A DNA stretch of 64,000 bases from a virus (lineage: Duplodnaviria > Caudoviricetes). The notes under the pieces are model-generated. The model saw only the letters and a list, made by a program, of their open reading frames with translations, made no database searches and had not been told where the DNA came from. The translations under genes and the position numbers were made by a program. Position 1 is the stretch's first letter. The number at the start of each line of letters is the position of its first letter. Location: IMG/VR virus record IMGVR_UViG_3300033067_001199, positions 1 to 64,000 of that record, one strand, 5' to 3'. Below are positions 1 through 64,000 of the stretch, in pieces.

Positions 1-3000
1 TATTTTTAACAATTTCTAATTCTTCTTGTCTTCTTCTTTCTATATCAGCTTTCTTAGCTTCTAAATCAGAAACAGGTTTTACACTAGACTCAATAGAAGT
101 TTCCTTCGGCATATACTTATCCCAAATCTCCTGCACCTCCCTTTCGGCTAAGTCAAAGGTTTCGTTCATCTTCTGCTCATCCGCAGCAACCCTTTCCTTG
201 TCACCAAAAGCAAATCCAGAATCTACGTTATGCTTATTCCTAGCCCACCGCTGTATCAATGCTAAAGGGTCGTTGTTCAAATAGGTTTCCCCATTCGCAC
301 GAATCTCAACACCTGGGACATATCCATACTTCGCCTTTATCTGCTCCACCTTATTTTTAAAATCGGTGTATCTTTCTTTGATAGCAGTAGGAATGCTGGA
401 AACAAAATCGGGTTTCTTATATCCTGTACCAAGGAGTTCATCAACACTTTCTGGCGAAACCGGTTCGTATTGTTTAGTTTCTACAACCTCGCCACGACTC
501 ATCTTAGCCCTCTTCTCCCTCTCCGAAACCATTCCCTCCAAATACTTTTTCGCGTGCTCCCTCTTTGTTTTGAAGTCCTCTGGGGTTTCAAATGACTTAC
601 CCGGCCTTAGTTTACCGGTAGCCTGCTTTTCCTTTTGCTCCGCCTCTTTTACGAATCCCTCTTTCCTGTATTGAGCAGCCTCATCCAGCAACTGCGCTTT
701 CTGCTCTGGCGTGTATTCATCTGGAAGAGAGTTGATGAACTTAGAGTCATTCAACTGCTCCAAACCGAACACCTTCTCTCTGAACTTCTGCCTGTCAATT
801 CGGGTAAGCATTTCCTTTGCCGTACGAATAGCCGCTTCCGGTGAGTAGTCGCCTTGTGTCAGAACACTTCCTGTCCCTTTCTCTACAACTTGAAACTCTG
901 GCAAAGCTCCGTCCTTTTGGGCTTTGATTACGGAGAAATCCATATCCTCATATCCCTTGAACGTCCCTTCCGGAATGGCTTGGTGCTCCTCAACCTTGTC
1001 GGCACCGACTAGGCTTTTGTGGTCCTTCCTGATATTGATGAGATTAGTAGGCTTCCCCTCCTCTTTTTGCTTAGCCTCCTCCGCATCGTATCGAGCGTTT
1101 ATCTGGTCTTCCAACTTCTTCTTGTCAACTTGGTTAATCACATGAGCAACTTCCTCTAGTTCACTTGCCCTTGTTTTAACCTCTGGCTTCGGTTTTTCTT
1201 CTTCTGTCGGCTTTTCTTCTGGCTTTTTCTCTTCGGCAGGCGCTTTAACTTCTGCTTCTGGCTTAGCCTCTTCCTCAAACCCAGCAACAACATCAGCAAC
1301 CTGTTCAGCATCCGCAGCAAATCCTTTTGAATCCAAATCAGTTGCCAACTTCTGCCATCCAGCAACTTTCGCTTTTGCCCTAGTTTCGCCAAACTCTTTT
1401 ATTAGAGCTTTGGGAGAACCCAGACCAAGAGCCATCCCGACAAAGAAATCAGTAGTTAAAGTTTTGAGCACATCATTACCGGTGCCAAAATGCTCGTCCA
1501 TGGCAGTCTGAAAGTCCTTGTTTGTGGTCAACGACTGAACCAATGCGTTAGCCACACCAGAACCGCCCATACCTGCAGCGCCTCCGCCAATACCATTCCT
1601 AACAGTATAGTTCGCAACCGTCTTTAAGGCAGAACCCCAGAACCCTGTTGGAGCATACGGCAAATCAAACTTACTGAACGCCTGTTGACCTGCATAAAAA
1701 CCAGCGCCACCGGTTGCATCACCAGCGGCCATCTCAAACTTAACCGCCTCTTCTGTCGCACCTATCAAGTGACCAAACAGTTTATCAATAATCTTCGGGC
1801 TTTCAAGAAGCACCCTCTGGGCAGACTTCAAACCTGCTATCTCCGCACCAGACTCAACCGCGGCACCTGCTAATATCAGTTTAGGGATCAACTTTAAACC
1901 CTCACCGGTTCCCTCTCCAATACTTTCAAGCATGAAGTTTTCCGTAGCCTTGTCCATTAGCTTGTTTGTTTCCAAGCCAGATGTCTTAGATGCTTTTGAC
2001 AATTCCTTTGCAAAGGTAGATTCAGAGTTGTTCGCTAACCACTCTTTTCCGCCTGGAACATCCTTAACAAGAGATCCGGCCAAAGAACCCCAGAACCCAT
2101 CGCTACTACGGTAGAATGAACTTTTATTTAAAAGATAGGCCTGTTTCAGCGCCTCTCTCTCCATGTAGATATCATCGCGCTCTTTCTGTAACTTATTCGC
2201 CTGCGCTACTTGTTTTGCATTTTCTCCAACCGCGAATAAGTGTTGCAAATTGCCGGCACTCGATAACTCTGCGTAGGTGTATGTCTTACCCTCTACATCA
2301 GACTTTACAGATGAACTTGCCGCCAACATCTCATCCAACTGCCTCAATGCTAAATCGGTTTTCACCAAAGCATTACCCACATTGTCCTTGTAGGTTCTTG
2401 CGTAGGTTTCGGCTTTCTTAGCAACCATTTCCTCCTGCTGGATATCTTTCGGGTCTTTATTCCTCAATTCACCGGTAACAGTAGAGTATAGGTCAGGAGA
2501 ATTTCTTTTCTCATTTATCTGGTTGGTCAAGTCATTCCATTGGGCAGACTTAGTATAGTCCTTACCCAAAAATTGCTGAAGAGATTCCCTTTGCTTGATT
2601 AGCTTGTAAATCTCTGCTTGTTTCGGAGTAAGTGAAGAGTTGGCAATCTGCTCGATACGCTGCTCGTCAAACTCTTTCATTAAAACGGCATCTGGTTTAT
2701 CCGGATTAGCCGCTTTCAACTTCTCAATCTGAACATTGTATATTCCGTTATTCCGACTTTTAGCATACCTGTCAGTAGCCATCTGAAAAGCAGACTCAAA
2801 GGCCTTATCAAAAACCTCGATATTCTTATTCTGCCTGCGCATAACCTCTTTCAGAGCGTCCTTCTCCTCCTCATCCATGTAGGCTATGTTGCCATCCTTG
2901 TTATAAGCCCTGAGCTGCGCGTCTATGCTCTCTACTGCGTTAGCCTCTTTCAAAGCGACAGCCTGCTTAACCTGCTTATTGGATTCAACTACTTCCGGTG

Positions 3001-3289
3001 ACGGCTTAACGATATTATCGGACGCAACAACACCGGCACGTTTAGAGTCTTCCCCTAAAGTAACCGGTGGCAACTTCTCGAATGCTTCTCGCTTTTTCCT
3101 ATCCTCATCTGATTCAACAGGTGCCGGAGTAGGTTTAACTTCTTCTTCTGTAACAGTTTCGGTTGTTTGCCTTGGCCTATCCTTTAGCAACTCTTCAAAA
3201 TCCCCTTGTGGCTTATCCAATTCGTCAAGCGATGGCACATGATTGTTTTCGAGTTCTTCTAGTGATGGCGGTATGTTGTTTGGAGTCAT
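1..3289 (-). CDS. Giant virion ejection/cargo protein, N-terminal part (partial, >1096 aa, runs off the left edge; absent from ORF track)
   Basis: Manually translated from ATG at 3289 (ATGA overlap with the upstream stop) to base 1 with no stop: MTPNNIPPSLEELENN...ADIERRRQEELEIVKN. Charged/helical, with a Gly/Ala-rich hydrophobic segment and an E/K/P linker. Last of three genes after the tail nozzle. Confidence 0.85.
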   Translation of the reverse strand, partial: MTPNNIPPSLEELENNHVPSLDELDKPQGDFEELLKDRPRQTTETVTEEEVKPTPAPVESDEDRKKREAFEKLPPVTLGEDSKRAGVVASDNIVKPSPEVVESNKQVKQAVALKEANAVESIDAQLRAYNKDGNIAYMDEEEKDALKEVMRRQNKNIEVFDKAFESAFQMATDRYAKSRNNGIYNVQIEKLKAANPDKPDAVLMKEFDEQRIEQIANSSLTPKQAEIYKLIKQRESLQQFLGKDYTKSAQWNDLTNQINEKRNSPDLYSTVTGELRNKDPKDIQQEEMVAKKAETYARTYKDNVGNALVKTDLALRQLDEMLAASSSVKSDVEGKTYTYAELSSAGNLQHLFAVGENAKQVAQANKLQKERDDIYMEREALKQAYLLNKSSFYRSSDGFWGSLAGSLVKDVPGGKEWLANNSESTFAKELSKASKTSGLETNKLMDKATENFMLESIGEGTGEGLKLIPKLILAGAAVESGAEIAGLKSAQRVLLESPKIIDKLFGHLIGATEEAVKFEMAAGDATGGAGFYAGQQAFSKFDLPYAPTGFWGSALKTVANYTVRNGIGGGAAGMGGSGVANALVQSLTTNKDFQTAMDEHFGTGNDVLKTLTTDFFVGMALGLGSPKALIKEFGETRAKAKVAGWQKLATDLDSKGFAADAEQVADVVAGFEEEAKPEAEVKAPAEEKKPEEKPTEEEKPKPEVKTRASELEEVAHVINQVDKKKLEDQINARYDAEEAKQKEEGKPTNLINIRKDHKSLVGADKVEEHQAIPEGTFKGYEDMDFSVIKAQKDGALPEFQVVEKGTGSVLTQGDYSPEAAIRTAKEMLTRIDRQKFREKVFGLEQLNDSKFINSLPDEYTPEQKAQLLDEAAQYRKEGFVKEAEQKEKQATGKLRPGKSFETPEDFKTKREHAKKYLEGMVSEREKRAKMSRGEVVETKQYEPVSPESVDELLGTGYKKPDFVSSIPTAIKERYTDFKNKVEQIKAKYGYVPGVEIRANGETYLNNDPLALIQRWARNKHNVDSGFAFGDKERVAADEQKMNETFDLAEREVQEIWDKYMPKETSIESSVKPVSDLEAKKADIERRRQEELEIVKN

Positions 3290-5391
3290 TTTACTTCGTA
3301 GCCTTTAGCTTTATATTTTTGAATTAGTTCAGCATCCGTTCCTTTGAAATTAGGATTTGCCGCCTTTACATCTGCTAAAGTAAAAGTTTTCTTAGGAGCA
3401 GCAGCGTTTACCCCAACAGTTTTTACCAACTCTCCTTTTTCCTTTATCAAGGCCTTGTTTTCTGCCATTACAGCATCCGCAATAGAGGCCTTTCGCGCAT
3501 CGTACGAGGCAGACTTAGGATTAGAGTATTCTGTATAGTTGCCCAGAGCCTTATACTTAGCCTCATTCTCTGCCATCTTCGCATCTACCTCTAACATTCT
3601 AGCTTTTGACTGCTCTAGCGTCAAATTCTTATAGTTCTGACCCTTTGCCAATCCAACACCAGACCACGTACCGCTTTTCGCGTCAAACCATTTATTCTGT
3701 TTCCCTATTTCTTGAGCCATTGTAATCATAAGTCCAGCATCCTTCCCATAAGCAGGTTCACCAACTACCAAACCATTAATAAGCTGCCCCAAATCGGTTA
3801 TTGCCTGGTAACCAGAACCAGGCATTTTTGCAATTTTCTCCAACTCCTGCTGCTTGTTGGCCATCAACTGCTGAAGCACCGCCTTTCTTTGCGGTGTAGC
3901 CGTTTCCATTTCCTTTCCCATAGCCTCCAACTCCGTTCTGATAGGAATAGTCATGTTCGCTATGTTTGCCTTGCCTGCGGCAACTGACCTAGGTGTCTGA
4001 ATAAGAAGCATAGGCTTTCCATCAGATGAGGTGGTATGTATTATTTGCTGAATAGGGTTATCAATAACACCAGCCTTTGCCCTTGGTCCGAATTGCTGTA
4101 AGGTAAAAGCTAATCCTTTCTTAGTCCCATTCGCACCTACATCAAGCATCTCGTCTTCGCCAGAAAACAAAGCCTTGGCCTGTGATAAAATTCCAGATAT
4201 CACCATTTTTGAAGCCTCCATTTTGCCGTATAATGCGGCTGACTCTTTTCTAAACGCCATATCACCAGCATTCATGCGTAAATCCTTGGAAAGTTCTTTT
4301 TCTTGCGCAACAGGAACAATGTACATTTGTGCAGCATACAGCGTTTCGGGAGTAATAATTCTACCCGTCTTCTCTGATTTAGAGGCCGCGGCATCAATGT
4401 ATTGCTGTGCCCCTGCTGGCTGATTTTTTAGAATATCTTGCCATTCACCTAATACCCTATCTCTAAACTTCGGATTACTATTCATAGCGTATTCAGCTGC
4501 ATCGTAAACGTGCTCTGGGGTAACGAACTTATCGTATTGAACTCCTGTCCTTTTTGTTTCGAAGTCGTATGTAGTTTTAGTTATTGGGTGCCAATCGTCT
4601 TTAGGATCATCAATCAACTTGCGAGAAAACTTTCCGTTATCCTCTTTATACTCATACTGACGCTCACCGGCTAAGTCCTTACCATACGTTTGCTTCTCCT
4701 TTATGTAGTCCGCCCCTTTTTCTTTATCGTGCACAACCTCGGAAGTCACCTCTTGAAACTTATTTACACCAGACTTTGCATCTGGTTTGAGCAAATCATT
4801 CCTAACGTAGTTATCCAAATCCCAATCCTCTGGGACCAATAACTGAAACTCCGTCTTTGACCTTTCTTCCAATGGCGCTTCTTTGAATTTCCTCATAGCC
4901 TCCATGGACTTATCGAAGTTGTATCTTCTTGGCTTGTCACCCTTTCCATCTTCGGACAACTCTTTTTCAGCGGCCAGAAGTTGGGTTTTGTGCATGGCAC
5001 TAGCTTCCTGCCATGTTTCAAGTTCGCGCTTTTTTTTGTTGGCCATGTTGTAATCCTGCAGGAAGCGAGGATTATCCGGGTCATTACCCTGCATAAGCGC
5101 ATTTGTGTACATATCCTCCATCGCTTTCTTGCCGGCAACGAAAACAGGAGCATCCTTATCCAGAATGTCCTTGGAGTCAAGTTTGATATCCTTGAACATT
5201 TCTCCGAGCTTCTTATTTTGTGCCGCCTGTTGCGCCTGCTTTTGCTTTGCCCAATCATCTACACGCTGATTAGAAAGCATCATCAAATCAACAACACTAG
5301 CGCCAGAGTCTTTAAGCACAACGGCACTAGCGCCAGCGGCATTAGCCGATGAGTTGCTTTCTGGGTCGAAATCTAATCCTTCTGGTATCAT
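3286..5391 (-). CDS. Internal virion/ejection protein (701 aa)
   Basis: Long helical ORF between the pilot-like gene and the giant gene. Position matches podovirus ejection proteins; no catalytic motif recognised. Confidence 0.65.
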   Translation of the reverse strand: MIPEGLDFDPESNSSANAAGASAVVLKDSGASVVDLMMLSNQRVDDWAKQKQAQQAAQNKKLGEMFKDIKLDSKDILDKDAPVFVAGKKAMEDMYTNALMQGNDPDNPRFLQDYNMANKKKRELETWQEASAMHKTQLLAAEKELSEDGKGDKPRRYNFDKSMEAMRKFKEAPLEERSKTEFQLLVPEDWDLDNYVRNDLLKPDAKSGVNKFQEVTSEVVHDKEKGADYIKEKQTYGKDLAGERQYEYKEDNGKFSRKLIDDPKDDWHPITKTTYDFETKRTGVQYDKFVTPEHVYDAAEYAMNSNPKFRDRVLGEWQDILKNQPAGAQQYIDAAASKSEKTGRIITPETLYAAQMYIVPVAQEKELSKDLRMNAGDMAFRKESAALYGKMEASKMVISGILSQAKALFSGEDEMLDVGANGTKKGLAFTLQQFGPRAKAGVIDNPIQQIIHTTSSDGKPMLLIQTPRSVAAGKANIANMTIPIRTELEAMGKEMETATPQRKAVLQQLMANKQQELEKIAKMPGSGYQAITDLGQLINGLVVGEPAYGKDAGLMITMAQEIGKQNKWFDAKSGTWSGVGLAKGQNYKNLTLEQSKARMLEVDAKMAENEAKYKALGNYTEYSNPKSASYDARKASIADAVMAENKALIKEKGELVKTVGVNAAAPKKTFTLADVKAANPNFKGTDAELIQKYKAKGYEVK

Positions 5392-5402
5392 CTTGTGTAT
5401 TT

Positions 5403-6062
5403 TTACATTCCGTATTGACCGAAACCAAATGGATTGTCGCCCATTCCAGCGCCCATTGTAACTCCTCCCCCTTGTGTTCCAATATCTTTCATGCCATCTA
5501 AAGTAGTTCCAAGCGAAGAGCCAATACTTCCAAACATAGATGCTACTATCCTATCGGCATCACTTCTATTCAAATCTGCCGCGGCTTGATACTGACTTGC
5601 CACTTTATTCAACTTTGCTCGTTCAATGCGCGCCAACGTATCGTAATTTGTCTGCCACGCATATTGAGTATCTGCTAAATTAGATTGCTGTGCCGCTGTG
5701 TAAGAAGCGTTATCGGTATAAAGTTTTCGTTTGCTTGCATCTGCATTTCCTTGAAGTCCTGCAATGAAAGACATCAACTGCCCTCCACTACTTGCACTTT
5801 TTTTACCGATAGCAATTTGATTCGCTTCGTTTTCGTCAATAGTTTCAAGATACTGTTGAAGTCCGGGCATCCCGTTATTCGCTAAGTATTGCTTCAGTAT
5901 AAACGCTGGGTCGTCAGTCACCTTCTTGGCAACAACATTTCCGGCTTCCTTGCTAAACTGTTGCGCTTTCTTTCCTTGCTCACCGGCAAGTTGATTCTCG
6001 TTAGATGCTTGAATACCTGCACCTATCAGCGAACCCATCATTCCCATTATTGCGCCTACCAT
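5403..6062 (-). CDS. Small ejection/DNA-pilot-like protein (219 aa)
   Basis: Gly/Met/Ala-rich termini (MVGAIMGMMGSLIGAG...; GGGVTMGAGMG) with a Gln/Ala coiled coil, typical of podovirus internal core proteins. Confidence 0.65.
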   Translation of the reverse strand: MVGAIMGMMGSLIGAGIQASNENQLAGEQGKKAQQFSKEAGNVVAKKVTDDPAFILKQYLANNGMPGLQQYLETIDENEANQIAIGKKSASSGGQLMSFIAGLQGNADASKRKLYTDNASYTAAQQSNLADTQYAWQTNYDTLARIERAKLNKVASQYQAAADLNRSDADRIVASMFGSIGSSLGTTLDGMKDIGTQGGGVTMGAGMGDNPFGFGQYGM

Positions 6063-6064
6063 AA

Positions 6065-6424
6065 TTAGTATTTTTCGGTGACTAAAAATTTTTCATCCAA
6101 TTTCGCTCCTCTAATCCATTCGTTACAAAGTCGGGCGTTATCTGCAAAGAAACCTTCTCTGGTTCTGTCGCCTCCAAACAACTGAAATGATTTTTCAACA
6201 TTACAAACATCAGGGCGGTTCGCGTAATCACTACACTTTCCATCTTCTCCTAATTTTTCGCAATGCCCTTTTTCATTAAACTTAAAAGGGAACGATGCGA
6301 TAGCTTTTGTCATTGGAGAAGCCTTTGTTTTTTTGTTCTGCAACATCCATTGTCTTGCACCCTTAACGGCTTTGCCAACCCGCTTGCAACACAATCCACA
6401 TCCAGAGCATTGAAATTCTACCAT
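6065..6424 (-). CDS. YkgJ-like CxxCxxCC cysteine-cluster (Zn/Fe-chelating) protein
   Basis: FQCSGCGLCC...CEKLGEDGKCSDYANRPDVC matches the CxxCxxCC family pattern. Confidence 0.85.
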   Translation of the reverse strand: MVEFQCSGCGLCCKRVGKAVKGARQWMLQNKKTKASPMTKAIASFPFKFNEKGHCEKLGEDGKCSDYANRPDVCNVEKSFQLFGGDRTREGFFADNARLCNEWIRGAKLDEKFLVTEKY

Positions 6425-6429
6425 ATCGC

Positions 6430-6437
6430 AAAATTAA
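6430..6437 (-). promoter_or_regulatory. Bacteroidota-type -7 element (TAATTTTG) in front of the YkgJ gene
   Basis: Minus strand reads TAATTTTGCGATATG, matching TAnnTTTG; the -33 element is weak. Confidence 0.45.
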
Positions 6438-6441
6438 AAAA

Positions 6442-9400
6442 TCAAGTGTTACCCGATGAATCAGTTACTAATATGTTCGTGCTCCTTAAATCTGCCTTCT
6501 CCGTTGCATCATTTTCCATTTCCAAAACAAGTACAGAAGAACGTAAATCTTTGCCATCCAGAATAGGAATTGCCGCAGATAAAGTATTAAGGTCTTTGGC
6601 GAACCATGCGTTCCAATACTCCTCTAACTTTTCAAATCTTGGTTTCACTATTCTTGATAACTGATTAAGTTCATTCGTAATAACCGGCACACTCCAATTA
6701 TTTACTTTGTCTTGGTCATTCTGTTTTTGCTCGAGATACACAGCCAACCATAACAGCACCGGATAACCCTGCATGTAAGCGCACAGTTTCAATTTCCATT
6801 TGTAGTAAACTCCGTAGAATGTTCCTATCGGTCCTACATCATGCAGATAAAGTTGACCGTTCTTCCATGTAACTAAATCAAATCCTACCGGACTCATATT
6901 GTCTGGGAGATAAGAGTAAAAAGTCGTCCAACGTTGCTTTTGTTTTTGATAGGCAATAGTTTTACCTTCTCCGCGCATCCGAGTAATCACACCTGTTTTA
7001 CCTGCATTGTTTTGAGATATAGGAAGGTCTGTCAAGAAAGTAATATTTACAATGTTTCCAGCCACATCCGTAACCGCTCCCATTGCTGTAACTCGTTCAC
7101 TGGTCACCACATCAATAAGTGATATTTCCACAACTTCATTATCAATATAAATCATCCCATCGGCTACACTTATTGTAAGAACCTTGTTGAAATAGTTTAT
7201 GAATAATCCTGATTGGTCGAACTTATTTTTCCATGCCGCCACTATATACTCTTGATAGAATGAATCGAACGCTCCTACCGCATCCCATATTCCTGCTTGC
7301 GATAACTCATTGAAGTATGTCATTGCTTTCTTGTCCGAAAGAATATCTATCCCATTGTTGTCATATTTCCATGCAATGCCTCTTCCGAAATCAACACCCC
7401 AAATCCATCCATCTTTTTCTACTACGGTTGCTGGGTGTTGTGTTCCAAAATCGCCTATTAGCGGTCTTGAATCCCCTATATAACCCTGTTGAGAAGAAAC
7501 ATTCATCTGTCCTTCTGGCGTTACACCTTGCACCGCCCCCAAGTAATTAGAAACAATTTTATTCTCGCAAACAGCAACCATCACAAACCCAGAAACTTCG
7601 AGCTTTCTAATTGGACCAAATTCTGTTCCAAGTTCCACATCATCAATATCATTGAATTGATTTAAGCCATTGATTCCAGTTTCTGGTATGTATTGGTCTG
7701 ATATTCTGAATGAACCACCTCTATAAAGTTCTCTGAACCTTACACTAATTATTCCAGTCCTGCCGAGGTCTTGGTCTGGGCTTAAAAAGAAATCAGACAC
7801 ATTTCCATCTTCAATTATCACTTCATAAAAAGAACTGAAATTGGTTACATCATCATTTACTATAATCGCCCTTCCCCTCCAATATGTATCTCCGTTTTTA
7901 AAAGAGCCACTATAATTGGCAAGCACTCCATTATTCACCGGTATTACCTCTCCTACTTCATAGAATATTTCTTCTTCTAATGTTTCAACAGATTTGGAAT
8001 TATATATTTCGAATAAGGTTCCCGATTTTATTTCTGCCTGTATGCTTTTTGCATTTATGATTACCGATAGTGTCGCTAAATCAAATCCAACTATCTCGAA
8101 CTCAACCGGACCATTAATTGGGTTAAGAAATCTATCACCAATCAATCTTAATCTGTCACCGGCTTGATATTGATACTGAACTAAGCTATTGGGATTATAG
8201 GCGGCATAAGTATTTATGTTGCGGAGGGATATTTTAATTGCAACTGCATCTTGATTCTGAGGATTGGTTTCTATCTCGGGTGTTGCAGTAGTGGCTATTG
8301 CGCTCAAGTAAATTACTTCATTCGCTATCCATTGCAGGTATCTTCCATAAACGCTGTTTTTAGTTCGCATCCATTGGAACGACTTAACCCACGAAGGAAA
8401 AACAGTTGTCGGGTCAATGCTCCAATTTATTGTTGGCTTTCCATACTTAAACGTACCTGCAGGATATTGATTAGGAAGTGTTTTATGCAAGTCCTCTGTG
8501 ATGAATGGCACATAAATTTCAAATGCTTGAAAGCAACTGCAAAAACGCCCAGCGGCATCATACAATCTGCCAACGTATTTATACTTACCCCCTCTCTTAT
8601 GCGCCTTTTGTTTTGGGTCACTCTGTTCATCAATGATGAAATTTGGAACGATGAATGGAAATAGCGGATTGTATTGACCCACGCCTGTTCCAAACGGGTC
8701 AATGGCAATTAAAAGCTCTTGTCCATTAGGATAAATAGGTAAGCAGGAACCAGGCAAAGAGAAAATCAAACCATCAACTACTCTATTTTTGTTATCGGTT
8801 ATTATCTGCGGCTGATTAGGAAAGTGTGGAATATTAGGAGTTACCATATCCCCAAAGGCAACGAAAGAATAATTACCATCTTCATCAACTATATCGGCTC
8901 TGCCGGATTCATAAACAACAGTTCCATTACCAACCGAATTTCCATTTGAATCAACCACAGAACCGCGAACTATAGTTGAGCAATTTTTTCGAGCACCTCC
9001 CATATTTGCTACCACTATTCCATGTGTTAGGTAAATTCCTAATTGGTTATTATTTATTCCAGAAGAGTCATTTGTTCCATTAAAATCAAATGCAGAAAGA
9101 GTTTTCTTGAACAAGTCGGTTAAGCTACCTATGAACATCGTGGTAGTGTTCAAAATTTGCTTATTGTTTACTTGCCAAGCATACAGAAGTCGGTATGGAT
9201 AATTGTACCCGTATGGATTTCTGTCGCAGATTCCAAAGAAATACCCGTTGTGGTCAGTAGTGCAAATTTCATCATAGGCGCCATCTAACTGACCGGAACC
9301 AGGTTTCGGGGCATCATATTTAACGAGCGCCTTTTCTATCGGAATACCATCAAATCCTTCTGCGTTAGGGTCGGTTATTTCATCCCCGTTATCATCAACA

Positions 9401-11574
9401 GCATCATACAGGTATGCGTTTACGGTTTTCCAAGCTAATTGAGCCAATGTCCTTGTGAACGGAGGGGTTAAGTCCATTATTACAAATGTTCCGGCTAATG
9501 GAATATCTGCATTAGTAACGGTGAATTTTATTTCTTTCTCTTTATCCCAAGTAAATCCATCCTTGTTCAAAACCCCCCACACATTCGTTGATGTTTTTTG
9601 GTATTGGGTTCCAGCAGATATATCGTACATAAATCCTTTCCCGAGCTTATCGCCAAAAGAGCACCAATGAGAAGCCACCCTTGCCACATATTCTCCTGCC
9701 GGTAGATATAATGTAACTTCGCTGTATAAATCGGAGCAAGTTCCACCGCCTCCACAATACAAGTATTTTCCTATTGAAGTTCTATTGCCAGCGGTTGAGG
9801 TATCTAATGCACCATTCAAATCCTTTTGCAATCCTGTGGTTATTTGTCTTGTTATGCCGAACCGCGGAGTTCCTGCGAGATAAATTACAAACCCTGCTTC
9901 TGGTAATCTTTGGTCAAATGCAGTCGCATCGTCTACTCCTGTAGTAATTCCAAAATCTCCACCGGCACCGGTGCCGAACTGCCCACCACCGAAAAAAGCG
10001 AAATTATCTGGAACAGAAGTGTCATGAAATATACCCCCCCTTCTTAGATTATAATTTTCGGTAGGTATTTCCCAAAACGGATACTTTCTAAAATTCGGGA
10101 ACACATCGAAGAAATTACCTTCATCGCTCTGTGCTGAATCATTGAGTCCAAATGATAAAACCCTGCATCGTATAGTTACTTTGTACAGAACCGGATTTGG
10201 TTGGTCAACAAAATCAATCGTGTAATCTGCCTTTAAACAATCTGGTTCGTTGTAACCCTCGACTACTCCCGCATACGATAATTTATTTTTAGCGAATTTC
10301 TGACCGTTGGCAGTCCGGGGAAGGTTATCATATTCCTTTTCGGAAAACGTAGTTGCAACAGGAAGCGTATTTACATTGTTGTAAAACGGATAATGAGCAA
10401 CTTCGTTATTTCCAATTTTATCAAAGAAATCACATGGAGTTAATTCAATTACTTCTCTCCAATTTCCTACATTGTGTTCTTTGACATATAGTGTAACCTT
10501 TTTCAAGATAACCCAGATATTATGGTCAAGTAAATTCACATCATTGAAATCAACATCTATATAGTTGTAAGATGGCGATACGGTTCCTTCGCAATTAAGG
10601 TTGTTTATAATTACGTTAGAAATAGGACTTAATGCAGATTCTTCAAAGTTGTCGTAATCATATCCTACCCTAAAAAACAAAACTTTATTCTTGACAAAAT
10701 TGAAAAGGATGTTCGTGTCTTTTTTGTACTCGGGCAACGGATTATTGAGATTCGGATATTTGCAAGCATCGAAGAACCGGTCAATTAAATTTATACCATA
10801 CCAATTCTCGGGAACAACTTTGAAGTCCGGTAAAGTGAATAAAATATTGTAATGATTAACCGCCTTTTCGGTTATGGTCAATTTACAGTCACACGCTTCA
10901 GCTGATAAATAATTATGTATTGGATTGCCTACGTTGTTTATTGTATTGGCTATAAAAATAAAAGCATCGTCACGATTGCCGCCAGGAATATTTACTTGTT
11001 GAGAAACCAAAGATACACCGGTAACAATATCCTTAACTACAATTTGAAAGTTAGATGCTTGGTTATAAGAAACGGGCAAGTAAACAGTCCAGTCCTTGAA
11101 TTTATTTACGTTGTTACCTTTGATAGCGTTAATCATTCTCGGCTTAATACTATCCGTCCAATACAAAAGTTTGCCGTCAATAAAATCAACCCCTGTAATT
11201 CTTTCTCCTTTGCTCCATTGGAAATCGAACTCAATCACTAATTCAATTACTCCGTTAGGGTTTCCGTTGCTTACTTTTGTTGGATAGTATCGGAGAATTT
11301 TGTGTTTACTGTCGGACGACCAGACAAAGTACAGAATAGTATTAAACTCTTTATCCTCAACCCCTCCCAAACAACGACAATCGGCAGACGTAAGGTTATA
11401 TGCAACCAACACGTTACCCTTCATATTACAGGGAACGAATTGTTGCCCTTTGTAAGTAACCGAGTTGCGCATATTCTCGGCATTGCGATAATCTTCGGGA
11501 GCAACAGCATTGTCACGCGAGTCCATGTCTAAGCCACCCACGCTCAAAAACTTTAAAGTAGGATGTTTTGCCAT
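6442..11574 (-). CDS. Tail nozzle/muzzle (stabilization-type) protein, 1710 aa
   Basis: N-terminal GGLDMD...PEDYRNAENMR, beta-propeller-like repeats, C-terminal WTTFYSYLPD and KLEEYWNA motifs; follows three ring-like genes. Confidence 0.8.
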   Translation of the reverse strand: MAKHPTLKFLSVGGLDMDSRDNAVAPEDYRNAENMRNSVTYKGQQFVPCNMKGNVLVAYNLTSADCRCLGGVEDKEFNTILYFVWSSDSKHKILRYYPTKVSNGNPNGVIELVIEFDFQWSKGERITGVDFIDGKLLYWTDSIKPRMINAIKGNNVNKFKDWTVYLPVSYNQASNFQIVVKDIVTGVSLVSQQVNIPGGNRDDAFIFIANTINNVGNPIHNYLSAEACDCKLTITEKAVNHYNILFTLPDFKVVPENWYGINLIDRFFDACKYPNLNNPLPEYKKDTNILFNFVKNKVLFFRVGYDYDNFEESALSPISNVIINNLNCEGTVSPSYNYIDVDFNDVNLLDHNIWVILKKVTLYVKEHNVGNWREVIELTPCDFFDKIGNNEVAHYPFYNNVNTLPVATTFSEKEYDNLPRTANGQKFAKNKLSYAGVVEGYNEPDCLKADYTIDFVDQPNPVLYKVTIRCRVLSFGLNDSAQSDEGNFFDVFPNFRKYPFWEIPTENYNLRRGGIFHDTSVPDNFAFFGGGQFGTGAGGDFGITTGVDDATAFDQRLPEAGFVIYLAGTPRFGITRQITTGLQKDLNGALDTSTAGNRTSIGKYLYCGGGGTCSDLYSEVTLYLPAGEYVARVASHWCSFGDKLGKGFMYDISAGTQYQKTSTNVWGVLNKDGFTWDKEKEIKFTVTNADIPLAGTFVIMDLTPPFTRTLAQLAWKTVNAYLYDAVDDNGDEITDPNAEGFDGIPIEKALVKYDAPKPGSGQLDGAYDEICTTDHNGYFFGICDRNPYGYNYPYRLLYAWQVNNKQILNTTTMFIGSLTDLFKKTLSAFDFNGTNDSSGINNNQLGIYLTHGIVVANMGGARKNCSTIVRGSVVDSNGNSVGNGTVVYESGRADIVDEDGNYSFVAFGDMVTPNIPHFPNQPQIITDNKNRVVDGLIFSLPGSCLPIYPNGQELLIAIDPFGTGVGQYNPLFPFIVPNFIIDEQSDPKQKAHKRGGKYKYVGRLYDAAGRFCSCFQAFEIYVPFITEDLHKTLPNQYPAGTFKYGKPTINWSIDPTTVFPSWVKSFQWMRTKNSVYGRYLQWIANEVIYLSAIATTATPEIETNPQNQDAVAIKISLRNINTYAAYNPNSLVQYQYQAGDRLRLIGDRFLNPINGPVEFEIVGFDLATLSVIINAKSIQAEIKSGTLFEIYNSKSVETLEEEIFYEVGEVIPVNNGVLANYSGSFKNGDTYWRGRAIIVNDDVTNFSSFYEVIIEDGNVSDFFLSPDQDLGRTGIISVRFRELYRGGSFRISDQYIPETGINGLNQFNDIDDVELGTEFGPIRKLEVSGFVMVAVCENKIVSNYLGAVQGVTPEGQMNVSSQQGYIGDSRPLIGDFGTQHPATVVEKDGWIWGVDFGRGIAWKYDNNGIDILSDKKAMTYFNELSQAGIWDAVGAFDSFYQEYIVAAWKNKFDQSGLFINYFNKVLTISVADGMIYIDNEVVEISLIDVVTSERVTAMGAVTDVAGNIVNITFLTDLPISQNNAGKTGVITRMRGEGKTIAYQKQKQRWTTFYSYLPDNMSPVGFDLVTWKNGQLYLHDVGPIGTFYGVYYKWKLKLCAYMQGYPVLLWLAVYLEQKQNDQDKVNNWSVPVITNELNQLSRIVKPRFEKLEEYWNAWFAKDLNTLSAAIPILDGKDLRSSVLVLEMENDATEKADLRSTNILVTDSSGNT

Positions 11575-12392
11575 TATCGTTTAACTGCTTGATGAATTGA
11601 ACTACGGTAAATGTCAAGTACCTCCACTATCGTCATTGCCATCTTACGCGCAATCAGCCTCTTTACCTGACGCTGGTACTGTCTTTTATGCTCTGGGAAA
11701 TCTCGGTGCTCATAAGGGTCTTTAGAGTAGAGTGCGCGCTTCCAATGAACATATTCGGTAAGTGCACCTTCATATCCATCCGGAACAATAGCGTTTCCTC
11801 TTTCGCTTATTCCGTTGAACTTCCACTCTAAAATTATTTCGTCATGCTTGAGATACCTATCAAAGACAATTCTTCTGGTCTGCCAATCGAGTTTGAACCC
11901 AGCCACGTAACCACCTTCTCCCCTTCCATACATACCGGCCACGAACTGACCATTTTTGAAGTAAGGAAAATAACTCCAATAGCCATACCACGCACCGGAA
12001 TTAACCAAGTTGCCGCCCTGTTCTTCATCCCACTTGTCGGCTTGCTGGTCAATTTGTTGAGCCAACTCCTCTCCACAACAATTCAATTTAGGAGGAGCAA
12101 TACAAATATTATCGTTAGCGTTCAGATTTACGATGTAGCCGCGGTAACAAATTGAAATCTTGTAGTAATCCATAAACCCTTCGGGCATATTGATATACTT
12201 CTCTTTAGTGATAGGGTGAGTTATAACCGGTATTCTATCGGTCATAATGCTACTTCCCTGCATAACATTAGCCAGCCCCAAATCCTTGAACCCCCACGTT
12301 GCCCATTTCAGAAGTTGAACATCGTGATTGTTAGAATCAATGCCCAAATCTTGCTTAATAGAATTTACTATGTACCACAAATCCTTTATCAT
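11574..12392 (-). CDS. Tail ring/tubular protein
   Basis: Position before the nozzle; resembles crAss-like ring proteins (MPEGFMDYYKI...ALTEYVHWK). Confidence 0.6.
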   Translation of the reverse strand: MIKDLWYIVNSIKQDLGIDSNNHDVQLLKWATWGFKDLGLANVMQGSSIMTDRIPVITHPITKEKYINMPEGFMDYYKISICYRGYIVNLNANDNICIAPPKLNCCGEELAQQIDQQADKWDEEQGGNLVNSGAWYGYWSYFPYFKNGQFVAGMYGRGEGGYVAGFKLDWQTRRIVFDRYLKHDEIILEWKFNGISERGNAIVPDGYEGALTEYVHWKRALYSKDPYEHRDFPEHKRQYQRQVKRLIARKMAMTIVEVLDIYRSSIHQAVKR

Positions 12393-12988
12393 GGAGTAGT
12401 TTTGTTGCTGTTATCTTTATCCTCCGGAATCTGAGCTTTCGGTACCAAGGCATCGAAGCACATTTTAATCAACTTCGCCTCGACCGTAGCATTACCTATC
12501 AACTCTGTATCTTTTGCATTTTCGAACAACCAAATCAAATTAGGAACTAACTTCAAAAGTATTTTGTTCGGTGCCGGTACCGGAAAGTATCTGAACAATA
12601 ATCTGTCGCCCTGTTGATAGTAGCCCGTTTTACCGGCAAGCAATCCAACTTCTGTTCCGTTGTTAGTAGCAATCGAACCAGGCTTCAGCGGAATCCAATT
12701 CGTTTCTTCCTCTGGTCCAACAAATCTGAAAGCGCCATTGTTAGCAATCGGGCAAACATCGCATGGTAACTTGATGTATGTTCTTCCGAAATCATCCACC
12801 TTAATATCACTTACCGAAAATTCTTTAATGAAATCACCCGTTACACCTCCGCTGGAAGCAAACATTTCTTCCAACAACTGACCTCTGAACGAATCGGCCA
12901 TAGCCAGCACAACTCTATCATCAACCTTATCGTGGTTGTTGATACCGAGCATTTCGACTATTAACTCTGGAAATTGTGTAACGTTCAT
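12389..12988 (-). CDS. Putative tail ring protein
   Basis: Translationally coupled between two ring-like genes; function inferred from position. Confidence 0.5.
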   Translation of the reverse strand: MNVTQFPELIVEMLGINNHDKVDDRVVLAMADSFRGQLLEEMFASSGGVTGDFIKEFSVSDIKVDDFGRTYIKLPCDVCPIANNGAFRFVGPEEETNWIPLKPGSIATNNGTEVGLLAGKTGYYQQGDRLLFRYFPVPAPNKILLKLVPNLIWLFENAKDTELIGNATVEAKLIKMCFDALVPKAQIPEDKDNSNKTTP

Positions 12989-13007
12989 TTCTTAACTTAT
13001 AAGTGAA

Positions 13008-13721
13008 TTATTGTCCTGCCGCTATTCTCTCTTTCATGTATGCTTCAAATTCATCATCACGCAAATAAATTCCGAAATATCTTGCAACCCGTATATAAAA
13101 ATCGGTGTGTGTTGTTACCGGCCAATCCAATTCCACATTCGGAACGTTAGGATTAGGCACATCCTCGTCATTAGCATTCAAAATATAGTTCCGAACCGGT
13201 GTTATGGGTAGTCTTAGGTATGTGAAATATATTGTATCAATTTCGTCCGGCTTAACTTCATATACTCCATTAACGAAACACACAATAGGTTTCTTCAACA
13301 CAGGGCGAAGTAACGCTGACCCCAATCGGTAGTTATATTCTTCGTCTGTTACCGGTTCAATCTTCCTCCATGTATTCTGAACCTTCTCACTACAATTCTC
13401 CGGGTTACTCACCTCTGGATATCTAATCGTAGAAAAATCACCGTAGTCTTGAGGTTGAGGAAACAAGCCACTTGAGTTCTTTTGAATAAACACCCTCTTC
13501 CTCAAATGCTTAACATCATCAGTTATCTTCATACTAACCTCATAGGCTTGACGCGCAAAAGGAGCACCTATCTGGTACTCCTCTGGTAGTCCGAACTTGA
13601 GCTTGAAGAACTCGATGTTTACCGCTGAAAGGGCAATATTGTAGTCCTGCGGCTTTATCGCTCCGCTGAACAGCTTTCTTGATAGAAAGTTAATCCATTT
13701 GTAGCCCTCTTCTACGGTCAT
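13008..13721 (-). CDS. Head-tail adaptor/ring protein
   Basis: MTVEEGYKWINFLSRK...IKPQDYN...YLRLPITP...ELDWP pattern resembles Bacteroidota podovirus adaptor proteins. Confidence 0.6.
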   Translation of the reverse strand: MTVEEGYKWINFLSRKLFSGAIKPQDYNIALSAVNIEFFKLKFGLPEEYQIGAPFARQAYEVSMKITDDVKHLRKRVFIQKNSSGLFPQPQDYGDFSTIRYPEVSNPENCSEKVQNTWRKIEPVTDEEYNYRLGSALLRPVLKKPIVCFVNGVYEVKPDEIDTIYFTYLRLPITPVRNYILNANDEDVPNPNVPNVELDWPVTTHTDFYIRVARYFGIYLRDDEFEAYMKERIAAGQ

Positions 13722-13724
13722 TGC

Positions 13725-15215
13725 TTAATAGTTTAGCCACTTATTTAATGTGGAGTTATACTGAATTTTAATAGCCTGTCCAGCAGTTAAAGCGGTAGGA
13801 ACGTGTGACTCTACACTATCCGCATCTCCACTCAATGCCGTACTCCAATGCAGCGCAGTAATTATCTGTGTGCTTGTCAGAGTTATTATCTGCCATGGCG
13901 TAGGTGTGCCTGGTAAACGAATAGTGAAATTGGCAATAGTTCCAGCAGGGTTAATTGTGTTGGATTGAGTTGAAATCACAACCGAGTCACCTGTTACCGG
14001 AGTATATGTGGTGCCGTATGAAATAGCCCTTGGAACAAAGTCGCCTGTTCCACTTGTATCCGTCAGCACATAGTTTACGCCAGAAGTCATGCCGGGGATT
14101 GAAATACTTCTTATGCCTGCTATGGCAAGTTGGTTGGATGAAGGAGTAGCTTGGTATCCTATTCCGATTGACCTATTTACATTTGTGCCAGGATTTATTT
14201 CTGCCCCTATCGCTGTATTATAACTACCTGTCGAATTGGTTATGAATGACCCCTCCCCTACTGCCGTATTATACTGTCCTGTCGTATTTGCCGCCATAGC
14301 GCCCTTGCCTATTGCGGTATTGTAGCTTCCTGTCGTATTGAACAGAAGAGAGGTGTATCCAATAGAAGTGTTTTCAACACCTACGGTACTAACAGTTAAA
14401 GCCCCAAGCCCAACAGCAGTATTTGCCCCTCCTGTTGTATTTGCCGCCAGCGCAGCCCTTCCAATGGCTGTATTAGCTAGTCCTGTTGTATTCGCCAATG
14501 ATGCCTCATATCCAAAAGCAGTATTCCCCAAGGTATAGTCTATCCTTCCACTAGGCCGATTGTTCACCCTAAAATTCAATCCTACCGTATCCGTATTTCC
14601 TAAGAAGTTTGCATTACTTAATCCCGAATTACCGGTAACGCACCAAGGAGCGCAACCCCATTCTACCCTACCTGTGGTATCCTTGGCCACAAGTGCGCTT
14701 CCTGCCGAAATTGGCACCTCTGGCGCTACATAAGTATTTCCGTAAAACTTAACCGTATCATTAAAGTTTGCCCTTGAATTGAAGTTTACAGATGAAGCAA
14801 AGTTTTTCAAATCATCCAGAGAGGCTAAATACGTTACTTTCTTAATTGGAACACCAGCATCCCACACAACACTAAAATTGATGTAGAACTTTTTAATCGG
14901 ATAATACGTTGACAGCGGTGTAACACCGAACAGATTTACATTGGTAGTAGTAGCCAGCGATAAGTTAGTCGCATCAAATATTACATTCCACGAAGTGCTT
15001 GCATACGGCAACGAAGCATAAGTAAGCGTATAGGTATTGCTACCAAGATTAACCGAACCTGATGTGGTTACATAAAACGTCTGCCCAGCAATATCCGAAT
15101 AGTCCAGATTGTTGAGTGTCTGCCCCCCTGCAGGTATGTAGTACGTAGGGGGATAATTTGTTGCAGTTGCGAAAAGGTCTGCTAATAGCAAAAGGGTTAA
15201 TAACATTGTTCTCAT
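13725..15215 (-). CDS. Tail-fibre/adhesin-like protein with NTAxG beta-roll repeats and a predicted signal peptide (496 aa from ATG 15215)
   Basis: Start reassigned to ATG 15215 after an A-rich leader. N-terminus MRTMLLTLLLLADLFATA; about 7 NTAxG repeats; fibre-type C-terminus. Confidence 0.75.
   Translation of the reverse strand: MRTMLLTLLLLADLFATATNYPPTYYIPAGGQTLNNLDYSDIAGQTFYVTTSGSVNLGSNTYTLTYASLPYASTSWNVIFDATNLSLATTTNVNLFGVTPLSTYYPIKKFYINFSVVWDAGVPIKKVTYLASLDDLKNFASSVNFNSRANFNDTVKFYGNTYVAPEVPISAGSALVAKDTTGRVEWGCAPWCVTGNSGLSNANFLGNTDTVGLNFRVNNRPSGRIDYTLGNTAFGYEASLANTTGLANTAIGRAALAANTTGGANTAVGLGALTVSTVGVENTSIGYTSLLFNTTGSYNTAIGKGAMAANTTGQYNTAVGEGSFITNSTGSYNTAIGAEINPGTNVNRSIGIGYQATPSSNQLAIAGIRSISIPGMTSGVNYVLTDTSGTGDFVPRAISYGTTYTPVTGDSVVISTQSNTINPAGTIANFTIRLPGTPTPWQIITLTSTQIITALHWSTALSGDADSVESHVPTALTAGQAIKIQYNSTLNKWLNY
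14197..14525 (-). repeat. Seven 17-aa coding repeats (NTAxGxxxLxxNTTGxx)
   Basis: NTAFGYEASLANTTGLA / NTAIGRAALAANTTGGA / NTAVGLGALTVSTVGVE / NTSIGYTSLLFNTTGSY / NTAIGKGAMAANTTGQY / NTAVGEGSFITNSTGSY / NTAIGAEI. Confidence 0.85.
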
Positions 15216-15225
15216 ATTTATTGAT

Positions 15226-15810
15226 TTATAGGTTAGATACTGCATAATACATTGTTATTTTCAAAGTCGCATTACCGGCAGTTGGATTTGATGTTGGAGT
15301 TGTAATCTTAAATGCCCCATTGGAGTATGTGTTTGAACCACTAACTCCTGCATTCTGTTGTAAATTTCGAAAATAAAATGTGTTTTGAGTCAATGCTAAT
15401 GCGCTACTTAAAGTAAGCCATGTTCCCCCTCCATAAGTAAATATTAGTGTTTGGTCTGTTGCATAAGCCGCACTCACATAAATGTACTCTACCGTCATTG
15501 ATATTGGAACAATTACTGTGTTTGCCCCTTGTGCCGCTACAATAGTTATAGGTGTTGTGTGAAGTGCAAGTATTTGAGCCGCACTAACCGTTACCGTTGA
15601 AGATTGTATTGCACTACTTCCACTCGCTTGCCACGTAGCATTTCCACTTCCATCCGAAGTAAGAACATCGCCATTAGATGCTCCTGTTGGAATAACTACA
15701 CTGCCATTCAGAGTTACCTTGTTGTTGAATTCCCATTCTTGATTTTTGACTACCTGCGAATTGGCAAATAGGAATCCAAATAATAGAACTGATAATAATT
15801 TTGTTTTCAT
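15226..15810 (-). CDS. Fibre/decoration-like protein with Sec signal peptide (194 aa from ATG 15810)
   Basis: ATG 15810 follows the upstream stop. MKTKLLSVLLFGFLFANS|Q is a canonical SPI with Gln at +1; then GDVLTSDGSGNATW fibre motif and a beta-rich domain. Confidence 0.75.
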   Translation of the reverse strand: MKTKLLSVLLFGFLFANSQVVKNQEWEFNNKVTLNGSVVIPTGASNGDVLTSDGSGNATWQASGSSAIQSSTVTVSAAQILALHTTPITIVAAQGANTVIVPISMTVEYIYVSAAYATDQTLIFTYGGGTWLTLSSALALTQNTFYFRNLQQNAGVSGSNTYSNGAFKITTPTSNPTAGNATLKITMYYAVSNL

Positions 15811-15820
15811 GCGTTTGTTT

Positions 15821-17716
15821 TTATTGGTAATCTGCCGCAACTTCGGAAGCACCGGTTATATTAATAATAAATGTTAGCGTGTCTGTTACGTTATCATAAG
15901 TCCAATCAGAATTTTTCAACAGAACTCCGTCCAAATAAACGCGAAGCATTGTCTTTCCGGTGCCACCCAATACGTTAGGATAATCCTGAACAGCATTAGT
16001 TGTAATAAACGGAACCATATATTGAATACCAATAACTGCCGCTGGCGAACCAATTGATAGCTTAGTAACATTAAATGCAACTAATCTCAAATCACCACTT
16101 GCTTTACTGAACCCTTGAACCGCAATGGTATAGTTATTCGCACTAAAATCAACCCCTGCTCCACCTATATCTTGTAATTTTGCAGACTCTATAAATGTTC
16201 CGCTTCCCGTATAGTTGTATGCAATAGCAACATCATTTCCAACTCCACCACGTAAAAGGTTGCGAATCTGCATGGCATTGGGTGTTGTGTCCTTTAATAT
16301 TAAATCGGCAAACATTTCGATAATTCCGTTACTAACATTTACAAACCCTATAGATATACCGCCTATTACGGCATTTACAAGACCGCTCCCATTAATGATA
16401 AGTCGCCCACTTATTCCGGTTGCCGAAGGATTATTTACCGCTTCCAACCTCGCGTATATTCTTAGAATCTCTCCCTTTACCTTTAGCGTTTTACCATCAG
16501 TAGTTTTATCTGTAGAACAAGATGATAGAGTTTCCCACGCAGTAGTTGTAGTCAAATGTGTATCTGGGTCGCTAAATACTAAAGCTACACCATTTATTCC
16601 ATTCTGCCCTGCTGGTCCAATCGAGGCCGATGAATCATACAAATTATTCCATGCTAAATCTCCAACGTATCTCCATTGAACCCAACTACCATTCATTTGT
16701 AGTTGAATCTCCTTGCCATCGGTTCCGCTTTCACAACCACAGTCATTGATAACCGGTGCAACTGCATCTTCCTGTAAACAGGTATCGCAATTAGGATTAC
16801 ACTTGGTCACCTCATAGAACTTAGATACGTGGCCAGAAATATCCTCCGTATAGCCACACAGACGAGCACGAACAGCCATAGAATACTCGAACAGGCCTAA
16901 CATCAGCCTGGTATATAAAATCGCCTTTTGGGACGCATTAGCCTCATCATAATAGTTTGTCCTTATTCCAGACAAACAGCAATACATTCTACAAAGGATA
17001 TCATTACACACAACCAACTGCTCTCCGTTGATAGCGTATCTCACAATAATTGTGTCATATCCCTTAACAAACGTAATAAAGCCCTCAACAGAAAAACCAT
17101 ACGTTCCTGTCCATAAAGGACTCTGGGTAAAAGAAGTTGAACTGCCAGTAGTAGGAGAAAGACCACTTCCAAAAGGAGGCGCGATCTCTATTGTTCTGGA
17201 AACCGATTCAAATACGAACCCATCAGCACCGGCAAGAGATGTATTATCCGTTACCGTAAATGTTGCAGGCGAACCATCGCAATTATAGGTTGCTGCCAAA
17301 ACACCTGTCTTCAGCAACTCAACACAAATTACAAAGCTCAGCTGCTTTTCTACATAAACAGTATCCCCACCTAAAACAACTTTCTGCTTTACATAAACAG
17401 CATACGTGCCGGCTATTGCCGACAGCCCTCCGGTTACGTGCGGAAGGTCTTTCACTATCTGGGCTACTGAATCAAAATCAAAATCTGGCGAGGTGTAATC
17501 ATCCGTCAGATACCCGGCATTCTCATACACAGGAGTCCCGATAGGTGAAACAATTCTCAATAATGATTTAGCAGTATCTACACCAGCAACAAAACCAAGA
17601 GAAGCATAATTCTCTACATCATCAATAGTTACTTGGTTGTATGGGCTTGCTAAAAGGTTTAATTCTATGGTGTTACCATGAAGTATAGCTGCCTTTAATT
17701 GTGCCGGTGTTGCCAT
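15821..17716 (-). CDS. Structural protein (fibre base/hub-like, Cys-rich, 631 aa)
   Basis: Contains YCCL...CNPNCDTC...CGC, a DGKEIQLQ...WVQWRYVGD fibre motif and a short GxxGxxG collagen-like run. Confidence 0.65.
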   Translation of the reverse strand: MATPAQLKAAILHGNTIELNLLASPYNQVTIDDVENYASLGFVAGVDTAKSLLRIVSPIGTPVYENAGYLTDDYTSPDFDFDSVAQIVKDLPHVTGGLSAIAGTYAVYVKQKVVLGGDTVYVEKQLSFVICVELLKTGVLAATYNCDGSPATFTVTDNTSLAGADGFVFESVSRTIEIAPPFGSGLSPTTGSSTSFTQSPLWTGTYGFSVEGFITFVKGYDTIIVRYAINGEQLVVCNDILCRMYCCLSGIRTNYYDEANASQKAILYTRLMLGLFEYSMAVRARLCGYTEDISGHVSKFYEVTKCNPNCDTCLQEDAVAPVINDCGCESGTDGKEIQLQMNGSWVQWRYVGDLAWNNLYDSSASIGPAGQNGINGVALVFSDPDTHLTTTTAWETLSSCSTDKTTDGKTLKVKGEILRIYARLEAVNNPSATGISGRLIINGSGLVNAVIGGISIGFVNVSNGIIEMFADLILKDTTPNAMQIRNLLRGGVGNDVAIAYNYTGSGTFIESAKLQDIGGAGVDFSANNYTIAVQGFSKASGDLRLVAFNVTKLSIGSPAAVIGIQYMVPFITTNAVQDYPNVLGGTGKTMLRVYLDGVLLKNSDWTYDNVTDTLTFIINITGASEVAADYQ

Positions 17717-17740
17717 TGTCTGATTTAATTTACTGTTACA

Positions 17741-17796
17741 AAAATAAAAAGCTACACTATCATTGACGAATTAAATTCAATCAAGGACAATGTAGC
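17741..17796 (-). terminator. Long hairpin terminator overlapping a TATTTTTGTAAC promoter element
   Basis: Minus strand GCTACATTGTC...GATAGTGTAGC stem followed by TTTTTATTTTTG. Confidence 0.65.
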
Positions 17797-17816
17797 CTGC
17801 TTATTTTAAATTACAC

Positions 17817-18758
17817 CTATACCCCTGCCGCTTCCTCTTCCTTCTCCCTTACAGCAGATACAATAGCCTCGTAAAGTTCACCGCTGTCAACATCACGAAG
17901 ATGTTTAACCAGAGTAGAAGTAGCGTCCTGCCCTTTGGCAACGGTAAGAATCTTACCCTTTCCTTCAGGGCCAGCCCAGAACCATGCTTTCTTAGGTTTA
18001 TCGAAATAGATAACCTCCGCAGCAACGGCTTCATTAACCTTGGTCTTAAACGTCCTAACTTCACTGTTCAGTTGGTCCATAAAATCCTTCGGGTCGTCTT
18101 CGGCTTTTGCCAGCAAGAAGTTTTTAATTCTGCTAATAGGCATATCTTCATCCCAATCCGATTCTAACGTCTTATAGATCGAAATGGCCTCTTCTTTAGT
18201 AAGGTCATTCACAATGTAAGACTTAGCCTTAACGATAGCCTCCTGCTTATTGTAAGCTATCTCCTGCTCAAGAACTTCATTTCTTTCTTTAAAGATGAAG
18301 TGGCTGAAGGTGCTCAATGCCATGGTGACTTTAGCATCGTCTGAATGAAGTTTTTTGTCCTTTCCCTCTGTAAAGTAGGCGGTATTCGTTTCGCAACGAG
18401 GGTGTGTAGTCAAAAAATAATACAGGTCAATTTGGTCCTTTTTAACCTCCAAGATACCATTCCGAAAAACTATTGCATCCGGCATATTGACAACTGTTGG
18501 CACCCCTTTTTCTCTGCCAACGGTAGCCTTTGTCACATATCGGATTTCGACTGCGCTTCCGTTCATAATTCCCGAGTAAGCCGGTGGAAGTGCGTAAGAT
18601 TCCGGATAGGTTACAACTCTTTTATCATCCACCACTTTTTCTCCTTGATAGGTTGGTGTAAGATAGAATTTGACGGATTTCTTGAGCTTAAAGCCCTTTC
18701 CCAACTGTGCTTGCCAGTTGTCGTCCCCTGTCCATTCCTTGTTGTTCTTGTAAATCAT
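17817..18758 (-). CDS. Hypothetical protein downstream of the major capsid gene (313 aa)
   Basis: Intact ORF with phage-like codon use; function unknown. Confidence 0.75.
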   Translation of the reverse strand: MIYKNNKEWTGDDNWQAQLGKGFKLKKSVKFYLTPTYQGEKVVDDKRVVTYPESYALPPAYSGIMNGSAVEIRYVTKATVGREKGVPTVVNMPDAIVFRNGILEVKKDQIDLYYFLTTHPRCETNTAYFTEGKDKKLHSDDAKVTMALSTFSHFIFKERNEVLEQEIAYNKQEAIVKAKSYIVNDLTKEEAISIYKTLESDWDEDMPISRIKNFLLAKAEDDPKDFMDQLNSEVRTFKTKVNEAVAAEVIYFDKPKKAWFWAGPEGKGKILTVAKGQDATSTLVKHLRDVDSGELYEAIVSAVREKEEEAAGV

Positions 18759-18786
18759 ATACTTAATTGAATTTGGTGACTTCTTT

Positions 18787-18839
18787 AAAACTACCGCGCC
18801 CCCTCACTCTTACAGGAGTTCGGGGGCTTTCCGCAGTAG
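18787..18839 (-). terminator. Compound hairpin/terminator after the major capsid gene
   Basis: CTACTGC...GCCCCC-GA-ACTC-loop-GAGT-GA-GGGGGC-GCGGTAG followed by TTTT. Confidence 0.55.
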
Positions 18840-18848
18840 GTTATCTTA

Positions 18849-20210
18849 CTAAACTTCCTCCCATAAGAAGAAGCTATTTGCTCCGAAGAACTCCGTACCC
18901 ATTTCAGTACGCATATTAATACTTCTCCTGTCGCGTGTTATCTGCTTAGGTCCGTTACCGGCTCCCTGGTGAACAAAGAACTCCATCTTTCTGCTGTATC
19001 CGTTCTTTTCTTTGTAACGCATACCCAATGACGGAACCTGCTTTCTGGTTTGAGGGTCTTGACGGTATCCAAGAGGAGCAACTATTCCCAGACCTGTAAT
19101 GTTGTATCCAGCGATGTTATACACCTTTGGATTACTGAACACTTTCATTTTCTGAAGGTGGAAGCTATACTCACTTTTGTTGATGGTCTTGAACCCTAAG
19201 TTCAATTCTCTGGCAGTTTTTCCGCCTCCGTCACCAGCAAAGATTACCGGATTCTCTTCGAAATAATCTGCGCACAAGTCTTCCAACTCAATACTCAAAT
19301 CAATTCCGTTCATCCACAGGTACTCATCAGCCGCGAAGTTCTTTTCAAGCCTCTTTATCATGTAATTGATATTCGACATTGAGAATAAACCTGGGGTGTA
19401 ACCACCGATAGGAGAATTACCGCGCATCCATGGCACAAGGCCTGTCATGTTACGGTGACCAGCATTTACCAAGTTGGTATTGGTAATAGGGCGGTCAAAC
19501 AGAGAAGCGCCATCAATCTGAAGCATCATTCTGTAATCCGCCTGTAACTGACCTGTTAGGTAGTAAGCTCCGATAGGGTTTCCATCGCTATCCTTATCAA
19601 ACCAAACACCGTTTGTCATTTCCGTTCCGGTAGTGATAACAGTTTCTTTGATAATCTTCGCTCCGAAAGTGAACTTTGAAACTTTAGCTACACGTCCGTC
19701 CGGCTGGTCGGTGTCTTCCTGCCATCCATTCGAATAAATCGAAACCTCCTGCCCTGCGGCTAATGGTCCGATATTATCAGATGAAGCATGAGGCTCAACA
19801 GTAATTTGTGGTGTAGCAAAAGATGTAGTATCTATTGCGATAACCTTACCGGTAACCTGATTAGGAATTAAAACATCATCATTTACGCGAACATAGAAGT
19901 ATCCGCTGCCGTCCACGTTACTAGGCTGCAATCTAATGTTTACGCTGTTACCAGCACCAGGGTTAGCAACCGGATTCAGAACGGTAAATGTTTCATGGTA
20001 GAAGTCCTCTTCATAGTGACTCCAATTGGTTTGATCTACTGGCTCTACAAATCCAAGGGTTTCTATTGTGGCGAAGAAACCAACGCCTTGTTTTCCAAAT
20101 CGTTTAAACAAATCGTTCCGGATGGAAGGTTTATGAATGTCAAACGTGGAAATGTACTTATCGGAAATGACCGCGGTGGTTGCCGATGGTTGATTTACAT
20201 TAGGTGTCAT
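18849..20210 (-). CDS. Major capsid protein (HK97-fold, crAss-like type, 453 aa)
   Basis: Follows portal and scaffold. Motifs WSHYEE, FTFGAKIIKE, GLVPWMR, GFKTI...FHLQKM, RTEMG resemble Bacteroidota podovirus capsids. Confidence 0.85.
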   Translation of the reverse strand: MTPNVNQPSATTAVISDKYISTFDIHKPSIRNDLFKRFGKQGVGFFATIETLGFVEPVDQTNWSHYEEDFYHETFTVLNPVANPGAGNSVNIRLQPSNVDGSGYFYVRVNDDVLIPNQVTGKVIAIDTTSFATPQITVEPHASSDNIGPLAAGQEVSIYSNGWQEDTDQPDGRVAKVSKFTFGAKIIKETVITTGTEMTNGVWFDKDSDGNPIGAYYLTGQLQADYRMMLQIDGASLFDRPITNTNLVNAGHRNMTGLVPWMRGNSPIGGYTPGLFSMSNINYMIKRLEKNFAADEYLWMNGIDLSIELEDLCADYFEENPVIFAGDGGGKTARELNLGFKTINKSEYSFHLQKMKVFSNPKVYNIAGYNITGLGIVAPLGYRQDPQTRKQVPSLGMRYKEKNGYSRKMEFFVHQGAGNGPKQITRDRRSINMRTEMGTEFFGANSFFLWEEV

Positions 20211-20245
20211 TTTTTATAAAATTTAGACAGGTTTTAAAAAATTGT

Positions 20246-21406
20246 TTACTTCTTTCTTCCACCTTCCGCCTCCAAAATCATAGCGGCAATATTAGTATCT
20301 CGGTCACCTTTGTTTCCGAAATCCTCTTGGCCGGCTGTGTTTGACATTGACGGATTGTGAACTAACTGCATCCACTCCTCATTTGACATACTTCTTCCTT
20401 GATTCATAAAAGCAACTGCCATCTCGTTCATGTGTTTAGCAACGTATCTGTCACGCAGGGCTTGTGCCGCACTTGCGATTCCATTCTCGTCAGCTACCAA
20501 ATTCGGATTTTTAAGCATAGCGCCAAACTCATTCAACAACTCATTTTGCTCCGCTGCATCCATCTTTACATTATAACGAAGAATAGCACCGCTTGGGGTA
20601 GGAATTTCAATCTTATTGAAGCTCTCGAAAATCTGCTTGGTAGCAGGCTTCCACGCATCCAATCTAGCTGACTCCTTTCTGCTATCCTCAATGTTCTGGC
20701 GGCTTCCTCCGTTCTGTAACAATTTCTGTTTCAGTTCATCGAATTTTTGCAGGTGAGGTTGAACATCGAACTCAAGACGTGTCATACCCGGTGCTTCATC
20801 GCCATTTTCAGCATACTTGCCTAGCTTGTATGTTTGGTCAATGTAGTCCGTAATCTTATCCATCGAAATGCCCGGACGCTCCTGCTGTAACGCAAATGCC
20901 ATTACTTCCTTCATCGACATTTTTTCTTTGTCAGAAGTAATAAACCTCAATGCTACATCAGGGGCAATGTTTTTAGAAACAAGATCGTCAAATACTTCAC
21001 CGAATGGAGATTTATAGGGGCTTTTTTTAACCATCTCCTCAAGTTCCACCTGTCTTCCAAGACGCACTTTGATGTTGTCTGGCGTATCACCCAGCATTTC
21101 GCTGATTGTTTTAGCCACATCTTGTACGTTGTTTTGCTCGGTTTTAGGTGTTACCTTAGTTTCCGGTTGATTGACCTGTTTGGTCTGCGTTTGACTTCCG
21201 ATCTCAATTACTTTAGTCGGTGTCTTTTCCGCGCCCTGTGTCTTCTCGATAGTCCTAACCTGGGTTGTGGACTCGCTGTTTGGTGCGGTAACAGTTACAT
21301 TCTTATCTCCACCGGCATTCTGTACCGTTTCGGCACTACCTGTTTTGATTCCAAATGCTTCCATTACTGCTGAAGCTTCTCTGTCGGTTACGTTATTTGG
21401 TGTCAT
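20246..21406 (-). CDS. Putative capsid scaffolding protein
   Basis: Between portal and capsid genes; disordered T/Q-rich N-terminus and helical C-terminal part. Confidence 0.65.
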   Translation of the reverse strand: MTPNNVTDREASAVMEAFGIKTGSAETVQNAGGDKNVTVTAPNSESTTQVRTIEKTQGAEKTPTKVIEIGSQTQTKQVNQPETKVTPKTEQNNVQDVAKTISEMLGDTPDNIKVRLGRQVELEEMVKKSPYKSPFGEVFDDLVSKNIAPDVALRFITSDKEKMSMKEVMAFALQQERPGISMDKITDYIDQTYKLGKYAENGDEAPGMTRLEFDVQPHLQKFDELKQKLLQNGGSRQNIEDSRKESARLDAWKPATKQIFESFNKIEIPTPSGAILRYNVKMDAAEQNELLNEFGAMLKNPNLVADENGIASAAQALRDRYVAKHMNEMAVAFMNQGRSMSNEEWMQLVHNPSMSNTAGQEDFGNKGDRDTNIAAMILEAEGGRKK

Positions 21407-21422
21407 ATATAATTATGAATTG

Positions 21423-21434
21423 GTTACAAATGTA
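21423..21434 (-). promoter_or_regulatory. TACATTTGTAAC promoter element upstream of scaffold/capsid
   Basis: Matches TAnnTTTG; the GTAAC extension is shared with the sites at 17735-17746 and 60264-60275. Confidence 0.6.
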
Positions 21435-21462
21435 TGAAAACTTAAACACAGCGCATAAAATA

Positions 21463-23829
21463 TTAAGCAAACGCGCTTGTTTTTCTAATTTCTGTTACTT
21501 TGTTCTCGCTAACATGAGATTCTAAATCCTTTTTAAGTTCGTGTTCCTTTTCAAGAACCTTTATTTTATTCTTTGTTGCATTATCATCAATAGCCATTAG
21601 GCCCTTTACCTTCATCTCCTCCATCTGTGCCCCCATCTGCGCCTTGGTAGCCTCTAGCGCTTGGTTTTGCTTGCCTTGAGCAGCTATTGATTCCTGCTGC
21701 AACTTAACTACATGCTCCTTGAATTTCCTTACCTTATAAGTTAAGAATGCCTCGGCCAACTTCAACTTACCATCATCAAGCATTCTTCCGATAGCAAGGT
21801 AATCTGGGAAGTCTATACCTCCATGCGTAGGGTCATTTGGATTAGCCAAAGCCATCTCCGCAGTTCGCATTATCCTCATCTTCTGCTCCTCCGTTGGCAA
21901 GGCCTCCATCTTGTATCCATAGTGAACCATGCTTATTTCACTACCAATCTTTATAGTTTCAAGGATACCGGAACCCAGGGCAGGCGCGTACCCCTCAATC
22001 ATTCCATACTTTGCCAACTCCTGCAACTTGCAGCCAATATCAATAGCGGCCATCTCGCTAATCCAAACAACACCTTTTATCATAGGAGTAAGGGCGTTCT
22101 GTGTCCCAGCCAATGCCATTTGAGCGGTACCAACTAATTGCTTCGGGTCTTGTGCTGAAGCGTCAAAGATTTCGGATATTCCCGAAACCTCTCTGCACAT
22201 CATAATATCGTTTGCCATAGAGCCGACCAACTCTTGAAACTCGGCACCTAATCCGCCCTTAGTTTCCTCTACAGGTTTATTGTTTGTCTGGTCATAACCA
22301 TCATCATCCATGGTACTGTTCTTCCTGTAAATGATAATACCAGACTGAACAGCAACCTCCAAAAGCTCTCTAGCGCTCATAATCTTTCCATCCAGAGCAA
22401 CATTCTCAAATGCGCCAACCTCTATCATTATACCCTTTGGAATCGCCCTAGCCTTTAGGTTTTGAATCTTTAGCCAACTCATCTGAATTGAATCAGCAAA
22501 TGGTATCATCTGCTCAACCACACTCTTTTCCGACACCCTATAAAACTTCATTGGCTTGATGGCCTCTTTAGGGTTCTCCTTTGTTCTGGATATGTCACTT
22601 ACTTTTCCAGAGTCATAAAGGTAGTCGGTTCCAACTATCCACTTGCCTGTATAAACGGTTTTGGTATCCGTAGCAACAACCTCTTTTTTAATGTATGGAA
22701 CACCGGTTACCTCATCAACAGCCTTTTCACTAGACAGTTTGGTATTAAACGGCTTCTGGAATGTCAACCTAACACCGGTGCTAGGTCCACCATTCACCCA
22801 CTTTCTTTCGTGCTTTATCCTGTCGCATGAATCAAAGTAAAGTTCATAAACCAATACTTGAAAGTTATCCCAAGGGAAGTAGGTATTCATTGCGTCCGTA
22901 TTTACATAATCAGAATACGGAGATAGCCTGTCAGCATTTCCATACATTCCCTTATGCTTGTTCGCAATCTCATAATAATCCCTCTCGCTGAATTGGTTTC
23001 CTGCCTCTAACTTTAATTGAGCAACAGTCATTAACCGGAACTCTCCGATTCTCTCCATGTTATCCCCATTGTGCCCCCTGAAATTATCCAAGGTCATATT
23101 CACAGGATCGCAGTAACGAACCTTTATTCTCTTAGAAATCCTGTCAACCCAAACACAAAGGCCTATAACACCAAGGTCAATAACATCTTCCCACAACTTC
23201 TCTTCGATATCTTTCCAGGCATTTTCATAGAATACCATTCGCTGACCCTCTTCCATAGATATCTCCGTCTGAAGACGGAAACTTAAATTGAAGAACATCT
23301 CCAACTCCTCAATGCTTTCTGGGGTAAATGGCATTGTTTTGTTTTCGCCAAAACTCATTCCAGACTTCTTCTCTAAATTATCGAAAAAAGGCTTGAGCTT
23401 CTTACTAGCCCAGATGGACTTTTTAGTCCTTTCTTTTTCAAGTGCGGCCTCCGGGTTGATGGCTGTGCACCCTACACTATATTGTAGCTTTGAGAAATAA
23501 CCCTTTAGAACATTTCTGAACTTAGGTATAACACTAACAATACTCCAATTCAAATCCATGTAAGAAACCGTCCTACCCTGCGCGTCCTTTAGTCTGGAAG
23601 CCCAGCGGTGATATTTCGTTACATTCTGGTTACCGGCAGCATATCTTCTGGCATCTATCCAATCAGACTTTCTTCCATTTGAGAAGTATCCGCTATTGCC
23701 TCTGTGTTGTGAGTAGGCCGCCTTTATATATTGGAGAACCCATTTACTGTCCTTATATTTTGGGTCTATAAGGTGCGAAGGAAATTCTGCTCCTGCTTGT
23801 GCCGCTGGTAAAGAATCGATTAGTGCCAT
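21463..23829 (-). CDS. Portal protein (788 aa; start ATG 23829, MALIDSLP)
   Basis: Follows TerL. SYMDLNWSIVSVIPKFRNVL and C-terminal coiled coil resemble crAss-like portals. The track's extension to 23898 runs through the tRNA and was trimmed. Confidence 0.85.
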   Translation of the reverse strand: MALIDSLPAAQAGAEFPSHLIDPKYKDSKWVLQYIKAAYSQHRGNSGYFSNGRKSDWIDARRYAAGNQNVTKYHRWASRLKDAQGRTVSYMDLNWSIVSVIPKFRNVLKGYFSKLQYSVGCTAINPEAALEKERTKKSIWASKKLKPFFDNLEKKSGMSFGENKTMPFTPESIEELEMFFNLSFRLQTEISMEEGQRMVFYENAWKDIEEKLWEDVIDLGVIGLCVWVDRISKRIKVRYCDPVNMTLDNFRGHNGDNMERIGEFRLMTVAQLKLEAGNQFSERDYYEIANKHKGMYGNADRLSPYSDYVNTDAMNTYFPWDNFQVLVYELYFDSCDRIKHERKWVNGGPSTGVRLTFQKPFNTKLSSEKAVDEVTGVPYIKKEVVATDTKTVYTGKWIVGTDYLYDSGKVSDISRTKENPKEAIKPMKFYRVSEKSVVEQMIPFADSIQMSWLKIQNLKARAIPKGIMIEVGAFENVALDGKIMSARELLEVAVQSGIIIYRKNSTMDDDGYDQTNNKPVEETKGGLGAEFQELVGSMANDIMMCREVSGISEIFDASAQDPKQLVGTAQMALAGTQNALTPMIKGVVWISEMAAIDIGCKLQELAKYGMIEGYAPALGSGILETIKIGSEISMVHYGYKMEALPTEEQKMRIMRTAEMALANPNDPTHGGIDFPDYLAIGRMLDDGKLKLAEAFLTYKVRKFKEHVVKLQQESIAAQGKQNQALEATKAQMGAQMEEMKVKGLMAIDDNATKNKIKVLEKEHELKKDLESHVSENKVTEIRKTSAFA

Positions 23830-23841
23830 CGCTATTTTTTG

Positions 23842-23913
23842 TTGCGGGGGCAGGACTTGAACCTGCGACCTTTGGATTATGAATCCATGCTCTACCAACT
23901 GCGCTACCCCGCG
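23842..23913 (-). tRNA. tRNA-Met(CAT), initiator-like acceptor stem, atypical anticodon arm
   Basis: CGCGGGG-TA-GCGC-AGTTGGTA-GAGC-A-TGGA-TTCATAA-TCCA-AAGGTC-GCAGG-TTCAAGT-CCTGC-CCCCGCA-A. C1:A72 mismatch, A73, CCA not fully encoded. Confidence 0.8.
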
Positions 23914-23937
23914 ATTTTAAAACGAAAATAATAAATT

Positions 23938-26166
23938 TTATTCTCCTGCAACCCTAAAATCCATGAATCCTCCGATATCGTATGGCTTAGACTCCTCTTT
24001 TTTTGCTGGCGGCTTTACCACCATGCTTCTTCCGTAAAGATTTTGAGAGCCGGATATGAAGTAATCGAAGGGACTCAACTTCCTATAATCTACATCTCGG
24101 CAGTCCTGCAGGAACCTCCTCGCCTTGCACCTCCTCACATTTTTACCCAAATACGTTTCCACAGCAGTAAACATCGGATCCTTTATTACATCGCCCAGAG
24201 TAGTTATACCAGGGTTTACGGACTCTTCTACCCTCATGTTACCATTATCCATCTTTTTCAAAAGTCGCTTAAACTTTAAGAACTTCTCGTATCCCCTCTC
24301 CACAAAATAGTCCCAAAGGAATGGAACATTTATCTCGGGAAACATTTCAGCACCCAGAAACGCGCAAGTCATTATCATATCCTCTCCATAAATCCGCTTA
24401 CCCGGTGGCCTAGAACCATACTCAAATATAAAATCATCCGTCAACCAATCCTCCTCCTCCTTTCCGCCATCGACACTTAAATCGAACTCCATGTATCCAT
24501 GAGAAGTAGCCATTGACTTTCTTGTGCCGGCCGTAACGTCATACTTAAACGTATCCCCAGATACAAGAAACTTACCCTTATTGCCAGGTGTCCGATATCC
24601 GTTTCTCATAACTACATTGTTCGCATACTGAAACGGCAGATAATAAAAGCGCCAGCGGCAATGTGGGCAACCAACTAAATGACCCCTGCTATCCTTTTCA
24701 TTTGAGAACTTATGAAGACATGGCTTCCAGATAACCTCTCCATCCCTGATATCATCTTTCCAAGCCAGATTACCAGCATACTCATTCTCTCCGTATTTCA
24801 ACTCATCTAACCTCTCATCAATAGCCTCAACGTGCTCCGAAAAATGGCAATCCTTTCCATCGCTCCGCCTAGCAATTCTTATTGAAGGAGGATACATTCG
24901 TATAAACGCCTGCTTCTTTGCCGGTGTAGGCTGCGTATCGGCCTCTATTTCCAGAAGTTCTTTACCGCCCTTGTGGTGATAACCCATACTCACCTCCTCC
25001 ATCCTATTCTCCGATATCAACACCTGCTTCCTATACTCCGCCTGTTCAGCTGTTGGAGTATTAACTATCGGGAATCCGAATTGGTCATAAATATACGCTT
25101 CATACCCAGGCTTAAATATCGGAACAAGGCCGCTGACAGTCTGGAACAACTTTGTCATTTTAGACCGGTCAGACTCATCCCAAATCTGGAAGAACGGACC
25201 CATACCCAACTTACTCAACAACTCGACAGTTGTAGTTATCTTTGCCTTGCCAACAACTTTCTGGCCGACCCTCAAACATTGCTTATGGATACGCCAAGCC
25301 TCGTAAACGTCCATCTCCTCAACCTTACCGAACTCATCCCCATCGTACCGCAATAACTTACGTCCGTCAAATGCGTTTTTTACAGTATCCCGAACCTCTA
25401 TTGAAGAACCCAACTCATCACTAACCGCATCGGCAAGCGTAGAAGCGTCCATACTCTCCCCACTCATAGATGAAGACCTAAAGTTTATTTCTTTAGCCGG
25501 ATATGTTTTGTTATCGAACTTTGGACTGAAGAAGAAAGGAAGCCTCCTCCATGGCTCAACTATAAACTCTTGAAACGTAGCCTTTGCATCCGCACCGGTC
25601 TTCGATTGAAGACCAGCCTTTGAGTTTGCCGTCTTTGTCAACTCCTCTAGGGTTTCTGCGCACATACGCGCAGTCTTTCCATCTCTTCTAAGGGTAAAGT
25701 CAATAGTTCCGTAAACATTCGGATTAGGAAGAACAAATAAGCACCATATCCAGAACCATTCTAGGTCTGGATATCTAAAGTCACCAAGGTCAACACCTCT
25801 TTCGGTATTCTGCCAATAATAATTCAAATACCACCAGAACTTACCGGGCAAATAAAACGGCTTACCATTTATATACATGAAAACCCCATCCCTACGCTTC
25901 CTCCATTGAGAATCTACCCACTCGGCCATATATGAGTTTACGCGAACCAACTCAAGCGCCTCTTCCCTGCGCATCCTATTAAGACGATACACCCACTCTG
26001 GGATAACCTCTCTTACAAAAAACTGTTCACTTGGCTTTTTACCGAAGTTTATAAACTCTTCCGGCTTTGGCGGTTCTGGGAATTTAATGAGATATGGCTC
26101 AAGGTCTTCTATACCTTGCTTAATTAGGCGTGTAGGCTGCCAATCTTCATATCCTAAGTAGTTCAA
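23938..26166 (-). CDS. terL: Terminase large subunit
   Basis: Walker A-like RRDGKT, Walker B LLRYDGDEFGK, C-terminal nuclease motifs (SGDTFKYD, DYFIS); immediately upstream of portal. Confidence 0.9.
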   Translation of the reverse strand: MNYLGYEDWQPTRLIKQGIEDLEPYLIKFPEPPKPEEFINFGKKPSEQFFVREVIPEWVYRLNRMRREEALELVRVNSYMAEWVDSQWRKRRDGVFMYINGKPFYLPGKFWWYLNYYWQNTERGVDLGDFRYPDLEWFWIWCLFVLPNPNVYGTIDFTLRRDGKTARMCAETLEELTKTANSKAGLQSKTGADAKATFQEFIVEPWRRLPFFFSPKFDNKTYPAKEINFRSSSMSGESMDASTLADAVSDELGSSIEVRDTVKNAFDGRKLLRYDGDEFGKVEEMDVYEAWRIHKQCLRVGQKVVGKAKITTTVELLSKLGMGPFFQIWDESDRSKMTKLFQTVSGLVPIFKPGYEAYIYDQFGFPIVNTPTAEQAEYRKQVLISENRMEEVSMGYHHKGGKELLEIEADTQPTPAKKQAFIRMYPPSIRIARRSDGKDCHFSEHVEAIDERLDELKYGENEYAGNLAWKDDIRDGEVIWKPCLHKFSNEKDSRGHLVGCPHCRWRFYYLPFQYANNVVMRNGYRTPGNKGKFLVSGDTFKYDVTAGTRKSMATSHGYMEFDLSVDGGKEEEDWLTDDFIFEYGSRPPGKRIYGEDMIMTCAFLGAEMFPEINVPFLWDYFVERGYEKFLKFKRLLKKMDNGNMRVEESVNPGITTLGDVIKDPMFTAVETYLGKNVRRCKARRFLQDCRDVDYRKLSPFDYFISGSQNLYGRSMVVKPPAKKEESKPYDIGGFMDFRVAGE

Positions 26167-26774
26167 GACCTTTTATTTTTTTGAGCAAATTGTTCCGGTG
26201 TCAAAATAAGCCCCCTGAGCTTTGACCCAGCAACAAAGTTATTCAAATCTGTGTCACCAAAAAAGACCTCCTGCGATAATGACTCAATACTGTCTTCCAG
26301 AGCATGAATAGCTTTTGTTAGTTGGGATATCTGTTTTGCATCTGTATAGGCCAATTCGTAGTTGTATTTGTAGTAAGCGTCAACCTGCATCATCAATGCC
26401 GAAAACTTCATAGAGTTCTCCCCCTGCAGGAACCGAAGTGTAATATCTGCAACCCTTTCGTTTGTGGTGCTGATAAGTTCTTGAATATCCTCTGGCACAC
26501 CATCCTTTCCAAACGAGAAGCCGGCTTGTATCAATGCTTGATTTTTCCTGTGCTTTACATCGGTTATCTTTCTCACAAATGGAGAGAACCTGTGGTATGC
26601 GTATACGATATAGCGCACTAGCTGGTCATTCGTAATGCTGGTAAGAACCTTTAGGTCATTAAGCAACAATCCATCCATCCTTTCTCCCAGGTCCGGAAAT
26701 GCTGTCAAGCAGTTTTCCGTTTCCGAAAGGAGGTCAATACGCCAACGCATATCAATAAAATCATCTGGTGTCAT
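26163..26774 (-). CDS. Putative terminase small subunit
   Basis: Helical 203-aa ORF overlapping the TerL start; assignment by position only. Confidence 0.45.
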   Translation of the reverse strand: MTPDDFIDMRWRIDLLSETENCLTAFPDLGERMDGLLLNDLKVLTSITNDQLVRYIVYAYHRFSPFVRKITDVKHRKNQALIQAGFSFGKDGVPEDIQELISTTNERVADITLRFLQGENSMKFSALMMQVDAYYKYNYELAYTDAKQISQLTKAIHALEDSIESLSQEVFFGDTDLNNFVAGSKLRGLILTPEQFAQKNKRS

Positions 26775-26907
26775 GTTTAGTTTGGTTTAGCATAGCACTT
26801 GCTGTCTGACTGCCTTGTTTTACAGCCGCAATACTTACAGGTATGCTCTGGTCTAAAGGAAGCAAAATAGTCTATCACTAATGTGACAAGATTTACTATT
26901 CGTTGTT

Positions 26908-27228
26908 TCATAAATTATCAAAATAACCTTGGTGATATTTCTGTTTCAACTCCTCATACTTCTCAAAAACCCACTGCCACTCCTCTAGCTTCTTCAACGA
27001 ACCGACATTTGTAGTCCACCGGTGATGTTGGTCATATGTTGTAAGGATAATGTTTTCTTTCGACAACTTAGCCTTTCCGTAAATTGACTTTGGCAGTATA
27101 TGAAAGAACTGATTTATCCAGAGTAAGTGATTTTGATTTACTAACTGCAAAATCATCCCAGACTCCTTTATCTCGCTTACGTGTGGGCGCTCTTCCCATA
27201 TCTCTAAAAATATATCTAGCTGACCCAC
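26908..27228 (-). CDS. Degenerate HNH/NinG-like small protein
   Basis: FHILPKSIYG...ENIILTTYDQHH resembles the HNH H..PKS...N...L...H pattern but lacks the Cys ligands. Confidence 0.5.
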   Translation of the reverse strand: MGQLDIFLEIWEERPHVSEIKESGMILQLVNQNHLLWINQFFHILPKSIYGKAKLSKENIILTTYDQHHRWTTNVGSLKKLEEWQWVFEKYEELKQKYHQGYFDNL

Positions 27229-28313
27229 TACAATACAACTTGAATTTTCTCTTCCCGAACCAATGAACCAATTTCATTTTCTCCCCAAGGGAAGTCGGTA
27301 TAAACGCCCTTATCAAAAATAACCCTGTCACCAGCAGAAACCTCACTACAATCAGGGCCAACCATCTTTATCTCACCTTGGTACGGCTTTTCCTGTGAAA
27401 CCTCTGGTATATAGAACCCTGTTGTCGTCTGCTCCGCCTCTGCCTCTCTGATTATAAGCGTATAATCCCGAACCAACTGAATCATATTGTCACCAACCCT
27501 TTTAGCGATAATATCCTCCAACTTCATTCTGTAATATGGCTTATCTAGCGTTCTGGTTAGGTCATACTCAACCGGAACATCAGACTCTTTCTCAAACACA
27601 ACCCTGTCACCTTCAGATAACCCACACCCAGCCGGTGCGCTTCTTACAATACCCTCGCTTGACCTGTAAGGAGTATCGGTAGTCACAATTATCTTACCTG
27701 TGCTCAACTCATCATCAACAATGATGTTTCCATACTTAGGTATATACTCGATGTGCTGACCCTTTCTAATCGGCTCTATAAGCAACCAATCATTAAGCAT
27801 TACATAATCTACCAAAGGCTTGTCTTCGCGTACCGACTTTACGAAATCAACAGCCTCATTAACACCAAGACTAATCACCCTAGCGGTATCTTTTGCTATA
27901 TTACTTCCGGAATATGAATCAACATATCCTATAACCCTAACCGCAAAGAACAAAGAGGAGTAAGGAAGCAGAGAATACCTCTTTCCATCCTCCTCAAAAT
28001 ACATTCCCCGATTATGATTTTTCTTTGAGTTCTTGATCGTTAAGTAGTGAAAGTAAACCTTATCCCCAGGCATAACATAGCACTCCTTGTCGTCAGAAAT
28101 AATATGCTTCTTATTCCTATCCTCGAGCATGGTCTTTGTCTTTAACCTATCTGGAACAGCAACAACAGTAGCCCAGACATTCGCGTACCTTTCTGGCTCG
28201 AATGACGTTTCAATGTAAAGCTCTATTCCAGATGGAGTCTTTATGGTGCTAACCAGCGGAGGTATTTCTACTAGGACATAGCCATGTCCGGGCTTTATTG
28301 ATTTGATATCCAT
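27228..28313 (-). CDS. Protein with three tandem GroES/Cpn10-like domains
   Basis: Three blocks with a GYVLVE/DWLLIE/DYTLII start and V.PGD.V.F cores; the third (TTTGFYIPE..QEKP.QGEIKMVGP..EVSAGDRVIF) is canonical GroES. Confidence 0.75.
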   Translation of the reverse strand: MDIKSIKPGHGYVLVEIPPLVSTIKTPSGIELYIETSFEPERYANVWATVVAVPDRLKTKTMLEDRNKKHIISDDKECYVMPGDKVYFHYLTIKNSKKNHNRGMYFEEDGKRYSLLPYSSLFFAVRVIGYVDSYSGSNIAKDTARVISLGVNEAVDFVKSVREDKPLVDYVMLNDWLLIEPIRKGQHIEYIPKYGNIIVDDELSTGKIIVTTDTPYRSSEGIVRSAPAGCGLSEGDRVVFEKESDVPVEYDLTRTLDKPYYRMKLEDIIAKRVGDNMIQLVRDYTLIIREAEAEQTTTGFYIPEVSQEKPYQGEIKMVGPDCSEVSAGDRVIFDKGVYTDFPWGENEIGSLVREEKIQVVL

Positions 28314-28753
28314 TATGCTTCTTCTATTTTTCCTCCAAGGTTCAAAAATTCTTTGTAATCCTTCTGCAAAGCCACTAGGTCGCCACTAACAGGCAGGAAG
28401 CAACAAACATTGTCTTCCAGCCACACTAACTTAACCCTACCATGCTTTACAGCCTTTTTGCTTGCTTCTAGCTGGTCATTCCTTTGCTTCCTGTTCATCT
28501 TATCCCAAATATCTCTCTTTTCAGAAATTCTCATAGGGAAGACAAACTCCCGATACCGAACAAATACAAAGGCATCTTCCGGAACGTCATTTGTTTCAAC
28601 TCCATCAACAATATAGTTCTGGTCAGAAGACTCATCCCACTCCTCCTCCCATCGCTTGTGAGCTTCATCGGACATCGACTTAACCGCATAGTAAAATACA
28701 CCAATGAAAAACAGGGCTATAAGTATGCCCAGAATTATTGCTTTCAAACTCAT
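28313..28753 (-). CDS. Hypothetical membrane-anchored protein
   Basis: N-terminal hydrophobic helix AIILGILIALFFIGVFYY. Confidence 0.65.
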   Translation of the reverse strand: MSLKAIILGILIALFFIGVFYYAVKSMSDEAHKRWEEEWDESSDQNYIVDGVETNDVPEDAFVFVRYREFVFPMRISEKRDIWDKMNRKQRNDQLEASKKAVKHGRVKLVWLEDNVCCFLPVSGDLVALQKDYKEFLNLGGKIEEA

Positions 28754-28754
28754 C

Positions 28755-29006
28755 TTAAACTGATTTATCTCTTAACAATATAATTACCTCTTTGCCTGTC
28801 TGGTGGGCGATATCAAACAGCAAATCCATAGACGGAAGATACTTTCCTGTTTCTACGTTTGATAAATGCTGGCTGCTTATGCCCAGACTCGTAGCCATTG
28901 ACCCCTGTGTTTTCTTAGGCCGATAGCTTTGTCTGGCATCTCTCATCTCTTTGGCGACAGACTTTCTAAACCTTATCTTCTCTGAAGACTCTTTTTTATC
29001 ACTCAT
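28755..29006 (-). CDS. XRE-family helix-turn-helix protein
   Basis: TQGSMATSLGISSQHLSNVETGKYLPSMDLLFDIA is a classic Cro/C1-type HTH. Confidence 0.85.
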   Translation of the reverse strand: MSDKKESSEKIRFRKSVAKEMRDARQSYRPKKTQGSMATSLGISSQHLSNVETGKYLPSMDLLFDIAHQTGKEVIILLRDKSV

Positions 29007-29361
29007 AACTTAAATCGCTTTTTAAAATCTCGGTAACAACCGGTGATGAAATTTCACTTTTTCTTATCCGAACCATACACAAATCTACTACTCCATTATT
29101 CCTTTCCCTTAAAACCTCTCCAAACCATCCCCTGTACTGCTCGTAAACATAGTCAGAACTTCTAGCTATTGGATCATCGTGGCCAAACATAGTCACAGGC
29201 ACAACAACTATTTTATTCTTTGCGTCCCTCTCAAATCTGATTCCAGAGGAAGCTACTTTCTTCAACACAACACCAATAATGAAGTCCGGGCGCTTTGTCA
29301 CCAAAACCTCCCAATTCAGCCGCTTTAAAAGCGCTCGGACTTCATACTCATCGACAATCAT
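28999..29361 (-). CDS. Hypothetical protein
   Basis: Coupled ORF within the operon. Confidence 0.65.
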   Translation of the reverse strand: MIVDEYEVRALLKRLNWEVLVTKRPDFIIGVVLKKVASSGIRFERDAKNKIVVVPVTMFGHDDPIARSSDYVYEQYRGWFGEVLRERNNGVVDLCMVRIRKSEISSPVVTEILKSDLSYE

Positions 29362-29879
29362 TACTCCTCTTCTCCGCTTTTATCTGCCGGAAATAAATCG
29401 CCCTGAACAGCACCATACTTTCCAGCAAGATACTCAAGAGCCTCCGCCTCAAGTTCTCCCAGGTCAGATATCAAATCCTTTGCAAACTTATATCCAGCGC
29501 CATCGGCAGGATTCAGTTTGGTATTAGGAGTATTGAACACGAAGCCCATTCCATTACTCAATGTTTTGTATCCGGTAATAACAACACCCTCTTTGTCGCC
29601 CTCACCAGAAATACTAACACCACACACACGAAAGTCCTTTGCGCTTTCGATATCAAAGTTTTCCAATTTCTTGAACTTTGACTCCAACTCAAACTCCGTC
29701 AGAAATAGCAGGTGGGAAACCATTTTCTCCATTGCTTTCTGAAAGGTGATGTGAGGAGCATGAGGAACCTCCTTGCCGGTTTTATCTTTCAAGCCTGCTG
29801 CGTCAAATGTTGTGTACTTAATCTCTACCCCAGATGAACCGGAGTTCTTAAACGATACTTTTGTGATTTTCCTTGACAT
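29361..29879 (-). CDS. Hypothetical protein (172 aa)
   Basis: Good start context, coupled to the downstream gene. Confidence 0.7.
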   Translation of the reverse strand: MSRKITKVSFKNSGSSGVEIKYTTFDAAGLKDKTGKEVPHAPHITFQKAMEKMVSHLLFLTEFELESKFKKLENFDIESAKDFRVCGVSISGEGDKEGVVITGYKTLSNGMGFVFNTPNTKLNPADGAGYKFAKDLISDLGELEAEALEYLAGKYGAVQGDLFPADKSGEEE

Positions 29880-29891
29880 AATTGGTTTTTT

Positions 29892-29943
29892 AGTTTACAC
29901 TTTTTCTCTTCTGAACAAACAACTCCGTTACCATACTCCTCAA
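29892..29943. repeat. 52-bp perfect direct repeat, copy 1 (duplicate of the recT 3' end)
   Basis: AGTTTACACTTTTTCTCTTCTGAACAAACAACTCCGTTACCATACTCCTCAA, identical to 30539-30590. Confidence 0.95.
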
Positions 29944-29959
29944 CAAACTTTTGGTAAAA

Positions 29960-30217
29960 TTATTTTGTTAAATGTTTTAGTTGGTCTTTCAGTTGCTCTA
30001 TAACTATACTCTTTTCTACCACATCGCAAGTATTGTCTAATTGCAGTCCGTCTAATGCTCCATTTATTGCAGATTTGCAGCAGTCAATCTTTCGCTGAAT
30101 AGGTTTCACTTCTTGTTTTGCATATCCCTCAGCAAGTGCTACAATAGCGGGGAACCAAGTTTCTTTCTCGATTCCGGCAAAATTCTTCATCATAAATTCT
30201 TCTGCTTTCATTTCCAT
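29960..30217 (-). CDS. Small hypothetical protein inside the repeat-bounded segment
   Basis: 85-aa ORF with plausible start. Confidence 0.6.
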   Translation of the reverse strand: MEMKAEEFMMKNFAGIEKETWFPAIVALAEGYAKQEVKPIQRKIDCCKSAINGALDGLQLDNTCDVVEKSIVIEQLKDQLKHLTK

Positions 30218-30300
30218 GATTTTAGTAGTCCATGAAATCTGCCAACTATATATCCGATTAATAATAATGTTCCGTAAATGATTATCTGTTTGTCTGTCAT
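30208..30300 (-). CDS. 30-aa single-TM peptide (MTDKQIIIYGTLLLIGYIVGRFHGLLKSWK)
   Basis: Manual translation; hydrophobic core; overlaps the next start. Confidence 0.45.
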   Translation of the reverse strand: MTDKQIIIYGTLLLIGYIVGRFHGLLKSWK

Positions 30301-30390
30301 AGTATAAGTTTTTTTGCCTGACGGCATTTGCTATTCTTTTTTTAAACCGTTTTTAGTGTCCGTATTTCTACGAATTTACCCTGTGATATT

Positions 30391-30423
30391 CCGCACGTTT
30401 TTTATACCCGATACGTTATGCTC
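30391..30423 (-). repeat. attC-like left half-site (GAGCATAAC-GTATCGGGTATAAAAAACGTGCGG)
   Basis: The stop of a small ORF lies in ...TAAC. The GTATCGGGTAT arm is identical to the start of the arm at 50147. Confidence 0.6.
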
Positions 30424-30529
30424 CATGCCATCCGACCCGCTTATTCCACGCTTCGATTGACCGGCAAGTGCTACTTCCGTTTGCATCAATGAAAGTCTTT
30501 TTAACTTCATCAACAGCAGCTTTTGCCAT
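30416..30529 (-). pseudogene. 37-aa remnant ending SIEAWNKRV (Lar-like C-terminus)
   Basis: Manual translation MAKAAVDEVKKTFIDANGSSTCRSIEAWNKRVGWHGA; the stop lies in the half-site. Confidence 0.4.
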
Positions 30530-30536
30530 TCGTATA

Positions 30537-31622
30537 TCAGTTTACACTTTTTCTCTTCTGAACAAACAACTCCGTTACCATACTCCTCAAATCATCTGGC
30601 GTAGCGTCATACAGATTATCTAACTCCTCGGTTGATGTGCAGGATTCAATTTTCAATATCAACTCATCCTTTGGGTTTACACTAGGAACCTTATTGCCTA
30701 TGGCTTGGGTTATTTTTTCATGCTGCGAAGACTTCTTCTGCTCCGGAACATCAATTATCTCAACAGTACCATCTTCGGTGATGTTAGGATAAGCGCCCAT
30801 AATCTGCATATCATCCAACTCAACAGCCCTTCCCATTTGCGGATTTCCTGTTTTTGGCAGAAACTTATACAGCTGCTTTATAGCCGCCTTTACCTGCATC
30901 ATATTATGAACATCGGTTCCGTTGTTATATGGAGAGAAGTTAGTTCCACCAGCCTTTGATAGCTTCTGAATCTTATCCAACACATCTTTCGTTACAGAAA
31001 CTTGAATCGGGTCCTCTTTACCCTCAACAAAGCAAATCGCATACACCAGGACAAGTTCTCCCTTACCCTTATCCAGACGCTCCTTGTATTTCTTGATATC
31101 ATCCCCTATTTCAGCGTCAGTAAATCCGATTGACTTCAACTTTCCAGCCCTCAACTTAACCAATTCCATTTTATTAGTATCCATTCCGGTGTATTTCACA
31201 TACTTGTATCTCCCATCCGCCTCTTCATAGAACTCATTCTCATAAACGGCACCACCAAAAATCTGCTTCACAGCGTCAGACCTCAAGGCAACTTCAATAA
31301 GGCCTTTGTAGCCAACCTGGAACTGAGCTTCTTTTCCATAAGGGATAATGTACGCTAATCCATCTGGCGTATTTGGCTTCAACCCTAATTCGGCAGAAAG
31401 AAGTATCGAGCCGAATAGTGATTTGATGTTGCACTCTAGCAACTTTGGTGTTTTCTTAATCGCGTTTACGCAGGTGATTGTAAACTCCTGGGCGGTCATT
31501 CCGTATTTTGTCCCGAGAAGTTGCGCTACTTGACCCTCGTAGGCCTGCATGACTTTTTGAAAGTCCTGTACTGTTTTTACGGTTGTTGGTAGCTTTGCTG
31601 GCTGAACTGTTGCTGGTGTCAT
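30537..31622 (-). CDS. recT: RecT-family single-strand annealing protein
   Basis: AIKKTPKLLEC...SLFGSILLSAELGLKP...AYIIPYGKEAQFQVGYKGLIEVALRS...M.VKAAIKQLYKFLPK. Confidence 0.9.
   Translation of the reverse strand: MTPATVQPAKLPTTVKTVQDFQKVMQAYEGQVAQLLGTKYGMTAQEFTITCVNAIKKTPKLLECNIKSLFGSILLSAELGLKPNTPDGLAYIIPYGKEAQFQVGYKGLIEVALRSDAVKQIFGGAVYENEFYEEADGRYKYVKYTGMDTNKMELVKLRAGKLKSIGFTDAEIGDDIKKYKERLDKGKGELVLVYAICFVEGKEDPIQVSVTKDVLDKIQKLSKAGGTNFSPYNNGTDVHNMMQVKAAIKQLYKFLPKTGNPQMGRAVELDDMQIMGAYPNITEDGTVEIIDVPEQKKSSQHEKITQAIGNKVPSVNPKDELILKIESCTSTEELDNLYDATPDDLRSMVTELFVQKRKSVN
30539..30590. repeat. 52-bp perfect direct repeat, copy 2 (recT 3' end)
   Basis: Encodes LRSMVTELFVQKRKSVN; identical to 29892-29943. 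Confidence 0.95.
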
Positions 31623-31640
31623 TTTATGGTTTGTTTTTGG

Positions 31641-32546
31641 TTACGAATTGTGATACTTCTCATCGTTTTCGGCTTTGTTATGCACCCAAGACGGAAGTTT
31701 AGCTATAATAATTCCATGAATTGTTTCATACAGTGAGTCATACGCGCCCCACACACCCGATTCGGTGCATTTCTTGTGAGTAAGCAAAAGTGACTTGTAG
31801 ATCGTGCGACCCAACTCGATAGCGCTCTCATCAATGAAATAAGGCTGGCATACAAACGGTGCTTTCTTCTCGATAGCAATAACAAAGGCGGTATTGAACG
31901 GAACTCCATGCACAGCCTCTAATCCATCCGCGTAGTAGGCCAACTGAACGTAGGTATTCCACTTTGCCAGATATCCGCCAAACATAGCCGGACTTGCATC
32001 TTCCATGCTCTTTAGGTCGCCATAGATAGCTTTTTTGGCATTGGAAAAGTCAACTATCGCCTTACACCTTACACCGGTATCCTTGTCGGTCCACTCGATA
32101 AACTGCTCATTCAAGCAATCGGTTAGAAGCGAGGAGGCGGCTTTGTTTTCGACAATACTTTTCCCCATACTTGAAATCTCATTAAACTCCTCAACAGAGT
32201 TAAGAACCGACTTACCCAACATAAGGTAGTGCTGGATAAGGTTATCCCTCCATTCCCTATTTGCCTTTGTCCTGTAATCAGCTACACCGCCTTTGCTGTT
32301 TTGCTGAATCGGCCTCTCTTCGAAGTTTATAAAAACATAATTCTCTTTGAACTTCTCCGGTTCCAAGACGTAAGTATGGATAGCTTTACCCATTCTTAGC
32401 GCCTTGGTTTCTTTTTCAACCTCATCAGAGTCCTGGCCATTTACCCATTCTTCCAAGAAGTGCGCTGGGGAGCGCATATATAATTTTAGCAATGAAAAGT
32501 TTACTGCTTGTATCTTGTTATACTCTAGCCTTGTTATTTGACCCAT
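31641..32546 (-). CDS. PD-(D/E)XK exonuclease (RecE/DUF3799-like), start ATG 32546
   Basis: NFSLLK, GKAIHTYVLEP, GVRCKAIVD...DLKS, YVQLAYY, F..IEKKAPF motifs; paired with recT. The track's upstream extension overlaps the promoter. Confidence 0.85.
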   Translation of the reverse strand: MGQITRLEYNKIQAVNFSLLKLYMRSPAHFLEEWVNGQDSDEVEKETKALRMGKAIHTYVLEPEKFKENYVFINFEERPIQQNSKGGVADYRTKANREWRDNLIQHYLMLGKSVLNSVEEFNEISSMGKSIVENKAASSLLTDCLNEQFIEWTDKDTGVRCKAIVDFSNAKKAIYGDLKSMEDASPAMFGGYLAKWNTYVQLAYYADGLEAVHGVPFNTAFVIAIEKKAPFVCQPYFIDESAIELGRTIYKSLLLTHKKCTESGVWGAYDSLYETIHGIIIAKLPSWVHNKAENDEKYHNS

Positions 32547-32571
32547 ATATACAGATGTTATAAATTCTGTG

Positions 32572-32635
32572 CAAATATACAATTCAAACATTAACTTCCA
32601 AATTTTAAAAAATATTTCTCAAACTTTTGGAAGTT
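32572..32635. promoter_or_regulatory. Divergent promoter region with a 10-bp inverted repeat
   Basis: Minus strand TTG-N19-TATATTTG is a perfect match. AACTTCCAAA (32593-32602) and TTTGGAAGTT (32626-32635) form an inverted repeat. Confidence 0.7.
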
Positions 32636-32779
32636 CAGAATTATTTTATTCTTTCGCTTCCGCAAACGGACAGAGCACATGATTTCAAAAAAACTTATTA
32701 AAGATTAGCAGGCGGCAAAGGGTTCTCTCCCTGTATGCTCGGAGCGTTTGCGCCCCTTTGTCCCTGCGACTTTTACCTT

Positions 32780-33658
32780 ATGGCTGAAGACAAAAAATCT
32801 TTCATCCTATACTCCGACCTTTTAACGGTTGTGAAGAAGCTAGTCCTAAAAGACCGGCAGGATAAGACAAATTATGCCGGAGAACTGTTCCTGCACATTC
32901 TTGAATACGTGAATGACAATAACCCGGTCCCGATTGACTTTATAGTTGAAATGGCTTTTGAACCGATTAGGCAGCAGTTGAAACGCGACCTAAAGAATTG
33001 GGAAGCCGAGGTGATTAAGAAAAGTCAAGGAGGCGCTATGGGTAACTTGAAGAGATGGGACCCAGACATCTACCAAGAAGTTATCGACCAGAAACTTTCT
33101 ATTCACGATGGTATTCAGAAAGCCAAACAACGCAAAAAAAATGTATCGCATACCGATCCCACCGCATCGCTACCTATCGCTTCGGTCGCTGTAAATGGTA
33201 CTGTAACTGTTAATGATATAAATACAAGTACATCTACTAACGTAGATGTTGTCGGCCTTGCCGACTGGAACGCTGTCAAAAAAGATATTTCTTCGGTAAC
33301 TGTTTTTATCCGTAAACACAAACCGAAGTTTGCGGAACCGTATGTAGAGCTTTGGAATATGTTTTCTGAAAAGTACGGAACCAGCAAGGTTTTATCAGTT
33401 TCCGAAACTCGAAGGAGAAAACTTAGAACCAGGTTGTCGGATAAGAAGTTTGACTTTCCGGAAATACTCAAAAATGCAGCAGACCAGAAGTTTGCACTTG
33501 AGTCAAAGTGGTTCAGTTTCGATTTTCTGATAAAAAACGATACCAATTACATCAAGGTTTTGGAGAAGAAATATATTCAGTCACACAAGATAGAGAAGCC
33601 GGAAGAGGCTGGGCTATCAGCAACATTAGGAGGTGGATATGGAGATGAAAGACATTAG
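32780..33658 (+). CDS. Replication initiator (DUF6291-like N-terminus), start ATG 32780
   Basis: MAEDKKSFILYSDL...AGELFLHILEYVN...GGAMGNLKRW; C-terminal FDFLIKNDTNYIKVLE; directly upstream of dnaB. Confidence 0.75.
   Translation: MAEDKKSFILYSDLLTVVKKLVLKDRQDKTNYAGELFLHILEYVNDNNPVPIDFIVEMAFEPIRQQLKRDLKNWEAEVIKKSQGGAMGNLKRWDPDIYQEVIDQKLSIHDGIQKAKQRKKNVSHTDPTASLPIASVAVNGTVTVNDINTSTSTNVDVVGLADWNAVKKDISSVTVFIRKHKPKFAEPYVELWNMFSEKYGTSKVLSVSETRRRKLRTRLSDKKFDFPEILKNAADQKFALESKWFSFDFLIKNDTNYIKVLEKKYIQSHKIEKPEEAGLSATLGGGYGDERH
33144..33249. other. Putative replication origin inside the initiator gene
   Basis: Degenerate nATCGC units at about 10-bp spacing (33144-33189), an AT-rich tract, and a perfect hairpin ACATCTAC-TAAC-GTAGATGT (33230-33249). 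Confidence 0.4.
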
Positions 33659-35138
33659 GAAGTCATTAGTTCGGAAGACAGATTTCGACTACGGTGAGTT
33701 TGGTAAACTTCCCCCACGGGCTAGGGAAATGGAGGTAATGGTTCTTGGTGCTATACTCATGGAGTCAACTGCCATGACAGAGGTTGGTCGGTTCTTAAAG
33801 CCGGAAATGTTTTACGTTGACGCACACCAGAAGATTTATCAAGCAATGGTTGTTCTTGCAATAGAAAATAATCCTATTGACCTTGAAACTGTTTGCCATC
33901 AGCTGAAGAAGTTGGGATTTCTTGATGTCGCTGGCGGTCCGTACTATGTTGCCAGGTTGATGAATACAATCGGTTCTGCGGCAAACGTAGAGTATCATGC
34001 TCTGGTTGTTAAGGAGGAGTGGATGAAGAGAATGGCTATTGCTATTTCAGCCGACACTATGCGAGAGGCTTACGATGATCAATCAGACCCTTTTGATGTT
34101 CTGGGTGACGCTGTAAGTAAGTTCAGCGAGTTATTGAACGATACTTCGCAGCAAGAAGCTAGAAGTTGGGTAGAGGTTCTGGATGATAAAATTACCGCAA
34201 TCAAGGAGGCCAGCGAAAAGCCGGAAGACCAGAAGTTTGTGATAGGAAAGCCAACAGGACTATACACGCTGGACAGAAAGAGCCTTGGGTTTAAGGATAC
34301 CAATTTGATAATTCTTGCCGGCAGGCCTGCGGAGGGAAAGTCAACCCTGATGGTTCAAGGTGCCCATATTAATGCCAGAAAGGGTGTTCCTGTTGGCATT
34401 TTCTCTCTTGAGATGAGCGCTGATGAGTTGATGGATAAGTTTATTTCAATCGAAACCGACATCAACAGTTCCAAGATAATGACCGGTGAACTTACTCCGA
34501 AGGAATGGACTAGGCTTCTGGAAGCTCGCTCAAAAATGCTTGATTGGCCGATTTATATTAACGATGTCGGAGGCATAACGATAAACGAAATAGAGGCAAT
34601 AGCAAAGGTTTGGAGGGCTAAGAATAAAATCGAGATGCTGTTCATAGACTACCTTCAGCTGGTGGAAGTCCCACAGCAAAAGGGCGCTTTTACTAATCGG
34701 GAACAGGAACTTTCGAAGATATCCAGGCGGTTGAAGAAGTTGGCGAAGAATCTGGGAATCCCTGTTATCTGTCTGGCTGCTTTGTCAAGGGAAATGGATA
34801 AGAGGCCGGTTCCGGATCGCAGACCGAAGCTAACCGACCTGCGCGAGTCGGGTGCGATTGAGCAGGACGCTAATATGGTGATATTTGTTTTCCGTCCCGA
34901 AGAGCATGGAATAAATGCCTTTTCCGATGGAAGCACCACAAAGGGCGTAACGGAGTTTATCATCGCTAAGAACAGAATGGGTCCGAAAGGAATAACCAGG
35001 GCGAAGTTTCTGGGCGCTAGCAACCGGTTTGATGATACCGAGTACTCCACATTCGAGCAGGAGTATGTCGAAAAGAAGAAAGAAGTAGGTTCCGCAGAAT
35101 TTAAGTCGGAGCAGAAAGATGAAGATACCCCATTTTAG
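33633..35138 (+). CDS. dnaB: Replicative DNA helicase DnaB (start may be ATG 33639)
   Basis: LPP...EVMVLGAIL, Walker A AGRPAEGKST, FSLEMS, IDYLQL, LSR, DLRESGAIEQDA, IIAKNRMG. Confidence 0.95.
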   Translation: MDMEMKDIRKSLVRKTDFDYGEFGKLPPRAREMEVMVLGAILMESTAMTEVGRFLKPEMFYVDAHQKIYQAMVVLAIENNPIDLETVCHQLKKLGFLDVAGGPYYVARLMNTIGSAANVEYHALVVKEEWMKRMAIAISADTMREAYDDQSDPFDVLGDAVSKFSELLNDTSQQEARSWVEVLDDKITAIKEASEKPEDQKFVIGKPTGLYTLDRKSLGFKDTNLIILAGRPAEGKSTLMVQGAHINARKGVPVGIFSLEMSADELMDKFISIETDINSSKIMTGELTPKEWTRLLEARSKMLDWPIYINDVGGITINEIEAIAKVWRAKNKIEMLFIDYLQLVEVPQQKGAFTNREQELSKISRRLKKLAKNLGIPVICLAALSREMDKRPVPDRRPKLTDLRESGAIEQDANMVIFVFRPEEHGINAFSDGSTTKGVTEFIIAKNRMGPKGITRAKFLGASNRFDDTEYSTFEQEYVEKKKEVGSAEFKSEQKDEDTPF

Positions 35139-35161
35139 TAACCAATTAAATCAATATAAAC

Positions 35162-35956
35162 ATGAAAGCAACCGTTTTTTTCGACTTAGAAACAACAGGT
35201 GTTGACCTTGCAAAAGACAGAATTTGTCAGTTTGCCGCCTTAAAGGTAATTCCGTCAACAGATAAGTTCCCATTTGCACCGGGTAACTATTCTACCGAAG
35301 AATTGAAGTTTTACATTAACCCAGGTGTTTCTATTCCCCTTGAGTCAACCGAGGTCCATGGAATTACAAACGAAATGGTAAAGGACTCCCCTACTTTCAA
35401 TGTAGTTGCAGCAAAAATCAAAGACTTCATCGAGGGCTGTGATTTGTCCGGATTCAACATCAAGCGCTTTGATATCCCTCTTTTAGCCGAGGAGTTTGGC
35501 AGGGCTGGGTTTAGATTTTCTTTAGAGGGAAGAAATGTTATTGACCCTTTTATCCTTTACAAGATACTGTATCCGCAGAGCCTTTCTGCTGCCTACAAGA
35601 GATACACCGGAGAGGAGTTGGAGGGCGCTCATGACGCTATGAATGATGTTGTAGCTAGTTTCAAGGTTCTTCAGGGTATGATGGAGAGTGGTGAAGTTCC
35701 TAGTCATGATACCAATGCCATTATAGACTTTCAATCAAACGGCCAAGAGTTTGACCCAACCTGCGATTTTGCTGGAAAGTTTATCCGGAATAAGGATGGT
35801 GTTATAATTCTTAATTTTGGTAAGCATAAAGGTGAACCGGCTGAAGACCACACCGATTTTGTAGGATGGATGATCGGGAAAGACTTCACAAGCGACACCC
35901 TACTTTGGGCACAAGGTATTCTTGATGCTGAACGCGCTAAATACTTTAGAAAATGA
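35162..35956 (+). CDS. DEDDh 3'-5' exonuclease (DnaQ-like)
   Basis: VFFDLETTG, STEVHGIT, GFNIKRFDIPLL, GAHDAMND. Confidence 0.9.
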   Translation: MKATVFFDLETTGVDLAKDRICQFAALKVIPSTDKFPFAPGNYSTEELKFYINPGVSIPLESTEVHGITNEMVKDSPTFNVVAAKIKDFIEGCDLSGFNIKRFDIPLLAEEFGRAGFRFSLEGRNVIDPFILYKILYPQSLSAAYKRYTGEELEGAHDAMNDVVASFKVLQGMMESGEVPSHDTNAIIDFQSNGQEFDPTCDFAGKFIRNKDGVIILNFGKHKGEPAEDHTDFVGWMIGKDFTSDTLLWAQGILDAERAKYFRK

Positions 35957-36351
35957 GAATGAGATTAACAGATTTACTACCGGTTGGCCATGCTGGGGTA
36001 AAGGACTATAAAAAAGTTGGCTGGGGATTAGTTTCGGTTGGAGATGTGATTACTATTCCAAACACGTTTTCAAACAGAACTATTTACTTCTACGCCATAC
36101 TTCGGGAAGCCCAGAGTCATGCCAAAAAAATAGGGGCGCTGGTTGAAGCTCAGTCAGATAATTCAGATATCTGCATATCATTCCTAAAGGAAGAGTTGAA
36201 GGGAATTGAAATGACTGTATCGCCAGAATTTCCAAAACACAGGGGTTCTTACTATGGACACGAAGAGGTAGAGCATCGGCCAGAGTTGAAAATATTTGTT
36301 CCGGCTAATTGGAATCTGGTTTCTATAAACTTTCAATGTGAGGACAGATAG
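35953..36351 (+). CDS. Hypothetical protein
   Basis: Coupled ORF within the operon. Confidence 0.6.
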   Translation: MRMRLTDLLPVGHAGVKDYKKVGWGLVSVGDVITIPNTFSNRTIYFYAILREAQSHAKKIGALVEAQSDNSDICISFLKEELKGIEMTVSPEFPKHRGSYYGHEEVEHRPELKIFVPANWNLVSINFQCEDR

Positions 36352-37090
36352 TTTGGTTATTCTTGGCGACTGTCTAACCGGTATGGCTGGTATGGCTGAT
36401 AATCAATTTGATTTAGCTATACCAGACCCACCATACTTCTCTGGACCAGAGAGGAGGTCTTTCTATGGAAGCGATATCAGCACACTAAGGGTTAAGCGAG
36501 TATATTACCCTGTTACAAATAAGTGGGAAGTTCCTGGATTCAAGTGGTATGAAGAGCTTTGCAGGGTTTCTAAAAACCAGATAATCTTCGGTGCGAATTA
36601 CTTTGATTTTATAGGAGTCCACAAAACCCCTAGAGGCGATGAAGAGTTGCAAAGGTGGATATCAGAGCACCCTACCGGCTGGATTGTGTGGGATAAGTGC
36701 GCAAGAAAGAGTTCTTTCAATGATTTTGAACTTGCCTGGACATCTTTTGACCGGCCAACAGTTGTGTTTAAGTTTATGTGGGCAGGAATGATGCAGGGTA
36801 AAAGTGTTTCTCAAGGCCATATCATGCAGGGGAATAAAAAGCTAAACGAGAAAAAATTCCACCCGACACAAAAACCAAGACCGCTGTATAATTGGATTTT
36901 TAATACCTATTGCTCCAGCGGAGAAAGTATTTTCGACCCGTATGTAGGTAGTGGAAGTAGCAGAATTGAGGCCTACGATGCCGGACTTCCATTTCTGGGA
37001 TATGAAATAGAGGATATTCACTTCGATGCACAGGAAAAAAGATTTCAAAAACACCTTGCAGCGCCAAAACTTTTTAATTTAGCAATATGA
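36338..37090 (+). CDS. DNA amino-methyltransferase (N6A/N4C, beta class)
   Basis: DPPY precedes HPTQKP and IFDPYVGSGSS. Confidence 0.9.
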   Translation: MRTDSLVILGDCLTGMAGMADNQFDLAIPDPPYFSGPERRSFYGSDISTLRVKRVYYPVTNKWEVPGFKWYEELCRVSKNQIIFGANYFDFIGVHKTPRGDEELQRWISEHPTGWIVWDKCARKSSFNDFELAWTSFDRPTVVFKFMWAGMMQGKSVSQGHIMQGNKKLNEKKFHPTQKPRPLYNWIFNTYCSSGESIFDPYVGSGSSRIEAYDAGLPFLGYEIEDIHFDAQEKRFQKHLAAPKLFNLAI

Positions 37091-37392
37091 AAAAGCGTCA
37101 AGCTATTGCGTTAATGTTACTCGGTATGATAGCATTCACGCACGTTGGGGCCGCGGTGGACACACCGGCAACGAAATACGAAAGGGCACAGGTAATGCCG
37201 AAATTAGAATGCGAGAAGTATTCTGATGTTATGCCTGGTAAGACCTTTGTAGTATCGGCCGTAAACAACATTCCCTTCGTTACTATTGACGAAGAAACCA
37301 AAACGACCACCCTCGTTACGGAGTGCAAGCCTTGTCCGGTTGGCGTAGTGACTACGACCTCCGACCTGCCGCTTGATGTTGGTTGGTGCTAG
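37087..37392 (+). CDS. Small secreted protein with signal peptide
   Basis: MKKRQAIALMLLGMIAFTHVGA|A; four Cys in the mature part. Confidence 0.65.
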   Translation: MKKRQAIALMLLGMIAFTHVGAAVDTPATKYERAQVMPKLECEKYSDVMPGKTFVVSAVNNIPFVTIDEETKTTTLVTECKPCPVGVVTTTSDLPLDVGWC

Positions 37393-37482
37393 TTTAGCAC
37401 AGACTACGGCTCACCGGATTATTTTTCAACATTGATGAATTTTGTAAGCGACCGGAAACAGAGCATTGGAACGAGTCACATA

Positions 37483-37509
37483 AAGCCCACCTAAGACGTG
37501 GGTTTTTTT
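37483..37509 (+). terminator. Rho-independent terminator
   Basis: AAGCCCAC-CTAAGAC-GTGGGTT-TTTTT. Confidence 0.75.
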
Positions 37510-37543
37510 ATGCCCATATTTCACCGCGCAACCCGAACTTTAC

Positions 37544-37582
37544 AAAAACAAAAAGGGCGCTCCCCCAGCAAGAGGAACGCCC
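37544..37582 (-). terminator. Rho-independent terminator of the orphan fibre operon
   Basis: GGGCG.TCC...GGA.CGCCC stem with a TTTTTGTTTTT tail on the minus strand. Confidence 0.6.
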
Positions 37583-37761
37583 AAACCAAAAAACCCCATG
37601 AAAGACTTACCCGATAACTGCCTCGAAGATATTGGCAATCTCGTAGAAAATAGGCTTCAACTGATCGCAGTAAATGTCGCCAGATGTATTCTGACCTGCA
37701 AGCAATTCTGATAATGCCCAGCAAAATCTCTTTTGCATCCGGCCAATGCGGATGGCGTTAA

Positions 37762-38184
37762 TCATACTTGAAATGCAGGTAAGGTTTGAATGAATTCATC
37801 TACCGGCTGTGCGGTTTCTTCGGTAACGTTATCCAGATAGGCAGAAACCAGCTTACAGGTTTCATTCCACCAATTGCGTAAGGCTTTTGCCTCTGCCCCA
37901 AACTCAGCGTCATCAACCCATAAAGATATTTCACCAATGCTTAGATAGTTTCGCTCTTGATAAAGTGAACGAAAAAGAGCATTGTGGGAGTCGTTTACGG
38001 TTTGGCAGTAGGCTTCTTTATCCCAAAAAACTGGAATAGCAGCGAAGTAATCTTCTTTCTCCTGTTCAGTTTCAAACTCAATTACATGAGTGCCGTTAAA
38101 TAACCTTGCATTAGATGAACGAGGCAATAAGTTACCCGATTCATCTAATGCCTGTCCAAATTCATTCGCTACGTATGTTTTCAT
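37762..38184 (-). CDS. Tail fibre assembly/chaperone-like protein
   Basis: YLSIGEISLW...FGAEAKALRNWWNETC resembles fibre chaperone motifs; directly downstream of a fibre gene. Confidence 0.55.
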   Translation of the reverse strand: MKTYVANEFGQALDESGNLLPRSSNARLFNGTHVIEFETEQEKEDYFAAIPVFWDKEAYCQTVNDSHNALFRSLYQERNYLSIGEISLWVDDAEFGAEAKALRNWWNETCKLVSAYLDNVTEETAQPVDEFIQTLPAFQV

Positions 38185-38185
38185 A

Positions 38186-39085
38186 TTATTTTATTTCAAA
38201 AAGATGCCCTGAGTATATTCCTGTATCAGCGGCACTCGTTAACTGGACAGTGACTACTAGATATTGGTCAACTGTCCAATCAATATTAAATGTTGATACG
38301 GCAGAAGTCGATGATATTACTGATAAGTCCTCTGCTACATTGGAGAAGAACTCTGTATTGGTGGTAGACTTTATAAGCCCAAACTTATTAGCTGTAGCCT
38401 TTAATGTAGCTGCGCTATAAATTGCGGGTGCGTAAAAGTTACTACCACCAACAGTTGCCGATGTATTTATATACCCCCTAAGTAACACTGTCCCTGCTGT
38501 ACCTGTTTTTCTAAAGCGTGGAAAGTAGATTATTGCCTTACCAATACCCCCTGTCCCTGCGGGGATTAATAAGCTATCAACTATAGTCTGTGATGTTGTT
38601 CCCGTAACACTTGAATCAGCCACATGCACATCTTTAAACCCGATATAGGAACTAACATGAGTTTTTAAACTTAACCAGCTAAACTTCTTGGCCTTATTAC
38701 TATCGGCACTATCCATTAATGTAAAATAATCGGCATCTACCGGAGTAGCTTTAGCCGTTAATCCGTTGATGAAGCTGCCAAAGTTTGTAGCTGTTAGTAT
38801 AGCCTGATAGGTAGATGCCGCTGTTGACGCAAGCAGATACCCTAATCCTGTTACATAAGTAACCACCGCGCTCCATACAGGGAATTTGACACTGCTCGCG
38901 CTGTCGCCTGTTGAGGTGCTTTTGTTAGATGCATCTTCTTTACTTGTTGCCAATCCCGAATTAGCCGAAATAGCATCCGCAACCGGTATCAGCAACTCCT
39001 TTAAACTAGAATTGTAAACAGGAGCTTCGCCTTGCAAACCCTCCAGCGTCAATATAACTGTCCTGATGTCTGTGTAAACTGCCAT
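38186..39085 (-). CDS. Tail fibre-like protein (orphan module)
   Basis: TAKATPVDAD...DSADSNKAKKFSW fibre motif, Ser/Thr/Ala-rich shaft, beta-sandwich C-terminus. Confidence 0.7.
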   Translation of the reverse strand: MAVYTDIRTVILTLEGLQGEAPVYNSSLKELLIPVADAISANSGLATSKEDASNKSTSTGDSASSVKFPVWSAVVTYVTGLGYLLASTAASTYQAILTATNFGSFINGLTAKATPVDADYFTLMDSADSNKAKKFSWLSLKTHVSSYIGFKDVHVADSSVTGTTSQTIVDSLLIPAGTGGIGKAIIYFPRFRKTGTAGTVLLRGYINTSATVGGSNFYAPAIYSAATLKATANKFGLIKSTTNTEFFSNVAEDLSVISSTSAVSTFNIDWTVDQYLVVTVQLTSAADTGIYSGHLFEIK

Positions 39086-39783
39086 TGTATTTTTGTTTTA
39101 ACACAAAACTATAAATCTTCGCGCAATTCTTACCACTACAACAACACCTCAACAAACTTACAGCACCTTAAATAAAGTCCCTAAATAAAATCCCTAAATA
39201 AAGTTTTCATAATTCTACCCATCTCCAAAAAAATAAAAAATTCTGTGTGGAGATAAGCTGGTAATCATAGATATTGATGCACACGCCCTGGTGCAAAAGG
39301 GAAATCGAATCCCAAACACCCACCCCCTCCATTTTCATTTCGGAAGGGCAAACGGTTCGACTTTCACACCTGCCCTCATCATTGCCCTCTTTGCAGGAAC
39401 TAGCGCCCAGAATCTCATCTAATGCTGCCAAAGCTATCGACATCTTATTGCAGGAAGTGGCCAATTACCTGTTGTAATTACTATTATGTAAACTAGAAGC
39501 ATATTAAGCCCATTATCAGCGGTTTATACATTTGCTGCCTGTCTTTCATCTTATTGCTTCACCAATTTACCCAGAAACTACGCTATAAAGCCGCATTTTT
39601 CCGCCATTTCAGCACTTTCGGCATCTTATTATCCTGCGCTCCTGTCTTATTTCACCGCCTGATAACAATTTCCCTTTTGCCTGTTTCTTGTTAAATTCGT
39701 TCAAAATTGACCAATTCCGGGCTTTTTGTGGTTAAAAAGGTCGAATCAGTCCGTTTTCCTTTCAATATTCGGGTATAAGGTGT
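39086..39783. other. Largest non-coding region, at a strand switch; candidate genome terminus/packaging region
   Basis: No convincing ORF. Contains tandem repeats, A-tracts, a C-rich CACCCACCCCCTCC run and four TCTTATT motifs; lies just upstream of the early genes. Confidence 0.45.
39166..39204. repeat. Three 13-bp tandem repeats CCYTAAATAAART
   Basis: CCTTAAATAAAGT CCCTAAATAAAAT CCCTAAATAAAGT. Confidence 0.85.
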
Positions 39784-40245
39784 ATGTTCGTGTTGAATAT
39801 GGGACAGATAAAGCGTAAGATATGCCAAACGGAGGCTTTTAAGCACAAGATAAGGGAATATAGCCTATTAGACATTCCTAGCCTATTTGGGGCGTTTAAG
39901 CGTGTTGCTTTCAATCATGGTTTGTGGCGGATAGATTTAGAGCATCTGGTCTGCTGCTCCGCCCTCTGCGAGTTCAACGTGTCCCGACTTGGGGAGGGCG
40001 TATGTAACCAAAGTGAAGTAAGGCTTTTAATGCAGGTGAGGAGAGTAGATACAACTAAAAGCATGAATCGCTTGTTAAGTTCTGGGTTCCTGCTTTCACA
40101 TGGCCGTTCCGTCCTTTGGCCTTGGCAGCCCTGCGCCTACTCCGTTACTGCCGATGGTAAGAGGTTGATAAAGGCAATACATGAAGAGATAGCCGAACAA
40201 CAAAAACGGCTTAATACATTTCACATCACTAAAAGAGAGCGCTAG
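39784..40245 (+). CDS. MarR-like winged-helix protein
   Basis: NQSEVRLLM...TTKSMNRLLSSGFL...YSVTADGKRLIKAI wing motif; start may be 39799. Confidence 0.65.
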   Translation: MFVLNMGQIKRKICQTEAFKHKIREYSLLDIPSLFGAFKRVAFNHGLWRIDLEHLVCCSALCEFNVSRLGEGVCNQSEVRLLMQVRRVDTTKSMNRLLSSGFLLSHGRSVLWPWQPCAYSVTADGKRLIKAIHEEIAEQQKRLNTFHITKRER

Positions 40246-40329
40246 CTATAAGGTGACATTGATATTATGACTGTCCTGTATAATTCAAAGTTATAAACAC
40301 CCCTGTTGATAAATACTTTTGACCTGCTA

Positions 40330-40359
40330 TTGTTTTTATAACATAGAGTTATACATTTG
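40330..40359 (+). promoter_or_regulatory. Bacteroidota sigma70-type early promoter
   Basis: TTG-N19-TACATTTG is an exact consensus match, upstream of the small early ORFs. Confidence 0.75.
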
Positions 40360-40402
40360 CTCCTGTTATTCGGATTCACAAAGCCCGAAATAATGAAACA
40401 AA

Positions 40403-40618
40403 ATGAAACAATTTACCAATGAAAACAGGATAAAAACTGTTACACAATTAAGGGCGTCTTTTTGGGACGCTCACCCAGATTTAAAACAATTTTATCGTAA
40501 GACATGGAAGCAGAATAGATACCATTGCGATATTCGTGTATCGTGGGTAATGTATGTTGACTCCATGCAAAAAGACGGCCTTATTTCTTCACAGTTAGCC
40601 AACCGCGCCACACTATGA
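40403..40618 (+). CDS. Early hypothetical protein
   Basis: 71 aa, A-rich leader. Confidence 0.65.
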   Translation: MKQFTNENRIKTVTQLRASFWDAHPDLKQFYRKTWKQNRYHCDIRVSWVMYVDSMQKDGLISSQLANRATL

Positions 40619-40995
40619 TACTAACAGCTAAATACATTAACAATGGAGAGGAGCGGTCCGTAACATTTAAGAGTCTTGAATTGTTGAATAGTTTTTTTGA
40701 CTTTACTAACCCCTGTACCGAGTTTGGTATAAACCTTTGTGGCTGCCTTCGCCTAAATTCAAACCGATTCAACGGCATTGTTTACATCACTAAATACAGG
40801 GCTAAAACATTCCTCTGGAAGTCCACAGACGGACGAGGAGAGCCGTCTAGCACACACACAGAGGAGCAGATAAAACAAAATTGGAGTCTTACCGATGAAG
40901 ACGAAGACGGACAGACGCTAGAGGAGTTTTTGGAGTTATCCGAGAATGGGGACAAGTGGATTAAGGGAACAGAAATATTAGAAAACATCAGCTAA
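40615..40995 (+). CDS. Early hypothetical protein
   Basis: 126 aa, overlaps the upstream stop. Confidence 0.6.
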   Translation: MILTAKYINNGEERSVTFKSLELLNSFFDFTNPCTEFGINLCGCLRLNSNRFNGIVYITKYRAKTFLWKSTDGRGEPSSTHTEEQIKQNWSLTDEDEDGQTLEEFLELSENGDKWIKGTEILENIS

Positions 40996-41006
40996 AAATA
41001 ACCAAC

Positions 41007-41261
41007 ATGAACACAGTAAAAACACAGCCACAGACAGAGGGAGAGCGCTCACTACTTGAATACCTTGAACAGCTAAAAGCGGAAGGGTTCAGGATTCAAT
41101 TACAACTATGGCCTACTAGCGACTTTACAGGCCTTTCTACTATCAGACGGACACCTACAAACATTTGTAAGGTAGAGGCCAACACAACCCCACGATATAC
41201 CCAATACGAGGAGATAAGCGAGGGATTTTATGACGAACTTGTAACTGTATTTCATTCTTAA
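41007..41261 (+). CDS. Early hypothetical protein
   Basis: 84 aa, good start context. Confidence 0.6.
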   Translation: MNTVKTQPQTEGERSLLEYLEQLKAEGFRIQLQLWPTSDFTGLSTIRRTPTNICKVEANTTPRYTQYEEISEGFYDELVTVFHS

Positions 41262-41290
41262 ATAAACATTAAAAACCAAAAAATACAACT

Positions 41291-41515
41291 ATGGCTAAAT
41301 ACATGCTATTGACAAAAACCGGAACATACCCGCCAAAGTATGAACATGATTCACTTGATAGTGCCGTAACCGAGGCTAAAAGGCTGAATCAGGTATGTCG
41401 AACATCTGTTAAAATCTTGAAGGTAGTAGGCGAAGTTAAAACCGTTCAAGTGCCGGTAACAAGGGATGAAGTAAAGGTTGAGCTGACCGAGCCTTGTGAT
41501 GAATTACCATTCTGA
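41291..41515 (+). CDS. Early hypothetical protein
   Basis: 74 aa, ends DELPF. Confidence 0.65.
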   Translation: MAKYMLLTKTGTYPPKYEHDSLDSAVTEAKRLNQVCRTSVKILKVVGEVKTVQVPVTRDEVKVELTEPCDELPF

Positions 41516-41541
41516 AACGTTCACCAAACACAAAATAAAAT

Positions 41542-41883
41542 ATGAAAACAGAAACTTCAACAAACCACGTCAACCCGCCTGCCGCAAAACCATTGTTGGC
41601 AGCAGTTAATTGGGAACCACGTTTTTTTGCCGAGATAGATGAAAAGCAAGAAGATGGCGATTACTTGAGATTACAACAATGCTGCACTGGTTGCGGGGCT
41701 TTCACAGGAGATTTACCCGGTTATTACTACATAGAAGATAGCGATGCGTGTCCAAAATGCAGAGAGCAAAGTGGCGAAGAGAAGTGGAGCGAAGAAGTAA
41801 TAAGAATAGTTACTCGGCAAAAAATGGATAAGTCAGATATTGATGAGTTGAAAAAAGATTTGTCGGAATATGTCGGCATTTAA
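41542..41883 (+). CDS. Cassette ORF: Zn-finger-like hypothetical (CCTGCG...CPKC); N-terminus encoded by a repeat arm
   Basis: NPPAAKPLLAAV is encoded by the right half-site; the stop is adjacent to the left half-site. Confidence 0.7.
   Translation: MKTETSTNHVNPPAAKPLLAAVNWEPRFFAEIDEKQEDGDYLRLQQCCTGCGAFTGDLPGYYYIEDSDACPKCREQSGEEKWSEEVIRIVTRQKMDKSDIDELKKDLSEYVGI
41574..41605 (+). repeat. attC-like right half-site (CCCGCCTGCCGCAAAACCATT-GTTGGCAGCAG)
   Basis: GTT core at 41595; complementary (with G.T pairs) to 41884-41917. Confidence 0.75.
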
Positions 41884-41917
41884 TTGTTGCTAACGTGATG
41901 CAGCTTGTGGCAGTGCG
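41884..41917 (+). repeat. attC-like left half-site (TTGTTGCTAAC-GTGATGCAGCTTGTGGCAGTGCG)
   Basis: AAC core right after the stop; pairs 11/11 (WC or G.T) with GTTGGCAGCAG; GTGGCAG pairs with CTGCCGC. Confidence 0.75.
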
Positions 41918-41986
41918 ACTATAACCGATAAATTTAATTTGGAACACTAAACCTTTTTTAAATAACCCTATAAACCCCTAACTATT

Positions 41987-42631
41987 ATGATTTGCGATAA
42001 CTGCTTAAAAGACTGCGACAAACTAACTGATGTAACACAGGGCGATAACACGTTTGAGCTTTGTGAACAATGCGCTAGTGCGAAACACCTGCCCCATTAT
42101 GACCAACTACGCTATAAGAAAGTGAAAGAAACCTACTCCGAGGCGATTGTGTTCATTCGCTCTGGGGATTTCTATACTGCTCTGGGAACGGACGTTGACA
42201 AGGTATGTAATGCGCTCAAAATAGAGGCCTTTCCGCCTTATGATGGGCACCCGGAAACTGTCAACCTATCATCTATGCAGATGGATACTCATTTGCCTAA
42301 ATTGGTTCGAGCCGGTCATAAAGTAATCTTAATGGATGAACTGTCACACTCTGAAAAGAAACCTAGAACAGACCTAGACCTTGTTCAATGCTCCCCAGAT
42401 ATGTTTGAAGTAGGCAAGTACAACGTATTCTTCGGAGAGGAAGAGATTGGCACACTAGAAGACTGTACGGAGTCAAAAGGTATCTGGATAGCTAGACCCT
42501 TTGGCGTAGTAATGGGAAGCGGAGCATACAGCAAAGAAAGCGCTATTGCTCACCTTATGAAAGTAAGGAACGCAAGTATCACCAAGAAGCAACAAATAAC
42601 ACTATCCTCTAATCAAACATCGCTATTCTAA
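41987..42631 (+). CDS. Protein with a stand-alone MutS domain I
   Basis: RYKKVKETYSEAIVFIRSGDFYTALGTDVDKVCNALKI...LPKLVRAGHKVILMD; N-terminal CxxC...CxxC. Confidence 0.8.
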   Translation: MICDNCLKDCDKLTDVTQGDNTFELCEQCASAKHLPHYDQLRYKKVKETYSEAIVFIRSGDFYTALGTDVDKVCNALKIEAFPPYDGHPETVNLSSMQMDTHLPKLVRAGHKVILMDELSHSEKKPRTDLDLVQCSPDMFEVGKYNVFFGEEEIGTLEDCTESKGIWIARPFGVVMGSGAYSKESAIAHLMKVRNASITKKQQITLSSNQTSLF

Positions 42632-42694
42632 TTATGACACAGACAGAAATTAACCGCAGGACCCCATTCGCTATAACCAAATAAAAAACGATTT

Positions 42695-42832
42695 ATGAAA
42701 ATCTACGAGAAAGACCGTTTCATCCAATGGCTGATAATTACCCTATTATTTTTAGGTGTGATAGTGGCCGTATTGAAGACAGGAGAAAACATTCGTTCAC
42801 AAAGTAAAGCCACATTCCTTGAAGCCAAATAA
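42695..42832 (+). CDS. 45-aa single-TM peptide
   Basis: Manual translation MKIYEKDRFIQWLIITLLFLGVIVAVLK... Confidence 0.5.
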   Translation: MKIYEKDRFIQWLIITLLFLGVIVAVLKTGENIRSQSKATFLEAK

Positions 42833-43015
42833 CCATTTTGAATATCGGTTCGGCAAATATCTGTCAATCGGTAATGTCAATCAGCGCATCAATGCAAAGA
42901 GCAACTACAATGCTTTGAACATTAACTACCTCTGGGGAAACTGTATTGAATATTTGAGAATAGGAAGCGTCCCTAAAACAGACAGCCCAGCCATATACAG
43001 TAGAGGCTGCGGTAA

Positions 43016-43303
43016 TTGGAAATTATACCACAAATAGCCATGAATACAGCAACAGCAATACAAGAGAAAGCAACCACTACGCACAAGGCCGAACTATTCG
43101 CTTTGAGCATACGTCTGAAGCAGTTAAATAAATTCGATGAAGCTAGTCTGGTTCGTAGTTTAATACTAGGCCACACTATTCGAGTAACACCCTTTATGTC
43201 CTTGTGGCTGACTCTTTGTAACTATCAGTATGTTACACAGGACTTTCAGCTAATAGGCAGAACAGGAGCCGTAGTTTTCGCAACATATTTTTCTAATCAC
43301 TAA
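43016..43303 (+). CDS. Hypothetical protein
   Basis: 95 aa; start uncertain. Confidence 0.5.
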   Translation: MEIIPQIAMNTATAIQEKATTTHKAELFALSIRLKQLNKFDEASLVRSLILGHTIRVTPFMSLWLTLCNYQYVTQDFQLIGRTGAVVFATYFSNH

Positions 43304-43314
43304 ATCAATAAACC

Positions 43315-43968
43315 ATGTCAACAGAAGCAACCGGCCAAGAGCCAAAAAAAGCGTCCCTATTCTCTAGCGCTAAAGTAGTAGAGAAGAAAACGGCAACTAA
43401 GGAGGAGAAGTTGTCTATCGTATTAAAGGAAAGTGAATTTCCGGGTTTCTCTAATCAGCTAAAGAGGGCAACCGAAATCAGAAACATATCTGCCGACCTG
43501 GAAGCAGAGGGTAAGATGATAGAGGGGCAGATTAAAGAGATTGGGAAAGCTCAGTTTATCAACCTGTATGCAAAGGGTAAGGTCAACCCTGGTTCGTTTA
43601 TTCTGAAAGGAGAAGAGGGCGGAGCGATGATGTTTATTATGATGGATAAATATTTGTCTATTGATAGTGACAGAGCAGAGCAGTTAAAAGAAACTTTTGG
43701 CGAGGATACTGTTAGCACAAGTGTTGAGTACAGTTTTAATCCAACCCTGTTAGAAAAGTACGAATCAGTTTTGAGTGAACTGATAATGAACTGCAAAGAG
43801 ATAACTGATGAGGACAAGGCTGAACTGATTGTTCAGAAGCCAAAGTATTCAGTATCTAAGGGAATGATTGAAAGGGTATCTGCCATAGCCGGTAACGATG
43901 CCGCTAGAATGGAAACAGTAATAAATTCTATTCAGCCTGTCGCGCAGCTCAAGAACTCAAAGGGTTAA
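43315..43968 (+). CDS. Hypothetical protein (217 aa)
   Basis: Long ORF with strong coding bias and a good leader. Confidence 0.75.
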   Translation: MSTEATGQEPKKASLFSSAKVVEKKTATKEEKLSIVLKESEFPGFSNQLKRATEIRNISADLEAEGKMIEGQIKEIGKAQFINLYAKGKVNPGSFILKGEEGGAMMFIMMDKYLSIDSDRAEQLKETFGEDTVSTSVEYSFNPTLLEKYESVLSELIMNCKEITDEDKAELIVQKPKYSVSKGMIERVSAIAGNDAARMETVINSIQPVAQLKNSKG

Positions 43969-44032
43969 ACTGTTTCAAGTCAGTATAAATTGTGAGTCCT
44001 GCCGCGAGGCAGTAAACAAACTTAACCAAGCC

Positions 44033-44209
44033 ATGAAAGGAAAAGAAGAAAAATACAAGGTAGTCCATACGCACAGATATTTTGTGGGCATTGAGAACAC
44101 CCAAGCGCCACAGGGCGCAAAGTACGTCCGTTATTGGAACGATGAAAAGCATTTAGCAGAAGCCAAAGAAATAACCAAAAGACTGAACGATGAACAACGC
44201 AGCGCCTAA
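44033..44209 (+). CDS. 58-aa hypothetical protein
   Basis: Manual translation MKGKEEKYKVVHTHRYF...; fills the gap before the ligase. Confidence 0.5.
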   Translation: MKGKEEKYKVVHTHRYFVGIENTQAPQGAKYVRYWNDEKHLAEAKEITKRLNDEQRSA

Positions 44210-44831
44210 CTTCATTTTTCCTCCGAGAGCCGAATACAAAATAAATCCGGAGAACATCTTCAAGTATGATAACGGCACCTACTACGGACAGCCAAAGTTA
44301 AACGGTGATGCAACGGTAATGTGGCTACATCAAGACGGAAGCCGTAAGGTCTGGAATCGGCATGGAATAAGAAAAGCCCAGATAGACTACGGAAAGGTAG
44401 ATTTAAACCCTTTGCATAGAGGTAATGGATGGATGGCATTGGCAGGGGAGTATATGATTAAAAGCAAGAACGGAGAAGACGGCCAGCTATTCAACCACAA
44501 GTTTTGTATCTGGGATATTATGGCTATTGATGGAAAGACTTTAGAGGGCACAACTGTTGAGCAGAGGGTAGAACTTATTCGCTCTATCTATGAATGTAAC
44601 GTATCAAAAAACAAACATTTGCTAGGCATCAAAGGGGCAGAGAATTGTTTTGTAATACCAAGTTACGAGGGTAATTTTACAGAACTTTACAACGAACTTG
44701 TTCAGACCGATATGTATGAGGGATTTCTATTGAAGTTGAAGAAAGGTAAACTTCAGCCCGGACTACGTGAGAGTAACAATGCTAGTTGGCAGATTAAGGC
44801 AAGGAAAGAAACTAATAACTATAAATTCTAA
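44190..44831 (+). CDS. ATP-dependent ligase-like nucleotidyltransferase, adenylation domain only
   Basis: Motif I QPKLNG, WNRHG, III LAGEY, IIIa FCIWDI, IV EGFLLK, V WQIKAR; the ORF ends 7 aa later. Confidence 0.8.
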   Translation: MNNAAPNFIFPPRAEYKINPENIFKYDNGTYYGQPKLNGDATVMWLHQDGSRKVWNRHGIRKAQIDYGKVDLNPLHRGNGWMALAGEYMIKSKNGEDGQLFNHKFCIWDIMAIDGKTLEGTTVEQRVELIRSIYECNVSKNKHLLGIKGAENCFVIPSYEGNFTELYNELVQTDMYEGFLLKLKKGKLQPGLRESNNASWQIKARKETNNYKF

Positions 44832-44835
44832 AGCT

Positions 44836-45018
44836 ATGGCATACATAAAATTTGAGGGAAAGAACGTATTGAATATTCATGCGGTAATGGAGAGGACAAA
44901 GGCATTGAAACACCTGCAAAGCATTGACGCTGTTGCGATGGTTATATACCGGTGCCCGAAAGAGCCGAACAGCCCAGATTTGAAGACTGTATATTTAGTA
45001 AACCAAATAGCAAACTAG
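44836..45018 (+). CDS. 60-aa hypothetical protein
   Basis: ATG 44836 follows the ligase stop. Confidence 0.5.
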   Translation: MAYIKFEGKNVLNIHAVMERTKALKHLQSIDAVAMVIYRCPKEPNSPDLKTVYLVNQIAN

Positions 45019-45020
45019 CC

Positions 45021-45890
45021 ATGACTCAAGAACAGATGGTAATTCAATTTATGAATGATGGGCAGCCAAAGTCTATCAAGGACATACACGATGGAACAGG
45101 AATACTTCGCCCTAATGTGAGGCGGATTCTAGGGCAGGGCGAGAAGTCTGGAAAGTTTGAGAGGACAGGCAAGGGAGTGTATGTGGCCAAAACTAGCGAT
45201 GGTAAGGTAGTTGCTTATGTAAACTGCCAAGATGCCAAAACCGCCCTGGATGAGTTAGTTTCCGATGGCGCTAAATTCGATATGATTTTTGTTGACGCTC
45301 CCTATTTCAGCCGAGCATTGGTAGGCGGTAACAGAGGGATAAAATACTCTTTCGTTTCGCCTGGTGAATTTGCGGAGGTGATGAAGAGCGTCTTCTCTCT
45401 TATTCGGGATGAAGAAAGCCATGTTTACGTCATGCTATCTGGGGCAGATACAGCGCAGGTGGATATGGAAAAGTATGTAGCCGCAGTTGTCGGGTCCGGA
45501 TTAAAATTAGTGACGGAGGGAAGCTATACTAAAACCTTTGCCGATGGAAAGCCGGTTACAAATGTGAGAGGTGAGCAGGCGAAGCCTGAAAGGCTGATGT
45601 TGTTTACCCAAAGCGGAGCAGCAAACTACTCTAACATGAACTTTGTGTTTCAGCGACCAAAGGGATATCAAAGCGAAAAGGCAAAGGAACTGTTAAGGGC
45701 GCTAATTGAACAGGCTACAAAGGTCGGTGACTTTATCCTAGATATGTTCGGAGGAAGTGGTGTAACAGCGGAGCAGGCTATCCTAAGTGGAAGAAGCGTT
45801 TATTTGGTGGAGAAGTCGGAGGATACTGTTTCTAACTTCATCCTGCCCAGAGTAAGGTCAGCAATCAATTCGTACAACTTTTTAATATAA
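45021..45890 (+). CDS. wHTH-DNA methyltransferase fusion (start ATG 45021)
   Basis: N-terminal KSIKDIHDGTGILRPNVRRILG...FERTGKGVY wHTH; IFVDAPY catalytic variant; KAKELLRALI...ILDMFGGSGVT. Confidence 0.8.
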   Translation: MTQEQMVIQFMNDGQPKSIKDIHDGTGILRPNVRRILGQGEKSGKFERTGKGVYVAKTSDGKVVAYVNCQDAKTALDELVSDGAKFDMIFVDAPYFSRALVGGNRGIKYSFVSPGEFAEVMKSVFSLIRDEESHVYVMLSGADTAQVDMEKYVAAVVGSGLKLVTEGSYTKTFADGKPVTNVRGEQAKPERLMLFTQSGAANYSNMNFVFQRPKGYQSEKAKELLRALIEQATKVGDFILDMFGGSGVTAEQAILSGRSVYLVEKSEDTVSNFILPRVRSAINSYNFLI

Positions 45891-45908
45891 CCCCTAAAAA
45901 GTAATATT

Positions 45909-46067
45909 ATGGAAATCAAGCGCATCAAGCTCTACGACCTGTTTTACAACAAGGTAAAGATAGTAAACAACCAACCCTATCCTGTCTGCAATGGCAAGAA
46001 GAGCGAACTGTCCAGAGATACCAGAAACTACCGCAAAAACCTTTTTGAAATAAAACTTCACATTTAA
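45909..46067 (+). CDS. 52-aa hypothetical protein
   Basis: Manual translation MEIKRIKLYDLFYNK... Confidence 0.45.
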   Translation: MEIKRIKLYDLFYNKVKIVNNQPYPVCNGKKSELSRDTRNYRKNLFEIKLHI

Positions 46068-46079
46068 TTTAGTCGGCTA

Positions 46080-46421
46080 TTGTATAATTCAAACTTATAC
46101 TTTAGCTTTGCCGCAGATTACGATAAAACAAAATCAAAAATCAATATGAGCAGAATGTCACTAGAGGGAGGATTCGATGAATACTTCCCAACACCAGAGA
46201 AAGAAATTTTACAGGAGCAATGTAGTTGTTGCGAGGCCGTAATGGATTCAGATAAATTGCACAGGCCTGTTGCATACAAGTACTTCTTCTCTCACTACGC
46301 TCCATGCCGGTTCGGTTGTTGTGACCTTTGCCTTGAAGAGTTTGAAAGCGGCAGAAACCCCATCTACAAAACCATCTCTTTTGTAAGAGAGTATGTACTA
46401 TCTAAATCGGAGGGAAAGTGA
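46080..46421 (+). CDS. Hypothetical Cys-rich protein
   Basis: CSCC...C..GCCDLC; start may be internal. Confidence 0.55.
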   Translation: MYNSNLYFSFAADYDKTKSKINMSRMSLEGGFDEYFPTPEKEILQEQCSCCEAVMDSDKLHRPVAYKYFFSHYAPCRFGCCDLCLEEFESGRNPIYKTISFVREYVLSKSEGK

Positions 46422-46858
46422 AAAGAGAAATTTCAGACCTGCGCAATCAGCATATTGAACTGATGCGACAGAAAGACTCATTTTTGGATAGCCTACTCAC
46501 AGCAACACTAAGCCCAGAAGAAAGGGCGGAGGTTGACTTGAAACTTGCTTGCTTGACAGGCAACATAAAAAGAATTGACCGGACTATACACACAATAGCA
46601 TTTGGCGGAGAACTAACCGAAGAGGACGCGGCCTTGTCTTTCATGGCAATAGCTGAACATTCGTTTAAGGAGGCTGCAAGAGCCATGCACGAAGAGATTT
46701 ATGGACTACATGGCAAAGTAGCCACACTACGGCAAAAGGTGTATAATCAAGCTAAAGCGATGAGGGCATTACAATTACAAAACCAAAAACCACAACATGA
46801 CCAAAAACCACAACATGATAAGTCAAAAACTTTTCAACAAGCTAGTAAACGTAGCTAG
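46418..46858 (+). CDS. Hypothetical coiled-coil protein
   Basis: 146 aa, coupled GTG start. Confidence 0.6.
   Translation: MKREISDLRNQHIELMRQKDSFLDSLLTATLSPEERAEVDLKLACLTGNIKRIDRTIHTIAFGGELTEEDAALSFMAIAEHSFKEAARAMHEEIYGLHGKVATLRQKVYNQAKAMRALQLQNQKPQHDQKPQHDKSKTFQQASKRS
46783..46818. repeat. 18-bp perfect tandem duplication CCAAAAACCACAACATGA x2
   Basis: Seen directly; encodes QKPQHD twice and duplicates the next gene's ATG context. Confidence 0.9.
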
Positions 46859-47135
46859 TCGGGTTCACCAGACTGACCAGGGCCGCACAAATATTATTGC
46901 TGACCTGTTTGATATCTCCGAATTAGAGTATCAGCAGTTATCTAAATGCGTAGTTGTGCCTGCGGAGTCTGCGGAGATGCTTCTTCACCTTGTATCGAGC
47001 GAAATAGCGCTTGTAAAGGCAGGATACGATGAGCGATGCTGGATAAACGAAAACAGGGGAGGCATACCCAACCCAGAGCCGCCTACCGAAGAACTGAATA
47101 GGCTTGAAAATCTTAAACAATTACTTAATCAATAA
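46797..47135 (+). CDS. Hypothetical protein
   Basis: 112 aa, with two alternative ATGs from the duplication. Confidence 0.6.
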   Translation: MTKNHNMISQKLFNKLVNVASRVHQTDQGRTNIIADLFDISELEYQQLSKCVVVPAESAEMLLHLVSSEIALVKAGYDERCWINENRGGIPNPEPPTEELNRLENLKQLLNQ

Positions 47136-47145
47136 AACAAACAGC

Positions 47146-48723
47146 ATGACAAGACAGGACTTGACAAGACAGGAATTTGAGCTTACCCCAGAGGAAGCTA
47201 CAAGAGCAAAATCATTAACAGGAGCAGACATTCCCCCATTCTGGAAAGAAATCGGAGAGAAGTATGGATTTGACCCGAAAAGCGTACGGTTTGTGCCAGG
47301 TAAACAAAACTCATTTACGGCAGAGTCGCTTCTTAGCGCTGCGGTGGAGGTTGTTGCCGAAACCTACGTTGTTGAAACCTACGACTACAATTCTTTCAGC
47401 AAGGAGTATGCGCTAGTTGTAACCGGTGACAAGGAGGGGCAGTTATCGGCCAGAATTGAACAATGGAAAGAGCAGTTTGGCGGATTGGTTATTAAGGGAG
47501 AGAATGATAAGGCCGGGTATCTTGCGGTAACTCAAGCCATCTCACAACTGCGAACTACAAGGAACCTTGTGGAGCAGAAGAGAAAGGAATTGAAGACTAA
47601 GCCGCTTGAATTGGGTAAACTGATTGACAAGACCGCTAAAGATATTATTGATGCCTTAACCCCTCTGGAAGACCAACTGAAAGCAGAGAAAGAGCGTATT
47701 GACGCGATTAAGGAAGAGCAGAAAGCAAAGAAGCAGTTGGAGATTGAGAAGAAGTATAACGAGCGCGTATCTGTTATGACGGCTAATGGAATGGCTTTTA
47801 CAGGAATGGGCTACAAACTGAACGACCTTATTCTGGGGACGTTGGAGATAAAGTCAATGACAGACGCTCAATGGGATACGTTTGTGCCGAAACTAGAGGC
47901 TGAATGGGCTGAAACGAGAACCAGACAACTGAAAGAGCAGGCAGAAAAGGAAAGGTTGGAGAAAGAGGCAGAGATTGAAAAGAACAAGACCGCCAGGGAG
48001 GGTATTTTAAGGGCGCTGGGATTCTACGAGCATGAAGGTTGCTTTACCAGAACTGCGCTCTCTTCCTCCGGAAAGACCTTTACGGTATCGCCAGAGCAGT
48101 TGTTGGCAGAGGAGGCGGAGTGGGTTTCTATCTTACAGCCTGCGTATGACGATTTAAGAAAATCATCGGAGGAAGCGGATGCCAGAAGAAAGGAGTTGGA
48201 GGCACAGAAAGAACAGCAGGAGCAGGAAGAGAAAAGGCAACAGGCGGAAAAGGAGCATTTGTTGGCTCAAAGAAAGCAGTCGAGAATTGCCACACTAAAT
48301 ATGTTGGGCTACATCTACAACTATACCTCTTTCGATAGAAACCTGCGATTCAATCAGCACAAACTAACCGGTAATGTAATTGACCTTGATGATGAGAATT
48401 GGAAAATTGAAATAGAGGCCTTGACTAAACGTTGTCTTCAGATGGATGAAGAGGAAAAGGGCGCTATTGCTGCGGAGGAGTCAAATAAGAAAGCTCAAGA
48501 GTTGTTGCGCCAACAGGCCGAGGCGGAGCGTTTGAAAAAAGAAGAGGAGAGAAAGGAGTCATTGAAGAGTGACGTTCAAAAGCTATTGGAGTTTGCTGAT
48601 AAGGTTGAACATTTGAATTATCCTGTTCTTCTGGATGAAAAGTCAAATGCGGTAATAGCAAGCGCGTTAGGCAAGTTGGCGGAGGTTGCTGATGATATTC
48701 GTAAGTCGGCAAACTCTCTTTAA
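47146..48723 (+). CDS. Long coiled-coil protein (DUF1351-like segment), start ATG 47146
   Basis: LRTTRNLVEQKRKELK..PLELGKLIDKTAK..IDALTPLEDQLKAEKERID; E/K/Q-rich. Confidence 0.7.
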   Translation: MTRQDLTRQEFELTPEEATRAKSLTGADIPPFWKEIGEKYGFDPKSVRFVPGKQNSFTAESLLSAAVEVVAETYVVETYDYNSFSKEYALVVTGDKEGQLSARIEQWKEQFGGLVIKGENDKAGYLAVTQAISQLRTTRNLVEQKRKELKTKPLELGKLIDKTAKDIIDALTPLEDQLKAEKERIDAIKEEQKAKKQLEIEKKYNERVSVMTANGMAFTGMGYKLNDLILGTLEIKSMTDAQWDTFVPKLEAEWAETRTRQLKEQAEKERLEKEAEIEKNKTAREGILRALGFYEHEGCFTRTALSSSGKTFTVSPEQLLAEEAEWVSILQPAYDDLRKSSEEADARRKELEAQKEQQEQEEKRQQAEKEHLLAQRKQSRIATLNMLGYIYNYTSFDRNLRFNQHKLTGNVIDLDDENWKIEIEALTKRCLQMDEEEKGAIAAEESNKKAQELLRQQAEAERLKKEEERKESLKSDVQKLLEFADKVEHLNYPVLLDEKSNAVIASALGKLAEVADDIRKSANSL

Positions 48724-48821
48724 GTTCGTTCTTTATACTTCCTGTTAGGTTACAGAGATGTCAAAACTGTAAAATTGCACCAATAGGAAGGAGCGCCTGT
48801 TTGATATGGGCAGGCGCAAAT

Positions 48822-48893
48822 GGCTTTGTAGTTCAATGGACAGAACGAGGGTTTCCTAAACTCTAAATAGCAGTTCGATTCTGCTCAAAGCCA
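48822..48893 (+). tRNA. tRNA-Arg(CCT)
   Basis: GGCTTTG-TA-GTTC-AATGGACA-GAAC-G-AGGGT-TTCCTAA-ACTCT-AAAT-AGCAG-TTCGATT-CTGCT-CAAAGCC-A; all stems pair. Confidence 0.9.
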
Positions 48894-48906
48894 CTAAATT
48901 AGATAT

Positions 48907-49104
48907 ATGGTAAAATGCGTAAACTGTGGAGCGTCAATGTATGATAAGCCACTTCAAAGAACTAACCCAACAGGGCAAAGTGATGCCGGTTGGATGTGTC
49001 AAGATTGTATAAAAGCGATAGAGCCAGAGCTTTATCAAAACTTGAAAGACGATGGCGATTTAAAAATAGCCAACGATATTTTTAATGCTGTTAATGGAAA
49101 ATGA
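48907..49104 (+). CDS. Small Zn-finger protein
   Basis: CVNC...CQDC. Confidence 0.6.
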   Translation: MVKCVNCGASMYDKPLQRTNPTGQSDAGWMCQDCIKAIEPELYQNLKDDGDLKIANDIFNAVNGK

Positions 49105-49709
49105 TTAACTACTGCGACAAGTGCGCCAAAGTGCGAGGCATGGATGTTTTTACAATGCAAAAAAAGGCAAACTGCGATTTGTGCGGAGGATTCTTTATGT
49201 GTAACACAGACAAGACATCTTCCCTCAATTCACCGGCTGATGCTTTTTCCGAAAATGGATACTTTAATTCCAAAGACCTGTCACAACTGCTGGCCCTGAT
49301 TAAGAACAGGCAAAGCGTGTTGACTCCGAGGATTAAGCAACTGCAAACTGAATTATCTGGAAACTATGCTTTGGCTGTAATTGCTGATGATATAGATGAG
49401 ATTAAGGAACTTGTTGCCGCTGGACTAACTAAGAGGTCACTAGCCGGATTGCAGGGCGTAATAAAGAAGATATCGGGCATTTTAGCCAGGTGGAACTTTT
49501 CGGCACAAAGAGAAACCAAGTCAACTATCCTTCAGAACTTGATGGCCGAGAAGTCCGGGTTAGCTGAAAAGGAAAAGGAGTTGAGTATCCTTTATAAAAA
49601 TGCGCTGGACCAAATACTGATTAACCAACTGCGTTTCAGGGTAGGTCGGGAGGCTTTTGAAAAGTGCTATGAGGAGGCGAAGGGTATCTATTCAAAAACT
49701 AACAAGTAA
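49101..49709 (+). CDS. Hypothetical protein with N-terminal Zn ribbon and coiled coil
   Basis: CDKC...CDLC. Confidence 0.65.
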   Translation: MINYCDKCAKVRGMDVFTMQKKANCDLCGGFFMCNTDKTSSLNSPADAFSENGYFNSKDLSQLLALIKNRQSVLTPRIKQLQTELSGNYALAVIADDIDEIKELVAAGLTKRSLAGLQGVIKKISGILARWNFSAQRETKSTILQNLMAEKSGLAEKEKELSILYKNALDQILINQLRFRVGREAFEKCYEEAKGIYSKTNK

Positions 49710-49770
49710 TCCAAAGGATACACACAATGAAAGTAAAGTTTGAAAGCAGAGCGATTTGAGTAGTTAATGA

Positions 49771-49862
49771 AAACTAATAACGTTTTCGGGCTTGGCGAAG
49801 TGGCTGAACCTTAACTTAACCGAGATGTGTCAGGCGGCTATTGCAAAACCGCTGTTAGCCGC
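49771..49862 (+). repeat. attC-like site (hybrid): AAC 49779, arm 49787-49806, GTTAGCCGC 49854-49862
   Basis: Left arm CGGGCTTGGCGAAGTGGCTG, AT-rich loop, right arm CGGCTATTGCAAAACCGCT then GTT. Confidence 0.75.
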
Positions 49863-49888
49863 TGGCCTTTCTCACAACACAAATAAAA

Positions 49889-50137
49889 ATGTCAAAGAAA
49901 AAACAAACAACAGACCCAAAAGAAAAAGCAAAGCTGATGATTGAAGAAATTATCAAACTTGAAAGTAGGCTCACCTATATAGCCGTTCGAGAGGCTAAAG
50001 CTATTGCACGCCAAAGAATAAATGATGTAGTTGCAACTCTTGACGAACTAATTCAAATGCAAGATAGTGTTGGTCATGCTGTCGGAATGAAACACTGGTG
50101 GTTACAAGTTGATGAAATGATTGATGTAGTCGCTTAG
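49889..50137 (+). CDS. Cassette ORF, hypothetical (82 aa)
   Basis: Bounded by GTTAGCCGC upstream and GCGGC (TAAC missing) downstream. Confidence 0.7.
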   Translation: MSKKKQTTDPKEKAKLMIEEIIKLESRLTYIAVREAKAIARQRINDVVATLDELIQMQDSVGHAVGMKHWWLQVDEMIDVVA

Positions 50138-50141
50138 GCTT

Positions 50142-50236
50142 GCGGCGTATCGGGTATTGGCGATGCCCGCAACTTATAAACTTTGAATTATAAACAAGCT
50201 GTCAGGCGGGTATTGCCAATACCTTGTTAGCAGCAG
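50142..50236 (+). repeat. attC-like site with an 18-bp stem; core TAAC absent from the left end
   Basis: GGTATTGGCGATGCCCGC (50153-50170) pairs with GCGGGTATTGCCAATACC (50206-50223), 16 WC + 2 G.T; then GTTAGCAGCAG at 50226. Confidence 0.85.
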
Positions 50237-50250
50237 TAACGGTAAATTAT

Positions 50251-50538
50251 ATGGCACTTGATTTAGAAAAAATTAGCAAAAAGTTAGACGAGGCTTTGGC
50301 AAATATGACACAGGAAGAAATTGACAAATATTTTCCTCCTGATACTCGTCCAAAAGGGTGGTTAAGTATTGAAGAATATTTACCAATGATGTATGCAATT
50401 GACATTATGCAAGGATATACACTTTACAAGGTTAAAGATAAAGACGGCAAAGAATTTGAAAGTGCTGTGTCCGACCATAATGTTTGGTATTATATGGCAA
50501 AAGAAGCCGGTATTACTCACTGGTGGAACGTGGAGTAG
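50251..50538 (+). CDS. Cassette ORF, hypothetical (start ATG 50251)
   Basis: Bounded by GTTAGCAGCAG (50226) and TTGCTGATAAC (50542-50552). Confidence 0.7.
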   Translation: MALDLEKISKKLDEALANMTQEEIDKYFPPDTRPKGWLSIEEYLPMMYAIDIMQGYTLYKVKDKDGKEFESAVSDHNVWYYMAKEAGITHWWNVE

Positions 50539-50541
50539 TTA

Positions 50542-50552
50542 TTGCTGATAAC
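50542..50552 (+). repeat. attC-like inverse core (TTGCTGATAAC); rest of the site lost
   Basis: Complementary to GTTAGCAGCAG at 10/11 positions, allowing G.T. Confidence 0.6.
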
Positions 50553-50562
50553 AAATACTAAA

Positions 50563-51069
50563 ATGAAAATCAATAGAATTTGGGCAATGCCCTCACATCA
50601 CACTTTTAAAATTAAACCAATCGCAGAATTGGTAAGTAGATACGTTGGGGATGGCATTGGATGGATAGACCCTTTTGCAGGCGAAAACAGCCCTGCTGAA
50701 TTTACAAATGATATGAACCCCGAAAAGCCCGCTAAATTTCACTTACACGCTAAAGACTTTGCAGCGCAATTAGACGGCACTTACAAAGGGGTATTATTCG
50801 ACCCGCCATACTCACTAAGGCAGGTTAAAGAGTGTTACGAAAGCATAGGGGTGAAGCTGTTTCAAGAAGATACACAACGTTTCCCGCAAAATGTAAAGGA
50901 ACATATTAGCCCTAAAATAGTTACCGGTGGGTATGCTATAACCTTTGGCTGGAATAGCCAAGGTTTTGGTAAAAAGCAAGGTTTTGAATTGATTGAGGTG
51001 TTATTAGTGCCACATGGGCGGGGGCATAATGACACCATTGTAACAGTAGAAATAAAAGTAGAATGTTAA
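50563..51069 (+). CDS. Compact adenine DNA methyltransferase-like protein (168 aa)
   Basis: WIDPFAG SAM-binding motif followed by VLFDPPYS; start ATG 50563. Confidence 0.8.
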   Translation: MKINRIWAMPSHHTFKIKPIAELVSRYVGDGIGWIDPFAGENSPAEFTNDMNPEKPAKFHLHAKDFAAQLDGTYKGVLFDPPYSLRQVKECYESIGVKLFQEDTQRFPQNVKEHISPKIVTGGYAITFGWNSQGFGKKQGFELIEVLLVPHGRGHNDTIVTVEIKVEC

Positions 51070-51109
51070 CCCAACCGCTTAGGTTACTAAACTTTAAAAT
51101 TAAAAACAA

Positions 51110-51427
51110 ATGTCAAATAGAATTACTGAACAGCCATTTTGCCAAACCCGTGTTAGTGGCAGTAGATTATCAGGAAAAACCAATGCTATGATTTTATCAA
51201 TGATACCTGAACTTAAAGCAGGTCATAAAATTGGTGTTGCAGGTTGTAAAGACCCGAAATATATTACTGAACGCTTAAAAGCATACGGAATTGAAGTGCA
51301 AAGTGAACCAATGATTGCAACACAACCGATGAAAGCCATTCATAACTTGAATAGCATTGAGGGCGAAATAATAGGATTTGAGAATGGCGAGAAAGTTCAG
51401 ACAGGGTTTCTGTTCTATTGCCACTAA
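51110..51427 (+). CDS. Cassette ORF with a P-loop-like motif; start codon inside the repeat loop
   Basis: MSNRITEQPFCQTRVSGS is encoded by the loop and right arm; GSRLSGKT; the stop TAA lies in GCCACTAAC. Confidence 0.7.
   Translation: MSNRITEQPFCQTRVSGSRLSGKTNAMILSMIPELKAGHKIGVAGCKDPKYITERLKAYGIEVQSEPMIATQPMKAIHNLNSIEGEIIGFENGEKVQTGFLFYCH
51131..51162 (+). repeat. attC-like right half-site (CAGCCATTTTGCCAAACCCG-T-GTTAGTGGCAG)
   Basis: Pairs 19/20 (17 WC + 2 G.T) with the arm at 49787-49806. Confidence 0.85.
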
Positions 51428-51428
51428 C
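51418..51428 (+). repeat. attC-like inverse core TTGCCACTAAC
   Basis: 10/11 exact reverse complement of GTTAGTGGCAG (51152-51162). Confidence 0.8.
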
Positions 51429-51465
51429 GTAATACATCACGAAACTTCCATGAAAATCAATCAAT

Positions 51466-52116
51466 ATGGCAACAATAAAGATTTATACAGACGGCTCATG
51501 CCTGTTGAATCCTGGCGGTCCGGGCGGATGGGCTTTTGTTGTGGCAGACCACACCGATATAACTATAACCGACTCTACTTCGTTTTTCTGCGGTGGCAAC
51601 AAGGAAACCACGAACAACGCAATGGAGTTGACAGCCATTCTCGAAGCTCTTAGGTGGGCGGAGGATAACAACCGGAGTAGCTTCATAATTCATTCCGACT
51701 CCAAATACTCGATGAATGTATGCAATAATTGGATGCACATTTGGGCGCGTAACTCTTGGAAGAACAGAGAGGGTCAGAAAATAGCCAATGATGGTATAGT
51801 AAAGAGCATTTACAACCTATCTACAAAAGTTGCTTTTAAGGTTGAGTGGGTAGCTGGGCACAGCGGCAACGTATTCAATGAGTTTGCCGACTCTCTGGCT
51901 AGTAAGATGGCATTCCGGATACAGGGCAAAGAGTATGCAAAGTATTCTGACACCGGCCCTGGTGACAGGGTGATGGTTGGCTCCTCCCCATTTCGGATTA
52001 TTGCCAAATTTATTTCAACTAACATTGTCGTACTGCAGCCGATATTCGATAAGAGGCTAAAGACCATGATTCTTGAGGCTGATGAGTTTGACAACAGAGA
52101 ATACATAAAAATATAA
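51466..52116 (+). CDS. rnhA: Ribonuclease HI
   Basis: IYTDGSC..NPGGPGGW, TTNNAMELTA, IHSDSKY, WVAGHSGNVFNEFADSLA. Confidence 0.95.
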   Translation: MATIKIYTDGSCLLNPGGPGGWAFVVADHTDITITDSTSFFCGGNKETTNNAMELTAILEALRWAEDNNRSSFIIHSDSKYSMNVCNNWMHIWARNSWKNREGQKIANDGIVKSIYNLSTKVAFKVEWVAGHSGNVFNEFADSLASKMAFRIQGKEYAKYSDTGPGDRVMVGSSPFRIIAKFISTNIVVLQPIFDKRLKTMILEADEFDNREYIKI

Positions 52117-52120
52117 CACT

Positions 52121-52246
52121 ATGGTACACGAATTAAAGACTTGGCCCCCATACTTTAAGGCAGTAAAAGACGGCACTAAAACATTTGAAGTTAGGAAACT
52201 CCATGAGCGTTCCTGTTATAAGAAAGATTTTATCAAACGTCATTAA
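52121..52246 (+). pseudogene. Truncated ASCH/DUF3850-like gene (41 aa)
   Basis: MVHELKTWPPYFKAVKDGTKTFEVRK, then divergent sequence and an early stop. Confidence 0.6.
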
Positions 52247-52258
52247 ATCAATTACTCC

Positions 52259-52849
52259 ATGAAATTCATTATCGCCATCGACCCAGGCAACAAGACAGGG
52301 ATAACCTATGGTTACTCCAATGCAAAACCAATAACCGAACTGCATGACTTTACCCCGAAGCCGGCAACAAAGGGAAGTAAGAAAACACCAGGCAGAAAGG
52401 CCGAGGAGAAGCACATTCGTTATGGAAAACTGTTTCTCTTAATCCAAAAGATAATTCGGCAAGAAACTAACCCAACAACAGAAGTTGTAGTTGTCTGCGA
52501 GGGCGCTGCTGGGTTCACTAAGGGCAAGTCTGCTGTTGAGGTAAGTAATAAGTACCGCGGAGTAGTTGAGGCCTTTGCTGCCATCCATAACTACACCTAC
52601 ATCGGAATACAACCAAATGACCTTCAGCGCTGGGCTACCAATAAGGGCAGAGCAGAGAAAACCGAGATGATGAAAGTTGCTTTTGAAAAGTATGGATACA
52701 AGGGAACAGATGATAACGAGGCGGATAGTGTGCTGTTGTGGCATTTTGGCGCAAGTTCATTTGTAACCGGAAAGCCTATTTTCCTAGATGATTGGGATTG
52801 GGATTGGCACATTAAGCATCTAGCAGAACTAAACAAAGACACCAATTAA
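52259..52849 (+). CDS. RuvC-like Holliday junction resolvase
   Basis: IIAIDPGNKTG, VVCEG, DDNEADSVLL acidic catalytic motifs. Confidence 0.8.
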   Translation: MKFIIAIDPGNKTGITYGYSNAKPITELHDFTPKPATKGSKKTPGRKAEEKHIRYGKLFLLIQKIIRQETNPTTEVVVVCEGAAGFTKGKSAVEVSNKYRGVVEAFAAIHNYTYIGIQPNDLQRWATNKGRAEKTEMMKVAFEKYGYKGTDDNEADSVLLWHFGASSFVTGKPIFLDDWDWDWHIKHLAELNKDTN

Positions 52850-52859
52850 AACCAACTAT

Positions 52860-53312
52860 ATGTTCAGAGTGCCAGAAAAATTCAGAGTCCGTAAGGGCAA
52901 ATTAGCTTCCGATGCCTCTTATGGCAATAACGGAGCATTCATGGTTAAGGCTGTTCAGCCTATTCCTAACGGAGAGCCGATTGGCTACTTCCTCCTTTGC
53001 ATTGTTTCAGACGGAGGGCTGCCAGGCGCTAAACCTTGGGAGCACGTATCTGTAACGGTTGTTCACCCGACTATGCAGAGAACTCCCTCTTGGGAGGAGA
53101 TGTGTGCAATTAAGGATTTGTTCTGGGAGAAACAGGACTGCGTAGTGCAATACCACCCACCTTCCGACAAGTACGTGAACCAGCACCCTCTTTGTCTTCA
53201 CCTTTGGAGAAAGCCCGGATTCGATATGCCTGTTCCGGAGCCTGATTTAGTTGGTTCTGAAAAGAAAAGTCTGATAGTTGAATTGTCTAACAAAATAATT
53301 GGCAAGCTATGA
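52860..53312 (+). CDS. Conserved phage hypothetical protein
   Basis: WEHVSV...PSWEEMCAIKDLFW...VVQYHPP...YVN.HP.CLHLW, a widespread phage motif. Confidence 0.8.
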   Translation: MFRVPEKFRVRKGKLASDASYGNNGAFMVKAVQPIPNGEPIGYFLLCIVSDGGLPGAKPWEHVSVTVVHPTMQRTPSWEEMCAIKDLFWEKQDCVVQYHPPSDKYVNQHPLCLHLWRKPGFDMPVPEPDLVGSEKKSLIVELSNKIIGKL

Positions 53313-53560
53313 AAACCAAAGACGAGGGACCATTCCCCCCAAACTCCGTAAACATGAGATACGATAAGGTAGGAATTGTTGTTGGTGTGCCGTTGTGCTA
53401 TCTATACCGATGTACCTGCTGCGGATTCAATTACCCAGAAAGCGCATTTCTGAATACTCCGCATGGCGATTACTGCGGTTCATGTGTAAACGCAGGACTT
53501 CATACCGTTGAAGCGCCAGACGAGATTGTAAAACTCAAAAGATACGTTATTTATGAATAA
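53309..53560 (+). CDS. Small Zn-finger protein
   Basis: CTCC...CGSC. Confidence 0.6.
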   Translation: MKTKDEGPFPPNSVNMRYDKVGIVVGVPLCYLYRCTCCGFNYPESAFLNTPHGDYCGSCVNAGLHTVEAPDEIVKLKRYVIYE

Positions 53561-55358
53561 GGCATTTGTAATCATTTCAACCGGTCACGCCTCCTACGGA
53601 GAAATGGCGCTAAACCTTTGCTTGTCACTAAAGTCAAACTCTTCTGCGGAGGTAATCTTGATTCATGACTCCTCATCCGTTTCAACGATAGTTAGCCGGC
53701 TTGATAGGTTTGACATGACCTATCTATCTACACTTACATTTGCCAACCCATCTACAACAGCATTTTATCTGAAGCTAACTTCCTACGAGATTGTGAACTA
53801 CCGGTTAGGACTTCTGGCAAAGGATTATGAATTTATCCTGTTAGATGCTGACACGATGATAGTTCCAGGTAAAAAGATTGACGATTGGTTTATGAATTGG
53901 CTACCTTTTGTTGCCTACTACAACGATTCGTTTGACTTTAGGACGAATGAGTTTAAAACAAAGAACTATCATTTCTGGTGTAATCCACTCGAGGTAAAGG
54001 AACATTTCAAAATTTCCGATACAGCAGTAATGCCGCAGATCAACGCGAGCTTCATTTATTTCAGAACTGACCAGACCTGCCATCAGATATTCCATCTGGC
54101 TAAAGAAGTTTGGACGGACGACAACTTTCCTTATGTAAAGTACAGGGGAAGCAAGACGGAGGAGTTGTGCTTTAATATTGCTATGGCAAAACTAGAGTAT
54201 GCTCCGCACCAAGTCCCTTTCCGTCCCCTATTCGTTCCGATGTATTCCGAGCAGCAGGATACAACCTACATTCAGCACCGGTTCAATGCGTTTACCCTAG
54301 CCGGCCATCGACACTCTCAAGAGTTAGTTGACCTGTATAACCGGTTGTCTGATTATTACAGGCGGCAGTTTGGTATTCAGCACAAGTTCCATATCGGGAA
54401 ATCATTCAAGGATGATATCTCATTAAAGCCGCGTCCATCAGGGCCATTGAAATCTAAAAAGATAGTGTTGACTACTAGGGGCGCATTTGGCCCCATTTCA
54501 AACGGTGGCTGCATTAACCCTGGGGCTTTCAAGAAAGGAGGCAATTACTCTATGCTTATTCGCTCTGATACTAATTTCGAGGGCTACAAAGGTAAAAAGG
54601 ATGAAGCGTATTGCGTTCCTGTCGAAGTAGAGTTTGATTACGACTTTAACTTTGTATCGGCCAGAGCGATAACACTAAACGCAAACTATCTGGTTGAGGA
54701 CTTTCGGCTGATGGAAGATGGAGAGAAAGGTTGTTGCTCTGCTTTCATCAACGGACATTGGAATCAAGTTACGATGGAGAGGTTTGATGTTCAGAACAGT
54801 TCCTTTAGGCTGGTTCAATGCAATCCACCTAGCGGTAAAGATGGGGTAGATGAAAAGAATTGGGCTTGGTTTGAAACCTACGGCACCGATAATTTTGGAT
54901 TTGGCGCTACGCAGTACTATATCTACTCAATAGAGCCGTTCATAATTTACTCTCACCGGTCTTTCATACATAAGAAAGTAGTTTCCCTTGGTACGAATTT
55001 CGGATGGAACGATGAGGGGCGGATATCCTGCTCTACGTTTCCTGTTAGATACTCCGAAACCGAAATGCTGGTTTGGGTTCACAAGAAACAGGCAGACCTA
55101 ACCTATCTGAACAGCGCAATGATATTTGATATCAATACATTCAAGCCTACGTTCTTCTACCCTGGTCACATTCTGGACAGCGAAAACATTGAGCACCCGA
55201 TGTATGTAAGCTCCTGTATTGTGGAGGAAGATAGAATACTTCTCTTTTCTGGGGAGAAAGGTGGACCGATAGGTAACGCAGCTACCGAATACAGTTCAGT
55301 TAGAATAGTAGACCGTAAAGATTTTGATTCACTTATAAAACAATATCCATGCAACTAG
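53553..55358 (+). CDS. Glycosyltransferase-like (DxD) domain fused to a beta-propeller glycosidase-like domain
   Basis: N-terminal ILLDADT DxD motif; C-terminal INPG, EDFR, EKNW, YSIEP, YVSS motifs of GH43/GH130-like propellers. Confidence 0.7.
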   Translation: MNKAFVIISTGHASYGEMALNLCLSLKSNSSAEVILIHDSSSVSTIVSRLDRFDMTYLSTLTFANPSTTAFYLKLTSYEIVNYRLGLLAKDYEFILLDADTMIVPGKKIDDWFMNWLPFVAYYNDSFDFRTNEFKTKNYHFWCNPLEVKEHFKISDTAVMPQINASFIYFRTDQTCHQIFHLAKEVWTDDNFPYVKYRGSKTEELCFNIAMAKLEYAPHQVPFRPLFVPMYSEQQDTTYIQHRFNAFTLAGHRHSQELVDLYNRLSDYYRRQFGIQHKFHIGKSFKDDISLKPRPSGPLKSKKIVLTTRGAFGPISNGGCINPGAFKKGGNYSMLIRSDTNFEGYKGKKDEAYCVPVEVEFDYDFNFVSARAITLNANYLVEDFRLMEDGEKGCCSAFINGHWNQVTMERFDVQNSSFRLVQCNPPSGKDGVDEKNWAWFETYGTDNFGFGATQYYIYSIEPFIIYSHRSFIHKKVVSLGTNFGWNDEGRISCSTFPVRYSETEMLVWVHKKQADLTYLNSAMIFDINTFKPTFFYPGHILDSENIEHPMYVSSCIVEEDRILLFSGEKGGPIGNAATEYSSVRIVDRKDFDSLIKQYPCN

Positions 55359-56053
55359 AAAGCCTACTAAACCAAATTGACGATTCTAATTACGGACGTA
55401 TTCATCGGCAGAGATTTGTCGAAAGCTACAATTTCATATATGAATATCTGGTTAAACAACAAAACAACCCTGGTAGAATTGTCAGAATACTAGACCTTGG
55501 CAGCTATGGAACATTTGCCGATTTAGTAAAAGCACTTAATCCGGAAATTGATGTTCAAAAGTCCGAATACTTTGACCTCCGATACAAGTTCCCTATTGAA
55601 GACAATACCTACGATATGGTTTGCTTCATGGAGGTTCTGGAACATATCAAAGACCAAGACTCAACAGACCCAGACGCAATAGCTGAATACAGCCAGAACG
55701 GTATCAAGAATGTAATGAGCGAAATCAATAGAATACTGAAGCCGGGTGGATATCTGTTTCTTACAACACCAAACATCAATTCATGGACGGCCATTCACCG
55801 GTCACTTAACTTTTATTCTCCTACTTTCTACATTCCGCACGTAAAGGAGTTTTCTATACAGGAGATTCATGCTCTGCATAAAGAATTTGGGTTCAATATT
55901 ACTAAACTGCAAACCCCAGAGAATTGCCATGGACTCCAATCGGTTCAAATGCAAAGGCCTCGACTGACTAAACTCATTCAAGCCTGTATCGATGCCGGCT
56001 ATTCTCCCGACCTAAGAGGGGACTGTATTTTTTCACTTGCTACTAAACAATAA
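55349..56053 (+). CDS. Class I SAM-dependent methyltransferase
   Basis: ILDLGS, YDMVCFMEVLEH, RILKPGGYLFLTTPN. Confidence 0.9.
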   Translation: MQLESLLNQIDDSNYGRIHRQRFVESYNFIYEYLVKQQNNPGRIVRILDLGSYGTFADLVKALNPEIDVQKSEYFDLRYKFPIEDNTYDMVCFMEVLEHIKDQDSTDPDAIAEYSQNGIKNVMSEINRILKPGGYLFLTTPNINSWTAIHRSLNFYSPTFYIPHVKEFSIQEIHALHKEFGFNITKLQTPENCHGLQSVQMQRPRLTKLIQACIDAGYSPDLRGDCIFSLATKQ

Positions 56054-56154
56054 ACCATAACGGCTCTGGGTAAACCGTATAATGTCATGGGAAATAGAAT
56101 TGCATTGTTAATCGCTATCGTTTGCCACCAAGCAGTAGTCAACCTTTGGCAAAC

Positions 56155-56190
56155 AAAAAGCCCTCTCGATTTCGGGAGGGCTTTTTTATT
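56155..56190. terminator. Bidirectional terminator between convergent modules
   Basis: AAAAA-GCCCTCTCG-ATTT-CGGGAGGGC-TTTTTT. Confidence 0.85.
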
Positions 56191-56205
56191 TAAAAACCGG
56201 ACAGT

Positions 56206-56847
56206 TTACACGTTAGGAGGATAGCCACCGTAGTATCCATCCAGATATTCTTGACCTGCAGGATTAGTCTGGTCACCCATCACCGTAAAGATTTTAAGGT
56301 CAGATTCATTACCCATGTGAACATAAATGTTCGTTACAGGGAACGTGCTGTCCTTGCTGCGGAACGTGGCATCCTTGCTGCCGTCAACCGGTGTATATGC
56401 AGGAAGATACTCTCTGTTTACAACCTTACGGTCGTTGATCAGAATAGACTTCAATGTAGCCTCTCCTGCATCATCAACATCAGGGCGAACAACTCTGAAA
56501 TCAATAGCTACTAATTCGGTGTATTTGCGCAGCCAATGAGTAGTACCGTAATCGCCCAGAGTATTGAAGTATGCTAACACTTCATCAATAGTAGTTGGCG
56601 TTCCTCCGAAATCATTTGCGCTTGCCAAAAATACAACCGGCACATTTTTGAGCTTCTTGATTCCTTCGTAGTTAAACTCTATGGTGTCAACCTTAGTAGA
56701 AGAACCATCCGGATAAATTGCTTTGCTTGGAACTACACAGTTAATGTAGTTAGTATTAAGGTCCTGGATAAACAGAACCGAATTAGATGAGTAGCGGCCA
56801 TCAACAAGAATTGCCTTGAGTATGGACCAAAAGGGAAAGTTAGGCAT
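56206..56847 (-). CDS. Hypothetical protein (213 aa)
   Basis: Intact ORF with an A-rich leader. Confidence 0.7.
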   Translation of the reverse strand: MPNFPFWSILKAILVDGRYSSNSVLFIQDLNTNYINCVVPSKAIYPDGSSTKVDTIEFNYEGIKKLKNVPVVFLASANDFGGTPTTIDEVLAYFNTLGDYGTTHWLRKYTELVAIDFRVVRPDVDDAGEATLKSILINDRKVVNREYLPAYTPVDGSKDATFRSKDSTFPVTNIYVHMGNESDLKIFTVMGDQTNPAGQEYLDGYYGGYPPNV

Positions 56848-56940
56848 GATGTTTATTTTTATTTGGTGAAGGTCGGATTAGCCTTTCTTCGGTTGTAAAT
56901 CGGCATACTCTGTATTGCTGATTTTGTCTTGACAGAACGA

Positions 56941-56976
56941 AAATAAAAAAGGATTCCCACTTTCGCAAGAATCCTT
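56941..56976 (-). terminator. Rho-independent terminator
   Basis: Minus strand AAGGATTC...GAATCCTT followed by TTTTATTT. Confidence 0.65.
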
Positions 56977-57022
56977 CGGAAAAATAATGGTTGGTCCCGC
57001 TTATTCTGCTCCTTCTGACTTT

Positions 57023-57385
57023 TCAGTTGGCAACCGGCAAGTTCAACTTCTTAAACAGCGCATTCAAAACGGCTGCAACTAACTTCTCTCCGTTCTCCTC
57101 GTATTGGTCAAGGAATTGGTCAACCTTCCCAAACAGAGCATCATCCTTTTCGGTAGGAGTCAGAGTAGAAATAATCTGGCCGAGGTTTACCGCGCCATGC
57201 AGAATTTTAACCGGTGACGCATCGCCTGTCAAATCCGCCTCTGCAACAGCAGCTAATTTCGCTTTAACCTTTTCCAGAACAGCATCCGATTCCGAAGGTG
57301 CTAACTTTAAAGATTCGATTACAATTCCAACAACAATGTCAACAACTTGGTCAACTTGTTCCGGTGTCAATTTTTTCTTTTCCAT
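57023..57385 (-). CDS. Hypothetical helical protein with its own promoter
   Basis: 120 aa; TACCTTTG element at 57421-57428 upstream. Confidence 0.7.
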   Translation of the reverse strand: MEKKKLTPEQVDQVVDIVVGIVIESLKLAPSESDAVLEKVKAKLAAVAEADLTGDASPVKILHGAVNLGQIISTLTPTEKDDALFGKVDQFLDQYEENGEKLVAAVLNALFKKLNLPVAN

Positions 57386-57439
57386 AAAACTGAATTTTTT
57401 TTTGGTGAATAATTAGACACCAAAGGTAGGAAACTTTAT

Positions 57440-57748
57440 TTACTGAACAATATGCTTCCTCTTTGGAAACATTTCGTAGAGAGCAATTCTGAAGTCTTGA
57501 ATATCGTCTGCGTCATAGATGTCGCACTTTAGGTTTACCAGGGCATCAACAGACTGTTTAGGGTGCCAAATCATCCACCTCCTAAGGGCCTTTAACTGTT
57601 TACCATACTCATCGGCCGTAAGACGCTTCTTCTGCCTTTCCGCCTTGTCCTCTTTCATCTTCTCGGTAGGCGCTAGTTTAGTCCCCAGGTTAAACCCAGA
57701 TGTAACCATAGCGAAGAAGTCACTTATTACCGTCCACCAAGAACCCAT
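57440..57748 (-). CDS. Lysis-cassette hypothetical protein
   Basis: Coupled to the endolysin; amphipathic N-terminus. Confidence 0.6.
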   Translation of the reverse strand: MGSWWTVISDFFAMVTSGFNLGTKLAPTEKMKEDKAERQKKRLTADEYGKQLKALRRWMIWHPKQSVDALVNLKCDIYDADDIQDFRIALYEMFPKRKHIVQ

Positions 57749-58323
57749 CAGTTAAAGAATTTTACTTTACCATTTAGAATTAACTCCCTCTCGCTCTGCC
57801 TGCGGTAAGTTAAACCCGGCAACACTTCAAGAACTCCATCGCCATTTGTATCCCCTTTATTCCAACGGAGCATAGCGTCAGCCCCAGCCTGCCAATTACC
57901 CTGATTGATTAGCTTCAGAGCGCTGCTTGTCTGGAACTTTGACAGGCCTATGTTGTAGGCGAAAGAAACTAATCCGCTTCTCTGGTAGTCATTGTATGGA
58001 ACTTTAACCAAAGCCTTAACACCAGAATTGTAAAGAATCAGATCGCGGTTCAATACTTCAATAGCCTGAGCTTCATCCTTTATTTTAGCGCACTCATAAG
58101 CCCTTGCTTTCATAGCCTTACCCTTTAACGGACGTAAGTTTACAGGGTCAATGATTACATGGCCATATCCCTCTGTCCAATAACCGGTAGGACATTGTTT
58201 CGGCTGAAGACCAACAGCACTCAAATCGCCATCATGCAGCGACTCATAGTGTTTCAATATTTCCTCCGCCTCTATACAAATAGTTCTAGTGTCCATTCGC
58301 TCCCTCCTTTTTATCTTCCTCAA
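57748..58323 (-). CDS. Endolysin, GH24 phage lysozyme
   Basis: HYES...CPTGYWTEGYGH, LVSFAYNIG, WNKG, LPGLTYRRQSE. Confidence 0.9.
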   Translation of the reverse strand: MRKIKRRERMDTRTICIEAEEILKHYESLHDGDLSAVGLQPKQCPTGYWTEGYGHVIIDPVNLRPLKGKAMKARAYECAKIKDEAQAIEVLNRDLILYNSGVKALVKVPYNDYQRSGLVSFAYNIGLSKFQTSSALKLINQGNWQAGADAMLRWNKGDTNGDGVLEVLPGLTYRRQSERELILNGKVKFFN

Positions 58324-58885
58324 CTATCTCATCCAATATCTTCTCCTCCTCTACCTCAAGAATACCTTCCCCCTGCATATCCTTATTCTTATCAACATAC
58401 TTTGCCAAAAACTCTGCGGCCTGTGGTGGTAACATTCCTAATAGCGCAAGGTTCTTCGCAAATGATATCAGATTTATACCCATGACGTAGAAGTAGAAAG
58501 CCCTGGCACCAAACGTAAACACCCCCTCCCCTATCTGCTGTATTCCTAAGTCAGAATTTATCCGACCAGCATTAAAAAGCACACCCAATATGATTAAGTG
58601 TGCTGGAAAGATGATGAATATTCGTTGACCTTTGGCGGTTAGGAAGCCCTCTTTCTTTACCTTCATCCCAACGGCAACACCGGTTAAAAAGTCTGCCCCC
58701 AGAAGAACGAAGTAAACTATAAGGGAGTAAGGCGGTGACCAGACCCATGTATCTACAAAGTGAATCATTGAAACTAACGCCAGCTGTAACGCTACTGCGA
58801 CATCGAGTATGGCAAGGTTTCTGTACTGAATACCGGTAGCAATTTTAAAAAACTGCTTCCATGAGGTGAATCCGAAGATGTGCAT
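58286..58885 (-). CDS. Holin (multi-TM)
   Basis: Several TM helices with a DFLTGV motif; upstream of the lysozyme. Confidence 0.75.
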   Translation of the reverse strand: MHIFGFTSWKQFFKIATGIQYRNLAILDVAVALQLALVSMIHFVDTWVWSPPYSLIVYFVLLGADFLTGVAVGMKVKKEGFLTAKGQRIFIIFPAHLIILGVLFNAGRINSDLGIQQIGEGVFTFGARAFYFYVMGINLISFAKNLALLGMLPPQAAEFLAKYVDKNKDMQGEGILEVEEEKILDEIVEEDKKEGANGH

Positions 58886-58894
58886 TGTATTAGT

Positions 58895-59707
58895 TTATTT
58901 GTAAACAATAATCTCTACCGATGTATTACCGGCACCCGTACCAAGGCAATCGCAAGAACCCCCTGCTGCATCTACCATATCAAACAAAATCTGGTTTGCC
59001 GTTAAATTGAATACTCTAATCTGGTCAGCCTCATCACTTACTACATTCACCCTGATAACTGTTCTACCAACAACGAATCCATTTGTTAGTTCTGCCTTAA
59101 ATCCGCCTGGGAACAATCTAGTCCAAGTAATTGCACCAATGTTGTTTTCTAGGACATTGGCAACAGGGTCGTCAGTACCCGTCTGGTTCAATGTTGCTAC
59201 ATACTTATAGTATGGAAGGGCATCTGTTAGCGTTATATTCCCCTTCGAATCTGCCATCACACCATTTATAGAAGCTACTAATGTAGCTGATGTGTCGGGA
59301 AGTTTAATTTCGTTTTGCTGGGTAGCGTTTACCCCATTAACGAACGACAGTCCCGAATCATTTCTAAAAATAAAGTAGCCTGGGGCGTAGCCAGAAGCCG
59401 AATTTGTCAACCTATCAAACACTTGAAGTTGCCCCATTGAATCGGATAAGTCGAAATTGATGAGCGTAAAGGTATCTTGTAGAAACGCAATACCTTTGTC
59501 GCTTGTGGTTCCATTGTCGGTTACGTTTTGAAAAGTGCAAATACAAGAGTCTGCAACAACTGGCGCCCAAATTGCCTTATGTCCGTTTGTTTGCAGAAAC
59601 TTTCCAGCCTGCCCCGCTTGAGCAGGAAAACAGGCCTTACATGGATTAGATGGCTGGGAATAAGTATCGAGGCAGATGGATACGAGTAGGATGAATAAGT
59701 ATTTCAT
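58895..59707 (-). CDS. Fibre-like protein with Sec signal peptide
   Basis: MKYLFILLVSICLDTYS|Q; QAGKFLQTNG and LPDTSATL fibre motifs; YKYVATLNQTGTDDPVANVLEN C-terminal domain. Confidence 0.7.
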   Translation of the reverse strand: MKYLFILLVSICLDTYSQPSNPCKACFPAQAGQAGKFLQTNGHKAIWAPVVADSCICTFQNVTDNGTTSDKGIAFLQDTFTLINFDLSDSMGQLQVFDRLTNSASGYAPGYFIFRNDSGLSFVNGVNATQQNEIKLPDTSATLVASINGVMADSKGNITLTDALPYYKYVATLNQTGTDDPVANVLENNIGAITWTRLFPGGFKAELTNGFVVGRTVIRVNVVSDEADQIRVFNLTANQILFDMVDAAGGSCDCLGTGAGNTSVEIIVYK

Positions 59708-59714
59708 TGTTGTT

Positions 59715-60245
59715 TTATGGTTGTTCGTAAATTTCTACAAGAGTTCCGGTGGCATCTACCCAATGCGCGTCCTTTGTGTCGTTAGGGCTGCTTTGTGTTT
59801 GAGAGGTAATTCTAAACTGCTCAACCTGTCCGACAGGAAGAGTAGTTCCGGTAGAACCTCCTATTGCTCCGTCAAATTGCGCATCAGCATCACCCTTATT
59901 CAATACACCTAGTTCCCTTAGTGTAGCTGAAACTATTTGAAACGATTCGCCAGAGATAGTTCCTAGCGCTGGTGGATTGTGCACGAAAACAACATCTTGG
60001 CCAACAACTGTGTCCCCAGATTTATCCGCAGGCCTAAAGTCCCTTACCTTCAACAATAGAGGTGGAGTAAGGTCAGGGAAGAATAGCCACAACTTAGGCT
60101 TTGCAAATTCTGTTCTAAAGTCTGTACCGTTCCCGACAAACACCCCTGCTACTTCGGCATCTTGGGTTAATGTTCCGGTTGCGGCTACTCCTGCTGGGAT
60201 TGCGCTTATTCCGTTGTCTAGGTCGCGTGTGATTTCTCCGGGCAT
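59715..60245 (-). CDS. Hypothetical (possibly structural) beta-rich protein
   Basis: 176 aa, downstream of the promoter element at 60264. Confidence 0.65.
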   Translation of the reverse strand: MPGEITRDLDNGISAIPAGVAATGTLTQDAEVAGVFVGNGTDFRTEFAKPKLWLFFPDLTPPLLLKVRDFRPADKSGDTVVGQDVVFVHNPPALGTISGESFQIVSATLRELGVLNKGDADAQFDGAIGGSTGTTLPVGQVEQFRITSQTQSSPNDTKDAHWVDATGTLVEIYEQP

Positions 60246-60263
60246 GATTTCTATGTTTTAGGT

Positions 60264-60275
60264 GTTACAAAAATA
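60264..60275 (-). promoter_or_regulatory. TATTTTTGTAAC promoter element
   Basis: Identical to the 12-mer at 17735-17746. Confidence 0.6.
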
Positions 60276-60278
60276 AAT

Positions 60279-63200
60279 TTATTTATAATAGTCAAGTAGC
60301 TGTTTTTTAACCTGCTCACTTATATGATTAGGGTCACCAGACGGAGCCTCTGCCATTGCGTTTATCTGTGCTCTTGCAGAAGAAGCGTCCATTCCAGACA
60401 GCTTGTTATCAAAAATCCACTTAGCCTTTTCGCCTGGTAACTTTTTGGCTTTGGATATCTCCTTGTCAAGATGAGCCATGTCAATAGAAAGTTGGGTAAC
60501 ATCGCCTCCGTAGGCCGCTGTTTGCTCTATCTCCTTTTTCTTCTGGTTTCTGAGCTTTGTGTATTCGTAAACAGACTTGTCAGCTACCGGTAGGTTATCA
60601 ATACCTGCGCCTTGTCCTATCTTGAATCTCTCTCTCTGAACTTTCTCATCAAACTTCCTTGAATGCTGCTCGTTCATCAAATCAAGGAACACTTTCTGAA
60701 CGTCCGGCATAGGTTCGCCCTTTCTAAACGCATCGTCCATCTGCTTAGAAACTATGGCAACAGAATTATCTACCTCTGCCATTTTCATCTTTGCGGTATC
60801 TGGGTTATCCTTTAGCCATTCGCCCTTTATATCCCTGTAAGCCATCAGCACACCTTTGAACGCGGTTATCTCTTTTTTGTTCTCGAGGTAGTATTGGTAT
60901 AGGTATCTTCTGTATTCATCTTTACCCAGCCACTCTTCTACATCTTGACCTGCAACAACCTTATCATTTACGGTCTTGTTTATCTCCTCCATGTCGGATA
61001 GCTGCTGGTAGAACTTAGAAACATACCCACTCCTAGCGCCTGTTGCTGTTTCATTCGTGAACACTTTGGTAATAGGTAGCCTTGACAGGGTAGTGAATGT
61101 ATCTTCGTTTTTCTCATCAACTACGCCAGCCTTTTGCATAGCATAATCAGCGGTAACGAATGCACCATAACCTATTCCACCGGTGTAACCCTTTAGAACG
61201 TGGTCCATCTTCAAAGGCGACATACCAAGGTTTCTTCCGATAGCCTTTATTATTTCGGGAGTCCTGTCATTATACTGCTCTTCTGGGGAAAGCCCTTTCA
61301 TTCTATCCGGAACAATCTTCTGGCCGGTGAAGGAGTTCTTGTTCGCCCACAACTCAACCGCTGGTTTGATTATTTGCGGAGTAAGGTCAACCAGATTCTG
61401 AACCGGTGAGTATGCCTGCAGGAATGCGCTGGCAACACCTTTAAGAGCCTCTGTGTCTTCATGTTTAGATACAGACTTAATCAACGCATCGTTATTGAAG
61501 TGGTTATCGAGCATGGTTTCTACCGAACTTCCGAACAATATACCTGCTGCGCCCTTTGGAATTGACAACGGAGGTCTATCGGGGCCAAGGATGAACAGAT
61601 TCCAGAAACACTCTTTCCTCCATGAAGGTAATGCTTGATATGCTTTTCTGGTCTTCTCGTCATTATTGTTGATAGCCCATAAAGCTAGAGTAGGCAGAGT
61701 CAATCCGACAGCACCGGCATACATGAACTTACCTGGCTGATCGATAGCAGACTTGGCCAATAGTTTAGCGTGTTGCAGTCCCGGATTCAAGAAAGGAATA
61801 AGCGGAGTATATTTTCTCATAAACAGAGAAGCGCCATGTCTAGCATAGTCAGCCGTTGACTCTCTGGCCTCCTGCGCAGCCAATTCAGCCGAACCGGTTT
61901 TCTTGTATGCGTTCTCGAATACCGATACCCTGGTTCCGATTTCGGAGTAGTTGTTTATCAGTTTCATCCAATACTTAGCATTATCCCATCCATCCTTTAC
62001 TTTCTGGAAGCCGTCAGCACCGTAAAAGTCCCTGTATATCTTTTCAGAATGATTTACATTAACTAAAAACGCTTGGTCGGCACCAGATTCCAAAAACTTC
62101 TTGTAAATGCCGGCATCTCCAAACAGGTTCAACAGTTTGTTATCTGGGTTCTCGTACGCCAGAGCATTGAAGATTCCTTTCGGGAACGTGTAAAGCATTT
62201 TGATATACGGAGCAGGTATTCCGCCTATTTGACCAAATCCATATTTACTGTTCATGGTAGCGGTCACCGTATCTCTGAATATGTTTCTTGGCGCATACTC
62301 TGGGTTATAATAAACCGCGGTTGCCTTTAAAACTCTTGCAGGGAAAGAAAGCGCCCTATGTAATGGGTCATTTGGCATTGAAAGCTCATAGTTGAATACC
62401 GTTTCGAAGATATCCTTTGGAACTCGGTAATACTTTAACTTGCCATTCTCCCTAACTTGAACAATCTGGAACATACTAGGGTCGCCCTTAACTTCCTCAA
62501 AGCTTTTCCAAGTCAAATTACCCTCTTTGTCATATACCAACTTCGAAACAGGTATTTCCTGCACCGATGAAGGGTCAACCATCTTCAATCCGTCAACGTG
62601 CGCCCTTAATGCCGCGTTCTTATTTGCCATTGTCACAACGTCAGAAGCATTCCTCAAGAAGCCCTCCATAGGCCTCTGTATCGGTCTGGCTGCATCAATA
62701 CTCGGATTAAGTGAACGAACTACTTTCCTTGTTGAAGAACCTAGTGAATTACTTGACCCACCGGAACCAACAAAACTCTTTTCGAAGTCCTCAAACACTC
62801 TCTTGAAAGAAACGTAGTGCTCCCTCATCTTTATAATCGTATCGAAGTCCTCTTGAGAAATTAATCCGTTCTCTCTTGCGTAATCAAGAACCTGGGTGCT
62901 CACTTCTCTCACATCATCGCTGAGCTTATCCAACTTAGCCTTTCCTCCAAGTGTAGGGTCTGCCTCATTCAATGCAACAACCGCCTCAAGTGTTTTTCTA
63001 GGCATACTCACAACGCCCCTGTGCTCATCCACAAGTTCAATATGCTTTTTCAGCCTCTCCATTTCCTGCTTGTATTCCTTAACGGCCTGCTTTTGCTCTT
63101 TAGCACCAACTACAACCGGTGTTCCATTTACAGTAAACATATCCGGACCCGATTTGCTAGGGTCATATACCAGATTATGTCCTGTCTGCCATGGAATAGA

Positions 63201-64000
63201 TGTTTCAAATCCGTTTGCCTCGATATCGGAAATAGCATCCCTCGCCTCGTCTGCTCTGTCATACAACTCCAATGCGCTCTTTGCAAACAAATGTCCTTCC
63301 GCCAGCAACTTGTTTCCGCCATCAAAAGCATCAAAGGCTTTTTGGTATCCATGGCCGAACACATCTATCTGACCGGCTGAACCCAATAGCTTAACCACTC
63401 TTGCCATAGGGTTATCGCCTGCAGGAAGACTAGGATTAACCTCTTTCATCGCCTTTTCAAGAACCTGCGAATAAACTGTGCTATCCAATAACTCGAATGT
63501 AAGTTTGTCGCTTAGTCCAGATAGGCCGTCCTTTACAATCTTACCCTCATTATTCGGGCTGACCATAGCCTTTATACCAGACATCAAATCGCTTTTCTCT
63601 TTCTTGTTCTCCATGGCCACCTGCACCAACAATCTCGGATCCTGCGCTGCGTATCCATGAACGTATCCTTGTCGGGCAGTTTCAATCGCTTTCTTCAACT
63701 TTGGTTCAGTAGCAATCAAGTTCTCGAAGAAATACAGGAAGTTCGGCATCTCTTTAGCCGCGGTTGCTGGGTCAGTTATGTAAACCCTCAAAAATTCAGC
63801 AACACCCTCAACAGTAGAAACCTTGTAGTGTCCCTCTTTCTTTAGGAACGCTTTCAGTTCGGTTGTCAAAGCCCTTTGGCCTGCAATCTTACCTGTCTTT
63901 CCAGATATCTGAAACACCTCCTTATCCATCCAATGCCCTAACTCATGCGCCAGGGTATTAACGTCATGTAGGTTGTTTACATTTACAATACCGGTTTTGC
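60279..64000 (-). CDS. Giant polyvalent-type virion protein, C-terminal part (partial): zincin HExxH plus LPD38-like domain
   Basis: Frame is open beyond the track's ATG to the edge: KTGIVNVNNLHDVNTLAHELGHWMD. C-terminal YQALPSWRK.CFWN...LSIPKG..GILFG resembles LPD38. Confidence 0.8.
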   Translation of the reverse strand, partial: KTGIVNVNNLHDVNTLAHELGHWMDKEVFQISGKTGKIAGQRALTTELKAFLKKEGHYKVSTVEGVAEFLRVYITDPATAAKEMPNFLYFFENLIATEPKLKKAIETARQGYVHGYAAQDPRLLVQVAMENKKEKSDLMSGIKAMVSPNNEGKIVKDGLSGLSDKLTFELLDSTVYSQVLEKAMKEVNPSLPAGDNPMARVVKLLGSAGQIDVFGHGYQKAFDAFDGGNKLLAEGHLFAKSALELYDRADEARDAISDIEANGFETSIPWQTGHNLVYDPSKSGPDMFTVNGTPVVVGAKEQKQAVKEYKQEMERLKKHIELVDEHRGVVSMPRKTLEAVVALNEADPTLGGKAKLDKLSDDVREVSTQVLDYARENGLISQEDFDTIIKMREHYVSFKRVFEDFEKSFVGSGGSSNSLGSSTRKVVRSLNPSIDAARPIQRPMEGFLRNASDVVTMANKNAALRAHVDGLKMVDPSSVQEIPVSKLVYDKEGNLTWKSFEEVKGDPSMFQIVQVRENGKLKYYRVPKDIFETVFNYELSMPNDPLHRALSFPARVLKATAVYYNPEYAPRNIFRDTVTATMNSKYGFGQIGGIPAPYIKMLYTFPKGIFNALAYENPDNKLLNLFGDAGIYKKFLESGADQAFLVNVNHSEKIYRDFYGADGFQKVKDGWDNAKYWMKLINNYSEIGTRVSVFENAYKKTGSAELAAQEARESTADYARHGASLFMRKYTPLIPFLNPGLQHAKLLAKSAIDQPGKFMYAGAVGLTLPTLALWAINNNDEKTRKAYQALPSWRKECFWNLFILGPDRPPLSIPKGAAGILFGSSVETMLDNHFNNDALIKSVSKHEDTEALKGVASAFLQAYSPVQNLVDLTPQIIKPAVELWANKNSFTGQKIVPDRMKGLSPEEQYNDRTPEIIKAIGRNLGMSPLKMDHVLKGYTGGIGYGAFVTADYAMQKAGVVDEKNEDTFTTLSRLPITKVFTNETATGARSGYVSKFYQQLSDMEEINKTVNDKVVAGQDVEEWLGKDEYRRYLYQYYLENKKEITAFKGVLMAYRDIKGEWLKDNPDTAKMKMAEVDNSVAIVSKQMDDAFRKGEPMPDVQKVFLDLMNEQHSRKFDEKVQRERFKIGQGAGIDNLPVADKSVYEYTKLRNQKKKEIEQTAAYGGDVTQLSIDMAHLDKEISKAKKLPGEKAKWIFDNKLSGMDASSARAQINAMAEAPSGDPNHISEQVKKQLLDYYK

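Follow-up and report, generated by a model that had tools for sequence, protein, structure and literature searches.

A partly fossilised, integrase-less gene-cassette array in a phage genome and its relatives in a probably integron-like hairpin family of Bacteroidota phages

An integrase-less, partly fossilised array of gene cassettes is located at positions 49771 to 51428 of the window, i.e., the 64,000-nt stretch of a Caudoviricetes virus (IMG/VR record IMGVR_UViG_3300033067_001199) analyzed here, and is accompanied by a solitary extra unit at 41.5 kb. Its sites are homologous to a very large family of hairpin elements, the lack of which an earlier note, made from the sequence alone, would have counted against cassette exchange. 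We consider it probable that this large and nearly undescribed family, which is common in Bacteroidota phages, is an integron-like cassette system to which the array and the solitary unit of the window belong.

Cassettes and Sites of the Window

For the delimitation of cassettes, 5' ends were compared with the reverse complements of 3' ends over all pairs. Cassettes 1 (49854-50146), 2 (50226-50552), and 3 (51152-51428) of the array as well as the solitary cassette 4 (41595-41894), all on the plus strand, are terminated by inverted repeats of 11 to 18 nt (GTTA...TAAC), in agreement with the earlier description of ORFs bracketed by a GTT core and its own complement and with the sites counted at 41574-41917. 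In case of cassette 1, GCCGCTGGCCT (49858-49868) pairs with AGGCTTGCGGC (50136-50146) at 11/11 positions, the usual TG/TT mispair of the family included. Matches amount to 13/15 for cassette 2 (GTTAGCAGCAGTAAC, 50226-50240, against 50538-50552), 14/15 for cassette 3 (GTTAGTGGCAGTAGA, 51152-51166, against 51414-51428), and 14/18 for cassette 4 (41595-41612 against 41877-41894). Position 11 carries G against A of the reverse complement in cassettes 2, 3, and 4, and a TG/AA variant, which is found in the family too, in cassette 1. The motif TGTTAGYRGC occurs four times in the window at an expectation of 0.4.

Cassette 1 consists of the R' box GTTAGCCGCTGGCCT, an ORF of 82 aa (49889-50137), and the R'' box AGGCTTGCGGC; its TAAC core is lost and GTATC is found at that position. 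Cassette 2 comprises R' GTTAGCAGCAGTAAC, an ORF of 95 aa (50251-50538), and R'' GTTATTGCTGATAAC, and neither of the two ORFs was assigned to a protein family. Cassette 3, delimited by R' GTTAGTGGCAGTAGA and R'' TCTATTGCCACTAAC, contains an ORF of 105 aa (51110-51427) that begins within the loop of site s3 and whose stop codon is the TAA of R'', which represents the terminal junction of the array. TAAC is present at 50549-50552 and 51425-51428, and no inner arm follows either core. A DNA methyltransferase gene (50563-51069, plus strand; 168 aa, DPPY motif, phrog_11619 with E = 1.5e-33) with a 46% identical homologue in locus L067 has no site in front of it; TGTTAAC forms its end, and the truncated site s3 adjoins it. 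The ORF of the solitary cassette (41542-41883, plus strand; 113 aa, no family match) begins upstream of the right arm (41570-41612, L' and R' GTTGGCAGCAGTTAATTG) and reads through it (..NPPAAKPLLAAV..). No partner left arm was found upstream of this right arm, and its R'' (..TTGTTGCTAAC) is followed by a degenerate L''-like arm (GTGATGCAGCTTGTGGCAGTGCG; together 41877-41915, plus strand, HMM E = 0.17). Homologues of cassettes 1, 2, and 4 were not detected by tblastn in any of the fetched loci.

The first version of our element detector missed almost everything at a score of at least 30 and returned no window elements even at a score of 22. As the window sites are too degraded for this detector, they were assessed with family profile HMMs (nhmmer) and with the covariance model (CM) R1, built solely from other genomes. 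Right-arm HMM matches were obtained at 51122-51171 (E = 6.6e-7), 49837-49874 (1e-3), 50180-50243 (4e-3), and 41578-41611 (0.08), and a left-arm match at 49773-49808 (1.3e-6). R1 scored 39.7 bits at 50136-50240 (E = 4.5e-6) and 37.5 bits at 49767-49868 (E = 1.3e-5), with weak scores at 51060-51166 (18 bits, E = 0.13) and 41880-42045 (12.5 bits, E = 1.7, not significant). Two further suggestions of the earlier note were not sustained: 30391-30423 gave neither an HMM nor a CM match, and no supported site was found on the minus strand of the window. An Rfam search of three window loci yielded just sub-threshold miRNA and lncRNA noise.

Site s2 (50136-50240, plus strand), with an 18-bp inner stem and an AT-rich loop, is the only window site that still forms the family hairpin (50136-50242, -21.1 kcal/mol, z = -3.1 against shuffles). 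The long imperfect stems which the earlier note had placed between the cassettes are thus confirmed here, but not at the other three sites (49766-49872, z = -0.9; 51056-51168; 41880-42025), where folding is no better than in shuffled sequences. Site s1 (49767-49868, plus strand; TAAC at 49778-49781) is a chimera with several broken pairs, whose left arm (49787-49810) is a “type 1” L'' and whose right arm (49829-49853) is of another subtype, followed by the GTTA of R' at 49854. Site s3 (51085-51155, plus strand; ATG at 51110) is of type 1 and has retained its loop and its right arm, the left arm being missing; together with 49778-49810 it would form one whole type 1 element, the halves of which are now approximately 1.27 kb apart. 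The many joints from 49810 to 51084 in other contigs were considered as deletion variants of the window phage and rejected, since they stem from further type 1 elements that are intact. With one site that folds, one chimera, one site without left arm, and one cassette without TAAC, the window copy is eroded and the sites in this phage lineage are decaying, which suggests that the array is largely frozen.

Size and Structure of the Family

The pattern of one subtype alone was found in at least 120 IMG/VR stretches, usually with a distance of 86 nt between its two arms. The fetched loci (1.1 Mb) yielded 497 detector-identified elements, with as many as 14 in one array, and 357 cassettes; as the detector requires AACG..TGTT and arm complementarity, some of the statistics are conditioned on that definition. 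In the contig scan of genomes, most single matches were chance 20-mer matches in unrelated phyla, and only paired-arm and detector-confirmed matches were used.

The commonest size class of sites is 110 to 125 nt with an AT-rich loop. RNAalifold predicted 24 pairs from 46 diverse sites, of which 18 show compensatory double changes and one G:U pair is kept in 44 of the 46. Inner stems are 87% Watson-Crick paired over 8502 positions, and G:T pairs are found 659 times on the sense strand versus 260 times on the other strand. Of 279 cassettes, 132 have an ATG within the site, the right arm being translated. A conserved N-terminal peptide (..AKPLLAAV..) with synonymous-looking differences was considered as the primary signal and rejected: the type 1 subfamily reads the same DNA in another frame (..QPFCQTRVSGS..), and covariation of the stem accounts for the pattern.

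The two ends of a cassette match each other and not those of the neighbor, as the earlier note had proposed: over the 12 nt beyond GTTA, identity in the 357 cassettes is 7.8 (mode 10) for a cassette's own ends versus 4.0 for the boxes of the same site. This own-end stem comprises 15 bp. Positions 1-4 (TAAC/GTTA) are invariant, the next three positions accept any base pair, and positions 5-10 and 12-15 covary freely, whereas at position 11 a G:T pair is found in 170 of 185 cassettes and a Watson-Crick pair in none.

Breakpoints and Linkage of Sites to Downstream ORFs

In the sister Flavobacterium phages Muminvirus filifjonk, mumin, and tooticki, three indels were observed, each with both breakpoints inside the 7-nt sequence TAACGTT (TAAC|GTT) and each comprising a site plus its downstream ORF. 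The same linkage is evident from 47 pairs in which the same cassette occurs in different loci: the upstream site differs by 0.4 to 1.1 mismatches per 26 positions and the downstream site by 8 to 9 per 26. The cassette 3 unit of the window is 97% identical at the nucleotide level to positions 2240-2617 of L144, a locus with an intact array, and the homology ends after CACTAACGT (TAACGT), whereas its left boundary lies inside the loop and not at a core. Window sites are 94 to 97% identical to sites in otherwise unrelated phages. The Muminvirus indels and the end of the L144 homology support modular gene capture or shuffling with the logic of integrons, as had been suggested. The polarity differs from the suggested one, however: the breakpoints place the crossover at the TAAC|G edge, so that the hairpin belongs to the downstream ORF and not, as in classical cassettes, to the upstream one.

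Relatives of the window locus were found via homologues of ORF 49101; the RNase H protein as bait retrieved no syntenic IMG/VR relatives. In the relatives, 1 to approximately 12 genes separate ORF 49101 from the RNase H gene. The changes seen in this lineage are not TAAC-precise; they comprise deletions with imprecise ends as well as swaps of the whole module at gene boundaries unrelated to GTT/AAC. The 99%-related contig L259 has kept the cassette 1 ORF and lacks s1. Gain and loss of ORFs precisely at the core, for which the earlier note had recommended a comparison of related phages, is thus seen in Muminvirus but not in the window's own lineage.

In four river or wastewater metagenome runs (Logan contigs), the depth of the three window sites exceeds that of their flanks 100- to 200-fold. 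Logan contigs end exactly at 49865 and 50146, and cassette 2 occurs as a separate contig of 331 to 344 nt in four metagenome runs, one of them without the phage backbone. Circular cassettes were not seen among these assembled contigs.

Recombinases Adjacent to Arrays

No tyrosine recombinase had been recognized in the window, and PF00589 has no match across the whole 72-kb record. This domain is present in 7 of 39 carrier records, and among the 16 records with a completeness of 90% or more a tyrosine recombinase is found in one; none is encoded by Muminvirus phage filifjonk9-1, which is in culture. In L128, L131, L132, L133, and L134, the gene of a short Xer-like recombinase starts 40 to 55 nt after the terminal TAAC. 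From TAAC|ATCTTTC.. onward (L131: TAAC|ATCTTTCTTCCCGC...), L131, L132, and L133 share one and the same sequence; the three cassettes that they carry to the left of this junction are unrelated. The array-adjacent recombinases (265-298 aa) are Xer/IntI-like, their best solved relatives being XerA (4A8E, 5HXY) followed by IntI4 (2A3V). They match TIGR02249 in two stretches below every curated cut-off, positions 179-238 being skipped, and are devoid of the IntI-specific insertion. The candidate enzyme is not a host IntI-like enzyme, which the earlier note had considered, but an Xer-like recombinase without this insertion, encoded in a minority of carriers. Other recurrent genes near arrays (terminase, DnaB, NinG, and lysozyme) were inspected as well, and none is a candidate site-specific recombinase.

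Comparison with Known Systems

The family resembles integron cassettes, especially sedentary chromosomal ones with uniform VCR-type sites of approximately 120 nt in Vibrio, in its imperfect palindromes with an outer AAC/GTT core pair. As in attC, the inner stem is conserved as structure and not as sequence (in the window, it is intact solely at 50136-50240). As in integrons, crossover in the core makes a cassette's own ends match, one-gene units are arranged head to tail, content differs between close relatives, and some carriers have a tyrosine recombinase of the Xer/IntI clade beside an invariant terminal junction. In contrast to attC, which is situated 3' of an ORF and moves with the upstream one, the family site precedes its ORF at the 5' side, on the sense strand, and in many cases provides the start codon and N-terminus. 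Its outer stem of 15 bp contains a fixed G:T (7 bp in attC), its spacer is asymmetric with 5 nt against 1-2 nt, and the RYYY/RRRY positions of attC (R'' RYYYAAC, R' GTTRRRY) are not kept. Unlike integrons, the family resides in phages, most of them without a recombinase, and the recombinase, where present, is short and lacks the IntI-specific extra domain.

In T4-type phages, PeSL cassettes, which Arbiol, Comeau, and Krisch reportedly described in 2010, are modules of promoter and stem-loop flanking small accessory ORFs in hyperplastic early regions. They are said to drive modular shuffling by homologous recombination between repeats. Breakpoints of our family, however, lie at the 7-nt core outside the conserved stem, and the downstream repeat is not retained with the cassette. 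The units moreover have cassette-specific paired ends and are sometimes adjacent to a recombinase. An Xer-type tyrosine recombinase also acts on the attP of CTX-phi, a hairpin of single-stranded phage DNA with deliberate mismatches (XerCD). Compared by description, attP provides one site at which an entire phage genome integrates, whereas the family sites belong to arrays of gene units.

The closest publication is that of Qi, Ghaly, Tetu, and Gillings 2023 (PMC9892861), who found 17 CALINs in 10,705 phage genomes and demonstrated recombination with IntI1 for several attC-like sites carried by phages. AttC-like sites without integrase, virulent Flavobacteriaceae phages, and DNA methyltransferase cargo are common to these CALINs and our family. 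In particular, Polaribacter phage P12002L carries a CALIN with methyltransferase cassettes (PMC9892861), the P12002L_attC1 of which (TGCTAACGG...CCATTGTTAGGC) is a compact site of the TAACG..TGTTA design of the family, the only such relative caught in that study. P12002L_attC1 was found by HattCI only and was the sole site of six tested that did not recombine with IntI1 (PMC9892861). It is the only family-like site with an experimental result, and its failure counts against the recombination reading. In view of the 17 CALINs in 10,705 genomes and the lack of any mention of Flavobacterium in the text and a supplement of that study (PMC9892861), standard attC models appear to miss the hairpin family of Bacteroidota phages. 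The 15-bp own-end stem, the 5' polarity, the start-codon function, and the Xer-like recombinase are not described there.

Proposed Mechanism and Alternative Explanations

A unit consists of a folding site (..TAAC|G, a bulge of 4-5 nt, an inner stem L''/L' of approximately 19 bp, and a loop), an R' box (GTTA plus approximately 11 nt), and one ORF ending in R'', which is inversely complementary to the R' of the same unit. If the unit were a free circle, the pairing of R'' with R' would add the 15-bp outer stem to the inner stem and thereby complete the site, whereas in an array every site is a hybrid of two neighboring units. According to the reading that we favor, a tyrosine recombinase would excise and insert units, with the ORF-sense strand as its folded substrate and with cleavage at 5'-TAA|C of the 5' arm; the single-stranded substrate, the cleavage position, the acting enzyme, and the circular intermediates are inferred. 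Read on the other strand, the arrangement would correspond to the classical intI - attI - (G|TTRRRY..attC)n with every ORF inverted, and the site therefore precedes its gene. It supplies the translation start and the first codons in approximately half of the units. As the window phage lacks a recombinase, movement would need an enzyme in trans. To a more far-reaching picture we give an even chance: a mirror-image integron of Bacteroidota and their phages, in which one-gene units, each with a folded site before the gene that also acts as its translation start, are moved by a short Xer-like recombinase devoid of the IntI domain, and mostly enzyme-less phages stock and exchange anti-restriction methyltransferases, the window being a frozen outpost.

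Alternatively, the hairpins may primarily be expression elements of the polycistronic early mRNA, acting as 5' stem-loops through the start codon in the loop, transcript stability or processing (RNase III-type, as in T7 early mRNA), or translation coupling. In this case, genes would be shuffled as a side effect of homologous or microhomology recombination between the conserved sequences, as proposed for T4-type PeSL cassettes. The predominance of wobble pairs in favor of the mRNA-sense strand (659 vs. 260) with fixed G:U positions, the ATG within the site in 132/279 cassettes with a translated right arm, the lack of a recombinase in most carriers, and the failure of P12002L_attC1 with IntI1 fit this explanation, and the s1 chimera and the truncated s3 demonstrate that illegitimate or loop-level recombination occurs. 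Homologous recombination, however, would retain both flanking elements, whereas only the upstream one is retained, and the breakpoints fall into a 7-nt window without extended homology. An RNA-level role leaves unexplained the 15-bp pairing of a gene's 3' end with its own 5' end rather than with the neighbor, as well as the invariant junction beside the recombinase gene. We regard a primarily RNA-level role as unlikely, though RNA-level and recombination roles are not mutually exclusive.

Genes with GTTA...TAAC ends could also be mini transposon-like elements, mobilized preferentially into a conserved palindromic target by a transposase or HUH protein encoded elsewhere, in line with the terminal inverted repeats of 11 to 18 nt flanking single small ORFs and the presence of the same unit in unrelated backbones. 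The inner part of the repeat, however, varies freely between units while the adjoining hairpin is conserved, and the linkage of the hairpin to the downstream ORF makes it a part of the unit and not of the target. Target-site duplications were not seen, units are arranged head to tail in one orientation, and no transposase or HUH gene recurs near arrays, which leaves this explanation very improbable. Chance GTT/AAC inverted repeats of no shared origin around small ORFs, of which single 10-11-nt examples are expected in 64 kb and the 30391 site appears to be one, are refuted for the main array by significant HMM and CM matches of models from other genomes, by the 94-97% identity to sites in otherwise unrelated phages, and by covariation across the family, and deserve next to no credence.

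Cargo and Significance

The prevailing view of integrons is that of a bacterial device centered on IntI. To our knowledge, phages have so far contributed no more than a handful of examples, namely CALINs detected by means of classical attC models. The integron-like family is abundant and differs from these in its geometry and probably in its recombinase. For annotation, it implies that the start of many small phage genes is located within a repeat and that such sites are points of contig breakage. Cultured Flavobacterium phages and their hosts are available, hence recombination, circular intermediates, and the RNA alternative are directly testable.

The cargo consists mostly of DNA methyltransferases: near arrays, N6/N4 methyltransferases occur in 70 loci, besides C5 and Eco57I-like methyltransferases. 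Owing to this cargo, the arrays probably serve the evasion of host restriction, and Bacteroidota phages seem to trade anti-restriction genes through an integron-like system. In cultured Flavobacterium phages, differences in methyltransferase content correlate with plating efficiency (PMC7077304). If active, the system would explain these differences and would provide phages with a dedicated route for the assembly and exchange of counter-defence genes.

Gene content and cassette ends of the window locus

The window comprises the first 64 kb of a linear, 72-kb virus record that is ~82% complete. ORF 49101-49709 on the left and an RNase H gene on the right (51466-52116, PF00075 match) enclose four small plus-strand genes, namely ORFs of 82 aa (49889-50137) and 95 aa (50251-50538), a DNA methyltransferase gene (50563-51069, 168 aa; phrog_11619, E 1.5e-33) and an ORF of 105 aa (51110-51427). 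The three pairs of complementary ends described around small ORFs in the earlier note are present and extend further than was stated there. The ends of cassette 2 (50226-50552) match at 13 of 15 positions (GTTAGCAGCAGTAAC versus the reverse complement of GTTATTGCTGATAAC) and those of cassette 3 (51152-51428) at 14 of 15 (GTTAGTGGCAGTAGA versus TCTATTGCCACTAAC). In case of cassette 1 (49854-50146; GCCGCTGGCCT versus AGGCTTGCGGC), GTATC takes the place of the TAAC core. A solitary fourth unit (41542-41894) has ends that pair at 14 of 18 positions. Common to all 5' boxes of the window is a motif of ~25 nt, ..TTGCcAAAaCCnnTGTTRG.., located just upstream of each.

Relation to Flavobacterium phages and definition of the cassette unit

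The sole nucleotide similarity of the region 49000-52200 to deposited phages is a stretch of ~130 nt with 94% identity in Flavobacterium Muminvirus phages, where it is intergenic between two methyltransferase genes and forms an imperfect palindrome of ~120 nt. It is composed, in this order, of TAAC, GTTTT and a 20-nt arm, an AT-rich loop of ~55 nt in which the downstream gene has its ATG, and the complementary arm with T and GTTA. In filifjonk9-1, such elements of several sequence subtypes occur between all genes of a 5-kb block, which contains five methyltransferases and several small ORFs, and the own ends of each gene are inverted repeats of 14-16 nt, e.g., GTTAGTGGCAGTACT / GTTAGTGGCAATACT and GTTACCAGCAGTGCC / GTTACCAGCAATGCC.

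Three indels distinguish filifjonk, mumin and tooticki: one concerns a block of three genes, another a single gene, and in the third the terminal gene is replaced. Both edges of each lie inside the 7-nt sequence TAACGTT. The unit gained or lost in these sister phages is the site together with the downstream ORF and the 3' TAAC box (R''). Where one cassette is present in two contigs (47 pairs), its upstream site differs by 0.4-1.1 mismatches per 26 nt and its downstream site by 8-9 per 26. Since homologous recombination in shared repeats would retain both flanking sites, exchange takes place at the core. The cassette-3 unit of the window is 97% identical to a stretch of a Flavobacterium MAG contig (L144:2240-2617), in which it is flanked by two intact sites; homology ends right after CACTAACGT.

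Extent and structural features of the family

A degenerate 20-nt pattern for one subtype matched more than 120 IMG/VR stretches, a lower bound, with ~7 matches estimated by chance, typically as two arms 86 nt apart. A detector requiring AACG...TGTT and complementary arms, with ~0-1 false matches per 64 kb of shuffled sequence, identified 497 elements and 357 cassettes in 1.1 Mb of fetched loci, in arrays of up to 14. For 46 mutually diverse elements (MAFFT and RNAalifold), the consensus structure comprises 24 pairs, 18 of them with compensatory double changes and many columns with all four pair types; one G:U is retained in 44 of the 46 sequences. The inner stem, assessed in 432 unique elements, has 87% Watson-Crick pairs, and its non-canonical G:T pairs number 659 on the ORF-sense strand versus 260 on the other.

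The own ends of a cassette form an outer stem of 15 bp, with GTTA/TAAC at positions 1-4 and free covariation at positions 5-10 and 12-15. At position 11, 170 of 185 cassettes have G:T and none has a Watson-Crick pair. Beyond the core, own ends are identical at 7.8 of 12 positions compared to 4.0 of 12 for the two boxes of one array site, which come from two different cassettes and whose agreement does not exceed expectation. Directly 3' of the solitary cassette, a 214-aa ORF (41987-42631, +) matches the mismatch-recognition domain I of MutS (PF01624, E 1.4e-11). That such a domain, here on its own, adjoins sites with an invariant G:T mispair is a curious coincidence.

State of the window array

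Of the window sites, only that at 50136-50240 has retained the fold of the family hairpin (-21.1 kcal/mol, z -3.1; 39.7 bits with a covariance model built from other genomes). The site at 49767-49868 (37.5 bits) is a hybrid of a left arm of the type 1 subtype and a right arm from a different subtype, and fails to fold (z -0.9). That at 51085-51155, adjoined by the methyltransferase gene, has a type 1 loop and right arm and lacks the left arm. Joined to the left arm of type 1 present at 49778-49810, it would form one whole element, split by ~1.27 kb. Both junctions of this segment carry the 11-nt direct repeat TTAACYYAACC, as TTAACTTAACC (49811-49821) and TTAACCCAACC (51068-51078); the split could be due to secondary-site insertion or short-repeat recombination.

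Relatives found via homologues of ORF 49101 show the locus to be a hot spot. Two are 99% identical: L258 carries three unrelated genes and no sites, and L259 has kept cassette 1 and lost, by imprecise deletions, the site at 49767-49868 and the left arm of that at 50136-50240. L260 (79% identical) contains at least 7 sites and ~12 small ORFs, and L261 and L262 (64%) a single gene. Exchange of ORFs at breakpoints unrelated to GTT/AAC, which according to the earlier note would speak against a cassette system, is partly seen in the window lineage as module swaps at gene boundaries, but not family-wide. A second small indel beside the array concerns a Cys-rich 65-aa ORF (48907-49104; region 48896-49100), which two metagenome runs show to be cleanly missing from close relatives (joint 48895->49101).

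At the three sites, summed contig depth is 100-200 times that of the flanks in four metagenome runs, and contigs end at the cassette edges 49865, 50146, 50225 and 50552. One metagenome run contains cassettes 1 and 2 without the phage backbone. In runs X5, X6, X14 and X15, labelled as single-organism DNA of 'organism A', cassettes 1 and 2 with the site at 50136-50240 (49850-50552) are present and the backbone is absent on both sides, and therefore these cassettes exist in another genome. The window array is thus a genuine but eroded member of the family that is probably immobile. Family arrays also occur on MAG contigs assigned to taxa outside Bacteroidota, with the labels Candidatus Saccharibacteria (L176, 184,708 nt) and Proteocatella (L169); these are probably mis-binned phage contigs.

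Cargo and role of the sites in expression

In 132 of 279 unique cassettes that have a dominant ORF (median 115 aa), the ATG lies within the upstream site, so the site often supplies the initiation region and the first ~14 codons; the window ORFs at 51110 and 41542 belong to this group. No more than 25 nt separate the stop codon from the R'' end in 235 of the 279, and in 61 the stop is the TAA of TAAC. The main alternative to a recombination site is a hairpin with a dual or purely RNA-level role.

DNA methyltransferases make up most of the cargo; those of the N6/N4 type occur in 70 loci, and C5 and Eco57I-like ones are also present. Muminvirus phages are reported to differ in methyltransferase content, which tracks plating efficiency (Nilsson et al. 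2020); the repeats of these phages go unmentioned there. In or beside one array, a 727-aa ResIII/Helicase_C helicase fused to an N6_N4 methyltransferase (L054:1807-3990, -) clusters with cassette methyltransferases. Near another, a terminase large subunit contains an intein (L088:5262-7226; Terminase_3/6N and Intein_splicing/Hint matches).

Candidate recombinase and relation to integrons

The full record has no match to PF00589, and filifjonk9-1 has no annotated integrase. A tyrosine recombinase is encoded in 7 of 39 carrier records and in 1 of the 16 that are at least 90% complete. On five contigs, a recombinase gene (265-298 aa) begins 40-55 nt 3' of the terminal R'' TAAC, on the strand of the array. 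Three of these share one sequence that starts at TAAC|ATCTTTCTTCCCGC.. and extends into the gene of the recombinase, with three unrelated cassettes to the left, and in layout this invariant junction looks like an attI junction. The enzyme belongs to the Xer/IntI clade (NF040815 at 194-206 bits, under its cut-off), matches TIGR02249 in two segments, with the IntI-specific region left out, and has XerA (4A8E and 5HXY), then IntI4 (2A3V), as best solved relatives.

A Chitinophagaceae MAG yielded at least 21 strong model matches, among them a series on one contig of 1.2 Mb, with Xer-like homologues near some arrays. Several sites in a Chitinophagaceae MAG (L273:12971, L274:2754 and 12957, L162) are followed by an identical flank, GTTGAACTAAACCT, in one case ~100 nt upstream of an Xer-like recombinase gene; this flank may be a conserved leader or junction.

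Qi et al. (2023, PMC9892861) reported 17 CALINs in 10,705 phage genomes, and Polaribacter phage P12002L, whose cassettes encode methyltransferases, is among the carriers. P12002L_attC1 has the family design in compact form and maps to the interval between gp36 and gp35. It was detected by HattCI only and was the sole one of six sites that did not recombine with IntI1 (PMC9892861). Flavobacterium phages are not mentioned in text or supplement of that study. In the literature searched, the coverage of which was incomplete and does not prove absence, no description of the family, its polarity or its recombinase was found.

The earlier observation of an integron-like array was largely right, and its interpretation is supported, with corrections regarding polarity, enzyme and state of activity. 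Read on the complementary strand, the order is recombinase gene, invariant junction and (G|TTA..ORF..hairpin)n, which is the plan of a classical integron, except that every ORF is inverted. The wobble-bearing strand would then correspond to the recombinogenic 'bottom' strand of classical integrons. Two defining features of integrons, an attC 3' of the ORF and an IntI that has the additional domain, are lacking, but the family works alike, presumably through a tyrosine recombinase that would act on the folded sense strand.
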